Positions 1 to 64,000 of a stretch of DNA of 64,000 nucleotides are shown one piece after another. Both the position numbers and the translations under genes were made by a program. Numbering within the stretch: position 1 is the stretch's first letter; each line of letters begins with the position of its first letter. Origin of the DNA: Peribolospora baueri (taxonomy: Eukaryota); assembly GCA_029717555.1 (NCBI GenBank), contig JAMDHS010000022.1, positions 62,001-126,000 on the forward strand, given 5' to 3'. The notes under the pieces are model-generated. The model was not told where the DNA came from. It searched no databases and saw nothing but the letters and a program-made list of their open reading frames with translations.

Positions 1-559
1 TGGCGATCAAGGCCGCCAGATGGATGTGTGCGTGGTTGCCGAAGGGGTTGAAGGAGTGGTCGGAGGTGGGAGGTGCGGGAAGGGTTTGGACATGGTTGCC
101 AGAGGGATGGAAGGCGCAGTTAGAGGCGACGGGTGTGAGACGAGCTTTGTTTGAGATTAAGAAGAGGGATGAGGTGGTCAAGGCTGTGCCAAGGGCGGAG
201 CTTTCCATATGGGCCACGGAAGGTGAGTAAGATGTGTCCCGTACAGGAGCGCCGACGAGCTCGTTTGTTGACTCCTTCACAATTCCATCTTTCTGTTCTC
301 GGATCGACCAGCCTTGTCAAATCTCACGTGCGCATCTCTAAACGAAGACCCGTACGGCTCAGTACAGCGCGACATCACAAAGATCCTCGAAGCTTTCGTG
401 ATTTACTACGACGCGTTGTCCGTATTCGTCGAAAGGCTCTCGACCAAGGCGCACCAGGAGCTTGCGTCGCAGAAGGATGAGAGCAGGAAGTTGAGACTGA
501 AGAGCGAGTGGGATGAGGCAGTGGGAAAGGAGTTGTTACCCCTGCAAACCGGTGCGTAA
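1..559 (+). CDS. 3' part of an unidentified spliced protein gene (truncated by window start)
   Basis: Open frame ...WLPKGLKEWSEV...WATE ends at donor GTGAGT (223). Acceptor CTCAG (~362) resumes in frame VQRDITKILEAF...LQTGA with stop at 559. No family recognised. Confidence 0.5.
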
Positions 560-955
560 TAAGCTGACTTTGTTTGTCGGCGGCTTTCCATGGTGCGGAA
601 TGTTGACGCCTGTGTCATCCCGTATCCTTCTCCCTTATGAACGAACAGCCCTGCACACGGGCATCTCGTCCATCTTAAACACCTTTAGCAGGTTTGAGCT
701 CAAATTTCCTCCTCGTATCGCGCGTCGTCTCGACTCCTTCTTCGAGAAGGGCCGATTCCCAACGCCAGTGCCATCGCCTAACTCTAGGGATGCCTTGTCT
801 GAGTGGACTAAGTAGCGCTGCCGGACTTGTACAACTACATCGAGCTTGTGTCCCGTAACTGGACTTACTTGAGTCCTTCGCATCCATGCAAGCAAATTAC
901 ACTTTGCATGTTTCCTCAGCCTTGTGCGATGCGACCCACCGCCTCGTCGCCGCTA

Positions 956-3469
956 TTAGCCGGCATCGCTGTCTTCCCCCGAGTCCTCCGGAGACGAGTG
1001 TGCACACCGCCTCTGTCTGAACTCGAGCGCCGAGACATCGTCCCGTAAATTATCGGGTGAAGATGGACCCTCTGAAGACGGGTAGGCGCATCGGGCCGGC
1101 GCAAACTCGAGCGCCGTAACGTCGACCCCCAAATCGTCGCCGGGACTACTGGTCATGTAGATGGCCGAGCGGTCCATCTGCACGCACGACACGGGGGGAC
1201 CTTTGCGCATGGGGAGGCGCTGGACTCGGTAAGGGGTCTCGAGAAAATCGGAAAGGGTGAGGACGTGGATGCTGGCCTGATGGGTGCGACGGAGGAACGA
1301 AGGCGAGGCGGGGAAGGAAAAAAAAAAAAAGGACATTTGTTTGGAGGTGGCGGATCGTCCACGAACGAGCGCGACTCACGCCAGCTACTACGGCCCTTCC
1401 GTTGTCGACAGCGAGATTACCGCCGGCGCGACGACCGTTCCAGAGCTTGAGTGCGCGGGCTTGCTCGAAAATGTGTTGAGGATGCTTTTGAATGAGGGTG
1501 CGGTAGTCGTGGAAGATCAGCACGAGGCCCTCGGCGCTGAGGACGACGAGGTTGCCCTGCTGATCGACGTGGATGGCCTGCCACGGTTGAGACCTAAAGT
1601 ACACGGCTTCGCCGCCACTCCCTTCCACCGCGGGGGCTTCGAGGTGGTAGATATCGGCAGGCTGAGGAGGGAGCAAAGGATCCGAATCTCCGTCCTCGCC
1701 GAGCCATTCGCGAGGCGTGGGCTCCATGGGCGTGAACGTCTGTCCCAACCTGCCGGTCTTCCAGGTGCGGGTGTACGGCCAGTGGCCGACCTTGTCGGTG
1801 ATGTTGATCGCCAGCTGTCCGTCTGACCTTCTCCAGATGGAGATGATGCCGTCACCGACGAGGAAGACGTGGTCGGCGTCAAAATCGATGTACGTCACGT
1901 TCTCAATGTTGCCAACGGTGTGGACCGAGGAAATGTCTAAAAGCCGGAAGAATTTGGGTGCAGAGGTACGAATGACGGTCAGCCAAAACGAACGAGGGCT
2001 CTTGGAGAAAATTCGTGAGCGAACCATTCCCCCACTCACCGAAGATTTGAATCAGCTCTTTGTCCGGAACGTTCCACACGCAAACATGGCCGTCTAGAGT
2101 AGCGGCCATAAGATGCGGAAATTGAAAGCTGACCGAACGCGTTCAGGGAATGAGCGGAAGGTGGGTGAGCTTACAACCAGGAACGACATGGACACGTCGA
2201 CTAATAGAGAGTGTCCGTGCAGTGTCGCCCGGCTCACCGGTAAGCTCTGATCGGCAAAGGACTGCTCAGTATGGCATATCGCACGAAATGACCTCGCCTC
2301 GGCTGCGCGTGCTCCTCTCCGGGTGCCCTGGACACAGGTCTCGGCCGCACACTGTCGTCATCGCTTTCCTCATCGGTCAGCCTTCCCCAAAACACGTCTT
2401 CGTCGTCACTGTCCGTGTGGACGGACGACGCGCCGTCGCTGTCGGGGGTTCTTGAACGGTCTGAGAGGGCTATGCGCTCGGACCTCCAAACTTCGAAGTG
2501 GGCTAATCCTAGCGCAGAAAAGAGAGAGATCGTTAGCGGTTCGAGTTGGCGAAGGAGAGAAGGCATGGACGAAGGTCAAATACGTCGCTTGCATGCCCTT
2601 CGTAATTGGGAGCGCGCACTGACCGAAGCGGTCAAAGATCATCCACCCATCAGAGAACTCGAGATGCGCATGATTCCTCGTGTCTCGCCTCGGGATCTCC
2701 CACAGCAGCTTGGAGTCTTCGAGAGCGACGACGCGGACTCCGCCTGGTGGGAGGGTGAAGTAAGTTTAGCGTGCGCATAAAACCGGTCCCAGAGGAACCA
2801 AATCATGCTCACCGTGCATGCCGGTGCTGATCAGAGTCTGCTCCGTTTGACTGCCGTGGACGGTCCGGGGAAGGACAGAACGGGCGAGATTGCAAAGATG
2901 GCTTGAGCGGGCCATAACTTGTGGCGGTGGCGACGGAGAGCCAAAGAAAAAATGTTCACATGCGCTCACTCGAGCTTTATTCGCCAGATATCGCGTCTGG
3001 TGGGCGCTCCTTGAATAAACCTGTGGGTGCAATAAGGCCGTCTCGAGCTCCAGTTGCGGTCGAGCGTCCATTGCCGGCAGCCTTGGGGCGGAGGGCGACG
3101 AATCGTTCAGTGGGCCGCGAAGGGAGGCGTTCATGCATGAAGTAGAAAAGCCGGCACGCACAAATGATGAGAAACCGTCAACTCACATAGCTCTCTCCAG
3201 CTGCTCGTGCCGAGGAACGCCCCGTTGGATGTCCGCCTCGCCGCCACCTCGCTCTCGAGATCCGGCCCGTTCTCCGCGTCAGCGTAGCCGATGCTGATGG
3301 CGGCGTTACGCCATATCTGCGCAGCGTGGATGGTGAGAAAGAGATGCCATCTTCGGGAGACGCTGTGGAGAGCGGCGAGGGTGGGCACGGGGAGGTAGGA
3401 GAAAATGGTGATGACTGGAGGAGGGCCGCTCGAAGCGAAGCGAGCGTCGACCGATGAGTAGTCGGCCAT
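956..3469 (-). CDS. F-box protein with WD40/beta-propeller-like C-terminal region (multi-exon)
   Basis: N-terminal F-box-like PPVITIFSYLPVPTLAALHSVSRRWH. Spliced exons give DIWRIKLD-QTEQTLISTG-GGVRVVAL..LLW, RAYRFQFPHLMAATLDGHVCVWNV, VTYIDFDADHVFLVG and SCVQMDRSAIYMT, all with consensus splice sites. Confidence 0.75.
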
Positions 3470-3822
3470 GGACAGGCGGAGGGGATGTCATCTGCGCCAC
3501 TCACCCGTCTCGGGAGGAAGCTCGCTAAGTACGTCGGGCAACATATTGGACATTGGAAAGCAGGATGGCCTCCATCAGGAGGAGCGAGTCGTTCGTGTGT
3601 CGAGCCAACGTCGTCGTCCCCCGCCAAGGGCGTCTCTATCCATTATCGCTCCCTTCCCGCGGGTGATCTTCTGGGTCCGTGCGCTCATCACGTGCTCCAT
3701 TTTATCAGTCACCCTGGTCGATCGTTTGACTTTGCCTCATTCCGCCCCAACGAAACGCCAGACGGTCGGTTGGTTACATAACCCACATAAATACTTGCGG
3801 ACAGCAATTGCTGAAGCGCGCC

Positions 3823-5534
3823 ATGACAATGCCTACCAAAGGCCTGCTCAAGACCATACCCGCCGTCTTCTATAGAGGCGGGACAAGGTGCGGCGAGCGA
3901 GCCCATCTGGCTGATCTCGGACCGCCACGGGAGGTCCTATTTCGCGATGCAGTTGCTGACCACCGGCGTTCGCGTTTCCCTTTCTCTCACACCCAGCAAG
4001 GGTCTCTTCTTCCAAGCTCGTGATCTTGCAGCCTACACGCAGGATGTGAGGACGCGCGTATTGCTCTCGGCCATGGGTGAGCTCGTGTCCGCTCGTTTAG
4101 TTGCATCTCTCAGCAGCTCCGACGCAGCTGTTGACTCGCAATTCCACCGCGGCTGTGCAGGCAGTCCAGATCCAGACGGACGGCAGATCGATGGGCTGGG
4201 CGGGGGCGTGTCTAGTCTGTCGAAGGTCGCCATTGTCTCTGGGAGAGGCGAGGGCTGGGACGACAGGATGGCGGGGCCCGAGTACGCTTGGCCCGGGGTG
4301 GACTGGAAGCACGCTCAAGAGGAGGCCGAGGTGGAAGGGAAGGAGTGGGACGTGAACTACCTATTCGGACAAGTGGGCGTGCGCGAGTCCACGATTGACT
4401 GGGCATCGACGTGCGGAAACTTGATGGCCGCTGTGGCTCAGTACGCCATCGACGAGCGACTGCTCTCCCCACGTCGAATAGCCTACCTCGAGCGACGATG
4501 GCTATCTTCCCCGGCCTCGTCCACTGGCGCCTCCTCCTCTCTGCCCTTCCGCGTTCCCGTGCGCATCCTAGCTGCCAATACGGGCGCGCGCATCACGGCT
4601 CACGTAGAGCTGGCGAGAGAGGCCGCGGACACGGGCGGGTTTCAGGCGGCAAAGAGCGGCGGAGCGGCCATCGCAGGCGTGCCTGGGACGGCGAGCCCAA
4701 TCGTGATTGAGAGTCCGTTAAAGAGGGATCATCTCGTCACGGGGAGGGAGAGGGATGTGTTCGAGGTGGATTGCAAGAAGGTAAGCCAGCCGGGTGGTCT
4801 CCTAATGACATATCGCTCGAGACTCTTTTCAACGACCGGTCAGCGACCGGGAGTGCCCTTTCCTGAAATCGCATCTGCTTTTTCGCCTGCAGCTAGAGTG
4901 CACGATCATCGACGCCGGCCTGCCCACGATTCTCCTTCCTCTTTCCTCGCTCGCACAACTCCTCCCCTCTTCGTTCGCCGAGAACGCGTCCCACTTCTTC
5001 TCTCTCTCCCCCGCGGACCTCGACGCGCACCCTTCCTTCCTCTCGGCAGTCGAGCGCGTCCGCCACTCAGCTTGGCACGCGCTCCGGGATGACCCCGATG
5101 CGGCGGCGAGGTCGTTCTCAGCGACGGCGCCCAAGGTGGCCATCGTGGGGCCGTCGACGCCGTACAAGAGCAGCGGGGGGCGGACGGTGGACGGGGAGGA
5201 GCAAGACGTGACAGTGCGAGCGGTGAGCGTGGGCAACGTGCATCGGACGATCATGGCCACCGCGCTCTCCGCTATGGCCGTCGCGGCCGCCTACCCTCGC
5301 TCAGTTGTCGCCGAAGCGGTGGGTGGGCGGAAGGTGCGCGACGACGAGGACGCGGCGATGATACGGCTGAGAGTGGGTCAACCGGCAGGCGTGAGCGAAG
5401 CGTCGGTGGCGCTGGACGGGGCGGGACAGCCGAGGAGCATCGTCGTGGTTAGGACGGCTCGACGGCTCATGCAGGGCCAGGTGCTCGTCCCTGACAGTGC
5501 TTTCGGCGGAGATACGATGGGGGGCCCTCTGTGA
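3823..5534 (+). CDS. PrpF-family (aconitate/methylaconitate delta-isomerase-like) protein
   Basis: Intron 3888-3996 joins IPAVFYRGGTS-KGLFF. Family motifs GSPDPDGRQIDGLGGGVSSLSKVAIV, STCGNL, IAGVPGTASPI and VGNVHRTIMAT are present. Second intron ~4781-4892. Confidence 0.9.
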
Positions 5535-6086
5535 GGACATGTATCAATCGCTCGTTAGTCCGTCCGTCCGTCCTTTCTTCCGTCTTTCCTTCCTGTGGCG
5601 TAGATTAGATCCGACCTGGAGATCCCGTGGGGTCCCCGGCGGCCCGGCGGCAAGCGATGCCTTGGCGGCCTTGTCTGCACAGCGGCAACGGAGATGCACC
5701 TCGTCCAGGCGGCCACGGCCATCATGACCTGGCCTTGATCGTTCATTATTGGCTCTTCGGCGCCGGCGATTTTCGCCTGCCGACGGCGGCCGAGGGGGTG
5801 GAGTGCGTGCCGCAGCGGGCTTGGAGGGGTTGGGATACGCTCGTGCGAGGTGGGCCAAGCCATCGGTCATTAGGCCTGTCTAAAGAATGCGCCAGCAAGG
5901 TCGTCATGTCATGTCATGGCCAACCACGGCTTGCCTGGAATCGGCTGGTTTCGGGTCGGCGACCTCTGCTGGCCCTTAAATCGACGGCCGCTCGGACCGA
6001 TGGTTGGCTTGGACTTGTGCTCCCTCCCTCCCTCCCATCCTCTCACACCACCTTGACCCGCCTCTGTCCGGAGCGAGAGCACCAAC

Positions 6087-9060
6087 ATGAGGCTCACGCT
6101 ACCCCTCTCCCTCGCCTTTCTCGCCTGGTCCTCCACGGGCCTCGTCGCCTCGCTCGGCGCAACCCCGCTTAGCCCGCTAGAGTCCGATCTCCTCGGCCTC
6201 TCTCCTTTCCACCTCCAGAGGCGCTTCCCAAGCGAGCCCGACCAGAACGTGACCGGCGAGGGAGGATTGGAGGACGCGAAGCGCCGCGCGGCCGACCTTG
6301 TGGCACAGCTCACCATCGAAGAGAAGGTCAACCTCACCACCGGCGTCGTGGGCCGGTGCGTCGGCAACACGGGCTCGGTCCATAGGTTCGGCATCCCGGA
6401 GCTCTGCCTCGAGGACGGTGAGCGAGCAAGGCCACGACGCGGAGACGCCGGTAGAATAGACTTCACGCTGTCTTCTCACTCTACCCTACCCTTCCTCCGG
6501 ACAGGACCCGCCGGAGTGAGGCCCACAGACGGCGCCTCGGCATTTCCGGACGGTGCGTAGCTCTGCTACACTGCGACCGGGGCACGGCCTCGCGCGGACA
6601 ACGAGTTGGACGTGTCCCTCTTGAACTTATTCCCTTGCCTTCCATCTGTCTGCTCTCTCCACAGGCGTGACCACGGCAGCAACGTGGGACAGAGACCTCA
6701 TGTACCTCCGCGCCAAGGCGATGGGCCAGGAATTTTACGGCAAGGGGGTTCACATTGTATGTGCCCCGTCCTTCGATCTCCTTTCGGCGCCTCTGTGCAT
6801 CCCCTCTTCGCTGACCGGCTTTTGTGTTTTCCGTGTTCACACTGACAGGCTCTTCAGGTAGGTCCTTCTCGCTCGAGGCGCTAGGGGCCGAAAAGTGGAC
6901 GTGCTCGTCTTATCGTCTCGTGCTTTTCACATCGCTCGTTGTCGGCCGCTCCCATCAAGCCAGTGACAGGTGAGCGTTTTCGACAAGTGACGAGCCCCGC
7001 CCCACATCGTAACGTGTCTGCAGAGTTCCGCTGAACACGTTTCCTTCCTCCAACCTTGTCGACCAAGGTGGTCCCCTCGGTGAGTCACTTACACCCGCCT
7101 TGCCAAGCGAGATCGCACGCGAATGACGACGTCTCCTTTCCTCCTGCACAGGACGCAGCCCGTACGATGGCAGAAGTAAGAGACGTCGCCCTTAATGTGT
7201 CGTTCACCGCACACTGCCTCTTTGTCTCAATCGCCTTGTCCCCGCATTCGCGCAGATTGGGAGGGCTGGTCACCGGACCCGTACCTGGTGAGTCCAAGAG
7301 CCGCCCCTCCCGACACTCAGCCTCGGACGACAGTTGACCTGGTGGATCGGTTCGCAGACCGGCGTGGGCTCCTACCAAAGCGTGGCGGGCACGCAGGATG
7401 CCGGCGTGTCGGCTTGTTCTAAACACTACATCCTGTGAGCGCTCTGCCCAGCCGAACCCATTCCTTTCGACTCCTTTCATCATGCCATTGAGCTCATTCG
7501 CACATTTTTTCTTTCTATGTCACGACTGCCTATGCAGGTATGAGCAGGAGACATTCAGAAGCGTTCCTTTCGTAAGCCACAGCCCCTCTCGCACGGGACC
7601 GCCCAAATCAAGTATGCTCAGCAACCCTCTCTCATTCCCTTCACCGTAGGCTCCGTACGACAATCCCTTGACTATATCAGAGAATGCCAACGACAAGACA
7701 ATTCACGAGCTCTACCTCTGGCCGTTCGCGGAAGCGCTCAGGGCGGGAACTGCGGCTATCATGTGCAGCGTGAGTGGAGGACGTGAGGACAGGCTATTTG
7801 TCCCACATGCCGTCAGACACCGTAGACTGACGACGTAATCAATTCCCGACTACTACAGTACAATAGTATGTGATAGGCGTCTTTGTCGTGCGCTGATGAT
7901 TCTTAATCGCTGAGAGCGCCTGTTTATCATCCCGACGCCAACCAGGAATCAACGGAACTGTGAGTCAAGGTTCTCTCAGCCTACGTCGTTATTCTTTTCT
8001 GGCCTTGTCTCTAACTGGCTGACCCGTATCCACCATGCCTTTTTGTTTCCATTCAGCGTGCGTTCCGTCCGCTCTCGTCTTGCTCACTGTCACGCCCCAT
8101 GCTCACCGCTTTGATTGTATTCTCCGTTCCAATGGTTGTGATCACCGAGCAGAAGGTGAGCTTACCTTTTCATCCGCCGTACCATCCGTTCGTTCGTTCG
8201 GCCTTGGCTGATTTGAAATCGTCGGCGCCAGCTTGCGAATCGAACTACGCTCTCAACCGTATCCTCAAGGATGAGCTGGACTTCCAAGGCATCGTCATCA
8301 GGTGCGCTTCGGTGATCCACATCCGTGCCCAGCTCGTTGGGGGACGTGTTGCTGAAAGAGGCCTGACTCCACGTGTCCGATTTTTTTGACCATGTCAGCG
8401 ACTGGGGAGCCGTCTACTCGACCTCCCCCAGCGCAAATAACGGTCTGGGTAAGTCCCCCACGGCCTCCACCCGTCGTGTAGCGGCTCCAGAGCTGAGCTT
8501 GTTGACTCGCGTGTGGGCGCAGACATGGAAATGCCCGGCGGACCGGGCGCTTTCTTCGGAGCCAATTTGACCAACGCTATCAACTCGGGACAAGTCCCTG
8601 GCTGGCGCCTGGATGATATGGCGGAGCGCATTCTTCTGCAGTATTTCCTCAGGGGTCAAGACTCCGGGTAGGCTTCCGAATCATTCTTTTCGGTGGAATT
8701 TCCACACGTCCTGAGACTAGTTTTCTCCGACGCCTATCGCAGCTACCCTGCCACCAATTTCCACAGCAACACACTCGCCACCTATTTGAACGGAACTCTG
8801 GTCAACGAGCACGTGAACGTGCAAGCGGACCACAGGAAGATCATTCTAGAGATCGCCACGGACGCGATCACGCTGTACAAGAACGATCGTACGCCCGGCA
8901 AGCGCGGGCTGCCGCTGAACAAGCCCAAGAGCCTCGCAGTCTATGGCTCCGACGCAGGACCGAGCCCCCTTGGCGCCAACGGATGTCACGGAGCTGGGAC
9001 TCAGGACGGTGGGAATGTGTGCCCGGCCAATTCGACCAATGTGAGCACTACTCGTCCATG

Positions 9061-9107
<47 letters not shown>

Positions 9108-10706
9108 CTTCTTCTTCTTCTCTAATCTCGCTTTTTGAAAAGCTGACTTTAACATCAACTCGCCCCTCGCTCTAGAACGGCACTTTTGCTCTCGGTGGCG
9201 GTTCGGGTGGTGCACGGTTCCCCTACCTCATCGACCCGCTCGCGGCTCTTCAGGCCCGTGCGCGCGAAGAGGGTACGTGGATCGACTCGTACCTTGACGA
9301 CTTCTCCGCCACCTCGGACACCGTCGACCTCGATATGATCGCAGGCGCTGCCGACGCTGCCCTCGTGTTCGTCCAGGCTCGCGCGTCTGAAGGCAGTGAT
9401 AGGACCAACCTCAGTCTGTGGGACAACGGGTGAGCGTCGCTCGTGTTTCTCGGAAAGCCCAGGTCTGCCGGTTTGCTGATACCGGCACGCGTACCTTCTT
9501 TTGCGTCCTGACAGCGACGAGCTCATTAAGAAGGTTGCGAGCATCAAGTGAGCGGCGAGCTGCTTTGCATGCCCCCACCGGTTTATCGCCCACTCTCTGA
9601 CCTGTGTATCCTCACCTCCAGTCCCAACACCATAGTCGTCATGCATACCGTCGGCCCAGTGTGGATGGACGATTGGTTCCACCATCCGAACGTCAGCGCC
9701 GTCGTGCACGCTTACTTGCCTGGTGAGCGGCGAAGGTGTGCCGCCCTCGCTTGCGTTCTCAACTCAACGGCGACCGTGCTTGCTCTTTTCTCGTGCGGTA
9801 GGCCAGGAAAGCGGCAACGCCATCGTAAGGATTCTGTACGGCGACGTGGCTCCTTCGGGCAAGAGCCCGTTCTCGGTACTTTCCAAGAAGGACGCGGCGG
9901 CGCTTATTCCGATCATCGGGACTACCAACGACGTCCAGGGAGACTTCCGGGACCCTGGCCGCAACTTTACGGACCCTCAAGAGGACTTTACCGAGGGCGT
10001 ATTCATCGACTATCGATCCTACGACGCCAAGAACATCACCCCGCTCATCGAGTTTGGCTTCGGGCTCTCGTACACGACCTTTGGATATTCGAACTTGAAC
10101 ATCCGCAAAGGCACGGGTTACTCACCGACTCGCGTGCCCGTCGATCCCAACGCTGACAAGGGTCCGGGCGGACGCCCTTCCGACTTTGAATACCTCCTCA
10201 CCGGTGAGTCGTCGGTCAGTCTTAGGTACGACCAAGATGCGATTTGGCACACAGGGGTATCTGACCGTGTCTTGGATTTGACACCGAAAGCGTCTGTGGA
10301 CGTCACGAACACGGGCAAGGTCACCGCGAGCGAGGTTGCGCAGCTCTACCTCGGGTTCCCCCCGTCTGCCGGTGCTCCTCCAAAGCAGCTGCGCGGCTTC
10401 TTCAAAGTGAAGAACCTTGAGCCAGGCAAGAGCGCGACGGCTACTTTCAACCTGACGAGGAAGGACTTTAGCGTCTGGGTGAGCGGTAGCATAGCTGGCT
10501 CGTGGAGCGGTGAAAGCGACCGCGGTCATCTCACTTTACCTTTTTTTTTTTTTTTTTGTTTTCCCTTTCTCTCGCGCTCCCAGGACACCGCGACGCAACG
10601 CTGGCAAATCCCGTCCGGCGAGTTCACCGTCATGGTCGGCAAGAGCTCCCGCAAGATCGTTCATAAAGCCACCGTGACGGCCAAGAACGGCGAGCTAGCG
10701 TGGTAG
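6087..10706 (+). CDS. Secreted glycoside hydrolase family 3 beta-glucosidase (~25 exons, many microexons)
   Basis: Signal peptide [16 protein letters not shown]3 motifs [85 protein letters not shown] (nucleophile Asp), [25 protein letters not shown]. FnIII-like tail EVAQLYL..PKQLRGF. Confidence 0.95.
9063..9107 (+). repeat. poly(T)45 tract inside a GH3 intron
   Basis: Homopolymer run within intron ~9041-9175, followed by (CTT)n. Confidence 0.95.
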
Positions 10707-11664
10707 AAACGGAGCGCCCACCTGCCCCGCACCCTCTCCTGCTCCCGTGACCCCCATCGTGGAGTCAAGGCCACAATCCCATCATCCAAGCGCCTCCTCA
10801 CGATCTTTGAACACGAGCACGGACCACGTACCTTTCTTCGATACCGTGTAGTATGTACATACACACTGTACCTGTCGAGACCCCGGGGGCGCCAGCCCGG
10901 GACGCTTTTTTTTCTTTTTTCTCTTGCGCCCCCCCTTGTCATCTCAAATAGGACATGAACCTTCTTTACACATCGACTGCTCGTCGACGTGGTCGAGCGA
11001 GGCACTCATCCTGGCGCAAAGGTATGAAGGGGACAGGCCGAAAAGTCGATTCGATCTCCTCCGCTTCTAGTCGTCGTATAGATGAGACGGGTATACGAGC
11101 GTTTTCCGCCATCTTCCACGCTTTCGACGACGGACGACGGTCTTTTTGGCCGACGAGCTCGCCCGTTCGTCCGTCGCTCTGATCTGATCGTCATCTGCCG
11201 GCTTCCGTCCGAACACCGTGTCGTGACGGACGACGCGTGTGCACGGATGGATGCGCGCATTTTCTCACGAGCCCCTTCGCTCCGTTTGCCCCTTCATCGA
11301 TTGGGGCCGCGGCGGGGAATGCACATGGAGGGGATCGATGCCAGTGGTGGTCACACAACTTTGCTTCCCGACGGAGAAAAAAGTGTCTGGTTACCATTTC
11401 ACCAATGGGAACAAATAAAAAAGGTACGGTAAGAATCAAAGAGGGGGCGCTAAACGGCCATCTCTCTTCTGCATGACTCGACCAACACGATGGCCGAATC
11501 GTGGAGAAGGATGTGAAAGTGGAAGTGGGGGAGGGTCCCATGTACGAATGCGGAACGCTCTCTTAACCTGTGATCAGTGAGCCGTCAAAGGAAAGAGGGA
11601 CGAACCATGTCAGACGGCGTCGGCAAAGCGGCTATGAATGGGTCGTTGAAATGACGGCGCGCGC

Positions 11665-12690
11665 TCACCGTAGTTCAGACTGAGTCACGGCGCAGGAGCA
11701 AGAGATGATACGGCCAGAGCAAAGAGATCAGCATCGCTGTCCTCCACAAAAGACAGATGACAAATGTGCGGACAGAATTAATCTTGTGCTCACCGGAACA
11801 TGTCGTTGAAGCTGCGCGCGGGAGAACCCAGGAGAACAAGCGAGGATGCGGAGAATATCAGCACGGCGGTCGTGTCCAGGTCGCATGGTTACGCCCTGGA
11901 TCTCTGTTATGAATGACTCACACATAGTAACTGGAGCCTTCGGGAACGAGCTGGAAGACCTGGCTGAAAGCGAGAGGGTTGGGCGTATCGTCGACCTGAA
12001 GTAGCCAGGGCCGGCAATGGAGGACAGGTGATCAGACGGCCAACCGAAAGTACGAAGCGCGGAAATTAAGGAGGCAGTGCTTACCACAAGCTGGCCAGTG
12101 ACAGAGACAAGAATACTGGCTTGGGTGGGGCTCGACGGTTGAGCATCGAGGGTGGAGACGCGGTGCTGGACCTTCTGGAAGGGAAGGCCCTGCAGGCGGC
12201 GCAACAAGCCATGGCCGACAAGATGAGACGCATAGGTGAAAGTCAATCAGACTTTGTCAAGATGCTTATGGCCAGCCTTCATTGAATAACAGAGTTAAAG
12301 GTGCCAAAAAGAGGAGCCCACCGCCAGCTTCTGGACGATCGCAGGACCACCCTGGAACTGCTCACTCTCCCACGTGAGCATGGAGGAGTCTCGCTGTTGG
12401 TTGGAGACCCGTGCGCAAGACGGGAGGAGTAAGCAACATGAAGTGGATGCAGACGATTTAGTTGCAATAGAATGCTCGCGCAAGTATAAGCTCATTTAAC
12501 TCACGTACAAGCCCCCGAGGCCAGAGCGGTCCGAGTCGAACTGCTGGTAATAGAAGTCGACAAACTGGCGGGCGAGGGGATACCAAAGAAATTAAAAAAG
12601 CGGTCGCGAAACCTCGCCGTACACAATAGCACATCCCATGGGCAAGCTCCGCATACTCACGTTCTTAGCGATCGTATTCATGTCAGCCAT
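11665..12690 (-). CDS. NTF2: Nuclear transport factor 2
   Basis: Seven exons give [111 protein letters not shown]. Confidence 0.95.
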
Positions 12691-13126
12691 GATGGGCAAC
12701 GAGGGCGATGGGGCACGAAGAGGTAAGGACGAGGATGACTGCCACCAGGGCCAGTCGACCGGGGAAGGCTCAAATCCGCCTATCACCGATAAGGAGCGCA
12801 CGTTCGCCCCGAACTGCGGCGACATTGCTGAGCCACGAGCAAGTGGTCGAGGTCGACATCGTTAGTCGTCAATTGTTTCCTGGCGAACGACCGTTCGTTC
12901 GCTAACTTGGACATTCGCACACACCTTTTCTTTCCTATTCCGCGCTTGTTTCACTTTCTCAGGTCACGCACACTTACCGCCAGGGACCTCGACCGCGACA
13001 GGCATCCCAGGCGGCCATCCAAGCCCACTGGTGGGGCGCGGCACGACCGATCTTGGCACGACCTCGCTGCGAGCACCTTCCTTCCTTCCTTCCTTCCGTC
13101 CGTCGGTCCCCTCGCCCGCTCCCACC

Positions 13127-14924
13127 ATGGCCCCCTCGTTTACCTCTTCAGCCGATTCGGCCCTGATATCATCCGGGGGGAGCATTAAGACGCCCAAGAT
13201 GAAGCGCAAGAACAGCGCAGGCAACCTGCTCATCGCCCCAATTCAGTCCTCGCACGTCCCTGTCTCCTCTCCGAGTTCGACGTCCGGTCATGGACACAAC
13301 TCGCCGCCTACGTCCTCCGCCGGGCCGGCCTTTCCCATGGCACAGACACCCTCCAGAGCCTATGCTGCCACGGACGGCGCCTCTGTCCACTCTGATCTCG
13401 GGACCATCACCCCTTCGGCCGCGACGGCCAGCTCGGCAGCGCCCAGCATCACCTCGTTCCCGCAAACCCTCAGCGGGTGGAGTCCCCAGGCTGCGGAGCT
13501 GCTTCGAGAGCTGGTGCAGAAGAGGATCACAACATTCAACTATTTGAAGAAAGTGCACTTGGGGTGAGCGCTTTGCTGATTTGTCTTCGCTTGTTCCTGG
13601 AGACCACGACCGTGCCCCGTTAGGAATCTGACTGCTAATCCCCCATTCTCCATCTCACATGCACGCATACCAGACGCGTTCACTACTTCAACACGATCTT
13701 ACTGTCAAAGGAAGACCTCGCTGTGGCGTTTAACAACCAGAAAATGAAGAAGAGGTGCGCTTTGCCAAATCCTGTCAAGTGTCACCACTCTTTCTCCGGA
13801 CTGATTCGATGTCCTGTCCCGCACCATTCAGAATACTTCGTTTTACTGTGCTTGGCATGTCTCTCTCCACAATCCTTGAAATCTCTTCGCCCGTCGACTT
13901 CCTACGAGCCCTGCTCACTTTGCTTAGCGAGATGGATGCGGCGGAGAATAAGATGGACGAGGACTACAAGCCGAAGATGGTGAGCGGGCGTTTACAAGGA
14001 GACGACTTACTTTTCGTTGAGACATATTTACCTAACTCCTTTCTCTCCGTGCGGCCTTGATCTTGGTCTTCCCCTCTCTACTACCAGCGAAACTTCTTCA
14101 AATCGTCCAAGACGAACAAACGCCCGTCCACAGGTTGCAGCGACTACTCGGTGGAAGCTGGCACGGCGAACGCGAATGCAGGAGAATTTACCTACTTGTT
14201 CCAGGCGAACATGGTGAGAGAGGGATAAGGGAGGTTCGTGGCGATCAGTGAGCCGAATGGACGTTGACCACAAGCGTCGACTTTTGCACCGCCCGCTAGC
14301 CGTTCCAACTCGACTACTGTCAGGTGTTCTTGACGCTGTGCGACATGCTGTCTGAAGTCTACCAACGATTATCACGTTTCCTCGGCGCTCCACAACCGGC
14401 ACCGCCGGCAGCCGCATCTGCGCACCCACCACCTCCAATGAAAGGCGGCATCCTTTCGCCCACTGCCAGCGTCGCTTCTCCCAGTAGCATCATGGGCACG
14501 AACGCGAGCACGACAGGCAGCATCTCGAGCACGTCTGGTGCGTTCCCTGTGCCTCCCGGAAGTACCGCCTTCTCTTCCACAGAGGCCCTGGGAGATTTTG
14601 GCGCCGTTGGCACGGAGGAGGCAAGTTGGAAGGCACTGGACCCAGCTTGTGCGGATATGATGCTCAAGGCTGACGGCAAGTTGAAGGTGAGTTTCCCGAA
14701 AAGTCCTGGCATGGTAATCAAGACCGTCCATTCGCTCAACCGTGGACCTGGCCCCGCCGTTTTAATTGCCCCAGAAAATCCTTTCGACCGTCACAAAGGA
14801 GCTGGACGCCGTCGCGCGGGCGTTGATCAAGGAAGAACTAACGGTTCTAGACCCTTTGAGCAAAGACTTGGCGCCGTCTTCGGCTGTCACGCTGACGTCC
14901 CCCCCGGTGTGGGACGCGATGTGA
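13127..14924 (+). CDS. Probable conserved fungal protein of unknown function (multi-exon)
   Basis: Ser/Pro-rich N-terminus, then globular-looking exons ELVQKRITTFNYLKKVH-GRVHYFNTILLS, RFTVLGMSLSTIL, PFQLDYCQVFLTLCDMLSEVY and KADGKLKKILSTVTKELD. Splice phases are consistent; stop TGA at 14922-14924. Confidence 0.7.
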
Positions 14925-15471
14925 CGCTTTCTCCGTGCTTCGCCCGTTTGCACGAATCCGTTTGCCGCCTTCCGTCTTGTCCTTTCGCTTGCTGGGTTGT
15001 CTGTCGCTACATCTTGGGACCCTATGTCGCGTTCCTTTCAGTTCCGCATGTCATTCCTCTCCTCTCCACTTCACCGTAATTTTCTCCCCGGTTGCCTGTT
15101 GTCATTCTACACTGTACTTTTACCTGGGCACTCATCGCCCAAGGTCCCCGGTCCACCATCCCCTTTTCACCCTCCGGATCGCGGGCGCATTATATCCCTG
15201 CTTGGTTCCTTCCAGTCATCGCGGAATGCGGACCTGGGAACGATCATCGTTCTAAACGTTTCGAGAGTCAGACGGGACAGTTAGGAAGGTTGTGGCGAGA
15301 GAAAAGCAACGTTGATAGACCTGTTGGTTGGGATAAAACGTGCCAAGAGCAGTGGTCAGGTTCAGGCACGGTGCTACATCGGTAGCACTCGCGCTTGCAC
15401 TTCATTTCTCCATCAGAGAGTACAGTTTGTGGTGCGAGTCGGAGACAAGAAGGCACACACACCGTACCGCA

Positions 15472-15849
15472 TCAAGTCTGTCTCTCGTCGCTTGAAGACG
15501 TCCGCCACTGGCTTGTCAGTCCGTCCCATGCCCGTCCCGCCAACCGACCCCACTGCGCGCTCTCCACGCCGTGCACGAACGACTCCAGCTTGGCGTTCCA
15601 AACTGCCTTGGCGCCCTCCTTGAGGCTGGAGGCCCGGAGGGCGAGAGGTACATCGGAGGCGGACGACGACGACAGTTGCGCGTGCGAGTTAGGCGGGTGG
15701 TCGCGGGAGAGAGAGGTCAGCTGTTGGGAGCAGGCGCGCACGTCCGAGGTGAGGAGCTCGGTGCGGGTGGAAATGGTGTGGCGGAAGGCGTAGAAGAGCG
15801 TCGCTGATACGAAAGCGCCGGAGAGAGGCGCGAGGAGGAGAGCGCTCAT
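15472..15849 (-). CDS. Small mitochondrial membrane protein, MICOS Mic12/Aim5-like (125 aa)
   Basis: Single exon. N-terminal hydrophobic helix LAPLSGAFVSATLFYAF and later helical segment SLKEGAKAVWNAKLESFV..W, resembling the Mic12 K..WN motif. Confidence 0.55.
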   Translation of the reverse strand: MSALLLAPLSGAFVSATLFYAFRHTISTRTELLTSDVRACSQQLTSLSRDHPPNSHAQLSSSSASDVPLALRASSLKEGAKAVWNAKLESFVHGVESAQWGRLAGRAWDGLTSQWRTSSSDERQT

Positions 15850-16008
15850 GGCGGGCGGCGGCAGGGGTGATGGTGATGGTGGTGTTGGTGTTGGTGTTGG
15901 TGACGAGCGCCGGTTGCCCGGCTGTGATCGAAGCCGTCGCCGACTCGGCAATTCTTCTTCTTCCTTCCGTCACACCATCCGCCCTCTTCACCTTCTTCTC
16001 CCATCGCC

Positions 16009-17836
16009 ATGTCGGCTCGTCATACTCGTGCGGTTCGCTCTGTCGCCGCTCAGCTCACGGCCGTCAGTCGCAGTCGGCCTGTGATCCGGTCGTCATTCCC
16101 GCTGCGACCAGTGGACGGCGGCCTCAGCTCGCCTTTTGCGTCTCCCGCCAACGTACAACGAAGAACGCTCTTCGGCGGTCTATTCGGCTCGAAGAAGAAA
16201 GGGAAGGACAGCTTTGCCTCTCGGAAGCTCGAGCCGGTGCTCGCACAAGACGACCTCTTCCACCCTTTCTCCCAATCCCCCTTCGCCGCCGTCCGTGCCC
16301 GCGGCGAGCGGGTGACCTCCCAGGCTCCGTGTCCGGTGTGTCTGGAGGAGCACGGGGAGAGGAGACCGGCGCAGTACGAGTGTCCGGATTGTGGCTGGCC
16401 CACGCATTGCAGTCCGCATCACCACGGAGAGGACACGGAGCATGCGCGCTATTGCCCTCAGCTCAGGCAAGCGAACGAGGACGAGCATGACCTGAGAAGC
16501 GGGAGGGCGATGGCTGAATTTGAGATGCCGGGTGAGTGCCAGGTCCCCATTATGTCGGCATGATTAAGTTCTTAATTGATCCTTCCTTCCTTCCTCATTT
16601 CCGTCTTCTTCGTATACGAAAGGCGACCAACCGTATGAAGAAGCAGTGAACATGGCCAATTGGGACCTTCTCTTATACACGCGCAATTTTAACTCGGTCG
16701 AGTCGGAGCGTTCCAAACGGCATGTTACCAAGCTGCTCACTTTCCCCATCAGCGTTGGCGGCATCTTGCATCAGAACAGCCCTTACACCACCCGTAATCA
16801 GAGGCTGACCCACGAAGGCTTGCGGTCGCTCGCCGGTGAGTCCATGCTGTGGTGTGCCTGGGATTGAAGCCGGGTCGTCTCGGAATGGTCTGACACGATG
16901 TCCGCGGGGCTTTTACTGCCTCCACCAGCTCTCCGCACCATCCTTCACCCGCCCTTGGGCAGGAAGGGCGAGCCAGAAACCGTCCGTCTCTTCATTCTTG
17001 GGGCGAGGGCAGAGTCGTCGCTGCCGGTGCACGTCTGGGAGCAGATCAGCCATCTTTTCCCCGGAGTGCCATTCCACATTTTCTTGATCGGACCGGAGGC
17101 TTCGTTTCCGGCCTCTCAGGCTCCTTTCGCTGCACCTCGACCTTCGACAGGTTCAACCTCGTCCACTCCATCATCGCCATCCTCCTCCTCCCCCTCGTCG
17201 TCTTCTGCGGGCGGCTCCAACTCGGCCGGCGAGCTCTCGACGTCGGCGTCCTCACCCTCAGGTCGGGATCACATCAAAGAAGTCAACTACGGTGTCCCCT
17301 CGCGAACGATCGTCGCCTCCGAGTTCCTCACCCTGACTGTCCTTCAGACGCCCTACGAGATGATCCACGAACAGTTCGCCCCTTTCGACCCATACACCGA
17401 CGCCTTCTTCGCCTTCTCCCCGGGCTTCGGCTTCCCTTCGCAGCGCACCGCGCCGTTGGCTGACGCCGTCGTTGCCACCGAGGTGTCTGCCGAGCGGTCG
17501 GACGTGGAGACCCCGCCGTCGCCGCCAATGGTGCAAGCGCAAGCGGAATGGGCGCAAGCGATCGCACAGATCCTGGGTACCAAGTGCGCGCTCTTCAACT
17601 TTGGCTTCTCCCCCGCGGACGTGGAACGTGACGTGCGCGCGTTCACCTCGGTGCCTGGCGTCGCGGGCGAGTTCGACTGGGTGGTGCACCCTGGGGAGAA
17701 CGTGTTCGCGAGCCAGAAGCTGGAGATTGCCGAGTTTGACCCGAGGGTGCAGGTCAAGGCCAATTGGGGCGTTTGGGGCGTCAGGGGCAAGCGATACGAG
17801 GTGTCTCAAGGGGAGGAAGAGGAGATGGCGGTGTGA
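16009..17836 (+). CDS. MSS51: Mitochondrial COX1 translation/assembly factor Mss51
   Basis: Arg-rich presequence. zf-Mss51 motif CPVC...CPDCGWPTHCS...C..LRQANEDEHDLRSGR..EFE.P, then NWDLLLYTRNF, LFILGARAESSLP, FDPYTDAF and ANWGVWGVRGKRY. Introns ~16532-16622 and ~16836-16928. Confidence 0.92.
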
Positions 17837-18068
17837 AGGGGGGGGGGGGGGAAGTGCAGCGGAGTATCGCACCGTCCTAGCTAGCGGAATGTAACAAGGC
17901 TTGACTGGAAATCCACATGCGAATCATAATGGATTCTCTCCACGTCTCACACCCATTCCGCCATTCCACATGCACTTGCACGAAATCTACATTGTCTAGG
18001 AGCCAAGTAAGTGAGGAGAAACAGCAAAGGGCCCATCGCACGCGAGCCGAGAATCCAAGCTAAACAGA

Positions 18069-20041
18069 CTACCAGATGGAGCGAAAGGCGCCAAAGACAA
18101 AGTTGGCGGCCATGGCCATGACGACGGCGACCTGCATCCTCTTGCTGAAGACGACAGAGGCGCCAGTGCGATGGTTGGACATGTCATCCTCCTCCACGTC
18201 GTCGTCGTCATCGTCGTCCACGGCCGAAGTGCGATCACGAAAGAAGAAGAGAGGCGTCTGGAGGGAGAATGTAAGCGACGCCGGGATGCGACAGGAGAGA
18301 AGGAAGGAGGGCCTTCGATCGGTACGAAGACGAGCTCGATATGGGCCGCACTGAAAAAGGCGAGGCCCAAACCCCTGGCTTGGGGACCGACTCACCAAGG
18401 GGAAGAAGAATCCGGTTAGAAGGCCTTGGAGGACGGTGACGTACATGCCCTCGGTGGAGGTGCCGGCCTCTGCAGCGCCCTCTCCGGACATGTCATCGAT
18501 CCATTGCTAGAAAACATCGCGTCAGAGGGAAGAGAGTGGGTTAGAGACAAACTTTATAATCGCGCCAGAAGAGAGGCGACCTAGTCAAGATGAGGTGAGA
18601 AGGAAAAAAGGGGAGCCCACCTCTTCCAATGCTCGAGCGTGTTCGTCGTCTGTACGAACGGACGGGGGAGGAAAAAAAGCAACATCTAGCGAATTGCTCG
18701 AGGAGAACAGAAGGAAGAAGAACACGCAGACACTCCTCACCTTGTTCATCATCCAACGTGCCCCCGATCCTGCCCTCCCCAGCGGCGGAGGAGTTATGGA
18801 ACTGCCTGCGGATATCCTCGATGTCTTCCTCGGAAAACCCGGCCGTGCGCAGGCGATCAAAGCCGCGGACGGGGCGGAGTTGAGTGGTCTGGCAATCCGG
18901 AAGAAGGAGAATGGGTAATAAGGACCGACGTGCGCTTCTCGACGTGCGCACTGCCGAAATCGGCTGCCGCGTAAGATGAACCGAGTCGAGAGGCGCGAAG
19001 GAAGGACTGACCTGCTCCCTTTCCACCGCCTCCTCTCCCTCCTCCATCACGTCGCCAACGGAACACTGCAAATACACCTTCGGCTTATCTTTCTTCTCTC
19101 TCTTCTTCGCCGCCTCCCTCGCGTCACCGCCATTGCGGTCCTCTTCCTCCCCCTCCCCTTCCACCCCCGCCATCTCCTCGATAGCCGCCATGAGCTCCCC
19201 AGCGGCGGACCTACGGGCCCTCTCAGCCTGGCGACGCTGCTTCGCTTCAAGCTGATCAAGCCAAGAAGCGAGCAACGTCCCGTCGGAGAGGATTCGTCCG
19301 GAATGGATGAGTCGGAGACGGCGCTGAGAGAGCTGCCGGTGGAGGTTTCGGATCTGGTGTTTGGAAAAGCCGGCGGACAGGGTGAGATGGCACACATGGA
19401 CGAGATTGTGCATCGTGCGGAAAGGACACACAAGTAGGCGTCCAAACCAACGATTCGATGCCACCCATGTCATCTCGTCATCTACGCACCTTCTGCTTCA
19501 CAGCCCTGACGCTCTCCTCGAATCCGATTGTCACGTTCAAGTCCTCTGAGCCGTCCGTGAAGCGCACCGTCACAGCCCTTTGCGGCGGAGGCGGCAGCGA
19601 CGGCCGAGAGAGGTGTTGAATGTCCGTTGCACCGGCGTCGCTAATGTCTGCCTTGGAAACGTCGCCGTCGGTATCCCAAGCCCTCCTCATGCGCCTTGTC
19701 GTCGTGTAAGCGCCCGTACCCTCTGAGGCGGACCTCCGTCTCTCGTCTGCTCCCATCTCTTCAAGGCCTTTCGTACCCGCCTCGTCCGCATCTACGCCTA
19801 CGTCATCCGTAGCGCGCTGTTTGCCCTTGGCCTTTGCGCTCATCCCTGTCCTCGCCCCCGCCGCTGCCCCATCCGAATCTGCGCCAGTGTCGCCGTGCGC
19901 AGTGGCGCTCCCGTTCGCGTCGGCGGAGTGCACGCTCGACGAGGCGGCGGTGGTGTCGGCCAAAAAGAGACCTCGTTCAAGGTCGGCCTGTGCAGCGTCG
20001 GTCGCGGCGCCTCGCCTCGTCGTGTCTCCTTGCTCTGACAT
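18069..20041 (-). CDS. DSC3: DSC E3 ubiquitin ligase complex subunit 3 (DUF2407 ubiquitin-like)
   Basis: VTVRFTDGSEDL, RLRLIHSGRIL, VYLQCSVGD, RGFDRLRTAGFSEEDIEDIRRQFH, ALEEQWID, and C-terminal TM segments LQGLLTGFFFPL and VFSKRMQVAV. Confidence 0.88.
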
Positions 20042-20587
20042 GCTAGCAAACGAGCTGGCTTCCTACCTCGCTCACTCTTGCGAAGGACGGCCGACGGCGT
20101 GCGTCTCCCCCGAATCACGTGCCGCAACGTCGGGGCGGCTGCGGCGACGGGTGCATGTGCGTAGTGACGTGATGCAAGCGTGTCTGTGCCATCCCGAACG
20201 TGATCAGCACATTGTCAATCAACATTGTCGGCGTAGTCAAGCAGCTACCTGCATGCACAGGGCTATCGAGAAGCGACAGCCGAGGTGCGAGAGAGGACGA
20301 TGGAGAGGGGGCCGATGGGGAGTGCACCGAGGAGGGCTGTACGAGCTGACGGGCGCCGCAAGTCGTTCGTGCTATGGCATCCTTTACGGAGACGGTAACG
20401 GCCTAAATGAATGGGGTCGGTCCAACTGGCGCCGACCGCCGTCATCGAGCGCGGAGTCGACCTGGAGATGAGGTCGAGTACAATCGGGCCAAGCGAAGCC
20501 AAGTCAAATCAAGTCAAATCAACAATCAACTGACGCTTCCAGGGCGAATCTACAGGTCGCGTTCCGCCCACGCGTCCTCCCCCTGAG

Positions 20588-20597
20588 CATAAATAAA
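20588..20597 (+). promoter_or_regulatory. TATA-like element upstream of the microprotein gene
   Basis: CATAAATAAA in GC-rich context ~140 nt before ATG 20733, followed by a CT-rich leader. Confidence 0.4.
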
Positions 20598-20732
20598 GCG
20601 ACCACCCTCCCGCCGTTGTGCTCCATCCTGCTCATTCCACAACCCGCGTCTCCGTCGCACACCTCTCCATTTCTCATCTCTCCATCTATCCTCTACAAAG
20701 CTTCTCCGCCACCTCATATACCTCAGCCCACC

Positions 20733-21113
20733 ATGTCCTCTTCCACTGACGATATCCCTATCAAGGCCGCTGGCTCGTACGATTTTGCCAACGCCGACCC
20801 AGAGACGGGCAAAGTCGGTGAGTGTCCTGGCCCTCCGTACGTCCAGACGTGTTTGCGGACGGACGATGAATGGAGTTCTGTCTATGAGGGGAGGAAGAAA
20901 AAAGGGGACGAGCACTCGCTGATGATCGACCGGCCGACTTCACCGCCGCTTCCCTCTTCCTACCTTCTCCAACGCCCCTACTCGGCCCTTGACGACATCC
21001 CAGATCCGATGGCGAAAGGCTACGGCGCGCACGTCGAGGAGGACCTCGAGGCGCGCAAGAAGGTGGAGGAGGAGCAGCCCCAGTCCAAGCAGGAGGGGGC
21101 GAAGGAGCAGTGA
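20733..21113 (+). CDS. Small hydrophilic protein (64 aa) of unknown function
   Basis: CCACCATG start. Exons 20733-20817 and 21004-21113 (intron GTGAGT..CCCAG) give MSSSTDDIPIKAAGSYDFANADPETGKVDPMAKGYGAHVEEDLEARKKVEEEQPQSKQEGAKEQ*, with GC3-rich codon use. Confidence 0.65.
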   Translation: MSSSTDDIPIKAAGSYDFANADPETGKVGECPGPPYVQTCLRTDDEWSSVYEGRKKKGDEHSLMIDRPTSPPLPSSYLLQRPYSALDDIPDPMAKGYGAHVEEDLEARKKVEEEQPQSKQEGAKEQ

Positions 21114-22059
21114 GAGGTGACTAACTCGCCGAAGGGCAAGGACAGGATCTTCCAGGTGGACCGAGAGCGATGTCGACAGTGTGGCGGATGGAGCGATGGA
21201 CAGGCGAGGTAAGTGAGACACTCAATTCAGCACCTATCGGTACCCCGTAAGGACAGAGGCGACGGGACAAAGCAGACGGTGCTCACACCCGTCCATGCAA
21301 ACTCCCTTCCTCCATCGCTGCTTCCATATCGCACCGAACGCAGACCACTCTCTTCCTTGCCCCCCGTCGTCCGTCCATACCACCGGTGCAAACCGACTGC
21401 CGGCTCACCCCGTTCTTCTCTCAGCTCTCAAGGCCCTCCGAGCCCTTCCGCACAGCTGACCTGTCACCCGCTCATCCCTTTCCACCTCCCATCCCTCCCC
21501 AGCCACGCGCGCAGCGTTTCGACGACCGTTCGTTCTTTCCCCGTTCAACGCTTCAGTTTAGTTCATACCTTCATACCTAGTGCCTCCCTCTATTCGCGAG
21601 CGAGGTCTCCTCTCTTTTCCCATTCCCCTTATACCTCCCTTCATCGGGTCCATCCATCTCCCCCGCATCTCCCCATCGACCTCTTCTAGTCAGTCGTTCA
21701 TCTCCACAATCGTCCGCTCTTTGACGTTCAGATGAGCCTGACGATCGAACGGAGTCGCGATGGTCTCCTTCTCCCTCTGTTGTTTCGTCCGTCCTTTTAC
21801 GAAATGAAATCGAAACGTGTTCTCCATTTCATAACACGTTACGATCGTCATCGTCGTCGCTGTCTGGCTCGCTTGATCGTTTTTCAAAAGGGGGGACAAG
21901 GCCTTACGGGTACTGGATATGACGGATCGCGGCGCGAAGGGGGGGTATGACATTCGATACATTACGGCACGAAGCACTGATCGCTGGGACAGAGAAGGAC
22001 AAGGGAGGACGACGAACAGAGACGGATGGGGACAAAAAAAAGCTGACCAGGTATAGACT

Positions 22060-24391
22060 GCACTAGACAGGCGACGTCGATGCCGATCGACGTCGACTGG
22101 GCTGGGCTGGGCGAACGGCAACACAACAAACCACAGACGCACACGCAGACCATGCCGAAGACTGCAAAACGTTCTCGTCCAAGCGCGAGACAGGGCCAGA
22201 GCGCACACGCCCTCACGTTTCTCCAAAGCTGACCCCCCAGCCGACGGGGCCCCACCCCTCCCTCTCCTCATCCAACAGCCGCTCACCCTCCCTCCTCGCC
22301 GCCTCGATCAGCCAGGGCACGGCGGAGTCGAGGTCGTGCCAGCTGAGGCTGACGATTTTGGCGTCCTGAGTGTCGGACGCGCGAGAAGAGCCTACGGAGG
22401 AGGCGGTGGGCAGGGTTATGGACGTCGGCGGGTGCAGATATGCAGCGCGGAGTTCGGCGACGATGCTGGGGCACGAGGTCCAAGACAGGGTGCGGAAAGG
22501 CGAGCCCGAACCCACAATCCGAGGGAGGATGTCAGTGGCCAATGTCAAGCCAGCCGACGAGGAAGTAACCTGGAGCACGCACGCCCAAAAAAGAACAACT
22601 CACATGACTGGCCCCACATACCGATCCGTGCTCCCCTCCCACTCCTTTCCGACACCGTGAAACAGAGCGGCTGCGAGGCGGTTTTCATTGAACAAAGGAG
22701 GACGATTGAGCATGGTGACCGAACCGTCTTTGTCGCATTGGAAGCGCAGGTCGTCGTCGGGTCGGGGCAACGTGAAGTAGGCACGGTATTGGACGTCGGG
22801 GAGGGCGTGGACGACCTGATGTGGCATAAAAAAGATGAGAGATGGAGCGTAAGTGTACGGTCTGTCAGTGGCCGCGACCAGAAGGAATGGACGCACTCAC
22901 TTGAGTGAAATATGGGAGGCGTGCCACCCCATTCTGACTCCTAAAAAGGATTATCAAGCCAAGCAGTAAGCGCTCGAATGAGCATAACCAGTGGATGGCG
23001 GGTAATTACGGGCCCCGTCTCCTTCTTTGTCTCCCCGGCCCGGATAGATGAGCCTCACCTCAAATCCCTCCACAGATTAGCCACGTTCAGTCCGCGCGAG
23101 GTCGCCCTGTCCACCGTGATGCTGGCTTTGGTGACCCTCTGAGGCTGCATCGATCCGCTGCTACCATTCACCCCCTCCCTGCCTTCCTCTCCTCCTCTAA
23201 CCGTCCCATTCCCGCTCGCGCTTGGAGGCACAGCAGCGGGGCCACGCTGATTGGGCAAAGCGATAGGCTTACGATGAAGGGTGATGTACGTCGTCCAAGC
23301 TCCGGATATGGCCGAGGAGATTGTTTGCGTAGTTCCGCCCGCCGTGGGTGGCACAGTGGGCGAGGGGTCATGAGGATGGTGAAGAGGATGTGGCAGGCGT
23401 CCGCTCGCGATTCGATTGCAGCCTGGAACTTGGCGCCGGTGTTCGAGCGATACCAGCGTCCTGGACGAGTTAAACGAGGGCGCAAGAAAAGGGTGGAGTG
23501 GGGGGTCAGACGCAAAAAAGGACTCGAGCAGTTGATGAAATATACTGTGTTTGCTTTCAAACAAACAAAAAGAGATACTCGCCGGTAGTATGTAGACTTC
23601 CATCGTTTCCTGAGCCCACTGGGCAGCTCAGTGACGCGCTTATCTTCCTGACGCTGCTGCTGTCGCGGCCCTTCCGTCTCCGATACTGTCCCAGGACCCG
23701 TCCAGCTCATAGGGAACCTAACCTCGCACACCTTCCTCCAATCGGCCTCGGAGATTCTCGGAACCTCAATCTCGTATAATGCCCACTCTGGCGTAATGCG
23801 CGTAAGCACTCCGTGCTTGAAATCCGTGAATGCGCGCGTGGGGACGATGTCGGGGGAAAAGGCGCCGAGGACGGCGAGGAGGTGAAGCTCCTTCTTTAAT
23901 GACGACTTGAGCACCGACGCCGTGCGAGCCGCGTCCCTGGAAACCCAATCTTCGGAAGGAGGATCCCAAACATTCCTCCTAAGAAACTGATGCAGAAGAT
24001 CAATCCCGTGCTCGATAGCGGGCAGCCAGGTGCTCAAGGCGGGGTTAGCGCACACGGCACGGAAATGGGGGTGGGTGTGGCAGATGGAGAAGAGATCGGA
24101 GAGGCTGTTGGTGAGGGAAAAGATGTACGCCAGTATCTCCACGGGCTGGCTAAGAATCGGGGATTTCGAGATCATAGGGAGCGCGTAAGGCTTCCGAGCA
24201 GAGACTGAGCGGGTATAGGAGGACGCTGAGGTGGCGGGTGAAGGTGGGAAAGGAAGCGGGTGAGGAGGAAGTGAGATGACAGGCTGGGAAGAGGTAAAGA
24301 AAAAGCTCGTAGGAGGAATAGAGGCAGGCGCGGAAGCGGTCTGGGAAGAAGGGAGTGATGTTGACGGCGGCGTATGGCGAGAGAGGGTCAT
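22060..24391 (-). CDS. F-box-like domain protein (multi-exon; 3' end approximate)
   Basis: ATG 24391. F-box-like ILSQPVEILAYIFSLTNSLSDLFSICHTHPHFRAVC, then WRKVCEVRFP.SW and KRWKSTYYR. Further exons extend to ~22200; the final exon and stop are not resolved. Confidence 0.6.
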
Positions 24392-25723
24392 AGGTGCAAG
24401 GCAGACGCAGGAGGGAGAGCGGGAGCGGACGTCAGGGGACTCAGAGGAGGAGAGACAGGCACAGAACGACAGAAGACGGTGGTGCTGTTGATGGTGCTGA
24501 TGGGGATGGGAATGGAAGCAGTAGATATGCTGCTGCTGCTGGCGCTGTCCGAACATGACCGACGATTGATTGCCTGTTCCCGCAAGCTTGTAGTCGTGCT
24601 GGGCGACCAGGGTGAAGGCGATGCAGATGTTCGGTGCTGTTGTCTCAAAACGCACGTCACTCCATATACCTTCTCCACCCTACGCCCGATGTCATCTCCT
24701 GAACTGGATGATCTTGCCGCTGCCGCTGCCGCCGCGGTCGCTGTCGTCGTTGTTGTTGTTGTTCCTTGTCGTCGTTTGTGTACGAACCGTAGGCTTATTT
24801 GGCACTGGTGATCGAGCGCCTATCACCGGTGAGTGGCCCGTGCGAGGCGTCCGTTGAGTCCTATGGCCGCCCTCCGCGCTATATGACGGACACCCATCGG
24901 CTCTTGGGTCTGCGACGATGTAGGCCATCGTCTCCTCGATCTGATTCATGTGTGTCCATCAGGCGGGCATGCAAAATACATAGCGCGGACGAGGACGGTC
25001 CCGAGGACGACAACCCGTGCGTTCGCAGGCTACACCTGCACGTTCTCTCTCGCGCCTCTCCCGAGTCCATGGAGGCCGAAGGCGAGACTACGACTACTCG
25101 GAAGGGACGGGCATCCGTGACGGTTTCCAAGTATCGCACCAGGCTGACCTCGGAACTCTAAAACGCGGTGGCGGATCGTCGCCGGCTGACGCGGTCCTCA
25201 TCCCGGACCTTCAAGAGAGGGACGTGTCCGTGTGCTTCGAAAGGGATGTCAGGCAGGCGCTCGAGGCGGCCGGGGTATCCGCTTCCAAGATCCTTTCGGA
25301 GAGTTTCGCGTACTGATTTCGTCCTTGTGGATGATCCGCCAGCGTTGTGTCCACGGACGCGGACGGCGATGTGTACAGGTTCTAGGCTTCGGATGTGAAG
25401 GCGAGATGGAAATCCCCGTGCTCTCAGTCACACACGAAAGCAGATCTCCACGCGCGCCTGCCGTCTAGTTCGTTGCTCCCGTCGTCCGCTATTTCATTCA
25501 GCATTTCCAATCGTACACAGGTTGCCAGAGCGTCACCGAGGGGATCATGACGACAAACTTCGAGCGTTGATGACAGAACACGGTGGGGACAAAAATAAAG
25601 GAAAGAGGTCTCGAGCAAAGGAGCGCGGGTCGCGCGCGGGGTCGAGCAGAGCAAAAGCTAGTATCACCGAGGGAACCCGTGGAGAACCGAGAGCTGGGAT
25701 GTGCAGGACCCACACCCACCGGA

Positions 25724-28137
25724 TCAGAGCGTGTAGAAAAAGCCGGGACTCCGATCGCCGATAGGCGCCTTGGTCTTTCCTCTGCTGACCAACTCGTCAT
25801 ACCGCTCCACGTTCCCTTCCCGTCTCCCTTCTCTACGCGCACGGTTCTCCCAGATGCAGTAGACGACGTTGAGGAAGAAGGCGAGCCAGCCTAGGCAAAG
25901 ACAGCCGAGGACGATGGCGTGCCCTTGGCGGTAAGCTGGAGCGTCGGTCTGGCGGTAGGCGAAGGTGGCGACAAAGCTGGGTGATAGGAGCGGTGAGAGG
26001 TGGATATGGTCGACGCAAAGGGTGCAGAAGAAGGAAAGTGGATACGGGGGCGGTTGAGTACAGGCAGCGACGTATCATGGAATGCCAGGCCCCCGAATGA
26101 ACGCGTCATAAAGGTCGGATCGTCCGAGCACACACTCACCCGGCGCAATTGGCAATCATGAGCTGAAGAGCTGTGGACGTGGCCCTCTTGTAATGCCCGG
26201 CATGGTTGTTGGGAAGGATGCTGAGGATGCACGGAGCTGCTGGGTAGATGCCAAGGGCAACCAGGAAGACGCCTGCATCTGTTTCAAGGAACGGTGTGGA
26301 GAGGTGGCCGATACCGTGAAGGGGGGGTATGTCAGCGACCATCGACCATGGGGTGCAGCACTGTGCCGTGTAGAAACGGGAAGAGAAGGGCAGGAAGAGG
26401 AACCGCCTTACATCTTGCGCGGTTAGAGTTGGTGACGACAAGGATTATATACCCGGCGATGGAGATGGGCAAAAGGAAAAGGATGAGGGGTCCCCTCCAT
26501 TTGAGCCTGTCGGCGAGCACGGCGATGGCGACAGTGGCCACGGCGGCGGGTACATATGGCGGTACGGTGAAGAGTTGAGCATGAGTGCCCTTGTATCCCA
26601 TGCCGGTGATGATGGTGGGCAGGAAGAGAGAGTAGGAGTACAGCGAGCAGCACAGGCAAAGGTAGCCGATGCCGGTGAGCCACGACTGGATGTCGAAGAT
26701 GCCTCGTCGCACTTCGAGCCACTCTATCCCTTCGTCGTGGTGTGTTACCGTGGCCGGCGGGTTGACGTACGTGTCCGTGCCAGGCGCCCCCTTCTCCGTG
26801 TTGCGATTTCCGCCATCAGCGTGTTCGATGCGGGCCTCGGAAGACTTTTCGTCTTCAAGAACGACGGCGGAAGCAATGCCGTCGGTCGCATCTCCCTTTG
26901 GGATGGGAAGACCTCGACGAGCGGCGGCCATGTCCTTGGAGAGAGCGTGGAGCGCCCAGGCCCGCTCCTCCTCGGTTAGAAACTTTGCCTTCTTCACGCT
27001 CTCCGGCATTACTAGACTAGTGCCGATGCCGATGAGGACAGTGGCGATGCCCTCGATAATGAACTGATTGCAGAGGGGAGGGAGAGGGAAGCCAGATGCT
27101 AGGCAAGCGTCGGCATCCGTTTGGCGCGGAGCAGCGACCTGCGAGGACAAGGCACACTCACGATCCACCTCCAGCCAGCGAGGTTGCCAAGGCCATCCAT
27201 TTGCTCGAGGCCAGTGGCAAAGAGACCCTGAGAAAAGAAGCAAACGTCGAGGATCGGCACGTCAGGCGGGTGATGGAGTGCTTCGAACCGCATACTGCCC
27301 GTCCCGCAAGATCGTCCATCTCGTGCGACTTACTCCGAAAGCGCCGCTCAGCGATGCGGCGGAATAGAAGATGCCGATGCGCAGCTGTAGCTCGTGCCTC
27401 CGGTAAAGGGTAGAGAGATAGAGAACTGAAAGAGGCGGGATATAAAACAGAGGACGGGAGGCATTCAGCACACTCTTCTTGGCAGGTCGGCGGCAAGCGC
27501 TACGAGAGCACAGGAGAGATACCGGCGATCAGCTTCGTCCTCCCCATGGGAGCCGAGCCACTCACCCATCCCCGGCAACAGGCCGCCCTCACAAAAGCCG
27601 AGAACGGAGCGAATAACCAAGAGACCGGCATAGTTCTGCACGATTCCCGAGAGGGTGGTGACGAGGCCCCAAGCGGTGACGATGAGGGGGAGCCAGAAGT
27701 TGGGGCGCATGCGTTTGAGGACAAGGTTGGAAGGGATTTCGGATATGATGTAAAAGACCTGGAGGGGAGGTTGAGTGGGTAGAACGTTTTAGTCGCGGAA
27801 CCTCGATTCCTCGCAGGAACACAAGCCGAGCCGAGGGCCGAGGGGAACGGAGAGGGCTCACGTAGAAGATGGCCAGGGCGGTGTTAAACTGCGTGCCCTC
27901 CAAGTGCAGAGAGGTGGTCAAGCCGGCGATCCTAGCGTTTCCGACGTTGGACCGGTCGATGAAGTTTGCAAGCCAGAGCAGGGCCAAGGGGGGCAGGACG
28001 TGGATGTCGAGCTTGCGGAGCGTGGAGCGCCGGAGGCGCGCTGTCTCTTCCGAGTCGCTGTCGGCGGGGCGGTACGAGAGCTCATTTCGGTTGTCGTCTC
28101 TCGCCTCGTCCTCTGTCCGGACTTGTCCTGGCTCCAT
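25724..28137 (-). CDS. MFS transporter, anion:cation symporter (Dal5/Tna1 allantoate-nicotinate permease-like)
   Basis: LRKLDIHVLPPLALLWLANFIDRSNVGNARIAG, EIPSNL, RSVLGFCEGGLLPG, LAGWRW.FIIEG, SLFLPTII, AQLFTVPPY, NNHAGHYKRAT; C-terminus IGDRSPGFFYTL*. Confidence 0.92.
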
Positions 28138-29369
28138 GGTGCGATCCGGCGAGGACTGACGTTGGGAAGAGCTGAGGGAAGGAGCAAAGGTGGGTAGTAG
28201 AAGAGAAAAGGACCTGAACGAGCGACGTCCTCGCTGTCGCTGAGCTGGCTCTCGCCCCCGCCCCGCCCAGGCCCTCGCCTTGCTTAGATGCGCCCGTCCG
28301 CCCGGTCGTCCGTCCGTCGACTTGTCTGTGCCTGTCTTGTTCCCCGCACGTTTATGTTTACATAACTTGCATCTACAGTAACTCGACGAGCTATAGCGTG
28401 GGGTACTACCGGTCTCTAGCGCTTGTTTCGGCTGCGGCTCGCTTCCCCGGCCATTTCGTTCTCCCCAGGCACGACGGATAAGCGAGACGCGGAAATCGGA
28501 AAAGCGGAACTGAACTGGATTTCACGGCGCCTTCCGCCGCGCCGATCGCTTCCTGAGCGAGAGCCGCCCCCTTTGCGTCTTTCCCGCCTCCCAGTGCGTC
28601 GTCTGCCTCTTGCCCAACCACTGTGGACGTGCTTCTTCTCCTGCTCGCTTAGACGGTGGTGCCGTCGGTGGGTTCAGGTCGCTCGCTACATCCGCCGCCG
28701 TCGGCTTTCGGTCCGGCGATGGGGTTGCTTGCTCGGTGACATCATGCCCCTGAGCGCCGGTGTAGGGTTAGGGTTGCCTGAATTCCCACGCACCCACCTG
28801 CACGCCACGCCGTGCTTCTCTGCGTGGCGATCAGATGCAGGGTCCATCAGCCACTCAGATTCCACCAGCTCCATGCCCGTTCCCGTTCCCCTCCATCATC
28901 CTTCCTCCCCTGCTCTCTCTTTCTCTCTCTCTTGGGCTCTTCATATTGTTCATTGTCCTTTTTTCGGGTCCGGGAGGGCTGTAAAGGGTTGATCGGTCGG
29001 CTCAGTCAAGGGCAAGGGTCTCGGTCTCCCTCTCGCTTCCGCTGCCAAGTTTTCCTTCCCCTTCCATCCTTCCTTCTCCGCTCGGATATTGGGTCATTTT
29101 TGAGCGCTTCTTGGGCCTCTCCCCTTTCGGGCTTCCACTGCACAAAGTTTTCCTTCAATCCACCGTTGGACGGCTTCCCACGGAACGGACGGACAGACGG
29201 ACGGACGGACGAGTAGACTCGGTCTCCGTCGATCTCTTCGGCCCCGCGCTCGATCGACCTTGATGCAGCTCAGCTTCAAGTTCCTTTCCGATCGTCGGCG
29301 CTTCCTTTCGCGCTCATCTCGTACCGGCCCAATACAACTCCTTTTGTGCCGAACTCTCAAAATCCAGTC

Positions 29370-32300
29370 ATGAGCGGTGATGGCACGCCGCGCCAGGGAC
29401 ACCAGGTGGGCAATCGTCGTTTGGTCGGCGACGAAGTGTCCGGCATCGGCTTCGTACGGCCCTCGTTTCGATTCGTCTTGCTTCTCACACATGCTTTGGC
29501 CACCCCCCGCATTTGTTGCCCTTTCCGATTCCTCGCTTCCTAGAGCCCGAGCGGGACGCCCAGCCACAGCTCGTTTGCATCGCCGTCCTTTCCTCCCTCA
29601 GTGGCTCAAGCGGCGGCCATCGGCGGGGGCACGGGAACACCGGTCTCCCCTTCCGTATCCTCCTCCGCTAGCTCCTCCATCCCCCACGCGTTTCATTCGC
29701 CCCTGCATGCCCAGGCCTTTTCTAATCAGCTCGTCCAGCATGCCCTAGGCTCTTCTTCTTCCTCGGCGCACGCCTCGCCTCATTCCGCCCCGTCCATCTC
29801 GCGGAATCACTCCTCAGCCTCGCCTTCCCTGCACAGCGCCGCGTCCCCGTCCGGGCTCAGTACAGGCTCTGGTCCAAGGCAGCTGAGCAACATGGAGGTG
29901 GAGGCCGCAATCCAGCAGGCCACTCTGGGCGCTGTGGCGGCGACCAGTCCGAGGCCCGGAAGCGCTAACGTCGGTCACCGCTCCCCGTACTCTGCGCCCA
30001 GGAGTCCGTTTGGCACCCAGGATGGGCCCGGGGGTCCGAAAGACACTAGGACCCAGCTGTTCGTCGGCAACGTGAGCGCCTTGGTTCCTCTCCGCGCTTT
30101 CGTCGACTTTGTATTATCTTGACGTTGAACGCTGATCTCGACTGCTCGATGGCATAACCCAGCTGCCTTTCCGCGTCCGCTGGCAAGATCTTAAGGATCT
30201 CTTTCGCAAATCGGGCACCGTCTTACGTGCTGACGTAGCGCTTGGCTATGACAACCGTAGCAAAGGGCATGGTACTGTTCTACTCGCCAACGAGGACGAT
30301 GCCCGAAAAGCCATTGGTTGGTATCGCTCATTTCTCCAGCTTTTCTTCGTCATCGCATTTCTCCGCGCTGACGCGCTCATGTTTGCGACTTCATAGATAT
30401 GTACCACAACTATACCTGGCAAGGGCGCACTCTCGAGGTTCGCATCGATCGCTCTGGCCTTGATATAGACGGCAACCCCATACCCAATATGTACCCTTCC
30501 TCCCAGACGAGCCTTCCAGGCAGCAGTGGATTTTCTCTGGCAACTATGGCGGCGGCTGGGCCCGACCAAGGGGTGATGTGGCAGCCACCGATGCCGCATC
30601 CACAGGTGTCGACGGGGCAAGCATCACAGAGGAGCGCTTTTTCTCCCAACGTTGCTCCCGCCATGCCTGGTTCCAATCTGAACGCCAGATTGCCGGGAGG
30701 CAGTCCTGCTTTAAGTACCCCCTCGTCTATGACCCATGGGGCGCAAGCGCAAACTCTAGCCGACCATCGCGTGACCGGCTTTGGCGGATCGTTATCACCC
30801 CCTGTCTTGCCATCTGGGACTCCCTTTCTCTCTCAGGAGCCCACTCAGGCGAACACGACGCCTACCGCCATCCAAGCGAGCATGGCCGGATTGTCCTTCC
30901 TACAAGCACCTCAGCCGTCGCAGCAACACACGCCTCAGCTGCAAGCCCAGTCGGCGTTCGTCCAGACCGTGCCTTACCCTTCTGCCGTAGCAGCCCTGTC
31001 CGGTCAAATGGCGCTGGGAGGCTCGACTGATCCCTCAGATCGGAGGTCTAGCTCGACCACCCTTCCCAACCCGCAGCTACCGCCCCACCTGGCAAGCTTG
31101 GGTGTCGCCGCCGCTGCCGCCGCTGCCGGCTTGTCTCCCGGGGCCAATTTGAGATCAATTCAGGCGCCACAGAACTATGCTGGAAGAGTGCTTTTCGTGG
31201 GGAACGTGAGTGTGGTAGCAAATGGCCGTACACGGCAACAATAGACGATGACGACCTTCCGGACGTTTTGTGTCGCTGACAACTTTGCTTTTTCCGCCTG
31301 TTCAGCTCCCATTCTACTGCCAATGGCAAGATTTGAAGGACCTTTTTCGAGCGGCTGGAAACATTCAACGCGCAGACGTGGCGCTCGGGCAGGATGGACG
31401 GAGCAGAGGGTTTGGGACGGTTTTGTTCGCGACGCCTGAAGATGCCCAGAACGCTGTGAGGATGTACCATGGGTGAGTGCTCGGGGTTGTAGAGGCCCCG
31501 CTCGGCGTGTTTGGGGTTGTTGAGGCCTCACTCTGCTCAATTTCCGTTTACTCACCACACCTCGTCTTTCGATCGTAGATACGAATACAATGGTCGAACT
31601 CTGAAGGTCCACTTCGACAAGTTCGCTCAGATGCCAATGGCCCCAACGGCCCCGTCGAACGTACAGTACTCAACGCCCGCTCCGACGGGATACAGTACGG
31701 GTCCGTTGTCACCTGTTCTCGCCCCGAGCAGCCAGGCGCAGATCTATTTTCCGAACAACATGCCGCCTAGCGCACCTGCGCAGCAGCTTCAGTTCGCACA
31801 ACTTGTGGGCACGTCCGGCGAGAGCGTTCCGCGGAATCTAGTCCCAACCGGTCCTCTCACCTCCGCTGCGATGCCTGCGTCATCGATCCACGTGGCTCAG
31901 GGCACATCGGGGGCCATGCGATCCCAAATGGACTTGACGCCCATGCAGTTCGTTATGCCGTTACCGTCTCCCTCGCTTTCTGGTCCTCAGCCGCTGCCTT
32001 CGCCACTTCCTGCGACGACGGTGCACGGCACTCATCCTGCGCACCCTGGCCACATAGCGTTGCCGCCGGCCGCCTTCCCAGGAGCGATGCCCGGATCTCT
32101 GAGTCCGATGCAAAGTCGCGTTCCCATGACGCCTTCCATGCCAGGCTTCACTTTCCATCCCTACCCTCAGACGCCACCGCTCTATCCGCAGTTCCTTTCC
32201 CCCGGACTCGGCCCCTTGTCACCGGCGCTCGGCAGCCCACCTCTCTTCGGCCCCGGCGCTACGATGATCAATCCCGCCCCCGGCGCTCCCGTCCATATGG

Positions 32301-33508
32301 CCCCACCTCAAACCCCGCAGCATGCCCCTGGATTCAATCCGCTCTTTCCTGCTTACGGAGCCAACTCCGGCCCGTACGTAGGCTTGGGCCAGGTGGCGTC
32401 CCAGATGCAGGGTGGAGGCGGAGGCGGTGTTAGCGCGCATCGGAACACGTCTCACGGTCAAGCAGAGGGTCAAGCTAGTCGGCTCGCAGCGTCGACGAGC
32501 GCGGTGTCGGAGAGTTCCTCTGTGGACACCGCGGGAGGCGGCGGACAAGACGGATACCCTTTTCCGCTGGTCGTCACCAATTCCTCCACTTCGGTCCTCA
32601 AGACTTCGCAAGCTTCCTCCGCCGTCGTCTCTCCAGAGGGCAGCGCCGGCGCCGCTGGTACAGACGCCACGACGAATGCGACCAGCACCGGTTCCGCCGA
32701 GCCGCCGACCAGCTCTTCGCAATCTTCCGCCGCTGGATCCAAGGTCACATCGCCGATCACGCTTCCCCCTGGCGTGTCTCCACCCGCTTCGCTCGCTGGC
32801 ATCGCGGCAGGGGCGGACTCTGGCGTCGCCACTGCTGCGCTCACCAGTGCGATCGCCAAAATGTCCATCGCAGGCACGGCCTTGGCTGGACAGAGCGCCA
32901 AGCGCAGTCAGAGCATGAGTGCAGAGAGATCGGCGGCGTCTGTGATGGCCAGGTTGAGGAGCAGCGAGAGCGCGGGTAACGCGAGCGAACAGACGATCGC
33001 AAGTCCCGAATCTTCAAAGTCCGCTCGCGGCGGCGCTATATTCTCTCTCAGCCAAGCCTCTTCGCATGTCAGTGCGATTGCGTCAGCCGTCTCGTCCTCG
33101 GCGTTGGACTTGGGCAGCAACGCCGTAGACTTGCACTCGTCTCCTTCGGAAGTCACCCGCCCCGCGTCGTCTCAGAAGACAGCTCGAGTGGATTCGGACT
33201 TCTACATTCCCGTCATGCCCCCTACGCCCGGTGCCAATCCGCCTCCGCAGCCCAGCATGGGTCTGCTGAGGCAGAGCAGTGCCGACGCGTACCCGTTCGG
33301 AAAGACCGTCGGAGGCCTGGACGTCGAGCACCCCTCGAACGCCAACATCGCTCGTCCTGGGAGCGCTGGTGGTGGCGGCGGCATGTCAACCAACGGTCAC
33401 TTGCTTGGCGTCGGGCCCGAGGGAGGAAACGGGAGGGATGCGGAGAGGAGAGCCAGCTTCGGGGCAGACGAGATGGGGGGGAGGAGGAGCGGGTTCTTTG
33501 GCGTTTGA
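29370..33508 (+). CDS. RNA-binding protein with two Gbp2/Hrb1-like RRM domains and long low-complexity regions
   Basis: Exon 1 is 29370-29405 (MSGDGTPRQGHQ), with acceptor TAG at 29543. RRM1 [39 protein letters not shown]. RRM2 [55 protein letters not shown]. Confidence 0.85.
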
Positions 33509-34291
33509 AGGAAAAGGAAGGGAATCGGCCATGTCCGTGGCCGCTTTCTCTCATCTCTTTCTCGCCCCCGCTCTCTTCTCGCCCGTTCAGCTTCGTTTCC
33601 ATCTCTTCCTGGCCGGTCATTCCTACGTTCCCACTCGTTTACTCAACCTCAGCCCGACGTGCTTAGATTTCACATGCTTAGATTTCCTTTCATCAGGTTC
33701 TTTTTTTGTCGTCCTCTCTTGCACCTTGCCGTTTTTGTGTCCCTGTTTTATTTCTTTCTCGCATTTTCCTTCCTCCGTCCCTTCCGCCTCGTTTCCTCCT
33801 TCTTCCCCGCAAAACGCTCTCGCCAGTCCGTTTCCGAGTACATCGTATCACACCCCGCGTCTCCCCATCCCGTATCGTATCAACATCTTCTCAGGTACTT
33901 TCTGTCCGCGGCTCGCCATCCTGTCCTACGTCTTCGTGTGGCACCCTCCTTTTCGCCTCCTCTCTCCGCTTACCTTTGACGTTTACGAAGGTTCTCTCGA
34001 CTCGACTGCGCTGTACCTTCCATTTTGCCTCGTCGTTCAGAACATACCATGCGCGTGCAACCAAGAAGGTTTTTCATTGATGCCTTTCGTCGTCTCTCTT
34101 TGCCCGCTCCATCCGTCTCCGTAGCACTGACCATGTCGCTAGTCGGTCGAAGATAAGAAAGACACTGTATCCAGCGTGATCGAGAGCACGTGACGATGGC
34201 GATGGAACCTACGACGCTCCACCACGACTACCACTTCTTTCCGACCCACTTCAACGACAAGCCGCGGTCGGCGACATCGTGGTGGTCAAGG

Positions 34292-36460
34292 ATGGACAGC
34301 TTGAGCATCACGCAGAGATGGCTCAGGGACGTCACCCAGGGGCCGGTGAGTGTGGCCTTCAAAGCTAGGCTCCGATCAGATGCAACCATACGCCTCCAAC
34401 CATCTCGCTCAATCTTTCCGCCGTGCCTCCCTCCCTACCCCTTCCGCACCCCCTCCCGCCCATAAGTACGCACATCATGATCGAGTATTTGCAGATGCAG
34501 ATACAATTCTCCGAGCTTTTCCTTCTCTCCGACCCAAGACCGACTCGTACACCTACGACGACGGGCGGACGCAGCTCCTTCTCTGCCTCTTTGGCACCCT
34601 CCCCATCTCCTACCGCTCCGTCACCTACAACATCCCCGTTGCCTTCTGGCTTCCAAGGGACTATCCAGCCAGCCCACCTATGGCTTACGTTGTGCCAACG
34701 AGCGATATGCTTGTCCGGGCTGGAGAGCACGTCGAATTGAGCGGGAGGTGTAGGGTAGATTATCTGGACGTGTGGTCGCGGAAGAGCGAGGTGAGTGACG
34801 GATCTTTCTTCCCTTCACTGGGTCCTCGGGTGGGCGGTGGGGGAACGACGAGCGGCCCCCGTATGGAAGCCAGCCAGTGGAAAGCTTAATCAATGCTGTC
34901 GTTCGGCCATGCGGTTGCGTCGTGTCTCCCTTCTTTGTCATCCAGGCGTGCAACTTGCTCGACCTCGTCCGCATTCTACAAGACGTCTTCTCAAGGCAGC
35001 CGCCCTTGTACGCCAAACCGAAGCAGCTCTCTAATGTGTCTCCGCCCGCAGTGTGTTTGCCTTCAACGACATCTGCCGGACCACCCACACCTATCGATCC
35101 CCGTGAGCGACCTCCTCCGCCAACGCCTGCCGGACCCCCGCTTCCGTCGGCATCTTCCGGACCACCCACGCCTATCGATCCCCGCGAGCGACCTCCTCCA
35201 CCGACGCCCGCTGGACCCCCGCCTCCAACAACGTCCGCCACATCACCCACGCTCATAGATCCTCGTGAACGACCTCCTCCACCTACGCGGTTACCGCCTC
35301 GTCCTCCGCCGCCGCCAGAACAACCACAAAGCCCGATTCAGCCATCTTTTCCCTCGTTTATGGTCGCCAATCCTCCGCATACCCATCTGCATCAGCCGAG
35401 TACCATGTCCATTCCGGCCGACCATGCACAAAGCAATTATTCTCAGAGTCTCGTCACGTCCCCACAATCTTCCACTGCTCCCGCCGCCCCCGCTGCCGCC
35501 CCACAGGTACCTCCACCGCCTCGACCTCCAAACCCTGAGCTGTTGTCCTTGCATGCTCGCCTTCACGCCAAGCTGAGCACCCGTATAGCCCAGCTCACCA
35601 ATTCGCTCTCGGCGCAGAACGTCCAACTGGAAGCCCTGCGCTCCGACTTGGAGAGAGGCGAGCTGGCGATAAGGGACGAGATAGCGAGGCTGGAGGCTGT
35701 GAGGAGCGTGTGCGAGAGTGTGGGGAATAGGATGGAGGAGGTTGTCGGACTGGCGAGGGCGAGGGTGGAGGAGGTGGCAAGCAAGCCCGGGCCGGAACCG
35801 GATGAGCTGATTTGCTCGACGACGATCGTGTATAATCAGTGAGTACGGCGAGGGGTGAGGGTGATGGACGTAGGCCTTCACTTCCTCGTCTTCGGCCTTG
35901 ATTCGTTTGCTTCCCTCTCATGCTCGTGTTCACTCATTCATCACTCTCATCCCCTCATTCATTTCCTCCCTGTCCCTCGTTTATTGCATCGCCTGACCCG
36001 ACCGTCGGCTCTGCTTGGATACCGCGAACCTTCTGCGCCTCGTTCTTGTGTACTGGGCCCTCCGTTCCGTCTGTCCGTTCCCTCGCTTGTGCGCGCCAAG
36101 GCTCATCGATTTGGTCGCAGAGGACAACGCGATCGAGGACACGATGTATCACCTCGGAAGAGCTCTCAACTCGGAGCGCATCGATCTCGATCGCTTCCTC
36201 AAGGTGAGCGGTCTAGACGGTCCGGGCTGCGTTCCGACAGGCCTCGCGGGGCTTGGAATCTTGTCTTTGTGCCCTGCTCACAATGTCCGCTTTTGTGCCT
36301 TTCCTGTCTTGCAAACTTTTCTCTTCTGTCTCTCCCTAATCGACCTAAACCCAATCTACTTTCCACTCAGCAAATCCGTTTCCTAGCGCGAGAACAGTTC
36401 ATGAAGCGTGCCTTGACATACAAGATTCTCGACGGGCTGGGATGGCCCGCGACGACTTGA
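34292..36460 (+). CDS. VPS23: ESCRT-I subunit Vps23/Stp22/TSG101
   Basis: UEV domain LRPKTDSYTYDDGRTQLLLCLFGTLPISYRSVTYNIPVAFWLPRDYP..PPMAYVVPT, Pro-rich linker, coiled coil, and SB domain VYNQLIDLVAEDNAIEDTMYHLGRAL..IDLDRFLKQIRFLAREQFMKRAL. Confidence 0.95.
35078..35290 (+). repeat. 81-nt (27-aa) coding tandem repeat, ~3 copies, in the VPS23 Pro-rich linker
   Basis: Units start at 35078, 35159 and 35240, each encoding P(T/L)..IDPRERPPPPT. Confidence 0.9.
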
Positions 36461-36758
36461 TTGACGGGCTATCGAAACGGTGCATGTACACGTCATGATT
36501 TGCCTTGGCACATAGATGAATACATGAGTTCTTCATGCAATGCGCCGTACGTACACGTCACATGGTACCGTACATGGAAGTCCTGGTGTAGCTGGCACCT
36601 GGCACAATGGACGGCCTGCGGTGACGCACTATTTTGAAAATCGTGATTTCATGTCGATGAGAAGAGAGAAGGGGGCTAAAAAGAGGGAAGGAAAATCATG
36701 AAAGGCGTATGATACATGCACCTTGCGTTCAAACAACACCTGGTCTAGTCACGAATGG

Positions 36759-36799
<41 letters not shown>
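36759..36799 (+). repeat. poly(A)41 tract (poly-U in the 3' UTR of the minus-strand MAPR gene)
   Basis: Homopolymer ~40 nt downstream of the stop at 36839 on the minus strand. Confidence 0.95.
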
Positions 36800-36801
<2 letters not shown>

Positions 36802-36838
36802 AAGAAAGAAAGCATGCCTGTTTTCCGTCGCTCCTCGC

Positions 36839-38116
36839 TTATCCTCCGTGCGAGGCGCATTTCTCGGGTATGGGCGCATCGGGATCGATGGGAGGGTAGT
36901 GGACGGTGCCGACTCGAAAGTACTTTGCGTGGTTGGCGAAAAACCGGCGCCAGCCCTCGACGCTCTGCGATGCAGTGTGTCGAAGGGAAGATGTACGCAT
37001 GTTAGCGCCGTCCACTACTCCATTACGAACGCAAGTAACTTTTGAACCGAATTTAACAAAGCAACGTGGGAACAGGAGCATCGGCCCCTGCCCCCACTCC
37101 ACTTCTTGCGCCCTGTGAGGCAGAACACTCACGGCCAGCTCAGACTCGGTCAGACCCCTCAAATCATGCGTAGCGCCGGTGCGGAAACAGCCGGTGACGA
37201 ACGCCCTGCTGGCGTCCTTGCCCGCAAACACGCTGTATGACCCTCCCGGCCCGTAATGACGCCTTCCGGCGGTCACGTCGTAGACTTCGGACTTGATGGC
37301 AAGGTAAAGCGGTTTGCTCGGGTCACGACCATTGTACAGTGCTAGTTCGGCGGGTGTGAAGTGGCGGACGGGAGTCTGCTCCGAAGAAGGGGGAAGACAA
37401 ACAGAAACGGGGGAGAAAAGGCGGGAGGAACGGGTAGACACATGTGCAGACGTTTGGAGTGAGCTCCCGAGTGGTTCACGAACACCAAACGAAACCGGCC
37501 TGACCAAAATCTTGGAGAACGACCCAAGGTGCTCACGGGAAGATAAGTGTGATAATTCGTCCACTTGCCCTCATACCCCCACGTAAAGCTGCCCGTGACG
37601 AAGTACCCTCCGAAGAAGAAGCACAGCAAGCCGATGACGACCGTCTTGAGCGCCGTGCGGAAGAACGAGGAAGGCGACAATGATTGGTTCGCGTCCCGGA
37701 CATTGTCGTAAGCTCTACCGGGCTTTCCTCCTCCTTCTTTCTTCGCCTTTGCTTCGGCTTCCAAACGTTCCTTTTCGGCTTGTTCCTGGTGTGGCCGGGG
37801 CGATGGGGTGAGAGGGTAAAGAAGGAAACAGAAAGGTCGGCAAAGGAGACAAGTAGAAATGAGTCTGGCAAGGCCAACGCGCCGAACGCCCTGCATGGGA
37901 CGGGGGCAAGGTGGGGCAGGGTTAGGACAGGGGCATGACGGATGGTAAAAAACTCACGGCCAACCATTTCTGATGGACGTAGAAAGGCAAATTGGCCTTC
38001 TTGTCGGCCACCTTCTTGCCCGTCTTGAGTGGGTCATCCACCGCCGGCACCGTCTTCGTGTCTTGTTCGGCCAAGGCTGCTGTTGAGCTGAAGAAGAAGG
38101 AGGGGAGACCGGACAT
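36839..38116 (-). CDS. Cytochrome b5-like heme/steroid-binding (MAPR/Dap1/neuferricin-like) membrane protein
   Basis: TM segment VVIGLLCFFFGGYFVTGSFTWGY. Cyt-b5 domain FTPAELALYNGRDPSKPLYLAIKSEVYDVTAGRRHYGPGGSYSVFAGKDASRAFVTGCF..THDLRGL, then WRRFFANHAKY..VG. Confidence 0.9.
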
Positions 38117-38629
38117 GGCGGGTGTGCCTGACGTGAGATGGTGGTCGTGATCGTGGTCGTGTGGGTGGACTGACGTTCGAGGATGACAGTATTCTAGATT
38201 CGATCACGCCCTCCAGCTTGCGGGGCGTCTATGTGCGCGTTATATCCGTTCGACCGCGAGCGTTATCCAGAAACTTTCCGATTGCCCTCGTCCTTCTTCC
38301 TATCGCCGGCACGCTCATCCTCCGTCTCTGGATCGCCCGTATCTGTACGTGTGTTCCGCTCCCCGTCCCGGTTGGGCGCAGCCGTCAGGGCGGTCATTCG
38401 CGGAGAGTCGGTCCGGCCATACGACCTGGATGCCGCTTGTGGTCGTGTCCGGCGTCAGCCCGGTTATCGCGACGCATCGTGTGAGCCATGACGGTCGAAA
38501 TGAATCAACAGGATCCTAGGTATCTGCCTCTTTCCGATCCCATTATTAGTGCCTCGCTCAGAATGCGATCTGTCCGACGGGGCACCGCGAGACCGCGAAT
38601 GATCCATTCAGACCATGAATTCGAACCAA

Positions 38630-38716
38630 AGGGAGTGACTCCAAACCAGACGAGACGATACACATCAGAGGGAGGGAGTGACTCCAAACCAGACGAGACA
38701 ATACACAGCAGAGGGA
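38630..38716 (+). repeat. 43-bp tandem duplication
   Basis: AGGGAGTGACTCCAAACCAGACGAGAC(G/A)ATACACA(T/G)CAGAGGG occurs twice with 2 mismatches. Confidence 0.9.
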
Positions 38717-38803
38717 TGAAATGATCAACAAAGGCCATGACGAAGTCCATAAGACTTGGCGTGCCACCGTGGGGTGCGATATCGAAGCGAGCATTCGGTA
38801 GCA

Positions 38804-39998
38804 TTAATTGCCGCAGAGGTAGAGCGTGCTGTTGTTCGAACACGGGCGGACAGAATTCGCGTTAGGAAGGACAGGGGGCGTCAGTCAAGCGCGCTCCGAA
38901 CCGTCGTAGAGCCGCCCACTTCGTCTTCCTTCTGTCGGCGAGAAAGGGTCGAAGGCACTCACATGCCGAGGTTGGCGGCACCGCAAGACGTGTTCGCGGC
39001 ATTGTCGCCCGTGTCGTTGGGAGGGTAGGCCTGGGAAGGGTCGCAGCCTGTGCGAGCGGGGAAGAATCAGATTGTCAAGTATGTTCGGTTGAACTGCGAA
39101 GACGAAACGATTGATTATCTGTTGGCCGTCACTCACCCTGAGAGAAGCACGTCTTCACCTCGCAACCGGCGTTCTGAGGCCAGGGAACGGCCTGCATGCC
39201 CCGGGCTGCAGGTTGGGGAGGTTGCAAGTGGAGGGAAGGAAGGCGGTGAGATTCAAGTGGCCGGAAAAATGAAAGGAAGGGGAAATATGACCCACTGAAG
39301 CCCTGAATGTTGGAAAGGTCGTACGACTGGTCCGTGGGACCGGCGCCATTGTCGAAGCTGTTATCGCACGGTCCCGAGTAGGCGCAAATACATAGTCAGT
39401 CTAAGAACGTCTCCTATATTCAGGCCGCCTGGCGGTGAACGTTGGAAGAGGGGCACGGAGCTCACTTGTACTCCAATAACGAGCAACCCCAGCCGTCCGA
39501 ACCACAGTTGCCCGAGGCGGCGTCGAACAGGCGGCCGACAAAGTTGTCAGGGAGCTGTACGCGAAGAGCCAATCCGTCGTCAGTCATGTGCGAGACAAGA
39601 AAGACTCCTCGCTGGGTCGCTTTGTTCTTGCGACTTCTCTCCGAACTGCACGTAAGGCGTAAGGCCATCCACGGGTGAAACTCACGTTGAAAACGGTTTG
39701 GGCGCCGGCGTTGACGGACTGCTTCCAGGGACCTCCGTACGAGTTCGTGTGACCGCACCTCGCCGGGGAGTACGTGCAAGAGGTGTCGACGATGGTCGGC
39801 TGGACGGTGGACTGGAGCGTGGCGGATGTCGCATCAATCAACTGTGCTCCACAGGGCATAAGTCGGACGTTCCTAAGCGAATGAATGCCAGCTCACCCCG
39901 CATTTGTTGACGACGGTGATGCTGTGGCCAGCGTGAACGCCAGTCAAGGCCACGGAGGCCAGAAGGCCAAGAAAAAGCGTGGTGCGAGCGGTAGCCAT
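38804..39998 (-). CDS. Small secreted thaumatin-like protein (~185 aa, 10 Cys, 7 exons)
   Basis: Signal peptide MATARTTLFLGLLASVALTGVHA, then HSITVVNKCG-STVQP...LPDNFVGRLF..GNCGSDGWGCSLLEYNF..QSYDLSNIQGFTRGMQAVP..GC..KTC..GC..AY..ND..C..GITLYLCGN*. YDLSNIQGF resembles the thaumatin YDVSLVDGFN motif. Confidence 0.8.
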
Positions 39999-40528
39999 GA
40001 GGATCGAGTGAACGGGGAGGAGATGGGAAGGGTCGAGGAAGCCGTGATGAAGGAACCCAGTTTGTATCACTCGGGTCTTCTTATACCTCCTATGTCTTCA
40101 TTCCTCCTCTTCTTTCCGGTAACGCTTAGGACGAGGCTGACATTCCCCTCTTCGTGAGTCTGTTCATGGCCGGAACGTGCCCATTTGGCGAACCCTCGGG
40201 CCCGTAGTTAGATGCAAGGACGATACGTCCAGCAGAGGACCGCGACGGTCATACCATCTTCCATGTGACTTGCAAATCGCCCCCGCAAAACCACGCGGCG
40301 ACCTCGTCAGCACGGCTGGACGGGACGACCGGCGCCTCTCCACTAAGAGGGAGGTCCCATGTGCGTCGAGGCAACGACATACTGGCGTTTGCGAAGATGG
40401 GTGGGAACGTGACCTTGGAGTGCCAGCTTGTGCCATGCTTTCGCGGAGGCGGCGGTGCAGCGTGTGATGCGTCACGGCATGAGACCGTACCATTAGCCGG
40501 TGGTGGTCAGAAAGAGAGTGAACCGGCG

Positions 40529-40598
40529 CTTGGTTGCTTGGTTGCTTGATTGCTTGCTTGCTTACTTGCTTGCCTGACTTGCTTGCTTGATTGCTTGC
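40529..40598. repeat. Imperfect (TTGC/TTGG)n microsatellite in the divergent promoter region
   Basis: CTTGGTTGCTTGGTTGCTTGATTGCTTGCTTGCTTACTTGCTTG... Confidence 0.85.
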
Positions 40599-41239
40599 GT
40601 TGCCGGCTTGGCTGTCGTTTCGGCATATCCCTTCCTCTCTCCTCCGCTCCGAGTCGGCCCTCCCACAAATCCTCCGCCAACGTCGACTATCTTCGGCTTA
40701 TTCTCAATGTCCTCCGCCGATCATCGATCGGTTCCGGCAGCAAAGCTCGGCTTGGTCTGCGATCGGCATGTCCGACGTCAGTCTCCTCCTCTCTCCACCT
40801 CGCCCGACGAGACTCAGGGCCCGCAACGGCGCCGCATTGCTTTTGCTCTAGCTCGGGCGAACGCGCAGCGCTCCACCTTACTCCCCGGCACGTTTCCCCA
40901 CTAATGCTGTGCAACGTTTGGGTTGCCCTCGTCACCGGGTTATTGTCCATCGCCTCCGCTCGAGCCCCTAACGTTCACGTCCGCGTGACCTACTGGCTGT
41001 GCAATGTCCCGGCACTTAGCAGGTTTCGCAGCTCGGAACGCCCTCCCGGGGGTCACGTTTGTCCAGAGTTCGTCGTCCGTATCACACGGCGCCCACGGAG
41101 AGAGAGAGTTGGTGTGTGGCCGCCGCCGACGGCCGTCGGAAAAATGAATATAAGAGCGCGCGTCGGTCTCGTCGAGATGGTCCTATCTTTTTTCCCTCAC
41201 CTCGTCTTCTCATCGCACTCCTCATCCCCCACTCTCACA

Positions 41240-42099
41240 ATGTTGAAGCTCGCTCTCTTCGCCCTCGCCGCCGGCGCCTCCACCGCCCTCGCTGGCCACC
41301 AGGTCACGATCAACAACAAGTGTGGCCAGGCCGTCAAGTTCCAGGTCCCCGGCCAGGGCACGTTCTCTGGCTCGCACTACTTCAACGGCGACGCCAACGG
41401 CGGTGTCATCTCCGTCGGCAACAACTGCAGCATCGACGGCGTCGGCTGCAGTGAGTACAGCAATGGCGCACCGGATGATGATGTCGCTCGAGGACATTCG
41501 CTCCTAGCTCTCTGCTAGTCGTCCTCGCCTTGGCTCACTCTACCGTCTTCGTTTGCTTTTCCCTCTTCCTTTGCCCAATCACTCGCGGACCGCTTCAGCG
41601 TCGGTCGAGTTCAGCTTGAACAGCGGCGTGTCTTCGGCTGACATCACGCTCATCCCCCCTCACACTTTCAACGTGAGCCGTGCCGTAGTGTCATTACCGT
41701 ACAGGCCCCAGTCACTGACCCGGTCTTGATGCCCCATCCATCCTCACATTGTTGCAGGTCCCCGTGACCATCACGCTGAGCAACGGCCAGTCCAAGACCT
41801 GCAGCTCGGCCAACTGCGGCCCCAGCAACGCTTTCTACGTCCCGACCGACTACGGGGCCCAGATCCAGGTGCGCGCGGCTTGTTTGTTTGCCTCCGCCCG
41901 TGCCCCGGGCTCGCTAGAAACGTCTCCGCTCACTCCTCCGCCGTTCTTGGGCGCCCGGACTTTTTTTGTAGGAGTCCAACAACCCGAACAGCGGTAAGTG
42001 GCTTGGGTTCATCGAAAAGCGACGGGACGGCCATCGCTGACAATTTCGTCCGTTCTCCTTCCCCTGTGTCGCCCAGGTCTGACCGCCACCTTCTGCTAA
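41240..42099 (+). CDS. Small secreted Cys-containing protein, divergent thaumatin-like (146 aa, 6 Cys, 5 exons)
   Basis: Exons 41240-41450, 41599-41672, 41758-41868, 41972-41993 and 42077-42099 give MLKLALFALAAGASTALA-GHQVTINNKCG...NNCSIDGVGCTSVEFSL..SSADITLIPPHTFNVPVTI..KTCSSANCGPSNAFYVPTDYGAQIQ..GLTATFC*. TATAAGA at ~41149. Confidence 0.8.
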
Positions 42100-43508
42100 G
42101 CGGACGGAGAAGGGTTCAACGATCGCGAATAGTGTTTTTTGTTTTGTTTTGTTTTGTTTTTTTCAGACGAGACGTCAAAAAGAATATGGACTCTTTTAGT
42201 TCTCATTCGCGTCTTTTTTGTTGTAGCTAGTATATGATCTCTTGTCCGACTGCCAACTGCGAACGTATCTTATCTCTCTGCCGATCGCGGCCCGGCCCTC
42301 GCTCAGACCTGACCTCTTTCTCTCTCGCGGTGGCTGTTCTGCCGCCGTTCCGTCCGTCCGTCCGTCCGCCGCATTCGCCCCGTCCCTCACGCCCGCCTGC
42401 CTGCCGTCCGTTCGCGTACCTGGAGACAGACATCCGGTACGGCACGGTACGGTACGATCGCCCTGCCGAACGCAGCGCAGTCAGTCTTCTGACGACGTTG
42501 CCCCGCCGTCGGTGCGTGCGCGCTCACCCTCCGCCTCCGCCTCCGCTCCCCTGCGCGAAATCGCGCAGACCCCTGCAACGACGGAGGACCCGTCCGTCCG
42601 TGTTTGGCGACCATGATCCGACGACGATGACGACGAAGACGACGAAGACGACGAAGACGACGACGGTAAAAGATGACGATGACGACGATGGTAAATAATC
42701 CCCACTTCGATCCATTCGTTCATCCCCTATGCTGCTTCTTCGCTGGTGTTCCTGGTGATCGCATCGCGTCGCGTCGCGTTTTTTCTGTCCCCCGCGAGCC
42801 AGAGAGCCCCGTATCTAGCCAATCTGCATACGCGACGCAGTCTACGTTAACGCTCGCAAATCGTTCTTCTTCTCCAAGCCGTCGGTCATTGTCGAAGAAG
42901 GGACGAACAGGAAGGAAGGAAGGAAGGACGGGCGCGAATGTGGACGCGATCGGACGGACGGAGCGAAAGGAACAGACGGAGAAGATTAACCCATCGACCA
43001 ACCAACTGGGCTGGGCGGGACGCGTAAAGTAAAAACAAGGGGGCGGAGAAAGGCGGGATCGAAGAGAAAGGAAAGGAAAGAAAAAAGAAAAAAAGACGAG
43101 CGAGTCCGTGCGTGCGAGCGGCGTCGATGGTCGGCAGCCATGTGGAAAGGTAGAAAGAAGGGAAAAGCTAGCTTAGCTTAGCTGTACGGATAGACCTTGG
43201 ATGCTTGACTGAAGCGAACGGAGTGGAGGTGTAGATGGATGCGTTGGGATGGGAGGAAAAAGAGGAAGAGGACATGCATCCTTTCGTGGGGTGGGGTAGG
43301 GTAGGGTATTGAATCCTACGTACGTATGTATGTATGCATATCTGAAGCTCGAACAGACGAGACGAGGGCCCGGAACGGATCGAAAAGGGAAGCGAAAGAA
43401 AAAAAGAAAAGAAAAGAAAATGTCCGACCGTCGCCCGTCACACACCCGTCTCAATGGCGAGTGCGGTCTACAAAAAAAGGAAAAATACTCGAACGCCGAC
43501 CGCCAACA

Positions 43509-46500
43509 TCACATCACCACACAATCCTTGTCCTCCAGCTTTTGGGCCTTGAATCCCATCTCCTCAAACGTCTGATACTTCTTCCCGCCGGCCCCCGTCG
43601 TCGTCTCTGCTCCTGCCGCGCGACCACCGTTCGCTCCACTGCTAGGTTGGCGAACGTTGTTCCCCGCCGGCGGCCTCCCGCCTCTACCGCCCCCAGCACC
43701 TCCAACATTGGACCGGGCCTGCGCTTGGGCTTGGGCCTGCGGAGGGGCCACAGGCGCATCGACGAGGCTGAACCCGCGTCCATGGCGCGTCTCCACGGGC
43801 ACCGAGTTGGCATGCCCGAGGCCATGGCCGGGCGGTCGGACGGCGCCGACGCCAAAGCCGCCGGACATCTGATGTTTCAACACAGGTCGAGACGCCGTCG
43901 CCGCCGCCGGGGGCCCGACGACCGATGGGGGCGAAGATGCGGGATGCGAAGACGGGCCGTATCCGCCCGGCTGCTGCTGCTGTTGCTGCTGGGGTGCTCC
44001 CAATGGCCCAGCAGCGATGCGCGTGTTGGCGGGAGCGGCGGCGGGGAAAGACTGCCAAGCGGCCATCTCAGCTTGCTTAAGGGTGCGCCTCCTCGCCAGC
44101 TCGTTCCTTCCTCCAGCGGCGGCGGCCGGGCCGCCAGCGCCAGCCTCCTTCTCGCTCTTGAGCCTGGCCTGGGTCAGCTTGCGCTGGAGCTTGTTATCCA
44201 CGTGGGCCTCGTGTTCGGTGCGCGAGAGTGGCGTCGCGTCCGGCTTGCCGAGCGCTTCCAGGCGCTCCTTGGCGTCCGCGTTGCCTTGAGCGGCGGCCTG
44301 CGCGGCGAGAAGAGGGGCAAAAAAAAAGAAAAAGAGAAAAAGAGAAAAAGAGAAAAAAGAAAGAAAGAAAGAAAAAGAAAAAGAATAGAATAGAATAGAA
44401 TAGAATGGAATAGAATAGAATAGAATATAATAGAATAGAATAAAAGAAAAAAAGAGCGAGCCTAGTAAGCACAAATCCCAACTCAGACCAAAAGCCAAAG
44501 AGACAAGCCGCACTTGCCTTTTCGTACCACTCCCTGGCCGCTTTCACATCCTTCTTGCATCCGACGCCGACCTCGTAGTAATAAGCGAGGGCGAACTGAG
44601 CGGGGGCGGCGGGGGCGGTCAGTTCAAGATCGATCTGGGATAGACGGATGCGGTCCGAAGCTCACCTCGCCACTCGCGAGCCCCTTCACGGCAGCCTTGT
44701 CAGCCAAAGTAAACGCGAGATTTTCATTCTTCTCAAAGAGCCCCTCGGCGCCACAGAGGAACCACCTGGAGAGGGCGAGAGCGGATTGGGCGTCGCCTCC
44801 TTGGCTCGCCAAGCTGTAGTACTGGACGCTCAACAGCGGGTCGAACGGGCATCCTAGCTGGGCGTACTCGTGCAGGTAGCCCATCTTGTACTGCGCCGGG
44901 GCGAAATTGAGGTAGGCGGCTCTTTCGATGCGTCGGCGCGCCTCGGATTCGAGCGTCGGACGCGGGTTGGACGGGTCGGGAACGGGGACGATGAGATGCT
45001 TGGGAATGTCCACATGGTCAAATTCGCCGGCGAGGAGCATGCCGTAGATGTACGCCGGCTGAGGCGTATCCAGATCCGCCCTGTCGGCCGCAGAACGGAG
45101 GAGCGTGATGGCACGTGCAGGGTCGGGGGTCAAACTGAGCTGGCCGAGAAGGCTGGCCATGCCCATGCGCTGAAGGTCGAATGCGCATTGACACGCGAGT
45201 CGGCGAGAATCAGAAGAGTCTTCACGATCAGCGAGGATTCAACGACCTTTACGACCCTCGCTGCCAAATCAAAGGGAAAAGCAAGCCGACGCTCACGTAG
45301 ATGCACCCGCAGTCGCCCTTCTCAACGCCCCTCTCATATGCGTCCTTGGCTCTCTTCACATCTCCGAGCACCTCGTAGTCCCTAGCGATGCGGAACCAAG
45401 CGGGCGCCCAACCGGAGCGAGCGGCAAGCTCAAAGTCACTGAACGCGGCCTTGAGGTTGCGGGGGCAGTAGGAGGGGAACGAGCCTGAGGCGTTCAGGTC
45501 GCCGCGGAGGTAGAGGGCTTCGGGTACGGGAGAGGGCTTGGAGGCCGCATCGAGGATCTGTGCATGGAGGAGGCGGGGATGGAAAGAAAAGACGGGGAGA
45601 AGGCAAGAAAAAAGTGGCAAGAAAAGCAGGCATCCGTCAGCGCTCGCCGGTCCAGGGAGCCTGTGACGCTAACAGGACGACTCACGATGCGGATCGCTTC
45701 ATCGGTATACTTGACGCAAGTCGCATCGGTGATCTTGCCTCCGGCTGCCGGCGCGGCCAGGCCGGCGACGTCGGGGGAGGCATCGGCGCCGAAGTGCCTC
45801 CTCTCGACGTACTTGAGGACCTGCTTGGCCCAGCCGAGCTTGCGTTGCTCGTCGGCGCTGGCAAAGGCCCTCTCACGCATCGAGGTGAGCGAGGGCATGT
45901 CCGGGAGCGGGGCGGCGAGGAGGGGCGGATCTTGAGAGGAGGCGGCGGAGAGGGAGGAGGAGGAGGCATTGGGGGGTGGAGTGTTGGAGAAGCGGGTGTT
46001 GGGGAGAGAGGTGGTGGAAGCAGACGGAAGGGTGGAGGAAGCGTAGCGACTGTGGCGTTGTTGAGACGGTGGGCCGTTGGCGGTCGGCTTGGCGAGCAAG
46101 CCCATCTCGGAGACGTACGACGGCCGTCGATCGCCGAGGGGCGGCGGTGGATGATGGGCGGGGGAAGGAGAAGGACGACGGTCGTAGAGGGAGAGATCGG
46201 AGAGGCTGCTGGAGAAAGGTCGATCGGCGGCGACGACGTAGGCGTTGGTGTTGGGACGGATGTGGTAGGATTGGGAGGAGGAGGCGGAGGAGGCTGCGGA
46301 AAAGGCGCTCATAGGCCTCGGGCCTCCGAGCGTGGCGGGGGCAGGACGGGGCGAGCCTTGGAAGTGCGGCGGGCCGTTGTCAGCGGGGCCGAGGGCGAAG
46401 CCGGCGGGAGGGAAGGCGGAAGGGTTGGGCGAGGAGGCGCGGTAGGCGGCGTCGACGGGGACACTTGGGAGGAAGCGGCGAGGGGTGGGCGCGACGAGGT

Positions 46501-46684
46501 CGGCCTTGGCTTTGGCTTGCTCCTGTAGACGGCGCTCGCGAGCAAGGACGTCAGGCGGGAGATGAGGGACGGGGGGAGGTGGGTGTGGATGTGGAGCGGG
46601 GTAAGAAGAGGCAAAGGCGGTGGTGGTAGATGGAGGGCCGTAGAAGCCTGGCGGGTGGGGAGGCAGAGGCGGCGGGTTGGCCAT
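43509..46684 (-). CDS. Sel1-repeat chitin synthase regulator (Chs4/Skt5-like), CaaX-prenylated
   Basis: Pro/Ser-rich N-terminus, KLGWAKQVLKYVER, Sel1-like repeats (EALYLRGDL, AWFRIARDYE, AYIYGMLLAGEF, AQYKMGYLHEYA..FDPLLSVQYYSLASQGG, ALALSRWFLCGAEG), and C-terminus YQTFEEMGFKAQKLEDKDCVVM*. Confidence 0.9.
44384..44440. repeat. (TAGAA)n pentanucleotide microsatellite within an intron
   Basis: About 11 imperfect TAGAA units next to an A-rich tract in intron 44298-44517 of the Chs4-like gene. Confidence 0.9.
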
Positions 46685-47544
46685 GGGTTGTATGTGCAGT
46701 GGTGTTGATGCCAAGGATGGGATGGATGATCGAGGGAGAAGGAGCGATCGCGGTCGCCTTGTCGACTAGAGACGGGAGAGCAGGGTAACGAGGGGTTGGA
46801 TGGGACGCTGTATGCGTTTCGTTTAGTTGCGTTGCGTTGCGATTCGTTTCCTTTCCTTGCTTCTTTTCTTATTATTTCTTTTTCGACTACGGCGACGAAA
46901 AGGGGCGACGGGGGAATGTGAAGCGACGCGGTTGCTTGGCTGGGTGGGGAAGAGAGGGGCGGAGAATTCGGAGGAGCGGTGGCTGGACGGCGAAGGAGAT
47001 GGTGGTGGTGGTGGTGCCGGTGATGGAGGATGGGAAAGAACGAGGACGAGGACGGAAGGCGAGAGCGTAAGCGACAGCGACAGCGAGGGCGATGGCGATG
47101 GCGACAGGCTGGAACGAAAAGCGATGCTCGAGTCGTTCCCTCGCTCACTCCCTGCGGAGGCGGTGACCCAAGGCCGAGCCAAGCCAACTAACAGCCAACC
47201 CAAGCGAGCCTACGAAAATAATCCAGGGCGCTGCGGAGCGCTCGCATGCGCCCGCCACGTGGCTCGCGGTCGACCGACCCAGCGGAGGTCATGCAACGAG
47301 TCGAGGCCCAGCCGCAGGTTCCGCCGTCGCCCGTGCGGCAGAAGGAAGAAAGATGGATGGGCGTAAAGAACAGGGCGAAGCACAACACAGCACGGCACAG
47401 CATAGCATCGCGGCCGACGTGGATGTCCGGAGTTAACAAAGTAAACACGTCGTCGATCATACGCCCGTACATCCATCCAACCGAGTCACGCATCCACGCA
47501 CGACCTCCTCGCCAGCCCACCCCCCCGCCTCGTACTAACAAACA

Positions 47545-50500
47545 TCACCCCTTCAGCTCATCCAACTCGCCAATAAGCAGCGCAGCCAAGACGAGCAACA
47601 CGGTAACAGGCGCCGCAAGGAGCGCATAAGACACAAAGATCGTACGGCTGATCAGCCGAGGTAGCGTCGATGTTGGCGTCAATGTCGGTGACTTGGACGC
47701 GATTTGCGCCAGTGTCAGTGCCGGTGGGGAGCCGATTAGGAGGCAGGCCGATGTGATGAAGATTGGGTCTGCGAGGACAAACAGATAGATTGATAGACAA
47801 ACAGAAAGACAGGTCGGTCACCCAGTCGAGTCACTCTTGGCCAGAACGAAATCAACCTACCATCGGCCACATTCCGCCTCGTCTTGATCGCCCACCAGGC
47901 CAGCACGGGCACGAGGACCAACGGAGTGAGGACCATCCTCGAGAACACCGCCACCGCCACCGTCCTACCTTCTCCCCTCGCCATCGTCCTCCCTCTTCCC
48001 CTTTCCCTCTCCGCCACCGCCGCAGGGGCTGGACTGTTGGACGAGGAAGCCGTATCAGCGGAAGCGGACCACCGCCGTCGCTCCACCTCGTCCAACGACG
48101 CCTTGCCACGCAGCTTGGCTGAGCCAAACGACAGCGGTGATGATGCCGCCGTCGTCGTCGCCGACGAAGGCGGTGACCGGCGGGCCGGAGTGCGTGCCCG
48201 TGCTTGCCCTCTCGACGCCGCCGCGACGGCCGCAGAGGGCGGCGTGGGAGACGGCTCGCTGTAGAAATAGGCTGGATGGAGAAAGAAAGAGACGATGAGC
48301 GTGCCCATTCTTTCTTTTGGACGACCGTCGGAAAACTCACATCCGAGCGTCAAGAGCGTGAGAGGGATGCTGCAATCTGTTCCAACGGGTGCGCGGCGAA
48401 ACGCAAGAGTCAGCTAGCTCAGCTCAGCGACGAGGGGAAAAAGCCAGACCAGACCTTGGCGGCTGACTCACCGCCGGCGGACTGTAAAGCGCCTCTGAGT
48501 GGCGTCAAGCGTGCCAAGAAGGTTTGTAACGGACCGATGCTCGCCACCAACAGCGATGCGATGGCCGCGTACCTGCGACCGGCCGCGTATAGGAAGGAGA
48601 GACCGGGGGGGGGGGGGAACAACAGAGTCAGCGAGGGCGGGCAACCAAGATTTTCGTCCGTGACGTAAAAAGGAAAATAGAAATGGAAAAAAAAAGACAG
48701 CGCCGACGCACATGGGCATGGTGCAAAATGCGTTCACCCTCTTCGCCGTCCTCCTCACCACCTTCCACGCGCTCCTCCCAGCCCCCACGGTCCTCCTCCG
48801 CAAGCAGCGGAGAAGAGACTGCAGCCGGGAGTGCGTCGGCTCGGTGACCAGGTCGCCTTGACCTCGGTGTCCGTGCTGGCTTCGGTGATGGAGACCAGGA
48901 GGAGGGGGACCCCATTCAGGGTCTGACATCCCTTCTTCTTCTTCTCTCTCCCTTTCCGCTCTTCGATAACCATATCGGCCCTCCTCCTCCTCCTCCTCCA
49001 TCTCTACCACCTCATCCTCATTCGTTACTTCCTCTTCCTCCTCCTCATCCGCAGCAGCAGTCGACAAAGACGTCGTAGACGGCACGGGGCTGTTGGGGAA
49101 CGAGCGCCAGACGGGACCGTTGTGTCGTCCAGCACGTCCTCCTCCTCCGAGCCTTGACGCCGCGGGAGGGCGCAACGAGGCAGAACGGCCCGTGCCGTTG
49201 GCGCCCGTCCGACCCAACAGCGCTGCCTCCTCCTCTTCTTCCCCCGCCCTTTCGTCCTCCCTCATCCTTCCCCCGCCGTCCTCCTCCTCCCACCGCTCGT
49301 CGTCCTCGTCTTCTCCCCGGTGCGGGAGGCGGTCCACAGCGTCGAAACAAGGCGTAGGAGGGGCCTCTTCAGCCGCCTGGAGGAGGTGTGCGCCGACAGA
49401 CCAGCGAAGGACTTGGCCTGGCATAGAAGAGAAGATGGGGTAGGGAGGAAAAAGAAGAAAGACGGAGAGACGGAAAAACAAAAGCCGTTAAAGAAACGAT
49501 GAGACGAGTCCACGGCGGCGAGCGCTCACCGAGGGTGGAGAAAAGGACCATGCTGTAGGAAGGAGAGCAACGGCGGGCGATCGCGACGCGGGTCAGTGTC
49601 AAGCTTGCCTGCCTAATCGGAACGAGGCGGGGCTCGGTAGGAGAGAAAGGAGGGGAGCGAGGTTAGGCAGGCGGACGGGACTCACTACGTGAGCGCGCGA
49701 CCGAGCATAGCAGACGGGTTGTCATTGGGCATCCATTTCAAACCGGGCACCGTGCCGATCATGGACTGTGTGAAAGAAAGGGAAGAAAATAGTCTGAGCG
49801 GGCCTTTGCTCCCTCCTCCGCCGTCCCGGGCGTCGCGCGAGGAAGAGGGGTAGACAGACCTGCATGAGGGCGACGGGCAAAGAATTGCTATTGGGCGAGA
49901 TGGCGCAGGCGATGGCAAAGTTGCGCTGCGGCCTGGTGAGTCGGAAGACGGCGGAGAGGAGGTACGAGGTGGCGGCTGAGACCTGTGGTTGGGGAGGGAG
50001 AAGACGAAAAATGGATGGGCAGGGCCAAGGATGCTCAACAAGGGCCGTGCGCACAGCAGATGGTGGAAAAGCGACGCGATCGAAAAAGCGGCGAGCGCGC
50101 GCGTCTGGGGGGACCGTCGACGCACCAAGGTAACAGCTAGCCAACCGGCGGGAACGGACCATAGCTCGAGGAGTTTTTGTGGCGAGAGGGCGAAGGCGAT
50201 CTTGGAGAAAAGGAGGGAGGTGGTGAGCGTGGAGACGTTGATGCGGTTGAGGCGCTGTCCGTGGGGGGGGGGGATGGAACGGGAGGCAGATAAGGGATAA
50301 GGACGCGGACACGGGTCGGAGTCGGTGGAGTCGGTGGCAGGTGGCAGAGGGATGAAAAAGGGCCTCACCGCCTGCGTCTGCTTGTCGAGGATGCCTCTGC
50401 GGGCCAGAAAGTAGCCGACGACGGCGATGATGGCCACCTGGAGAACGGACTGTGCTGTTGCTGTTGGGGGTGATCCAAAGATGTGAGAGGGAGGTGAGGA

Positions 50501-50601
50501 TGAGAGTCTGTCCGATCCGACCCCATCGCTCGCGCGCTCGCTCGCTCACCTGAGAGGAGCGTTGACACGAGGGGGTTCTTGGACGAGGTGGTGACGGCCA
50601 T
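47545..50601 (-). CDS. Auxin efflux carrier-like (Mem_trans/PILS, yeast Ecm3/YBR287W-like) membrane transporter
   Basis: VLQVAIIAVVGYFLARRG, LNRINVSTLTTSLLFSKIA, PNSNSLPVALM, GRALTYMVLFSTLGQVLRWS, a long acidic loop, VAVFSRMVLTPL, and DPIFITSACLLIGSPPALTLAQI; stop at 47545. Confidence 0.88.
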
Positions 50602-51310
50602 AGCGCCGGGGGGAGGGCGCTCGGCTGGAGACGAGGAAGGAGTCGGGCGGCGATGTGAGAGGGTGGCAGGGAGGAAGAGGAAGGAGGACGAGGTGATTCT
50701 TGTCAAATATCTCCGTATCTGTGATCTCTCTGTGGCCCGGTCGACTCTCTTCATCCATTTACTCTGTCGCGATTGTCTAACATGATCATAAATCCGTCCC
50801 TTTCCATCCTGCGCCCCTCATCCACCTCCTCCATCTCTCCCTCCCTCCCCCGTCTCCCTCCTGCTCCCCCGCTGTCATCGCTTTCGACGCTCGCCAAGCT
50901 CTGGCCGCCATCATCATCTCATCGCCAAGTAGGCCCCCGCAAAGGCCAAGCAGGCCACGCCGGCCAAGCAAGGGACGAGGCCGAGTATTGACGACGTCGC
51001 AACACGTAAATCAAATTACACCTTCGAGCCGCTTTTGTTTCGAAACGCTGCGCAGAAGCCACGTGGCACCGGCCTTGGCGGCGCACGTGCTGGCGGAGCC
51101 AAGAATACGTGCCCGAGTCAGGCCGAGCCAAGATGTCCCAGCGGTCGTGCACGCGATGTAGTAGGATTGACTCGAGTCACGTGCACCAGCACCTTCGGCC
51201 TTGCCTTGGGCCTTGCTGGACGTCTAGACGGCTTTGCGTCGCCTTGGCCACTCCCACTGTCGTCAACGCAGCCAGCCCAGCGCTCGCCTCTTTGCTCACC
51301 TTCGCGCGCC

Positions 51311-53596
51311 ATGCTCGCCCGGACGACGTGCGTCCTCTCCACCCATGGCGCGCGCACGATCGACCCGAGCCGCCTGCCTCGAACGGCGGCGGCGACGACG
51401 ACGACGACGACGAGAGCGTTGCACTTGACGATCCGTCAGGCTCTCCAGCGTCATCGCTCTCCTTCGTCGGCCTCCTCCGTTCCAGATCCGTCCCTGTCAT
51501 TAGGACTGGGCGCAGAAGAGATCACCATTAGCGGATGGGTTCGCTCCGTGCGCAGACAGAAGCGACGCGCCTTTGTCGAGATCACCGACGGCTCTATCAC
51601 CGCGCCTTTCCAGTCCGTCGTCACACTCGATGGCGGTGATGCGCAAGACTGGACGGGTAGGTGAGCTGCTCTCCTTATCCTTGTTCCAAGGCTGTCAGAT
51701 GCGACAGCCTTACTGCCTGACGGAGAACAGCACTGCAAGGCTTGGCTCACTGTTTTGCCCTATCCCCTTCCTCCCTTCTTGCTCATTTCCCAACCCTTTC
51801 AGTTTGACCTCAGGCTCCTCTGTCTCTCTCACCGGATTCCTCAGGAATAGCCCAGGTAGAGGTCAGGACACGGAGCTGCAGGTCACGCGCATCAAGCTGC
51901 TCGGCGGGTCCGACCCTTCGGTGAGCCGGCGGAGCGCCGTGCAAGGTTAAACCGACCTCGTCTACACGACCCGTTCTGGCTGACCGACCCATGTGTAATT
52001 CCCGCTCCCATTCGCGACAGCGCTACCCTATCCAAAAGAAACGTCTTTCCCCTGAATTCCTCCGCTCTCAAGCTCACCTCCGTCCCCGCACCACCACCGG
52101 CGGCGCCGTGTTGCGGGTGAGAGATGCGCTGATGAGGGGCGTCCACGATTATTTTGAGGTGGGTCAAAGGGGTGATCCGGATCGGGTGTTTCGCGGATCT
52201 CGGCACGGCGGGCAGGTGAGCTGACAACCGATCCCTGCTTTTTTTTGTGGATTACCAGCAACATGACTTCGTTCACGTCCACACGCCCATCCTCACCTCC
52301 AACGACTGCGAAGGCGCTGGCGAAATGTTCCAGGTGTTGCCGCCCCAAGACCCTACCCCGTCCCTGTCTGCCCCTCATCCTTCCCCCTCGTCCTCCTCTA
52401 CACCGGACGGATCTCCTCTTCCACCGCTCCACCCGCCCGCGGATACCTTCTTCACCCCGCAAGCCCGACTCACAGTCTCCTCCCAGCTCCACCTCGAAGC
52501 CGTCTCCGCAAGCCTCGGCAGGGCATACACTCTCAGCCCTTGTTTTCGCGCCGAGCCTTCGCAGACGAATCGGCATCTCGCCGAGTTTTATATGCTCGAG
52601 GCCGAGATGAGCTTTGTAGGATTGGAACGGGAGCGGATAAGCGGACTTCATGGTGGCGATGGTGAGGATGGCGACGGTGGTGGTGTCCGGCGGCTGGAGG
52701 GGCGGGAGGACGGGTTGGAAGAGGTGATGGACGTCGTTGAAGGGTTTCTCAAGCATGCCGTGGGCTCGCTAATAGAGGTGGAAGGGACAACCGCTGCCGC
52801 CGGGAGAACGGCACGCTCGGCGAGAGCACTAGAGGACCTCCGACACCTCTTTGCGGCCGCGGAGGACTCCAAGAGCGAGGCTGAGATCGCTCGTCAAGAG
52901 CGACAGCGAGAGCAAAGAGGAGACCTTGGCGCCGCTTCCACCTCACCCCCGGTAGTCTCTTCCTCCGCCCCTCCTCTCACCCTTCTCGACTCCCTCTACG
53001 CCCACTTCACCCCCACCACCCCGCGCTGGCCCCGCCTAACCTACACCCAAGTTCTGACCCTCCTGCATGCCCACCATGCTCACACTCCTTTTATTACCGC
53101 CCCGCCGACGTGGGGGAAAGGTTTGGCCGCCGAGCACGAGAAGTGGCTCGCAGGAGAGCACGTGGGCGGGCCCGTGTTCGTGACGGACTACCCGAGGGCG
53201 ATCAAGCCATTTTACATGCGCGTCAACGATGCGCGATCGAATGCGGCGCAGGAGGAGGCAGTGACGGTCGCATGCTTTGACCTCCTCGTCCCCCGTCTCG
53301 GCGAGCTCGTGGGCGGCAGCCTCCGCGAGGAGCGTCTTGACGTGCTCCTCTCCTCCCCTCATCTCCCTGAAGCGATCAAGAAGGCACGAGACGACGGCGG
53401 CTCCCAGTCTCCTTCTCCGACTCGCTCCGCCCCGACACCGTCGCTAGACTGGTACCTCGACCTACGCCGCTACGGCACCGTCCCCCACGGAGGCTTCGGC
53501 GTCGGCTGGGAGAGACTCGTCGCCTTCGTCACTGGCGTCGACAACGTACGCGAAGCGACCGCATTTCCCAGGGCCGTGGGCGGTTTGAGATATTAG
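51311..53596 (+). CDS. SLM5: Mitochondrial asparaginyl-tRNA synthetase
   Basis: Presequence, then OB-fold [108 protein letters not shown] and [23 protein letters not shown]. Confidence 0.93.
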
Positions 53597-54099
53597 ATCC
53601 GGCCCGGGGAACGTGGACGGGGACGAACGAAGAAGCGGGGGGGGGAGAGAATGAGTAGACTTACGTTCGTTGCTATGTATGTGTACGCGTGTCATATCGT
53701 CGTTAGAGGAGGGAACGAATGGACGGATGAATATAGCGCGCAGTTCCGTTCTTCGTCGTCTCGGTATGGCAGGTTCGGGAGATCAGCAGCGGACTTTTGG
53801 GTTATCCTGGGAGTCCTGGAGGACAGACTGGCTATGGTTATGGTTGCGGCTTCGACGACGACATAAATGACATGGCCGGTCGATTCTCTCCCTACCTCTC
53901 TCTCCCTTCCTGGTTGGCAAACCTGCTGTTATTCGAGCATCTTCCCTCTCTCTCTCAGTCAACGGGGCCGGTGTTCACTGTGGAGCGACGCCGTGTCGTC
54001 GCAGGGGCGACGGAGGATTGGGTTGGCAGATTGTATCCATGACCGAAAAGCTCGAGTCGAAGGTTGGTTGAAGAGAAGGGCGGGCTGGACGGTGAGGGA

Positions 54100-54135
54100 T
54101 TGTTTGTTTGTTTGTTTGTTTGTTTGTTTGTTTGT
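54100..54135. repeat. (TTTG)n microsatellite
   Basis: About 9 consecutive TTTG units between the convergent SLM5 and MAK3 genes. Confidence 0.9.
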
Positions 54136-54820
54136 TTTTTGGAAACCCGGTCGGTCGCGTCCGTGTTCTTCCTCCCATCTTCGACGATCCTCGCTCTACC
54201 ACCCGCTTCCCTCCCTCCCTTCTCCACCTCTCAAATCGGTCTGAATGGAAAGGGCGCTGACGCAACAGGAATTCACACGAGGTCATTGTCGAGTAAATCT
54301 CTTGTGGCCGCACAAGCACACTTCTCCGCATGAGGGGATGGGTTGACGTACAAAGAGTACATTCGTACCATGTGCGTGTTCTTTTCTCCCCCCCCCCAAC
54401 CGAGCGCAGTTCCTCGTGAACGGCGACGGCGGCGCTGATGAGAGCGATCCGTCCGGAGGTCAGGTATGTACGTACTTGCGTTCCCCTCGAACCACAGCCG
54501 TCGCGGTCGCTCGCTCGAGCGGACGAACAAAATGCACAGGCGATCGAAAGCCCAAATCGTGTTCGGCGGAGGCGTTACCCGGAACACGGGACCGTCGAGG
54601 GCGCGGGAAACAAGCGCATGGATGGATTATCCGAATGGCCCAACTCCCTTCTTCTTCTCCTCCGCATGCCTGCCTACATGCCCTTTTCTATTTCGGAGAT
54701 CGTCGCGCACAGAGAATCGACGATCCCTCCCTCGCTAAACGAGATTGCAAATAGACACGCGAACCCCGTTCGCGAGACATGCCCATCCGATCCGACCTTC
54801 GCTCCGAGCGCCGCGATTCC

Positions 54821-56480
54821 TTACATCACGAGATCATCGGAAATATTCCATCTCTTCTTCTCCATCCCCGTTTGGCCTGTCGAGCCGTCCTCACCTCTGC
54901 CCATCGTCAATGGAGGCCGCGGTGATGGCGGCCGCCCAGGCCGGACGACGAGATGGGGAGGGATGGGGAGGACGAGGCGGTAGGAGTCTTTGCCTTGTAG
55001 TGGTTGAGTGCCGAGAGTGAGGATAGACGGGCGTGCAAGATGAGAGCACGGAGACGACAGAACGAACAAAGTGAACAAAAAAGAAAACTACTCAGACGAA
55101 ATAGATGGAGAAAAGAAGATCGAAACGGAAGAATCCCCAAGAACGACAGGCAGGACGCACCGTTGAGATAGAAGCGATATAGACGCTTCTCTCGGATGAA
55201 GCCCTGGCGCTCGTACAGCGAAAGCGCCGCGGTGTTGTCCACCTCCGTTTCCAGGACGATCTGCCGGTCGGTCGATCGTGCGCGTCCACGCACGCGAGCA
55301 AAGATGAAATGAACGGGAGCGAAGTGACCGGACGAGTGAGTCGGACGAGCGACTCTGCGCTTGTACGATTAGGGTGAGCGCGCGTTCGGACGTACCTCCT
55401 CCGCACCACTGCGTGTCATGGCGTCGATGGCGATCTTGACGAGGGTCGTGGCTAAAAGAACGCATGCCCACGTGCAAGAAGCCAGGCAGGTCATTTCACC
55501 CATGCCTCTCTGCCTCTCGTTCACACAGCTCGCGGTCAAGCAAAGGAGGGAGGCTCCACACATGCGCGCTCACCTACTCCGACGCCCCTCCAGTCCTTCC
55601 TGACGCTCAGCATGGCGATGTAACCCCGCAGGCGCTTCCCATTATGTACGTCCTGCTTGCACACAATCACCCCCACCGGCTGGACTCCTGTCGGGTGTGG
55701 GCTTGTGAGCTCTGCTTCCAAAGGGAGAGGCAATCGGCGGGGTGGCAAGGGAGCCGGACCTGTGGCGAGGGAAGTGGTGGCAGTAGAGGTGGGCAGGTGC
55801 GAGGAGACGGTGTGGGGAGAGGGGGATGACATTGACTCGGAAGGCGGCGTCGACGCCGCTTGTGTGCGTGACAACGGTCGCGCTTGCGCAGAAGCAGCGT
55901 ACGGCGCACACTCGCTTGTGCCCGACCCTCGACTTGAAGATGTTTCTGCCGCCGGTGCCGTTGCTTGGTCGGAGCAAGGGGGCTGTGGGTGTCCCGGATC
56001 TGGGTATGCCTGCAGGGGGACAATAAATGTATGATTGATACAAAAAACAAATGGCTGAGCTGTTTGGCTCCTGCAAGTCATGTACGCGTGTGGTCACTAT
56101 GATAGAGCGACTGGCGGCTAGAAGACTCACGAGAAAGCTCAAGTGCGGCCTTGTGTTTTGCGGACCAGACAGGTTGGATAAGATGGAAACGGGCGGGAAT
56201 GACCAGAAAGATTAGCCTTGACAACTACAACGTTCTCCCACACTCAGACACGTCCTTTCTCTTCTCCTCCATCTCTCGCTTTCCCGGTGACTCACCACTG
56301 GTGCAGGAAATACCGATAGGTATAGACTACGTACGGCTCGCTCAGCTCCGTGTCGATGAGGCCCATGATGGCCGGGAGTTGCTTCTCCGACTCGTAACGG
56401 CGGTAAACAACCTTGCCGCGGTGACCGGAGCAATCAGGGGCCATCGAGGCCCCCCCTTCCTCCGAGCCCCCCTCTGTCAT
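54821..56480 (-). CDS. MAK3: NatC N-terminal acetyltransferase catalytic subunit (Mak3/Naa30)
   Basis: [93 protein letters not shown]. Start is ATG 56480 or 56444. Confidence 0.93.
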
Positions 56481-57517
56481 CGTGTGCCGCCTGGAAGCCT
56501 AGGAAGCGATGAAATGGGCTCACGGTCGGACGAGGCGGTGGTGGTAGTGATGATGTGCTGCCAAGAGAGACCGCTCGCACGTTGGGTCCAAAAAAAAGAT
56601 CTAAACCCGGAACAGAACGTGCTGACGACCTCTCTCGTATAGTGACTACCTATCGCGAAGCTGGCGATATGCTTGTGGACGGGAAATGGGAGCGAGGGAG
56701 GGAAGCAAAGGCGTTTCATCTAATCGGGCGGAGCACGGACCTTCCTACCGCAGTCGAATCGGCCCGGCCGCGTTCGTCCGCCCTCCTTCCTCGTTCTTGT
56801 CCTGATGTCCAAGGGATCCCTGGCCTCGTCGAGCACGCGGTGCAGACGGACTAGCGACAACACCTAGCATGCTATCCTCCTTATCTCTTCCTCCGGCCGG
56901 TGCGCCTCCCTTGTGAGTGGAACAGGATGCCAAGGCGAGTAGGCGTGTGGACGATGGTGACCAGACGATTTCGGTCGCTCGTCACCGCCGTCGTCGTCCG
57001 CAGCGGCGGGCCGGAGAGGAAAAGAAATTCTGGCGGGAGAGCGACGAAGGATCGCTTTTTGTCATTCTACCCGCTCTGTCCTTCCTTCTGCCATCTGTAC
57101 CTTCCCCTCCCGTCGTCCCCATGCTCAACCAAAACAGAAACCGAAACCCGACTCGACTTCGAGGTCGCAAGCGTCGCTACGATCCCAACCCCAGCGTAGC
57201 CCTCCGGCTGGCCGTCTCTCACGTCGCCATGACTCAGCGTTGCCTTGTCTTTGTCTCAGACAGATGCACGCTCTATACCTGGCCAAAGCCGCCAGCCAGA
57301 GGGCGCAGACACAAGACGCCATTCCCTAACTCAGGACGACGGTCAACTCCACCACGACGTCTGCCATCGGTTCGGAGTCGAGACGAGGAGATTGCTCTAC
57401 ATTGGACAAAGCGACATGCAGTTACAGACGGCGCTGAACGTGGGTGTCCCCCTTTTCCTTCCGCCTTTACGTTCGTTCTGCTGATGTGCCAATTATGTTT
57501 GCCTCCCTCTGAACCAG

Positions 57518-57964
57518 GTTGACGCCACTCAGCATGTGGTTCAGCTACCGGGCAAAGGACGGAAGGAGAGGAAGAAGGACACGTTCGACTTGCTTAAGCG
57601 GATAGCGGACCTGGAGCGCAAGGTCGAAGCACAGCAGCAGCGGATCGACGCACAGCAGCAGCAGATAGCGGACTTAAAGCGCAAGGTCGACGCACTGCAG
57701 CAGGAGATAGCGGACCTGAAGCAGCGCGTCGACGATCTTGCGTTGCCTCCTTTCGGGCGAGCTGCTTTGCAAGAGGGCGCTTCCCATCAATCGCGGATTG
57801 TGGTCGCCGGTTCATCAGCCCATCAAGTCCCCAACGTAGCCCCAATCCATCTTGCACTACTCGACCCTTTTCCAAAGCCTTGCCCACACCCTCTCACCTC
57901 TCAAACGCGTCGAGCGAAGAGGAGAGGCGTTCGAGGCAGGCGGACAGGAAGCGCAGCTGGATGA
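57518..57964 (+). CDS. Putative exon of an orphan coiled-coil protein (gene boundaries unresolved)
   Basis: Acceptor AACCAG at ~57517. Heptad repeats IADLERK/VEAQQQR/IDAQQQQ/IADLKRK/VDALQQE/IADLKQR arise from a 21-nt DNA periodicity at 57601-57740. A plausible upstream exon lies at ~57335-57439. Confidence 0.4.
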   Translation, partial: VDATQHVVQLPGKGRKERKKDTFDLLKRIADLERKVEAQQQRIDAQQQQIADLKRKVDALQQEIADLKQRVDDLALPPFGRAALQEGASHQSRIVVAGSSAHQVPNVAPIHLALLDPFPKPCPHPLTSQTRRAKRRGVRGRRTGSAAG

Positions 57965-58596
57965 CCGTGACCGAGCGCAACTTGAGAGCGAGTCAAGGCA
58001 AAAGGAGAATACCACATCGTGGCGCTTGTACGAGGTAGGCAGTCTCGAGACCGGTGGCAGAGGTTGCCGGGCGGAGCGCGATCGAGACACGCTCGTTGAC
58101 CATCCATACTGATTGTTCTCGAGGTCCCTGGGGGCGTAAATTGAAGACGAGAGGGAGGGGGGGAAATGACATGTAGAGTGAGCCACTTTTGTGACGGAAA
58201 TTGGCAATATTTCATGCCGTAAGGCCGCACCAGATACTTGCCTCGCAAACAGGACCTTAATCGTACGCCACGCCACGCCTCGTCTCGAACGGACCCTGCG
58301 AACGATAGCGTGTGCACGCCTCCTCGCTGCTCCGATTCACAAAGGTCCTTCCTTGCCTTACGTACGAAGACGACGCGGAATCGAAATTGCCGGGAGGAGT
58401 GCTGCATGCAAGCTTGGCGTGCATCGTACGAAGGATCATAGACCTTGATCGTTTTACCGATTACATTGATCGTATTATTCTGTCAACCGTTCAAAGAGGA
58501 TGCAAAACTACAGCGGATGGGTCTCGTGTGTACAACTGAGTAGTGGGGGATTTGAAATGAAGAGGCAAGAAGGGAGAAAGGGGAAGGGCCGCGCCC

Positions 58597-58944
58597 TTAC
58601 TTATTGAGACCAAACGTCTCCTTGGCCTTGTCGAGCATGCTCGACGAGTTCTCGTTCTGGTTGCCCGACAACGAGTCCATAGCCTGCTGAGTGTACGACT
58701 TCTGGTCGTCGGGCTGGAGCGTAGAGGCGGCAGAATCGTAGGTGCCAGAGGCTTTGTCCTTCGCCTGTTCACTGAACGACTTCTCGGAATCGGGCTTGAG
58801 GTTGGCTGCGAGTGCGGATATGAAGAGAGAAGAAACGAGGAAAAGTAGGGTCAACAAAAGGGCTCGGCGTCGCGCGAGAGGAGCTTCTACTAGCCACTCA
58901 CACTGGATCCTGTCACCAAATCCCTGGCGTCCAGTGTCAGACAT
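58597..58944 (-). CDS. HSP12: Hsp12/Hsp9 family small stress protein
   Basis: MSDTGRQGFGDRIQS-NLKPDSEKSFSEQAKDKASGTYDSAASTLQPDDQKSYTQQAMD.. with intron 58806-58901. TATATAAA on the minus strand at ~59158-59165. Confidence 0.93.
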   Translation of the reverse strand: MSDTGRQGFGDRIQCEWLVEAPLARRRALLLTLLFLVSSLFISALAANLKPDSEKSFSEQAKDKASGTYDSAASTLQPDDQKSYTQQAMDSLSGNQNENSSSMLDKAKETFGLNK

Positions 58945-59769
58945 GTTGAAAGTGGTTGAGTGTAGCTGATGTGAAGAACAGAAAGAAAGCGAGAATGAAG
59001 GTGTGTCAGGGCTGGAGAGGTACTACACTAAACCTTTAACGTGGAATGCAATGTCCTCCAAAAATACTCACCGGTGGTAGAAGAGCGTGCGAGTGTGGTG
59101 CGAAAACCTGGAGCAGGATAGGGGAAACAAAAAAGAAGAGGGTGTCGTCGGGAAGGCTTTATATACTTTTGCATTCGCTTCTGCCGGTCTCGTCTCGCAC
59201 GAAGCGAGTGACATTGCACATAACGGAAAAGGCAAGAATGGAAAAGGGTGAGAATGGAGGTCTCCTCGTCATGGTGCCTATGGCCGGTCGTCGGCACCTA
59301 TCGGCGATCGGGTCCCTGCTGCGTCGCTACGAGGGAAGGCAAGAGATCATGTCCGAACGCCAGCCGACCGTCCGTCTGCGTCATCGCGACTACTGGAGGA
59401 GAGGAAGAGAAGAGTCCCCCCAGTAAAAAAAAGTCAGCCTCCTCCGTCATCCCCGAGGAGCCCAGGCCCACCCATCTCCTGTATTTGTTTCGCAGAAGTG
59501 CTTGTGATGGAAGTGAGACCCTGCCGGTCCGCCGTCGATCGCTGCGTCCGCTGATCGTCGACGTCACCTAGCATCCATTGCGTCACCGCCAAGCAATTTA
59601 ATCGCACGTGATTCAAGTACATGATGTAAGCACGTGATATACTGCGGCTGGCCATCACTCAAGGACACGCTCGGCTAGTTTATGCAACAAGAGCCGTCAA
59701 GCGAGTCGACCGACCATTCAAAGACGCCACGCGCAAGCGCCGATCCTAAGAGTTCATCGCTACAGCAAC

Positions 59770-61256
59770 ATGTTCCATCCGACGAGGCGAGTTGCGAGAT
59801 GGGAAGATTGGAGCAGACTCGGCTTTGATCATTGACAACTGATTTTTCTCTCGTCCGCTTTGACCAGAGGCGGCACTCGGGGTGGCCGGGGCGAGTTTAC
59901 GTGGGACCAGGTAGCAGCGGACAAGGACCGCGAGAAGTGAGCACGCCAGCCGATCTCCTGTCCTGGGGCTCAAGTGGCATTTAGATCAATTTTGCTTGGA
60001 AAAGGGGGAAACTGGAAAGAATGGCAACTGATACCCTAAACTTATTTGCGTCTTCACGCCACCTACACCTTTGAAGCTACCTTGGCCACAGCATCAACGC
60101 CCCCGTCGGGAGATGGCAGAAGAACAAGGACGTCACCTGGTACAACAAGGACAAGGGCGGCGACGAAAAAGCGGCTCAGGAAGCCCGTGACGAGGAGCTC
60201 AGAAAGATCAAGCAGGCCGAGGAGGATGCGCTTGCTGCGGCGCTGTAAGTAGCTGTGCCGCTTGTCTTTCCTTGTGCGCCTCCTGGATGGGCCATGTTGA
60301 CCTTTTTGGACATCGCTTTGCAATTCAACATGTTTTCCCCTACTCTCCTTCCCAGAGGCTACAAACCCATTTCCCGCCCGCAGCCGACCGACGATGCTTC
60401 GGGTGCGAAAGCTGCGGAAGACGATACGGCAGAGAGCAAGGAGGAGCGCAGGAGGCGCAAAGAGGAACGTAGGAAGGAGAAGGAAGAGCAACGGAGGATC
60501 AAGGAGGAGAGAAGGAGGGAGAGAGACGAGAGGAAGGCGGAGAGGAAGGAACGCCGCGCCAGGGAAGGGAGCAGTTCCCATTCGCACCGCCGCGAGCATG
60601 GACGCGGAGATGACAAGGAAAGGGAAAGGAAACTTTACGGGCGGGGCGAATGGGAGCGGGACGAGGATCGACGGAGAAGCCCTAGGAGAGGTCGTCCCAC
60701 CGACTCCTACGATTACGACTGGCGCTCTCGCTCACGCTCATTCAGCCGCGACTCATACAACGCATCTTCTCGGAGGTACATCAAACATGGCGATCGTTAC
60801 ACACGATCCCGTACCCGCTCTCGCTCTCCGCCGTCGAGTCGACAGACCCGAGACCGTCGTCGGGAGGATGGCAGCCAGACGGACGGGCTTCGCCGATCCC
60901 GTGATCACTATGACCGCCGTAACCGTGACCGTGACCATAACCGCGATCGTGACCTGTGGGATAGAGGCGGACGAGGGTACGTTCGGGACACTCGCGATGC
61001 ACGCGATGCCACCCCACCGTGGAGTGGACGACGAGGCTCGAATGCGGGAAGGTCTCCTCGGTCCAATGGTGACGGATACGCCGCGCGAAGTGCTCAGGGG
61101 GCGACGTTGGTAGAGGAGAACGGGTTAGTCTCCGGCAGCACGCAGACGCCAGCGGAGGGGCAGGGCCAGAGGAAGCATGCGAGGCCAAAGGCATGGGAGC
61201 GGAGCGTCTCGCCCCCAGTTAGGAGGGAAAGGGCGGTCGCGGAGAGGCCCGCCTGA
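59770..61256 (+). CDS. MMtag-domain protein (multiple myeloma tumor-associated protein 2-like) with RS/RD-rich tail
   Basis: Spliced N-terminus [67 protein letters not shown]. The first intron is GC-AG. Confidence 0.88.
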
Positions 61257-61505
61257 TCGCAGACGATTTCCCATTTGGAATCGCGCTGTGATGTAGAATA
61301 GTTGTATGTCGTGTGGAGTGAAGTCTTACATCGGAGGTCTTCTAGAGGTCTCGTCTCCGGCCGCTATCTCCGTCGATCGCCGTGCAATTTACGCGCCGCC
61401 CGTCGAGCGAGACGCGTTTCTCTACACCATCCCTGCTTCAAGCCACAACGACGACGCCTTCGCTTCTTCTTCACGCCTTCCTCTCGTACAACGCTTCGAA
61501 CAGCC

Positions 61506-63821
61506 ATGGCGGTCGCCGTCCAACCAGTCCCGGGAAATCCCTCTATTTCCAAAAAGAGGGAGGCGAGGATGGACGTAGACCTGGAAGACGAGACGGACGA
61601 GGCGCTCGATTTGCTCATGACCAAGGTGGACGAGTCGGTGTGAGTATAAACCCCGAGTTCTCTGTAGGGCGGGTGTCGTCGCTGTGCTGTTGCCTCGTTC
61701 TTTTCTAGATCTAGTGCAACTCGACTGATACGCTTGAGCTTCCCTCCTACGTTCCCTTTTGTCTTCGTCTTCGTCCTGGTACTCGTCCCCTCGCCTCTCC
61801 CTCCTTCTCACGCCTTCTCGCATCTGCTCATGCACAGCTTTGATCGCGCGGACAGCACCTCCCCCATGGTCATGCTTGCGTTCTACAAGAGGCTGTTTCC
61901 CTACAAGCAGATCTTCCAGTGGCTCAACTTGGATCAAGGTGCGCGCGCTCTCAGTCTTGTACAGCACTGTGCCCTTTTGAGAGGATATCGCCTTTAATAC
62001 GTTTGCTATTTAATTTGTCTCATGCGCCCCCGTCTCCATTCCACGGACATTCCCTGTTGTTGTCTGCGGCATGGTTCTTCTATCTCTCATCCCTCATGCA
62101 CAGCCCCTACGCGTAATTGGACTCACCGCGAGTTCGCCTTCACGCTCGCCAACGACGCCTACCTCCGCTACAACAGCTTCGCAGACGTCGAGGCATTCAA
62201 GAAAGAGGTGTGCCGCTTGAACCCGGCTAGGTTCGAGGTCGGACCGGTGTACAGCGCCAAGGTGGGTGCGGCGCGTGAATGACAGGTAGCGAGGTTTTTT
62301 GTAGAGCGCATTCAGTCAGAACCGCTCATTTGCGCTTACATTTGGCCTGCTCTCCAGCCCAAGGACCGAAAAACTCTCCGCAAGCAAGCATTCAAACCAG
62401 TCTGTCGAGAGCTGGTGTTCGACATTGACATGACCGACTACGACGACGTGCGAACGTGCTGCTCTGGCAAGGACCTATGCAAGCGCTGTTGGAAGTACAT
62501 CGCCGTAGCTGTGCAGGTGGTCGATGAGGCTTTGCGGGGTGAGTCGGCATTCATTCGTGGTCACATGTGACGGCTGCAACTTGTAGTGGGCGGCGTTATA
62601 GGAGGACATGTGTCTCATTCCTTGTTCCTTTTCTTCTATCCTGCGTTTCCTTTAGAGGACTTCGGGTTCCGCCAGATTCTCTGGGTCTACTCTGGACGAC
62701 GCGGTATCCACTGCTGGGTATCCGACTCGGCGGCACGCGAGCTGACGGACGACCAGCGCAAGGCGCTCGTGGGCTTCCTCGAGGTCGTTAAGGGCTCGGC
62801 GAATATGACCAAAAAGGTTGACCTGGGCAGGAGCGTTGGCGGTCACAGGAGGTTGCTTCATCCAAGCTTGGAGTGAGTATTCGTCGTCCATCGCCCGTTG
62901 CGAGCTTTATCACCGCTGACGGCGAGGAAATCACGATCAATCTTCTCCGCCCTTGCTAGACGAGCGAAAGAGAGCCTCAAGGAAGCATTCGTCGACATTG
63001 TCATTCAAGATCAAGATTGCTTCCGAGAGAAGGAGCAGTGGGAGAAGCTCTTGCAGCTGTTGCCAGAACGAGGTGGGTGCCTTCTTTCTGTGGCGTCCAG
63101 CTCGACGAAGCGCGGAGCGATAGAGCCGACCACCGCGGCTGACATCTTTGTCCCAAATATCAGAGGTGGTCAACAAGCTTCGACGCAAGTGGGAATCGGC
63201 GCCAGAGATGTCCTCCTGTGCACGATGGGACGACATCCGTAGCGCGGCGGCCAAATTGGACAAGCCGGGTCAGGTACATCCTTCCTCTTTGACATGGAAG
63301 CCATTCGATGCCCTCCACGGCTCACCACGAAATGTTCCTGGACCTTCTCAGAATTCGATGCGCTCGGCGATGGAAGACATAATGCTACAGTACACCTATC
63401 CGCGTATCGACGCCGAGGTGTCGAAGCACCTTAACCACCTCCTCAAGTCTCCCTTCTGCGTCCACCCCGCCACGGGCCGCGTCTGCGTGCCCGTCGACCC
63501 TGCCCAAGTGACTTCCTTTGATCCGACAACCGTGCCCACCGTTGCACAGTTGCTCAGGGAACTCAACGAAGCTGCAGCGACGGACAAGCAAGGACTCGGA
63601 GGCGCCGGGGGCAGGAGCAAGGACGCCGACTGGCAAAAGACGAGTCTCAAGCCTTATGTCGAGTTGCTCGAGAGCCAAGCGCAGGCGCTTCTGCGCGAGA
63701 CCAGAGAGCTGCGAAGGGGTGAGCTGCGTCCGGTCACCTTCGAGTATGAAGCAACAGCAGCTAACTGGTCTCACCTTTCGTTCGATACGCAGCTGCTGAA
63801 GCTCAATCAATGGAGTTCTAA
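61506..63821 (+). CDS. PRI1: DNA primase small (catalytic) subunit
   Basis: FYKRLFPY, HREFAFTLANDAYLRYNSF, PARFEVGPVY, RELVFDIDMTDYDDVRTCC, ILWVYSGRRGIHCWV, YPRIDAEVSKHLNHLLKSPFCVHPATGRVCVP; last exon AAEAQSMEF* with stop at 63819-63821. Confidence 0.96.
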
Positions 63822-64000
63822 CAGAGGTCTTCCATAATTCCTGCCGCGTCTACTACGATCTCTGTCTTTTCCTTTTCTACCCGTTCTTGTACCAGTATTC
63901 CCACTACAGACTCTCGAGTTCTCATGTAAAAGGAAACGATTATTATTACCCCGCTCAAGAATCGGGTCGCGGGCCGCGAGCATGGAAAGGAAGCATGTCA

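Follow-up and report, generated by a model that had tools for sequence, protein, structure and literature searches.

Candidate one-nucleotide and three-nucleotide exons in a GH3 beta-glucosidase gene of Peribolospora baueri

How does a GH3 beta-glucosidase gene of Peribolospora baueri keep its reading frame across a gap of 272 nt from which only 4 nt are missing in the coding sequence? The gap lies between an exon ending in ..GGAACT (end 7959) and an exon beginning with CTTGCGAA.. (start 8232), in the window, which is the whole stretch of 64,000 nt of DNA analysed here. The original prediction was that the four nucleotides are supplied by an exon of a single nucleotide, C8057, and by a second exon, AAG, with three introns around them. 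The coordinates, motifs and intervals of 97, 95 and 76 nt on which it was built are all present in the sequence. On the splice-site scores, reading frames and family comparisons described below, the division of the gap by C8057 and AAG into three separate U2-type introns is the probable reading, and we put its probability at about 0.65.

The homologues of the gene are GH3 beta-glucosidases. Our preferred model (Table 1) comprises 26 exons, 25 introns and 825 codons, and its N-terminus is signal-peptide-like. A Pfam search matched PF01915 (Glyco_hydro_3_C) on the single exons 9176-9427 and 9804-10202 and PF14310 (Fn3-like) on exon 10293-10478, and PF00933 was not detected on the single small exons of the gene. 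The N-terminal domain, including the segment ..GIVISDWGA.., is covered by spliced alignment to five GH3 homologues; the Asp of its SDW motif is the residue that we take to be the GH3 nucleophile. All of the remaining exons are open, and the gene aligns end to end with GH3 homologues. With its C-terminal and Fn3-like domains and its SDW-containing N-terminal domain, the locus is, as judged from the predicted protein, a GH3 beta-glucosidase gene. No second GH3 copy was found in the window; a paralogous GH3 is present in the same genome. An Rfam search of 5900-10900 on both strands gave no match.

The 21 introns of this gene that are uncontested range from 70 to 135 nt (median 87). Every one of them carries a purine at +3 and G at +5, and their acceptor triplets are CAG (15), AAG (3) and TAG (3), with no GAG. 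The neighbouring gene for asparaginyl-tRNA synthetase (AsnRS) contributes three solid introns of 100-157 nt, all with G at +5. Splice-site matrices were trained on the same 21 introns, taken from the model that we curated by hand; three of the 21 flank other tiny exons, at which the aligner had favoured different exons with poorer sites. Under leave-one-out scoring, the donors of the training set range from 0.3 to 10.7 bits. Only one intron position of the gene (24 introns) coincides with an intron in any of 35 fungal homologues, and a search for introner-like similarity among its 24 introns, or between them and the rest of the window, returned poly-T matches only. Genes around the locus are less intron-dense.

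Table 1. Features of the GH3 gene around the tiny exons (positions are those of the window; scores are in bits)
Feature	Position	Strand	Basis
GH3 beta-glucosidase gene	6087-10706	+	homologue-guided spliced alignment (custom script) and manual curation
Exon, 120 nt, ending ..ATC ATG TGC AGC (IMCS); donor GTGAGT at 7770	7650-7769	+	sequence, spliced alignment
Intron, 89 nt	7770-7858	+	
Exon, 7 nt, TACAATA (Tyr, Asn, first base of Arg)	7859-7865	+	sequence, spliced alignment
Intron, 80 nt	7866-7945	+	
Exon, 14 nt, GAATCAACGGAACT (rest of Arg, then Ile-Asn-Gly-Thr), phase 0 end	7946-7959	+	
Intron, 97 nt; donor GTGAGT, 9.1; acceptor ttcAG, 8.2	7960-8056	+	
Rival donor GTCAAG, -6.0; no purine at +3, no G at +5	7964-7969	+	
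Proposed exon, 1 nt, C (first base of Gln codon CAA)	8057	+	inferred
Intron, 95 nt; donor GTGCGT, 4.9; acceptor gagCAG, -2.9	8058-8152	+	
Proposed exon, 3 nt, AAG (last two bases of Gln codon CAA, first base of Ala codon GCT)	8153-8155	+	inferred
Intron, 76 nt; donor GTGAGC, 11.0; acceptor gccAG, 2.0	8156-8231	+	
Exon, 70 nt, CT TGC GAA TCG AAC.. after cgccAG (rest of Ala at start; first two bases of SDW-motif Ser at end)	8232-8301	+	sequence, spliced alignment

In the gap itself, C8057 is directly flanked by AG and GT (cattcAG-C-GTGCGT, 8055-8063), and AAG stands in the context gagcAG-AAG-GTGAGC. The introns proposed on either side of C8057 are complete and of normal size, and all three proposed introns fall within the length range of the other 21. 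A YTRAY motif is present in each, 20-42 nt before the 3' end: CTAAC and CTGAC at 42 and 34 nt in the first, TTGAT at 38 nt (with CTCAC at 47 nt) in the middle one, and CTGAT at 20 nt in the last. The middle intron is the weakest of the three. Its acceptor scores lower than any of the 21 training acceptors (minimum under leave-one-out scoring, -2.1 bits) and is preceded by a tandem GAG acceptor 3 nt upstream, at 8149; its donor lies close to the low end of the training range. Taken together, the exons of 7, 14, 1 and 3 nt would form a run of four that encodes YNRINGTQ plus the opening base of the Ala codon.

Joining C8057 and AAG gives an open frame of 825 aa with no internal stop, which reads MCSYN-RINGTQA-C across the region. 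If the strong donor at 7960 is used, the frame is restored only by paths that include C8057. Skipping both tiny exons, or using AAG alone, was predicted to shift the frame, and translation bears this out, the first stop falling at codon 325-326. An enumeration of 1260 GT/GC-AG paths across the gap yielded 188 that are in frame and free of stops, among which the path through C and AAG ranked first with 32.1 bits. The proposed join therefore held as the best-scoring of the frame-preserving paths (1/188), but not as the sole in-frame solution, since three others had been missed: the variant that uses the tandem acceptor to join C to CAGAAG (RINGTPEAC), which ranked second with 31.8 bits; C8057 alone (RINGTPC, 24.1 bits, in frame and stop-free); and a donor at 7964 joined directly to 8232 (RINGTVTC). 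A further donor, GTTCTC at 7970, was rejected; it would give a 10-residue loop (RINGTVSQAC), with a total site score of 0.6 bits and a weakest site of -1.4 bits.

How often such an arrangement occurs by chance was gauged from the window itself. Both strands (128 kb) contain 380 AG-N-GT sites, and an acceptor of at least 8.2 bits is combined with a donor of at least 4.9 bits only at 8057. With relaxed thresholds, 63 candidate exons of 1-3 nt are found in the 128 kb. Even so, the full layout of donor, tiny exon, tiny exon and acceptor at intron-like spacing occurs there only at 7960/8057/8153.

The protein family provides a separate view of the loop. We surveyed 155 sequences (120 proteins and 35 loci) and found the motif in 85. 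The loop has 7 residues in 76 of these and 6 in nine, all nine ending in Ala or Ser, and 8 in none. The path through C and AAG restores the 7-residue spacing, and the expected agreement with the length of the GH3 motif was thus confirmed. Among the 76 loops of this length, Gln stands at position 6 in nine, Ala at position 7 in 32, and the two together in three. The homologue from Meira miltonrushii reads NINGTQGC at the loop; as annotated, this protein is without the conserved segment just upstream. The protein collection yielded neither a close relative nor a protein derived from transcripts, and the open reading frame called across the gap (8015-8389) also had no match there. Introns at these positions were seen in none of 35 metagenomic GH3 loci, none of them close and the closest being 53% identical over the aligned protein; these loci thus show no conservation of the arrangement, a point against the proposed reading.

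Several other solutions of the gap have to be weighed. C8057 might be used together with a different second exon, either with AAG skipped, 8058-8231 being removed in one or two steps, or with the GAG acceptor at 8149 and an exon CAGAAG. Both products keep the frame and contain no stop, the two tandem acceptors, 8149 and 8152, are nearly equal in score (-3.3 and -2.9 bits), and AAG-GT at 8154-8157 could serve as a zero-length recursive site. We nevertheless consider this unlikely, as the resulting loops would either be 6 residues long with Pro as the last or be 8 residues long, and neither form is found among the 85 homologues. In addition, the CAGAAG exon would need a type of acceptor seen in none of the training introns, and skipping of AAG as one 174-nt intron would make that intron longer than all 24 seen (21 in the GH3 gene and three in AsnRS). 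A path with no tiny exons at all was chosen by the spliced aligner with five of five homologues. The exon would then be 4 nt longer (..ACTGTGA), the donor would be GTCAAG at 7964, a single 268-nt intron would extend to 8231, and the junction would read ..GGAACTGTGA-CTTGC... This path is in frame and keeps a 7-residue loop; the script that selected it, however, is unable to handle codons that two introns interrupt. The donor scores far below the leave-one-out range, is without the +3 purine and the +5 G that are invariant in the training introns (the latter also in all three AsnRS introns), and has a perfect GTGAGT 4 nt upstream. Further, the intron would be 1.7 times as long as the longest seen (157 nt), and the loop would have Val at position 6 and Thr at position 7, residues found there in 0/76 homologues each; the whole internal layout of splice signals would have to be due to chance. 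We regard this path as very improbable.

It is also highly improbable that the locus is not productively spliced here, being a decaying or frameshifted copy, the product of an assembly error or the site of a non-canonical event. The paralogous GH3 could carry the function in such a case, and two sequencing runs of the possible source gave no cover of 6050-8850, but a related species has the same length here, and the same assembly error in two species is unlikely. In the piece compared (6050-9050), the two species are separated by 10 indels, which account for all of its 45 gap letters; all 10 lie in modelled introns (chance 0.002), and none lies within 7506-8379. Exonic differences among those listed number 15, of which 10 are at third codon positions and nine are synonymous; elsewhere the two differ by about 6%. 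These listed differences indicate, as a pattern of substitution, that the GH3 gene is under selection. The uninterrupted exons elsewhere in the gene likewise argue against a decaying locus.

With C8057 and AAG both used as exons, the mature mRNA would carry the junction ..GGAACT-C-AAG-CTTGCGAA.., read as ..GGA ACT CAA GCT TGC.. (Gly-Thr-Gln-Ala-Cys), and would complete the conserved GH3 loop upstream of SDW. Such splicing would presumably proceed by intron definition, every short intron being recognised as one unit, and one step at a time. With U1 paired to the 8058 donor, the acceptor AG just upstream would be covered; the introns on either side could thus not be engaged together and would be removed one after the other. 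Once one of them is out, C would either terminate an ordinary exon or belong to a 4-nt exon CAAG, and what follows would be routine. Loss of the first intron alters only the exonic context of the second donor, whose score rises from 4.9 to 5.6 bits.

Bolder readings go beyond this. The tandem exons of 1 and 3 nt, which close a series of four tiny ones, might force an obligatory ordered splicing cascade with the weak middle intron as its rate-limiting step; mis-steps would shift the frame, and the fidelity or kinetics of splicing would set the amount of active secreted beta-glucosidase. We hold this to be unlikely, and the present results have no bearing on the on/off switch of enzyme production suggested in the original prediction. 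If it were true, the choice between the GAG and CAG acceptors would produce Thr-Gln-Ala or Thr-Pro-Glu-Ala isoforms. A related and still bolder reading, likewise unlikely, is that introns were gained in a burst specific to this lineage and directed at the most conserved coding segments of the gene. The case seems ordinary in kind, and useful for tests of annotation and for experiments on splice order. If confirmed, it would add one more fungal gene with a one-base exon, and it would place two exons of at most one codon just one intron apart, which tests the limit to how near each other splice sites can lie under intron definition. Such exons are beyond the reach of gene finders and protein-guided aligners, and our own aligner took a poor donor instead. 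In their output this enzyme will therefore be truncated or frameshifted, or have a conserved loop altered.

The original prediction held internal one-base exons to be very rare, a view that is out of date in the light of fungal examples with transcript support (PMC12940212; PMC12230235, both as far as the accessible text of each describes them). In the available portion of its report, the Fusarium CYP621A gene contains a one-base exon backed by transcripts (PMC12940212). As in the present case, two short introns of a fungal gene meet at AG-N-GT; in both, the exon was deduced from mismatched phases of the flanking exons and from a conserved motif that needs one base, the gap measures roughly two introns of usual size, and automatic gene models are wrong (PMC12940212). 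In Fusarium the exon, a G (AGGGT), was aligned across 24 genes and is confirmed by 18 SRA reads, whereas the proposed GH3 exon is a C read from the DNA; the candidate 3-nt exon one intron downstream is, on the text available, particular to GH3 (PMC12940212).

Exons of 1, 2 and 3 nt number 13, 57 and 27, respectively, in a long-read annotation of Coprinopsis cinerea, and leaving out such exons often produces premature stops, according to the part of the paper at hand (PMC12230235). To that extent the study shows exons of at most 3 nt to be rare but regular in basidiomycete genes (PMC12230235). The C. cinerea exons are backed by full-length transcripts, unlike those of GH3, which are read from the DNA (PMC12230235, same portion), and this basidiomycete is only distantly related to the present organism. 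In Arabidopsis APC11, a one-base exon is likewise needed for the frame, and its authors argue, in the text available, for intron definition with sequential removal of the two flanking introns (PMC4674806). That exon belongs to a plant gene, was proven by cDNA and by mutation of the base in GFP fusions, follows an intron of 333 nt and, in the portion accessible, has no 3-nt exon beside it as GH3 does (PMC4674806).

Stwintrons, as far as the accessible accounts describe them, are also fungal intervening sequences that need consecutive splicing reactions, and the original prediction had raised a nested arrangement of this type as a possibility. A stwintron has an external intron with its donor, branch site or acceptor split by an internal one. 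The GH3 introns instead follow one another in a row, with bases kept between them, and the genomic sequence has every one of the three donors and three acceptors unbroken before any splicing. The defining interrupted signal is absent, and the stwintron reading was rejected. At classical ratchet points, very long animal introns are cut into sections without any base being kept, whereas the GH3 arrangement would keep 1 and 3 coding bases between introns of less than 100 nt. Recursive splicing otherwise resembles it, in the account available, in that an acceptor abuts a donor, introns leave in steps and the donor downstream comes into play once the intron before it is out (PMC4674806). With one-base exons already published for Arabidopsis, Fusarium and Coprinopsis, the GH3 case is most likely a further example of a known phenomenon.

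In the GH3 beta-glucosidase gene, the 14-nt exon GAATCAACGGAACT (7946-7959) is followed in phase 0 by a consensus GTGAGT donor, and the next recognisable exon (CT TGC GAA..) starts at 8232 behind cgccAG. The 272-nt gap between them, which must supply 4 nt to keep the frame, holds the motifs cattcAG-C-GTGCGT, with C at 8057, and gagcAG-AAG-GTGAGC, with AAG at 8153-8155. The original prediction read these as a 1-nt and a 3-nt exon. Its coordinates were exact when checked against the sequence, and the motifs at 7946-8240 are thus confirmed. Judged from sequence evidence, the pair of tiny exons is the best-supported explanation of the gap (probability about 0.65), and some exonic use of C8057 is likelier still.

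The gene was modelled with our own protein-to-DNA spliced aligner and five full-length homologues, followed by manual curation. The preferred model has 825 codons in 26 exons, and with 24-25 introns in 4.6 kb the gene is intron-dense; intron-like donor/acceptor pairs number 9-12 per 2 kb in the gene vs 0-7 elsewhere in the window on either strand. Single exons match the Pfam families Glyco_hydro_3_C and Fn3-like, and the N-terminal domain aligned with homologues as far as ..GIVISDWGA... No second GH3 copy was found in the window, and neither strand of 5900-10900 gave an Rfam match. A second run of tiny exons (9, 10, 12, 24 and 32 nt; region 6757-7357) encodes a conserved segment. For its 9- and 10-nt exons the aligner favoured alternatives that relied on a GC donor and on one lacking G at +5; the model with canonical sites was retained as a curated choice, and its length also equals that of the homologue from Meira miltonrushii (P0005).

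Curated exons of the GH3 gene and domain matches in the window
Feature	Position	Strand	Basis
PrpF-like	3827-5089		Pfam on long ORF
GH3 beta-glucosidase gene	ATG 6087 to TAG 10706	+	spliced alignment to homologues, hand-curated
Tiny exon, 9 nt	6849-6857	+	curated
Small exons, 24 nt and 32 nt	within 6849-7287	+	curated
Tiny exon, 10 nt	6960-6969	+	curated
Tiny exon, 12 nt	7068-7079	+	curated
Tiny exons, 7 nt and 14 nt	just before the gap	+	curated
MSS51 C-terminal domain	16868-17833		Pfam on long ORF
Dsc3 (DSC E3 ligase subunit)	18544-19497		Pfam on long ORF
MFS transporter	26335-27261		Pfam on long ORF, under Pfam cut-off
Class II tRNA synthetase (asparaginyl, mitochondrial type from its matches)	52220-53593		Pfam on long ORF

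Splice-site matrices were trained on 21 uncontested introns of the same gene (70-135 nt, median 87), all of which carry a purine at +3 and G at +5; their acceptors are CAG (15), AAG (3) and TAG (3). G at +5 likewise marks the three solid introns (100, 100 and 157 nt) of the neighbouring mitochondrial-type asparaginyl-tRNA synthetase gene. The three introns proposed in the gap measure 97, 95 and 76 nt, with donors of 9.1, 4.9 and 11.0 bits (training leave-one-out range 0.3-10.7) and acceptors of 8.2, -2.9 and 2.0 bits (training range -2.1 to 9.4). In all three, a YTRAY motif lies 20-42 nt before the 3' end; 12 of the 21 training introns show the same. The layout is weakest at the acceptor of the middle intron, whose -2.9 bits fall below all training values.

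All GT/GC-AG paths across the gap were enumerated, allowing intron lengths of 40-300 nt and as many as three internal exons, each 1-40 nt long, and were scored by the sum of their splice sites. Only 188 of 1260 paths were in frame and stop-free. Splicing from donor 7960 with both tiny exons skipped, or with AAG alone, leads to a stop at codon 325-326, which bears out the predicted frameshift. C8057 plus AAG scored highest (32.1 bits) and gives the loop RINGTQA before Cys. It is followed by C8057 plus CAGAAG through the tandem acceptor GAG (31.8 bits, RINGTPEA) and, at 24.1 bits, by C8057 alone (RINGTP). The prediction had named the top-scoring path, but it had overlooked one without tiny exons, in which the donor GTCAAG at 7964 is joined to 8232 (RINGTVT).

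The protein family helps to separate these readings. Among 120 listed proteins, 69 have at least 600 residues; 48 of these match a strict pattern, every one with seven residues from CSYN to Cys, and 21 do not match it. A looser pattern, applied to 155 sequences (the 120 proteins and 35 metagenomic loci), found the motif in 85, with a loop of seven residues in 76 and of six in 9, the latter being one subfamily with AVNGSA or AVNGSS. In the 76 loops, position 6 is Tyr (56), Gln (9), Trp (6), Phe (3), Ala (1) or His (1), and position 7 is Gly (34), Ala (32), Ser (5) or Val (5). The loop from C8057 plus AAG fits in both length and residues; Gln-Ala itself occurs in three of the 76, e.g. the metagenomic loci L001 and L010, and the basidiomycete P0005 has NINGTQGC. 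In the annotated P0005 protein, unrelated residues replace the conserved segment before this loop, and its gene model may have been mis-predicted in a similarly awkward region. The other two uses of C8057 are unlikely, since they give either a loop of unsuitable length or a Pro not seen in the family. Joining 7964 to 8232 likewise keeps the frame and a seven-residue loop, and was the aligner's pick every time, although the aligner is unable to place a codon that is divided by two introns. However, Val at position 6 and Thr at position 7 each occur in none of the 76 loops, the donor scores -6.0 bits and violates both invariant positions (+3 and +5) with a perfect GTGAGT 4 nt before it, and the 268-nt intron would be 1.7 times the longest seen; this reading is very improbable.

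The four bases supplied by the two tiny exons, CAAG, also occur at 7966-7969, directly after the GTGAGT donor and followed by GT. Their use there would require the poor donor GTTCTC and give a 10-residue loop; the repeat may have arisen by chance or be left over from the history of the locus.

Chance controls took in the whole window on each strand, 128 kb in total. Among 380 AG-N-GT sites only 8057 attains its own score pair, and among 518 AG-NNN-GT sites only 8153 does so. Relaxed thresholds (acceptor at least -3, donor at least 4.8) gave 63 candidate exons of 1-3 nt, and the full layout of donor, tiny exon, second tiny exon and acceptor at successive spacings of 60-160 nt was found solely at 7960/8057/8153. 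These controls are internal rather than independent, because the matrices were trained on the GH3 gene itself.

Four DNA runs from one study contain the gene, two of which (X3 and X4) represent a related species, organism B, at about 40% of sampled words; the other two (X1 and X2) may come from the source organism. Its contigs span 6050-9050 with 88-89 letters different. In X4, ten indels account for the reported total of 45 gap letters, and all ten lie within modelled introns (chance 0.002, exon content 47%). None falls in 7506-8379, and organism B therefore shares the 4-nt requirement. Among the base-level differences listed, which cover 6087-6796, 15 are exonic (in 471 nt) and 14 intronic (in 239 nt); 10 of the 15 are at third codon positions and nine are synonymous. 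The comparison argues against a pseudogene or an assembly indel at the locus, and leaves the splice path unproven.

Both organisms (runs X1-X4) also carry a paralogous GH3 gene matching parts of 8850-8964 and 10625-10657. Further exons were matched in organism B, and similar match spacing suggests that the paralogue is comparably intron-rich. Long poly-T or poly-A tracts lie at 9051-9127, 10529-10573 and 36753-36816; the intron at 9041-9175 contains about 50 T, and the first two tracts interrupt the short-read contigs in all four runs.

The host is a basidiomycete, and the protein collection contains nothing closely related to it. Its asparaginyl-tRNA synthetase shares 35-54% identity with those from Agaricomycetes, Rhodotorula, Puccinia and Naganishia, and its GH3 protein at most 57% with the matches listed. 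An ORF called across the gap was not found in that collection. A metagenome scan yielded the 35 fungal GH3 loci, the nearest 53% identical overall. Mapped on the GH3 protein, their introns share one of 24 positions (L014, residue 168, phase 1), with near misses at residues 295/296 and 312. None of the 35 has introns at the tiny exons, and none is close. The dense introns may be lineage-specific, or the 35 loci merely distant paralogues. The neighbouring synthetase gene has about three solid introns and one uninterrupted exon of 458 codons; 12 of the 18 long ORFs tested in the window had no Pfam family.

As the gap introns are shorter than 100 nt, intron definition would most likely govern their recognition. 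At the 8058 donor, U1 pairing would cover -3 to +6, including the upstream acceptor AG, so that the introns flanking C8057 could not be engaged together and would be removed one after the other; an equivalent argument has been put forward for Arabidopsis APC11 (PMC4674806). If intron 1 left first, CTC/GTGCGT would remain, with a donor of 5.6 bits vs 4.9 before. If the middle intron left first, a 4-nt exon CAAG would be left, with strong splice sites on both sides. The data favour neither order. The suggested likeness to stwintrons does not hold, since none of the splice signals is split by a further intron; the pair of tiny exons stands as the best-scoring in-frame path that fits the family, not as a stwintron or the sole path.

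One-base exons are already known. That of Arabidopsis APC11 was proven via cDNA and mutation of the base (PMC4674806), and that of Fusarium CYP621A is reported from an alignment of 24 genes and 18 SRA reads (PMC12940212). The long-read annotation of Coprinopsis cinerea, as reported, includes 13 exons of 1 nt, 57 of 2 nt and 27 of 3 nt (PMC12230235). The unusual features of the present candidate are the proposed tandem arrangement of sub-codon exons and the run of four tiny exons.
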